A DNA stretch of 12,060 nucleotides from Nitrososphaeraceae archaeon (GCA_035250975.1 DATFEP010000034.1:1-12060), one strand, 5' to 3'; positions 1 through 12,060 are shown, numbered from the stretch's first letter. The notes: generated by a model not told the origin, from the letters alone. Made by a program: numbers and translations.

Positions 1-2
1 TT

Positions 3-292
3 ATTATACGAAATTATCCTGCAAAATATTTATCAATAATGGACGTAAGCAAATGCTTCTGTTGTAGTAATATCCAACGATGGTTAAAAAACTTGAAATT
101 TCTAATCACACTACTTGAAGAAAAATTGGAAGATGGTACAATAATTTAAAAATTATTTAAAAAATTCTGTAATTTAAAGGAATTGCTGAAGATCTCATTT
201 CAGACGCTAAACTAATGTGCAATATATTAGAAAGATTTATGACGAGTGGACATAAAGTCGAGATGGGAGAATTAATGGTCAAACATCTATAA
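3..292 (+). CDS. 3' end of a spliced hypothetical gene converging on the protease (exons <3-135, 180-292)
   Basis: Open frame IIRNYPAKYLSIMDVSKCFCCSNIQRWLKNLKFLITLLEEKLEDG joined by a 44-nt GT..AG intron (136-179) to IAEDLISDAKLMCNILERFMTSGHKVEMGELMVKHL*. No family recognised. Confidence 0.45.
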
Positions 293-378
293 TGAACGAA
301 GTAATACTTATACGATTAAAAAAAACAACTACCGTTAGGATGATAGAAGCTCACCATTTTAAGAACAAACTTTTTATA

Positions 379-840
379 TTATTTTATTGAATTTTTTACA
401 TAATTATATACAAATTGATCATTGTATGTATAATCCGATTTATAATATTTTAGAAAATCGTAAAATGCCTTATTGTTATGGCAATTAATTGACATATAGT
501 GAATAAATGCTAAACAATATACACCACAAAAATTTGAAAAATCAGATTGATAACGTTTAAAATTACGAGTAATGTATTTTATATCATTTACCTTTAAATT
601 ATTAACAATACATTTATTAGGGGGCTTACCTAAAGAATCAAAATAATAAATATGATTCGGTTTATCTATAAATATGCCAACCCAATGAACCCCTCTAGAT
701 CCTAGAGGCTCGATATTTAAAACTACAGTAGACGGAAATTTTACAATTCGTGGCATGACATCACACGGATAGCAACCAATGTAAAAATTCTTTGTATCAG
801 CACAGTTCCACAGAATTTTGTTTATTTGTTGTGTCTCCAT
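379..840 (-). CDS. PRO: Adenain-like (clan CE) cysteine maturation protease, 153 aa
   Basis: Catalytic His in GVHWVGI, acidic residue in YYFDSLG, oxyanion Gln and catalytic Cys in YQSDFSNFCGVYC. Typical Polinton/adenovirus protease size. Confidence 0.93.
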   Translation of the reverse strand: METQQINKILWNCADTKNFYIGCYPCDVMPRIVKFPSTVVLNIEPLGSRGVHWVGIFIDKPNHIYYFDSLGKPPNKCIVNNLKVNDIKYITRNFKRYQSDFSNFCGVYCLAFIHYMSINCHNNKAFYDFLKYYKSDYTYNDQFVYNYVKNSIK

Positions 841-1389
841 CCTTTATTAACCCTTTACTTTTTAATTCTATATCATCCACGGAATAAAAACTTTTTCGGT
901 ACTGCCGGCGGATTTGTATAAGTAAATGATGAAAATACAGGTAGAAACCAAATCCGGTTAACAAAGCGCTCGCCAGCAAGTATAATATACAATAAATTAA
1001 TTTTGCAGGCGATCCATTTTCATCCATATTCTGGGGAAAACATGCAACAACGTCAGGAAATGGGGTGGCTATCTGCTTCCCCGGTTCGTATAAATGAACT
1101 AAAATATTGAAAAATAATATATTACTATTTATTATAATAAAATAATACCCATAGGTCTTTGCTTCGATCGATAATTGGAGGAACCATTTATAGGATTGCT
1201 CAAATTATTTGATAGAGAAGTTGTTGTTATATATGTTGCATTAAGGCTCTCATAAAAATATATTTGTGGAGAAGTAGTTAGGTTTAATAACTCGATTAAA
1301 CCAGCGGTCGAGTTTGTAAAACCATTTATTTCAGAATATTTAATTAGTAATATATAAAGGCAAAAATATTTAGTGAGAAAAGCTGACAT
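797..1389 (-). CDS. Predicted type-I membrane glycoprotein, 180 aa (exons 1389-1149, 1098-797)
   Basis: A 50-nt GT..AG intron (1099-1148) joins ORFs 1132..1389 and 797..1027 in frame (QRPM-V-HLYEPGKQIATPFPDVVACFPQNMDENG). Hydrophobic N-terminus, S/T/N-rich region with sequons NST, NLT, NAT, NLS and NGS, one TM segment LIYCILYLLASALLTGFGFYLYF, then a basic tail. Confidence 0.75.
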
Positions 1390-1436
1390 TTCTTTAGAAT
1401 AATCTATAATTAGAATATAAAATAAATGGAAGATAA

Positions 1437-2981
1437 TTAGACAGTCATATCAGAGGTTAATTGTCGGTTTTTATCAATCATTAAAAGCGCGTCAACTTCT
1501 GCATAAGCAAGCATAATTAATCCCCCAGCGGGTACGGCTGCATCGAATTTTACCTCTACAGCAACTGTACCATCTTTTATCAATTCGAAACCCGGGTCAT
1601 TTTCCATAGAATTTGTTAAAACAAATGCAAATAACGTCCAGCCTTCTTTATACATGCCCATATCAATACCATTGCTGTCTGTTGAATAAGCATGACCCGT
1701 GTATTCTTGCATATCATGATAGGCTCGTACATAATGATTATTACCAAAGTTTAAATTATAAGGAACTTGCGGATAATTCCGACCTTAGAAAAAATAACAT
1801 TAAATATATTAAAATATTGTCGAATACCATTCGCAGTTATAGATATCTCTCTTATAGAATGATGTTTAAAATTAAATGGGGATTTTTGTTTATTCCCGTC
1901 ATAGGCAGATCGTTCCAAGATTCCTATACTCTACAGGTATTAATTCTAGGTCATAATATAAATTTAGAACCGATTATAATTCGCCTCGGGACCTCATTTG
2001 TAAATAAATTAGCATTGAATTCAGTTCTCCCTATATCGAAACATTGAAATATGATATCCGATATAAAATTTTTACCCTCGGTTATAGCAAGGGTTTTCAG
2101 CATCGTTTTTCGAAGTCCATATCTTGCAGGTTGAGTTTCTAATTTTCTTGCCATATCCAAAGACAGGCTATAAAATGAATTTATTTTTTAAAAAATTAGT
2201 TACGCTAACCCATCCATAAGATCTACAGTTTTGACGAATAATTTACAGCTGACAATCTCCAAAGCATAGTTTTCCAAATTAGCTATAGGTTGTATAAACA
2301 GAAATTTCGAGTTTTCATGTGGAGTAATCTCGATATCAATTTCTACATTATTAACCAAATATAATTCTTGGTTGAATAAATCAGCATCGATTTTATGTAT
2401 AAGTTGGACGGTTTTACTCTCAGCAAAGGATTCTTTCCGCTTAATATAGCCAGCTCCAGCATTAGAATCTTGATCCGCCCCATCCCTCGAATATCCTGTG
2501 CACGTTAAAAACGAATCCTTTACAGCAATAGGATACGAAAGCTCATAATCCATATAAGCTTTATAAGAATATAATCCATTGCTATCAAATGTTTCCTAAA
2601 TAAATAAAGCATATGTTTTTTAGAATTTTATTATGTGCATATTACCTGCCCATTTACAACTATTTTTAGGTTTTTTATATAGGTTGCTCCAATCATCTGT
2701 ATAGTGCTAATATCTTCTCCTGCTGGTACATTAATAGGATTATTTGCTGCATCCAATTTTCTTAGTTTCATTTCCGTTTGAATATAACATTTCGATAGAT
2801 CAATAAAGGAGGTTATCGGATGGATTTTAAAATGGAAAGGTGTAGAAGTTATAGGGTTTAAAGTCAATATTTGTCGATACGCACTGTTCGCTATAGAAAC
2901 ATTCGTTGGAGGGGTTTCAAATAAATTTAATGCACTAGTAATAGTGCTAACACTCGTCGAGTCGATTTTCTTATAAAGCAT
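1437..2981 (-). CDS. MCP: Major capsid protein (double jelly-roll, Polinton PY/hexon-like), about 440 aa; exons 2981-2646, 2595-2204, 2167-2076, 2030-1971, 1923-1828, 1783-1437
   Basis: Five GT..AG introns (50, 36, 45, 47, 44 nt) give a 1323-nt open frame. Polinton MCP-like motifs: LNLFETPPTN, FIDLSKCYI, YSYKAYMDYELSY, DLFNQELYLVNNVEI, VPRRIIIG, SPFNFKH, GWTLFAFVLT, LLMIDKNRQL. Confidence 0.9.
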
Positions 2982-3142
2982 TATATCTATAATTCTCTGT
3001 AAAAAAATTAGAAGAGGTAATGAACATACATTTGTGCTAAATATTAACAGGGGAAAACATATACAACCAATTCTAACAAAAATATAAATATTTATTGTCA
3101 CATACAAATAAATATGCAAGGAGATAAAATTAATTAACTATA

Positions 3143-3727
3143 TTAATAATAGCCTAACGCATCATGACGTTGTTTTTTCGGTGGATTCTGGGTAATTAAT
3201 TTAGCCGAACCAGCTAAAGGTCTTTTAAATTGTATAGCTTTTCCGATAATATTATCGGGCTTCAGCATAACATGAGAGCCAACCCCTTTTTTTCGTCTCT
3301 TTTTTCCAGATCCCTGTTGCAATTTTTGTTGTAAGGTCGTATTCGCTTTGTCTATAAGCCTTCGAACACCTTCTCTTCCTTCGTCAGCTATAGCTGCTTT
3401 AGGCTCTTTGCCTTGAACTATATCTGTGAGAGCTCTTGCACCTACTGCAATTCCTTCATTTCCTATAGCTCTTCCAGCCTCTTTGGCCATAGGAGCCAAA
3501 GTATGACCAATTTTCATAGCCATAGGTTTTAATGCTCTATATATACTCCGAAATATATCTCCAAGCCCGTATCCTCTTTGTCGAGCCAAGGAACTTCCTA
3601 CAAAATATCCAACGCCTCTTTGATGAAATAGAGGGAGTCCTTCAAAGTATGCAGAGCCCGAGCCATCCCCTAATTGATAAAAATTTTCTAGACGAACATC
3701 GGTTCCATCAAATATAACATGGACCAT
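3143..3727 (-). CDS. Basic virion core / membrane-active protein (adenovirus pVI/pVII-like Maverick conserved ORF), 194 aa
   Basis: Repeated QxGxG motifs, an amphipathic helix GLGDIFRSIYRALKPMAMKIG directly after QRGYG, and a K/R-rich C-terminus (KKRRKK). Lies between the two capsid genes, as is usual in Polintons. Confidence 0.75.
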   Translation of the reverse strand: MVHVIFDGTDVRLENFYQLGDGSGSAYFEGLPLFHQRGVGYFVGSSLARQRGYGLGDIFRSIYRALKPMAMKIGHTLAPMAKEAGRAIGNEGIAVGARALTDIVQGKEPKAAIADEGREGVRRLIDKANTTLQQKLQQGSGKKRRKKGVGSHVMLKPDNIIGKAIQFKRPLAGSAKLITQNPPKKQRHDALGYY

Positions 3728-3728
3728 T

Positions 3729-3963
3729 TTAAGGAATTAGACTAAAATTTAAATATAGTAAATAAATCTAAGCGTACTTACAATTTTTCTCGGATAACCA
3801 ATTTAATATTCAGTTTGACTTCGTTAAACAATAGGCTTAATACGTCAGTTGCAAATAAATATCCATCATCTTTATTGACCATTATACTCAAATTTTTAGC
3901 CATTATAAAGACTATTTTTAAAATATATAGACAGAGTTTTAGACTCTTCATTTGCATATCCAC
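3729..3963 (-). CDS. Small hypothetical spliced ORF (start codon uncertain; intron 3742-3781)
   Basis: A perfect GTAAGT donor and TTTTAG acceptor define a 40-nt intron that replaces the stop, giving ...VIREKFLIP* and ending 1 nt before the next ATG (3727). Confidence 0.4.
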
Positions 3964-4033
3964 GAAATGTTAAGAATAATATTTATTGTGAATACAAATA
4001 TATGCAATATATGTTTATAATACATAACAATTA

Positions 4034-5704
4034 TTAAAAAGGAATGGCTTTTTTAAAAACTAATGTGACAATAACAATTCCCTCAAAAGGAATAGGCCGA
4101 CCTTCCAAGCTTCGAACTTCTATAGTAATATCGTTTATTTCTTTTGCAATAACTCGAGAAAAATTTGGGTTATCATATGTTTTTTCAATAATATCTCCAG
4201 GTCTCCCTGATACAGCAACAATTTGTAGTAATGATGACATCTTATCCCCTATAATGGTATTCTCCAAAACTCCAGCATTTATATAAACACATAAATGCGA
4301 AACACCTAAAATTATATAGAGAACGAGACTATATAAAAATGTATACCTCCTCTCAAATCGCAAGCATATAAGGCCAAGTCATCAGCAAATAGAGGCTTAC
4401 CCACTTCGAATCCCAGCACATATGAAATTTGATCGGATAATTGAATATTTTTTATTTGATGGTCATTAATTCTCAAACAAAAGCGTCCAATATCATCTTG
4501 ATATTCAAATTTAATCGACTTGGCTAAATTAATTCGCTTTTCATATTCTTTTGTTAATTTTTTGTTATGCTCTTCTATCCGGGATTGAGGAGCATTAGAC
4601 AATATTTCCATAAATTTTTTCTCGTCATCTGCAGCTTCCACCAATTTCCAATATAATGGACTTCCAATCTCTGCTACACCAGCAGCCATATCCATTAACC
4701 ATTTCCTCTTGGCCTGTTTTGATTGATGCAATGTTTCGTTTTTCCATTTATTTTTGTCTCTTTCTTCTTTTTCACGTACAATTTCCATCAGATTTTTTAA
4801 ACTTTTGGGCTTCTTTTTATAACGGGCTTGGAGATCTGGATAATTCATAAAGAAATGGTCAGTAGGAAGACGTTGGGCCATATAATCTATTTCATCGTCT
4901 TCAAGCTCTGTATCACTATCTTCGATTTCTTGGACACTATTTCCCGCATTGACCTCAATATTCTCGTTTTTGGTATTTTCTTTTGGGGTCCCTTGGTTCT
5001 GCTCTTGTGTTTTTTGAGGAATAGCTTTAGTTTCTGGTACTGTTCCCGCTTCTCCAGACTTGATCGAACCATGGATTTTATCTGGTCGATCAGAAGTTGA
5101 AACATTTTGAACCTTGTGATAAACATGAGGGGTACTAGTTTCTTCGAGAACTGCCTCGTTGTCGAAATATCTTAAGTCGGATACATATTCCTCGGTTAAT
5201 TTTTGTTGCTTCGCAGCTTTTTCTTCGTTGTTATTTTTTACAGCACTTCGTTTAGATCGAGTATTAGGTTTTGTCGAACTTGATACGTTTAGTATATAAT
5301 TTTCTAATCTTTTAGATGAAAACTCTTCTTCAATTTGTTTAATTATCCCTTTCTCCAAACCTGCTTCAAGCTGTTTAGGCGAAAGATAAGATCCTTTAGC
5401 TATTCGGAATCGATAAGTACTTGTATCCCTTAATATTATTTCGATGTATTGAGCTTCCGTTGTTCCTATAGCAGGCCATGTATTAGGGTAGACAATACCT
5501 TAAAATAAACATGTAAAAAAATTTACATATTTTCTTACTTTTTAAACCACACAACCAATGTCCTTTATCAAATTCCAGCTTTTTGGGAAATTGGATTCGA
5601 AATTTATATGGTCGATTTTGTTCGGGTAATTTATTTTCGTCAAAATCCGCTCCAGTATATGGAGTATTGCTGGGTAATATAATATTAAACATAGAGCTTG
5701 ACAT
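4034..5704 (-). CDS. mCP: Minor capsid protein (penton, single jelly-roll) with large internal insertion, about 529 aa; exons 5704-5539, 5498-4347, 4305-4034
   Basis: Introns of 40 and 41 nt join three ORF fragments in frame. Polinton penton-like motifs: FNIILPSN, WLCGLKSIVYPNTW, KGSYLS, ISYVLGF, LCVY..VLENTIIGDKMSSLLQIV, ITIEVRSLEGRPIPF..VIVTLVFKK. Confidence 0.85.
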
Positions 5705-5758
5705 AATACAAGGAAAATAACAAATAGTTTTTCACTAAATAAAAATTAATTACATACT

Positions 5759-6993
5759 CTAATTAACAAAATCAGATTCATTAATCCAATATGTGTCGTG
5801 CGGATAACCAACAAACTGAACTCTATACTCTAGTTCTCCCTTTTTATTACGTCTTTTCTGTAAAACTCGATCAATCCTATATGTAGCATTCTTATCTTCA
5901 CGAGTTTTAGTAAGCTCTTCACTATAAAATCTTCCTTCTATAGGATCATTTTTATGGTCGCGCAAATAATAATAAGGAGGTGAATTTGGATCATTTTTGA
6001 CAACTCTATCGACTTTAAATATTTCATCACTGAAAGTTGGGACATATCCTTTGCGAAAAATTCTTTTCTCAAGAGCAATCCTTACATCATCCTCTTTTTT
6101 AAACCTTGGTGGTTTACGTGAAAGTTTATCACAGTCATATAGCTTCTTCCATAAGTTATTGGCATTTTCAGGTGTTACGTCAATGGGCCTCATGCCAGTT
6201 GATCGACATATCGACTTATTTATAGATTTTAATACATCATCAATAATATCCACCCAATTTGTCGTATTCTTATCAGAAAATATTTTGTATAGCTTTTGTT
6301 TAATAGTTCTTATCTATAAAGTATACAATATTTTTTCACATTAGTATTAAATTATTTTTTACCATTCTTTCAGCAACAGCAGCCTTCACACTCTTATCTG
6401 TACTACAATGCTTTGCTATATATTTTTCCTCCTTAAAGTATTTATGCATCTCTTTTGATTCAAATTCTTTGCCTGCAACAAATATCTGTAGAAATTACAT
6501 AATAATTATTCTAACCTTGATCAGTAAATAATCTTTGCGGCAGAATAGGCGTTTTATCGTCAAACAATTTATCAAAGGCCTTTATCATATCAAGAGAAGA
6601 TTTACTCTTGACAGGTATACCAAATACCATTCGACTTAATACATCTACTACTACCAATAAATAACGATATCCCCTATTTTTTGCTGCCAAAGATTGGAAA
6701 TCTAAAAAATATATTAGTACATGTTAGAAAAATGTTTAACCTGCTAAATCGGCTTGAAAATCCGTCATATATCCTGCAGGAACTGTTTTACTTCTTGGAA
6801 ATTTTAATTGCCTCGGTTTAAATAATCCATATGTTCTTTCTCCATCAAGAAAGTATAACACGTCATCATATTTTATATTATTATTTGCTTTCTTAGCTTC
6901 TTGATATAAAGCTTTGATGCCCGCATAAGAACCAGCGGTAGAAATATTAGAGTAAATATTTTTTAAAATTTTTTGTTTTTCCTCATGATCCAT
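5759..6993 (-). CDS. INT: Retroviral-like DDE integrase with C-terminal chromodomain, about 367 aa; exons 6993-6741, 6701-6516, 6472-6363, 6313-5759
   Basis: Introns of 39, 43 and 49 nt give an open frame with FQADLADF..YLLVVVDVLSR (D), LFTDQGKEF (D), KAAVAERMIRTIK (E), FRKGYVPTFSDEIF, and chromodomain YRIDRVLQKRRNKKGELEYRVQFVGYP..YWINESDF. Confidence 0.95.
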
Positions 6994-7982
6994 TTCGAGG
7001 GTCGAAAATTATCAGTATTTTTACAACAATTGCCTTTGCCTCTTTGAAATTTGGCGCTACTACTTGATGGTTTTAGCGGGTCAGATTCAAAATTAAATAA
7101 ATTTGAAAAATCTTGATAATATTGACCAAATGGCACTCTCCTTTTCTGAGCTTCTGAAATTAAATTATTCGTATAGTGATTATTGAGCAAAGAGTTCCGC
7201 AGCGCAGTCGTTCCAGCAGGACTAGGCAAGTTCTCCAGTGTAGGAAAAAGAATACGCTCAATCGCTTCATCGAGATTAGAATTTTTTATATATGTTTTTG
7301 CTTTTATAGACGTTTTTACATGCAGGCCATCTTTAGTTATAGGAAATTTATCTGCATTATTAAGCAAATATTGTTTTAATTGATTTTTCATTTCATTCTT
7401 TTCATTTTCTTGCATGTGCATAAACGGGGCGGCAAGCCTTCTCCCCCTACTGCTAAATTGAGGGGTAACAAAAGCTTCTCTCATCGGATTTACAGGGGTT
7501 CCTTCACTATTAACTTCACTCTTCTCAAATCGTGGAATATAGGAGTCATCAAACCAATAATCTTCAAAATCGCCTTGGTCGTTATAAATACCTCCTTGTG
7601 CCCCGGCATTTTTACCACTTTTAATTAACACTTTAGCTCCAGAAGGTACCAATTCAACCTTAACGGGTCGATTTTTTGCTTCATCTCTTAGACGTAAATA
7701 GCGCCGCAGGGCTTGATCATATAAAATCTTTTTTGTTGATATAGTTGTACCCTTTTTTGGCATTATTTGTCCCTTATGAAATATTTTTCGTCTGATTAAT
7801 CGTTTTTTAAAAGGTTTTGAGCTTCTTCTAGTTTTAAGTTCTCGGTTAATAGCTTTATCTGCATAATCCAGACGTCCTACTTCGGCTAAATCGTGGGAGT
7901 TACTGGATATTTTAGTAGTTTTGGCCGTGGATAATAATCCTTTATACATATCTTCAGGTACCACCATTAAACGGCGAGCCAT
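6963..7982 (-). CDS. Conserved Maverick ORF of unknown function (PZ-like), basic, 339 aa
   Basis: Long ORF starting MARRLMVVPE, with KKILYDQALRRYL, resembling the uncharacterised ORF that precedes INT in many Mavericks. QRGKG near the C-terminus. Stop overlaps the integrase start by 31 nt. Confidence 0.7.
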   Translation of the reverse strand: MARRLMVVPEDMYKGLLSTAKTTKISSNSHDLAEVGRLDYADKAINRELKTRRSSKPFKKRLIRRKIFHKGQIMPKKGTTISTKKILYDQALRRYLRLRDEAKNRPVKVELVPSGAKVLIKSGKNAGAQGGIYNDQGDFEDYWFDDSYIPRFEKSEVNSEGTPVNPMREAFVTPQFSSRGRRLAAPFMHMQENEKNEMKNQLKQYLLNNADKFPITKDGLHVKTSIKAKTYIKNSNLDEAIERILFPTLENLPSPAGTTALRNSLLNNHYTNNLISEAQKRRVPFGQYYQDFSNLFNFESDPLKPSSSSAKFQRGKGNCCKNTDNFRPSKWIMRKNKKF

Positions 7983-8027
7983 CTTTTTAACTAGACAGTA
8001 TTCGAATAAAATAACATAAAAATAATT

Positions 8028-8426
8028 TTAAAAAAGAAATCGCAAATACCTAGACACTTTTTCAATAATAGCTCTTGCAACTTCGGCTATAATAGGGGAT
8101 AGTAGGGCAACAAATAAAGGACCGTTGCCGTATTGGTTTATTATACACCTCTTTGCACTTTTTTCAGATCGTTTTCTAGAAATAGCTCTAACTATCGGAG
8201 CAAATTGCTGCAAGCGTCGAATCTGTCGATTAGATATGCAGAAACAACCAGGACGTAATATATTTGAACAAATTTCTACTAATGCCAAAAGTTCGTCATT
8301 ATTAGCCTTTTTAATGATTTTCCACCGGCGTGAGTCACTTTTAGAGCGGCTAAGGCGTTTCAAAAATTTGATGTTATTAAATACTCTAGTTCCAATAATA
8401 GAAGAATTCGATAATTGTTGTACCAT
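8028..8426 (-). CDS. Small basic Maverick conserved ORF (PW-like / putative virion core protein), about 130 aa
   Basis: LLALVEICSNIL motif, Arg/Lys-rich middle, then QYGNG followed by the hydrophobic/amphipathic PLFVALLSPIIAEVARAII. A possible 59-nt terminal intron (7991-8049) would change the end to EKVSS* at 7987. Confidence 0.75.
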   Translation of the reverse strand: MVQQLSNSSIIGTRVFNNIKFLKRLSRSKSDSRRWKIIKKANNDELLALVEICSNILRPGCFCISNRQIRRLQQFAPIVRAISRKRSEKSAKRCIINQYGNGPLFVALLSPIIAEVARAIIEKVSRYLRFLF

Positions 8427-8440
8427 CCGAAGTATTTATT

Positions 8441-9156
8441 TTATAACGGGGCGAAAATTGTACAGCTATTTATATAATCGACGTTGTCGTTTTGTTTAAC
8501 AGGAAAAATATCTGTCCTAAGTTTCAAAATAGGATTACTAGCGGGATGTAAATCAACAAATAAGTATCCGTATGGCTTTTCTGTCGCCTTTTTATATGCA
8601 TCCAGGAAATAAGGTAATTGACGTGGAAAAAGTTGGGTTCCGAGGTTCCGGATTTGTAATTGGGCCGATGGCGCCCTCATCAAGCATAAATAATGGCTAT
8701 TTGTTCGGGCTATTTTTAATGAAGGTTGGAAAAGATTCTGGCAAAGTAATAGGATTGAGAAGTTTTCATGATGGGAACGTTTTGTATACATATCCGATAA
8801 CCATTTTTCATTTAACGATAGCATCAAATCATCAAGAATTATTAGGCCAGGTTTTGGCAACGAAGATATGATATCATCATTTGGCATTCCTGCACAAATT
8901 TTTATTCCATCATTTTCCAAACTTGGTATATGATTATGAAATTGTCCATAGCAATATAATATTGATGATGTAGATCGAAGAGCAGGTTCAAACATTTCTT
9001 TATAATTTTCCAATACTTTTAAAAGAAAGGTTGTTTTACCTATATTTTAAAGTAAGTTTTTTATACTTAAAATATTATCTGACCAGAGCTAGATGGACCA
9101 CTAACAATTATTCCGCTAGGGAGCTTTATTTTCAGATCATCATTGAAGAGGTTCAT
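8441..9156 (-). CDS. ATP: A32/FtsK-HerA-type DNA packaging ATPase; exons 9156-9084, 9039-8441
   Basis: A 44-nt intron (9040-9083) splits Walker A. The spliced N-terminus is MNLFNDDLKIKLPSGIIVSGPSSSGKTTFLLKVLENY. Walker B LIILDDLM, plus RSHHENFSILLLCQNLF, RTNSHY and PYGYLFVDLHP..LRTDIF. Confidence 0.95.
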
Positions 9157-9263
9157 AATTATAAATTATTTTTTTAGAAATTAAGCTTTTCTAAAGTTTT
9201 CAATTAATAAGTTTATCATTCTATGCAAATGTCAGTACAAAACCATATGATTGTAGATCAAAA

Positions 9264-9527
9264 TTAATTATTTTTAATGTAGTCTTGAATGTTAACATTA
9301 GTGGAATTAAATGTACGTATATACTCAACAAGTAGATCATACATTTTCCTACTTTTAATCCAAAAGCCTACATGACCTTCATCCTTATACCAAAAATTAC
9401 ATTGAACAACTTTCCATGACAGGTTTGGACAACTTAAATTGTTTGTTATATTCGCGCATTGTAATTCAGTATTTACCTTTTTAGAGTGTAAAAAGAGTGA
9501 ACGTTTGTGCAATTGGTCGTTTTCCAT
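9264..9527 (-). CDS. Hypothetical protein, 87 aa
   Basis: ATG-initiated ORF co-oriented with the cluster. No motif recognised. Confidence 0.35.
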   Translation of the reverse strand: MENDQLHKRSLFLHSKKVNTELQCANITNNLSCPNLSWKVVQCNFWYKDEGHVGFWIKSRKMYDLLVEYIRTFNSTNVNIQDYIKNN

Positions 9528-9807
9528 ATCTTTTGATCAAATTTTCCGATGAATTTTTTAAAAAATTTTGAAAATTCTTTTAAAAGCATTTTCTTTTTAA
9601 AGTAGATCATTATCGATCCTTTCACATCTATTGAATTCCAACGTCCACATAGTTCAACAACATTGCGCGAATTCTTTTTTTCTTCGCCTGCGAGTACTTT
9701 TTACAGCAAATATAACAAACAATTTTTAATTAACATATATAACTGAATATTCGGTGAAGCATTTAGTGTATAGAATATTATGCTATCAATAAAATTACAT
9801 ATTCACA

Positions 9808-10517
9808 TTAATCAGAGCCTAATGAAGCAAAGTATACTGTTTCACCTACACGAATATTTCCTTTTACACAAGATTTACAAAACGAACGTGTTTCATAGAG
9901 TCGATCATCAATCACTTCATAACTAGTGTTTGTCTTGTTATGATCTCGGCAGTTTTTGCACATGGTGTTGATGCAGACAAAGTCAAACTTCGAAATCTTC
10001 CAGAATTCGTTTTCACGTTCCAGTGGATCAACATCTTTCTTTTCCTTCTTATCTGATGCTTTAACAAAGGCCGCAGCTTTTGGACGAGATGTTTTGACAT
10101 AGATGATGTCCTCATTATCATCAGTCTTAATATATTTAATACATGGAATATAAAACTAGTTGACAATTTTTATCAGCTTGCCTTAGTTTTGATTCCATTA
10201 GGCTTGCTGGACATTGTCTTCTTGTTCTCAGTGAAGGTATCACTATCTAAAACGATCAAAAGTTAATATAAATTAATACAATAAAATCATGTCATCTTAT
10301 TAATAAAACGTTATAACATACCATCGCTAGCTGCTCGTTTTTTAATTTGTCTTGATTGTACAGATGATGACTCACTTTCTTAAAGACTATATTAATTAAT
10401 GTACCATATTAATTATTTTGTAAAGAAAATACTTTTGTCATTGAGAGCCGTCTTTTTGTTGTTGGGTATATCACTAAGCTTTCTTGCACCAGGGATAATG
10501 TTATTTGCTCCAGGCAT
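9808..10517 (-). CDS. Predicted Cys4 zinc-finger protein, about 174 aa; exons 10517-10433, 10378-10322, 10246-10182, 10125-9808
   Basis: A 106-codon stop-free last exon, absent from the ORF track, contains CKNC-x23-CKSC. It is joined to a K/S-rich N-terminus (MPGANNIIPGARK..QIKKRAASD..) through introns of 54 and 75 nt (GT-AG) and 56 nt (AAG|GCAAG..TTAAG, GC-AG), all preserving frame. Confidence 0.65.
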
Positions 10518-10703
10518 GATGTTTAATTAGGCGTAATTAATGTATAATATAAGTTAATTTTTCTATAGAGAAGATGAATCAATATTGCTAAAGCTTGTCA
10601 AATTAATAAACTTTGGAGGGAATATCGATTGAATGTATACATATGTACATGCATGAACATCAATAATAAGTTCCACCTACTCAAAACTAGGTCAAATGAC
10701 CTG

Positions 10704-10736
10704 TGATGCGTCGCGGCTTAGATTGATGCGTCGCGG
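10704..10736. repeat. Direct repeat TGATGCGTCGCGG x2 (period 20 bp)
   Basis: Identical 13-mers at 10704-10716 and 10724-10736, CpG-rich in an AT-rich background. Confidence 0.9.
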
Positions 10737-10918
10737 TCAGTTGTGTAATTCTTTTACTTTTTCCTTTAAACTAAGGCTGATTTGGTGTATTTCATCACCC
10801 TTTTTTCGTTAAGCTCCGCCCACTCGTGCCAGGCTCTTTAACGAATGATGTGTATGTACATGTAAACAACTTAGCCACACGGGAATATGACCTAATTTTA
10901 GTGCTGTGCAGGCAGTAG

Positions 10919-11083
10919 ATGGCGTTACTTTATAACACATAGGTATATGCGCAGTACTTTCTAGCATGGCGTCACTTTATAACACATAGGTATATGCGCA
11001 GTACTTGCTAGCATGGCGTCACTTTATAACACATAGGTATATGCGCAGAACTTTCTAGAATGGCGTCACTTTATAACACATAG
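10919..11083. repeat. Tandem repeat, 47-bp unit, about 3.5 copies
   Basis: Unit ATGGCGTCACTTTATAACACATAGGTATATGCGCAGTACTTTCTAGC starts at 10919, 10966, 11013 and 11060 (partial), with 1-2 mismatches per copy and no spacers. Confidence 0.97.
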
Positions 11084-11225
11084 ATATATATATATTATGC
11101 AATCGATTACGAAATAACTAGTTTAGATAGTTGCGTAATTTGTTTATACGTTAATTACCTGCTTTAGTTAGTTTATTGTATGTTAAATTTCCTTTAGCAT
11201 AGCTACTGATAAATTTAAAACTAAA

Positions 11226-12047
11226 ATGTCAACGGAACACATAAATACAAAACCATTGATTGAAGTATTAATTGCGACATTTAAATGCAATCGATCTGCA
11301 TTACAAGATAAACTTAACCATCCTTTGGCATTGAACAAAGTTTTATCGATTATAAGAGGAAACCAACTACAAACAATATACAAGGATAGAAATGGGCGAA
11401 AGAAAGAAGTAAAATGTTCATGGTTATCGATTAAGCCTGCAAGCTCGCAACCAGCATATGAAGGATACTTAAACAGTCATTAATTTAATAAATAATTCTT
11501 AATATAATTATTTTTAGTAAGTGTGCAACAACATTTTTATTGTCGACATAGAATTCGACTCGAATACCCCCATATGAAATGCATTGTAGAAGAACATAAG
11601 AATGGGCATAATAAATATTATCCCATCGAACTGCTTGAAATTATTCTACCGGAAAACCTTCAAAAGGTTTGTGTTCAGAATTACAATGTTTAAATATATT
11701 TTACTTAAATGATAGGAGGAAGAAAATGTTAGCCCTCCTACAGGTTTAAATGATACCGTAAGTGGCTGGACTGATAGCGAAGACGAGGACTCAAATAGTG
11801 CAGGAACGCAGGATGGGGGAGATCTACCTACATATACAGAGGTCAAAAAGACTGTGATGGAAAAAATATTAAAGGTTTAATATTTCTGACTTATGTAGAC
11901 TCTTCACATAAATAATTCAATGACAAGGAAGAAAAGGAGACGCAGACACCGAAGACAGAAAAAAACAGACCGTATGCAGTAATCACACTCTCTGATGATG
12001 AAGAGTTAGACGATATACTTAGACAATATTGGTCTAGTTTCTATTAA
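11226..12047 (+). CDS. Stand-alone PAZ-domain protein with acidic C-terminal tail, about 225 aa; exons 11226-11475, 11518-11666, 11716-11874, 11928-12047
   Basis: A 42-nt intron (11476-11517) extends the ORF into ISVQQHFYCRHRIRLEYPHMKCIVEEHKNGHNKYYPIELLEII, matching the Argonaute PAZ signature (TV.qYF...Y.i.L.YP.LPC....YlP.El..I). Further introns of 49 and 53 nt (last acceptor weak). AATAAA at 12046-12051 overlaps the stop. Confidence 0.8.
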
Positions 12048-12060
12048 TAAAGGTGGAAAT

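Follow-up and report, generated by a model that had tools for sequence, protein, structure and literature searches.

Introduction

As far as excerpts of the published surveys go, the core genes of Maverick/Polinton elements are described as intronless or single-exon, in agreement with what a first-pass annotation of the DNA studied here had stated. According to the part of Widen et al. (bioRxiv 10.1101/2022.07.12.499685) at hand, the Maverick core genes of C. plicata are intronless and the cargo genes carry introns, and for vertebrates the excerpted text (PMC8097293) takes 'intact' Mavericks as those with eight intronless ORFs and reports intact elements without introns. The annotation had also anticipated that ORF-based surveys would drop interrupted genes, and published surveys, in the excerpts available, do exclude fragmented ORFs; for instance, Jeong et al. 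(PMC10748475) left them out as pseudogenes. Working Mavericks and endogenous polintoviruses are in these sources defined or detected by unbroken ORFs, so that lineages with introns go unnoticed or count as fossils.

For dinoflagellates, the excerpted text (PMC12166617) describes eupolintoviral introners, i.e. copies of known introner families, ~25% of which lie in coding regions and most of which are recent, the intactness of the elements being left open. The introns described in the excerpt on cryptophyte PLVs (PMC12220804) are self-splicing group I introns of 309-376 bp in one short gene and are not spliceosomal. A literature search, with supplements (which may mention introns) outside its scope, yielded no description of intron-bearing Mavericks of the sort analysed here.

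We analysed a stretch of DNA of 12,060 nt, referred to below as the window. We conclude, with a probability of about 0.85, that the window belongs to a Maverick/Polinton element with a nematode as its likely host, that its 11 core-gene introns are conserved in position among relatives and that the proteins are very likely made via the host spliceosome.

Gene content and host of the element

The window is an entire contig, of a Maverick/Polinton element, that was mis-binned into an archaeal assembly. We rejected the contig as part of a prokaryote genome: G000 is an amoA-bearing archaeal assembly, the major capsid protein (MCP) was matched in none of the 24 other genomes of its genus, and the tetranucleotide profile of the contig is off for its length. 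The named homologues come from plant-parasitic and fungus-feeding nematodes, which upholds the earlier suggestion of a nematode-like host; judged from sequence, the host is likely a soil nematode. Searches of a viral contig collection by one exon, by the MCP alignment or by a 25-nt pattern returned zero relatives.

The genes form two diverging blocks, separated by a non-coding stretch with a 47-nt tandem repeat (3.6 copies, 10919..11089). A retrovirus-like integrase (INT; 5759..6993, minus strand) with a C-terminal chromodomain-like region matched Pfam rve (E 5e-8) and Chromo (E 4e-4), and was confirmed as a DDE integrase by the rve match over the cut-off, a near-full-length spliced alignment and the D, D, E motifs. 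The A32-like packaging ATPase (8441..9156, minus strand) has 172 homologues, many with PF04665. The adenain-like cysteine protease (PRO; 379..840, minus strand, single exon) matched Peptidase_C48 over the cut-off (E 6e-6) and Peptidase_C5 under the cut-off (E 0.004), shows the H, D, C motifs and has orthologues in the related elements L023 and L024. As had been claimed, the integrase D/D/E, Walker A and protease H/D/C motifs, whose residues we take to be the catalytic ones, are intact in the translations.

The MCP gene (1437..2981, minus strand, six exons) was delineated by tblastn and by spliced alignment to homologues of ~440 aa. The double jelly-roll fold was found in a model of homologue P0008 (pLDDT 63; 53-66% identical to the window MCP, by segment), which matches the MCPs of mavirus, PBCV-1 and Sputnik (E 7e-13); querying the PDB by sequence, with the MCP alignment as input, gave 0 hits. 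The MCP gene is preceded by a single-exon gene for a conserved basic protein (3143..3727, minus strand), with syntenic homologues in L004 and L006 and with Atlas neighbours that are unnamed and mostly from nematodes. The product of the gene at 4034..5704 (minus strand), which contains a long low-complexity insert and has a syntenic homologue in intron-free L004, is the probable minor capsid (penton) protein, as suggested by its place in the gene order together with a weak signal from the Atlas (PF21507, 21% of one cluster). The remaining single-exon frames on the minus strand are a small predicted ORF of 59 codons (3778..3957) and two conserved ORFs of 339 codons (6963..7982) and 132 codons (8028..8426), for which similar ORFs were seen by eye at the same place in L006.

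The element had been called intact, which holds for the genes present only, as the contig is without polymerase or terminal repeats. For the protein-primed family B DNA polymerase (PF03175) only weak places under the cut-off, and no match over it, were found in G000, G042 and G180, and there is no long inverted repeat at the contig ends, the flanks beyond the contig being unassembled. The element probably runs on beyond the contig end.

Introns in the core genes

The core genes contain 11 breaks, five in MCP, two in penton, three in INT and one in ATPase, exactly as counted in the first-pass annotation. All are GT..AG segments of 39-50 nt that are skipped by intron-free homologues ('intron-free' being for database proteins a label without DNA check, some of them perhaps deriving from spliced RNA; the MCPs checked in DNA are those of L004, L008 and L021 only). 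In the MCP gene these segments are intron 1 (2596..2645, 50 nt, phase 0), intron 2 (2168..2209, 42 nt, phase 2), intron 3 (2031..2075, 45 nt, phase 1, with neither a frameshift nor a stop in this copy), intron 4 (1924..1970, 47 nt, phase 1) and intron 5 (1784..1827, 44 nt, phase 1), all on the minus strand and placed by homologues. For intron 2 a 36-nt reading is possible but is outscored by the 42-nt one, whose donor site is used by the relatives. Also on the minus strand are the penton introns 5538-5499 (40 nt) and 4346-4306 (41 nt), the INT introns 6740-6702 (39 nt), 6515-6473 (43 nt) and 6362-6314 (49 nt) and the ATPase intron 9083-9040 (44 nt), placed by spliced alignment to homologues. 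The ATPase homologue P0051 (71% identical) carries a 14-residue read-through insert at the intron site.

Exact removal of the GT..AG segments restores the proteins. The proposed check by protein-to-genome alignment covered residues 1-438 of 438 in MCP, 4-359 of 359 in INT and 1-202 of 214 in ATPase, and left no frameshift, stop or insertion of at least 5 residues; the penton introns were tested at two conserved ends only, against a single homologue. The description as AT-rich is borne out by an A+T content of 81% in the core introns versus 66% in the MCP, INT and ATPase exons. The proposed length range of 36-50 nt fits the core introns and is exceeded by some of the accessory ones (42-75 nt). 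In place of 'about 20' mini-introns between 136 and 11927 we count 21 candidates, 16 of them independently supported and 5, all in accessory genes, predicted only.

The breaks could also be due to decay or assembly errors, with GT..AG segments fitting by chance. Where DNA is AT-rich, pairs of such a length turn up often (49 of 36-60 nt within one single-exon gene of 1017 nt), chance may explain the 5 accessory introns that are predicted only, and most core junctions are without a read joint. However, of 256 end pairs GT..AG alone fitted 11 of 11 core breaks, a fit being a removal that scores no more than 10 points below the best one with any ends allowed; the runner-up pair reached 8 of 11 breaks and 243 of the 256 pairs reached three or fewer. 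At each core break, moreover, the best-scoring removable length with any ends allowed equals the GT..AG length.

RNA joints and accessory genes

For splicing in RNA, one of the checks proposed, the signs are partial and weak for the core genes: exon-joined metatranscriptome contigs cover 2 core and 3 accessory introns, no joint being listed for the other 9 of the 11 core introns (for instance MCP intron 1), and these contigs come from one study with runs labelled 'RNA? (probably DNA)'. None of the runs that a search gave was listed outright as RNA, and run X3 yielded no alignment. The listed joints show GT..AG on the coding strand. The two core joints, both in run X1, are those of MCP intron 5 (shorter side 27 nt) and INT intron 1 (shorter side 28 nt). 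With sides this short (<30 nt) and a likeness cut of 85%, such joints often stem from other organisms. Contigs of X1 read unspliced through MCP introns 1-4, both penton introns and INT intron 3, and 63 nt of INT are missing from this run, which could be a DNA deletion or an antisense splice.

Accessory gene A (9808..10517, minus strand), which encodes two CxxC motifs and has one stop, at its last codon, is joined in runs X1 and X2 at 3 of 3 introns, i.e. 10432-10379 (54 nt), 10321-10247 (75 nt) and 10181-10126 (56 nt), the last being the one accessory intron with a GC donor; the third joint is off by 5 nt because of an allele that is also present in L007. For accessory gene B (9264..9762, minus strand, 135 codons) two introns were predicted by frame arithmetic (9734-9688 and 9476-9433), the acceptor at 9688 being shared with a read joint and the first intron containing a 1-nt indel of X1. 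A 200-nt GT..AG skip (9688..9887, minus strand; X1 joint, side 30 nt, intervening letters not known) would connect gene A to gene B in frame, and as the frame stays open a possible alternative isoform could join the two genes.

A small predicted gene of 69 codons (39..292, plus strand) has an intron (136-179, 44 nt) predicted from frame arithmetic and GT..AG ends only. By sequence character, the gene at 797..1389 (minus strand; intron 1148-1099, 50 nt; one stop, at the last codon) is predicted to encode a small membrane glycoprotein, and in L023 and L024 a 40-nt GT..AG segment precedes the homologous exon.

Conservation in relatives and selection

Comparison of intron positions with relatives (~70% DNA identity) placed 10 of 10 checkable core introns at the same site and in the same phase. 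The MCP introns are kept in 5 of 5 cases in L023 (58, 41, 40 and 45 nt for introns 1 to 4) and in 4 of the 4 covered by L024 (40, 40 and 44 nt for introns 2 to 4), and L026 retains 3 of 3 INT and 2 of 2 penton introns (the latter 50 and 40 nt). The length differs from that in the relative by a non-multiple of three in 9 of the 10 orthologous introns, and orthologous intron sequences score 16.6 versus 13.7 for unrelated introns (sd 6.8), i.e. near saturation. A fixed site with drifting sequence and length, a hallmark of U2-type introns, was present in 10 of 10 DNA-checked core introns. The core introns are old and occur in diverged relatives too, a point absent from the first-pass annotation.

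The core genes are under purifying selection. The dN/dS check gave 0.07 for the MCP exons versus L023 (dN 0.155, dS 2.18), and L007, a copy in another assembly that is 99.5% identical, differs from the window in the four core genes by 12 synonymous versus 6 non-synonymous changes (pN/pS 0.13, p 3e-5) and shows the same breaks. All 7 indels of run X1 lie outside exons, 3 of them within introns, MCP intron 2 containing one of 1 nt. For the 11 core introns, orthologous introns that differ in length yet share codon and phase refute decay or chance; the unique GT..AG fit, the identical breaks in a second assembly and the strong purifying selection also stand against this reading, which we regard as extremely improbable. 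The core breaks are spliceosomal introns, in line with the host-like gene architecture proposed earlier, and the intron-bearing lineage has kept its complete set of capsid and integration genes selected for long enough that silent sites are saturated. True breaks do exist in some intron-bearing relatives (INT of L006; MCP and PRO of L024).

The introns could be real and the element a domesticated or immobile remnant, i.e. a vertically inherited host gene cluster that gains introns like host genes. The missing polymerase and terminal repeats would fit, the relatives might be orthologues of different nematode species, and the excerpted work on mollusc Tc1-like elements, which gained introns and lost repeats, offers a precedent (bioRxiv 10.1101/656579). 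Nevertheless, the window carries the whole morphogenesis and integration set in Maverick order under the selection described above, several diverged versions of the element were found within one assembly, L006 has a rearranged gene order with its own introns, and L023 and L024 enter tandem-repeat DNA directly after PRO, which would resemble an element end. Domestication is in our judgement quite improbable.

Across five element lineages 25 distinct intron sites were mapped in DNA, with intron-free sisters alongside, and well-supported sister pairs in the MCP tree differ in intron content. As this tree (one 128-residue region, 39 rows) lacks a resolved backbone, the preference for gain over loss is one of parsimony. 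The ATPase tree was made by a quick method, those of the 119 homologues shorter than 165 aa being left out (113 rows, including two single exons). The introns may have been gained singly after the lineage settled in a nematode nucleus, because in other lineages the introns occupy different sites, often close by, or are absent.

An introner-type transposon could instead have placed the introns into integrated copies, as in dinoflagellate polintoviruses according to the excerpt of PMC12166617; this concerns their origin only and is compatible with our preferred reading. It would account for the narrow lengths (39-50 nt at 25 of 25 distinct DNA-mapped sites) and for the G that precedes the donor at 20 of 25 sites and follows the acceptor at 15 of 25. 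Such G flanks are also an ordinary splice-site preference. Against it, no sequence family was found among 18 window introns, the top pair score of 37 being reached by 7% of shuffles; an old introner family would, however, have become invisible because orthologous introns are near saturation. We consider an introner origin rather unlikely.

Introns at conserved motifs and a PAZ-fold gene

Another finding that is new here is the placement of introns at the most conserved motifs. Each INT intron lies 2-3 codons after one residue of D, D, E, and the ATPase intron interrupts the Walker A motif. Over 10 intron sites of the window the mean percentile of conservation is 0.81-0.87 (p<=2e-4), and with a G|G-restricted null the observed value for 18 introns was reached 0 of 20000 times. 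A ratchet might retain introns at such motifs, because only exact removal would be tolerated there, while variable regions would absorb inserts or lose them imprecisely; we give this slightly less than an even chance.

We also found, in addition to what the first-pass annotation contained, a gene for a stand-alone protein with a predicted PAZ fold and an acidic tail (11226..12047, plus strand; Pfam PAZ E 9e-5; 50 family members), with one homology-supported intron (11476-11517, 42 nt) and two predicted ones (11667-11715 and 11875-11927). The structure modelled for homologue P0178 (pLDDT 87) is similar to Argonaute PAZ (E 7e-7), and the fold of the family model resembles PDB 8thq and 1si2 with a TM of ~0.6 by query and 0.76 by target. 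In contrast to Argonaute PAZ, the protein is stand-alone, has an acidic tail and 20-25% identity and is encoded by a mobile element; RNA binding is putative. No paper on Maverick, Polinton and PAZ domain together was found in the literature, and a gene of this modelled fold in a Maverick appears to be new. The protein is a candidate small-RNA antagonist.

Possible role of the introns

Splicing could raise germline expression by sparing transcripts the small-RNA silencing of intronless RNA, to which the PAZ-fold protein might add via small-RNA 3' ends; this proposal is tentative, and the idea that spliced transcripts would pass as self is by analogy with C. elegans work, as cited in another paper. 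The cost would be reliance on a host able to splice introns of 40-50 nt, and reliance on very short introns could restrict the hosts open to a horizontally moving Maverick. It is possible, though less likely than not, that all parts hold together, i.e. that a nematode Maverick radiation, invisible to ORF surveys, keeps gaining spliceosomal introns while mobile, and that introns gathering at catalytic and structural motifs and a captured stand-alone PAZ domain protect it in two ways from small-RNA silencing in the germline. If so, sister elements with and without an intron would be a series for intron birth and for the value of an intron to a virus. Intron gain is rare and its mechanism unsettled. 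With 25 mapped sites and intron-free sisters, the mechanism of intron gain and its selective value are therefore testable.

Comparison with known systems

The element shares with nematode Mavericks, as far as the excerpts describe these, the integrase, packaging ATPase, adenain-like protease, major and probable minor capsid proteins, a double jelly-roll MCP and nematode homologues. It differs from them in its conserved core-gene introns, in that the polymerase is not in the contig, and in that the window is without the 730-aa fusogen ORF, a small membrane protein sitting between MCP and PRO. With the vertebrate Mavericks, in the excerpted description, it has in common the same kinds of core genes in compact modules, and with the cryptophyte PLVs, likewise, the presence of introns in a Polinton-like genome. 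The dinoflagellate eupolintoviral elements are, in the text excerpted, also of Polinton type with introns of spliceosomal type, whereas the introns described here are sequence-unrelated, old and located at motifs in core genes, with exons under purifying selection.

Identity and origin of the contig

The window is the entire contig C49 of a 2.49-Mb assembly that carries archaeal amoA. An archaeal origin of the contig was rejected, as its capsid family was matched in none of the 24 other genomes of the genus and in 3 of the 238 genomes of the family. The window encodes a retrovirus-like integrase (INT), an adenain-like protease (PRO) and an A32-like ATPase, and the fold predicted for a homologue of its major capsid protein (MCP) is the double jelly-roll type of mavirus, PBCV-1 and Sputnik. 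All organism-labelled homologues are from nematodes (Heterodera, Globodera, Meloidogyne and Aphelenchus), and the sequencing runs containing window DNA are rhizosphere metagenomes. We read the window as a mis-binned fragment of a nematode Maverick. Neither a protein-primed polymerase nor a terminal inverted repeat was found in the contig, which therefore carries an incomplete element. A second mis-binned Maverick piece, with an intron-free MCP, occurs in the same assembly (L008, contig C91, 724-2046), and another assembly, G042, holds several pieces, both intron-bearing and intron-free.

Introns of the core genes

Full-length homologues match the window blockwise, with 13-17 codons' worth of DNA skipped at each break. 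The first-pass annotation had proposed that the breaks are short GT..AG segments whose removal restores the proteins, and spliced protein-to-genome alignment bore this out, giving introns in MCP (five), INT (three) and the ATPase gene (one) with no frameshifts, stops or large insertions left, and two further introns in the gene for the probable penton (minor capsid protein). These core introns measure 39-50 nt and are 81% A+T. As an unbiased control, all removable segments of 28-80 nt were enumerated at the 11 breaks (315-782 per break) and the flanks were scored against homologues. The top-scoring length equalled that of the GT..AG segment at every break (n=11), and GT..AG was the sole end pair among 256 to stay within 10 points of the best at 11/11 breaks. 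Intron-free homologues running through the segments do not occur; the database proteins P0031 and P0051 extend through such sites with 12-14 unrelated residues at the same position, as expected when an in-frame intron is translated by a gene caller. The feature is real, and its support is stronger than could be known at first reading.

Comparison with relatives, which had been suggested as a check, agreed. A near-identical copy in another assembly (L007, 99.5% identity over 9159 nt) has identical breaks, and its four core genes differ from those of the window by 12 synonymous and 6 non-synonymous changes (pN/pS 0.13). In three contigs with a DNA identity to the window of about 70%, introns lie at the same codon and phase in MCP (5/5 in L023, and 4/4 covered in L024) and are kept in INT (3/3) and penton (2/2) in L026. 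The sequences of the orthologous introns are near-unrelated, and their lengths differ by a non-multiple of three in 9 of 10 pairs, while the MCP exons of the window and L023 have a dS of 2.18 and a dN of 0.155. Selection of this strength on genes with frame-changing inserts requires that the inserts be removed. The conserved sites and drifting lengths in relatives, together with exon selection, also settle MCP intron 3, whose window copy has no stop and keeps the reading frame, and favour a 42-nt over a 36-nt reading of MCP intron 2.

True breaks with no intron explanation were seen in INT of L006 (near 229) and L021 (near 2180), and in MCP (at 2004) and PRO (near 441) of L024; decayed copies or assembly errors occur in intron-bearing and intron-free relatives alike. 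At 4277-4315, loose ends in contigs of run X1 appear by eye to come from a related element in which another GT..AG segment occupies the penton intron 2 site. The penton-like gene also contains a long acidic low-complexity insert (4347-5498), which varies widely in length and sequence in L004 and L006.

RNA evidence and total intron count

Positions 1-10900 were compared at 85% likeness with the contigs of three runs of one study, labelled metatranscriptomic yet 'probably DNA'. Exon joints were found for MCP intron 5, INT intron 1 and all three introns of accessory gene A (9808..10517, minus strand), and one 197-nt contig of run X2 spans two joints. The joints at the two core introns are short-sided (27 and 28 nt), no joints for the remaining 9 core introns were found in these runs, and long X1 contigs are unspliced. 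Splicing of gene A is thus well supported, and that of the core genes only suggested by direct RNA evidence. All seven listed indels fall outside exons, and the best-supported 40 of 81 run substitutions, a non-random subset, include 17 synonymous and 17 non-synonymous changes (pN/pS 0.26).

A 200-nt skip (9688-9887), possibly an alternative splice form, would cut gene A ahead of its second CxxC motif and join it in frame to accessory gene B (9264..9762, minus strand). A 21-nt near-duplication lies at the gene A start (10484-10523). A 2431-nt X1 contig lacks 63 nt of the INT gene (6109-6171). Read along the plus strand and hence antisense to INT, the missing stretch starts with GT and ends in TTTTCAG, a typical nematode acceptor; sense-strand introns are retained in the same contig. 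This gap arose either by splicing of an antisense transcript or through a deletion in the DNA at a 4-nt microhomology.

The initial estimate of about 20 mini-introns held in number, with 21 counted: 11 in core genes, three in gene A (from reads), one in the membrane gene (797..1389, minus strand; from orthologues), one in the PAZ gene (11226..12047, plus strand; from homology) and five that are predicted only, namely one in the left gene (39..292, plus strand), two in gene B and two in the PAZ gene. PRO, the gene for the basic protein before MCP and two ORFs before INT are intron-free.

Position relative to conserved motifs

Each INT intron lies 2-3 codons after one of the D, D and E residues, and the ATPase intron interrupts Walker A. 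The window introns (n=10; penton introns, with one homologue only, were left out) have a mean conservation percentile of 0.81 in a 3-residue window and 0.87 in a 5-residue window (p at most 2e-4), against 0.63 (p 0.08) and 0.73 (p 0.006) for introns of other lineages (n=10). The motif bias persists when the null is restricted to G|G sites. MCP, INT and ATPase align end to end, so for these three proteins the bias cannot stem from introns overlooked in variable regions. The stronger bias in the older, shared introns fits a retention ratchet, in a small sample.

Seven of 13 introns in L002, L003, L006 and L022 lie 2-19 nt from a window intron at a site that is not shared. Within 20 nt this is 7/13 against 2.0 expected (p 0.0013) and within 10 nt 4/13 (p 0.014), with thresholds set post hoc and 11 of the 13 introns from two loci. 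Common attraction to conserved motifs may explain this clustering.

Proposed gain and retention of introns

Introns of like size at other sites were found in L002, L003, L006 and L022, and the MCPs of L004, L008 and L021 are intron-free. The MCP tree places the insert-free P0004 as sister to the intron-bearing L002 (support 99/96) and groups P0018, also insert-free, with four proteins ending early at one site (100/98). In the ATPase tree the window falls in a 100% group with P0051, which has the same intron, and two proteins that lack the region of the first exon, nested in a larger group of mixed intron content. The differing sites among lineages, and the absence of introns from published Caenorhabditis and vertebrate elements, are most simply read as repeated gain; the trees carry no test of direction. 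No introner family is visible among the window introns. Inserts or early ends in database protein sequences suggest an extra site near residue 180 of the ATPase (P0133, P0145, P0148 and P0150) and sites near 119, 244, 285 and 393 of MCP (P0009, P0010, P0019, P0022, P0023 and P0026).

By its anatomy, the element would be read by host RNA polymerase II as two diverging blocks, starting round a 47-nt tandem repeat (10919-11089) that lies in the probable divergent promoter region. Its introns would then be excised by the spliceosome of the host, as partly seen in the run joints. The reason for retention is less certain. In the germline of C. elegans, introns help transgenes keep expression, and a gene stripped of its introns can become open to Argonaute silencing (earlier work, as cited in PMC12055998). 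By analogy, an element that needs germline expression could benefit from such protection in a host with this silencing route. A stand-alone PAZ-fold gene occurs in the window (11226-12047) and in the differently arranged L006 (3560-4100), and the two introns lie one codon apart. Near this site, read-through inserts are present in P0171, P0174 and P0176 and absent from other family members. The encoded protein could bind small-RNA ends.

Comparison with described elements

In the accessible parts of the literature, Widen et al. term the C. plicata Maverick's core genes intronless, Jeong et al. left out fragmented ORFs, intact vertebrate elements showed no introns (PMC8097293), and a prokaryotic gene finder was chosen since endogenous viruses 'do not contain introns' (PMC10120064). 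Excerpts of other work report introners in dinoflagellate elements (PMC12166617), group I introns in PLVs (PMC12220804) and domesticated Tc1-like elements of molluscs that gained introns and lost repeats (bioRxiv 10.1101/656579); the portions seen of PMC8502044 and bioRxiv 10.64898/2026.07.28.741278 held no relevant content. No description of conserved spliceosomal introns in Maverick core genes was found in this literature, although founding papers, a 2024 review, repeat-database notes and supplements might mention them. What is new is a lineage of Mavericks whose core genes have long retained spliceosomal introns. It matters for its conflict with the intronless rule and for the bias of the introns to catalytic motifs, and intron gain can be tested in the series of sister elements. 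Whereas the published Mavericks of Caenorhabditis and vertebrates are intronless, the core genes of the window bear introns.
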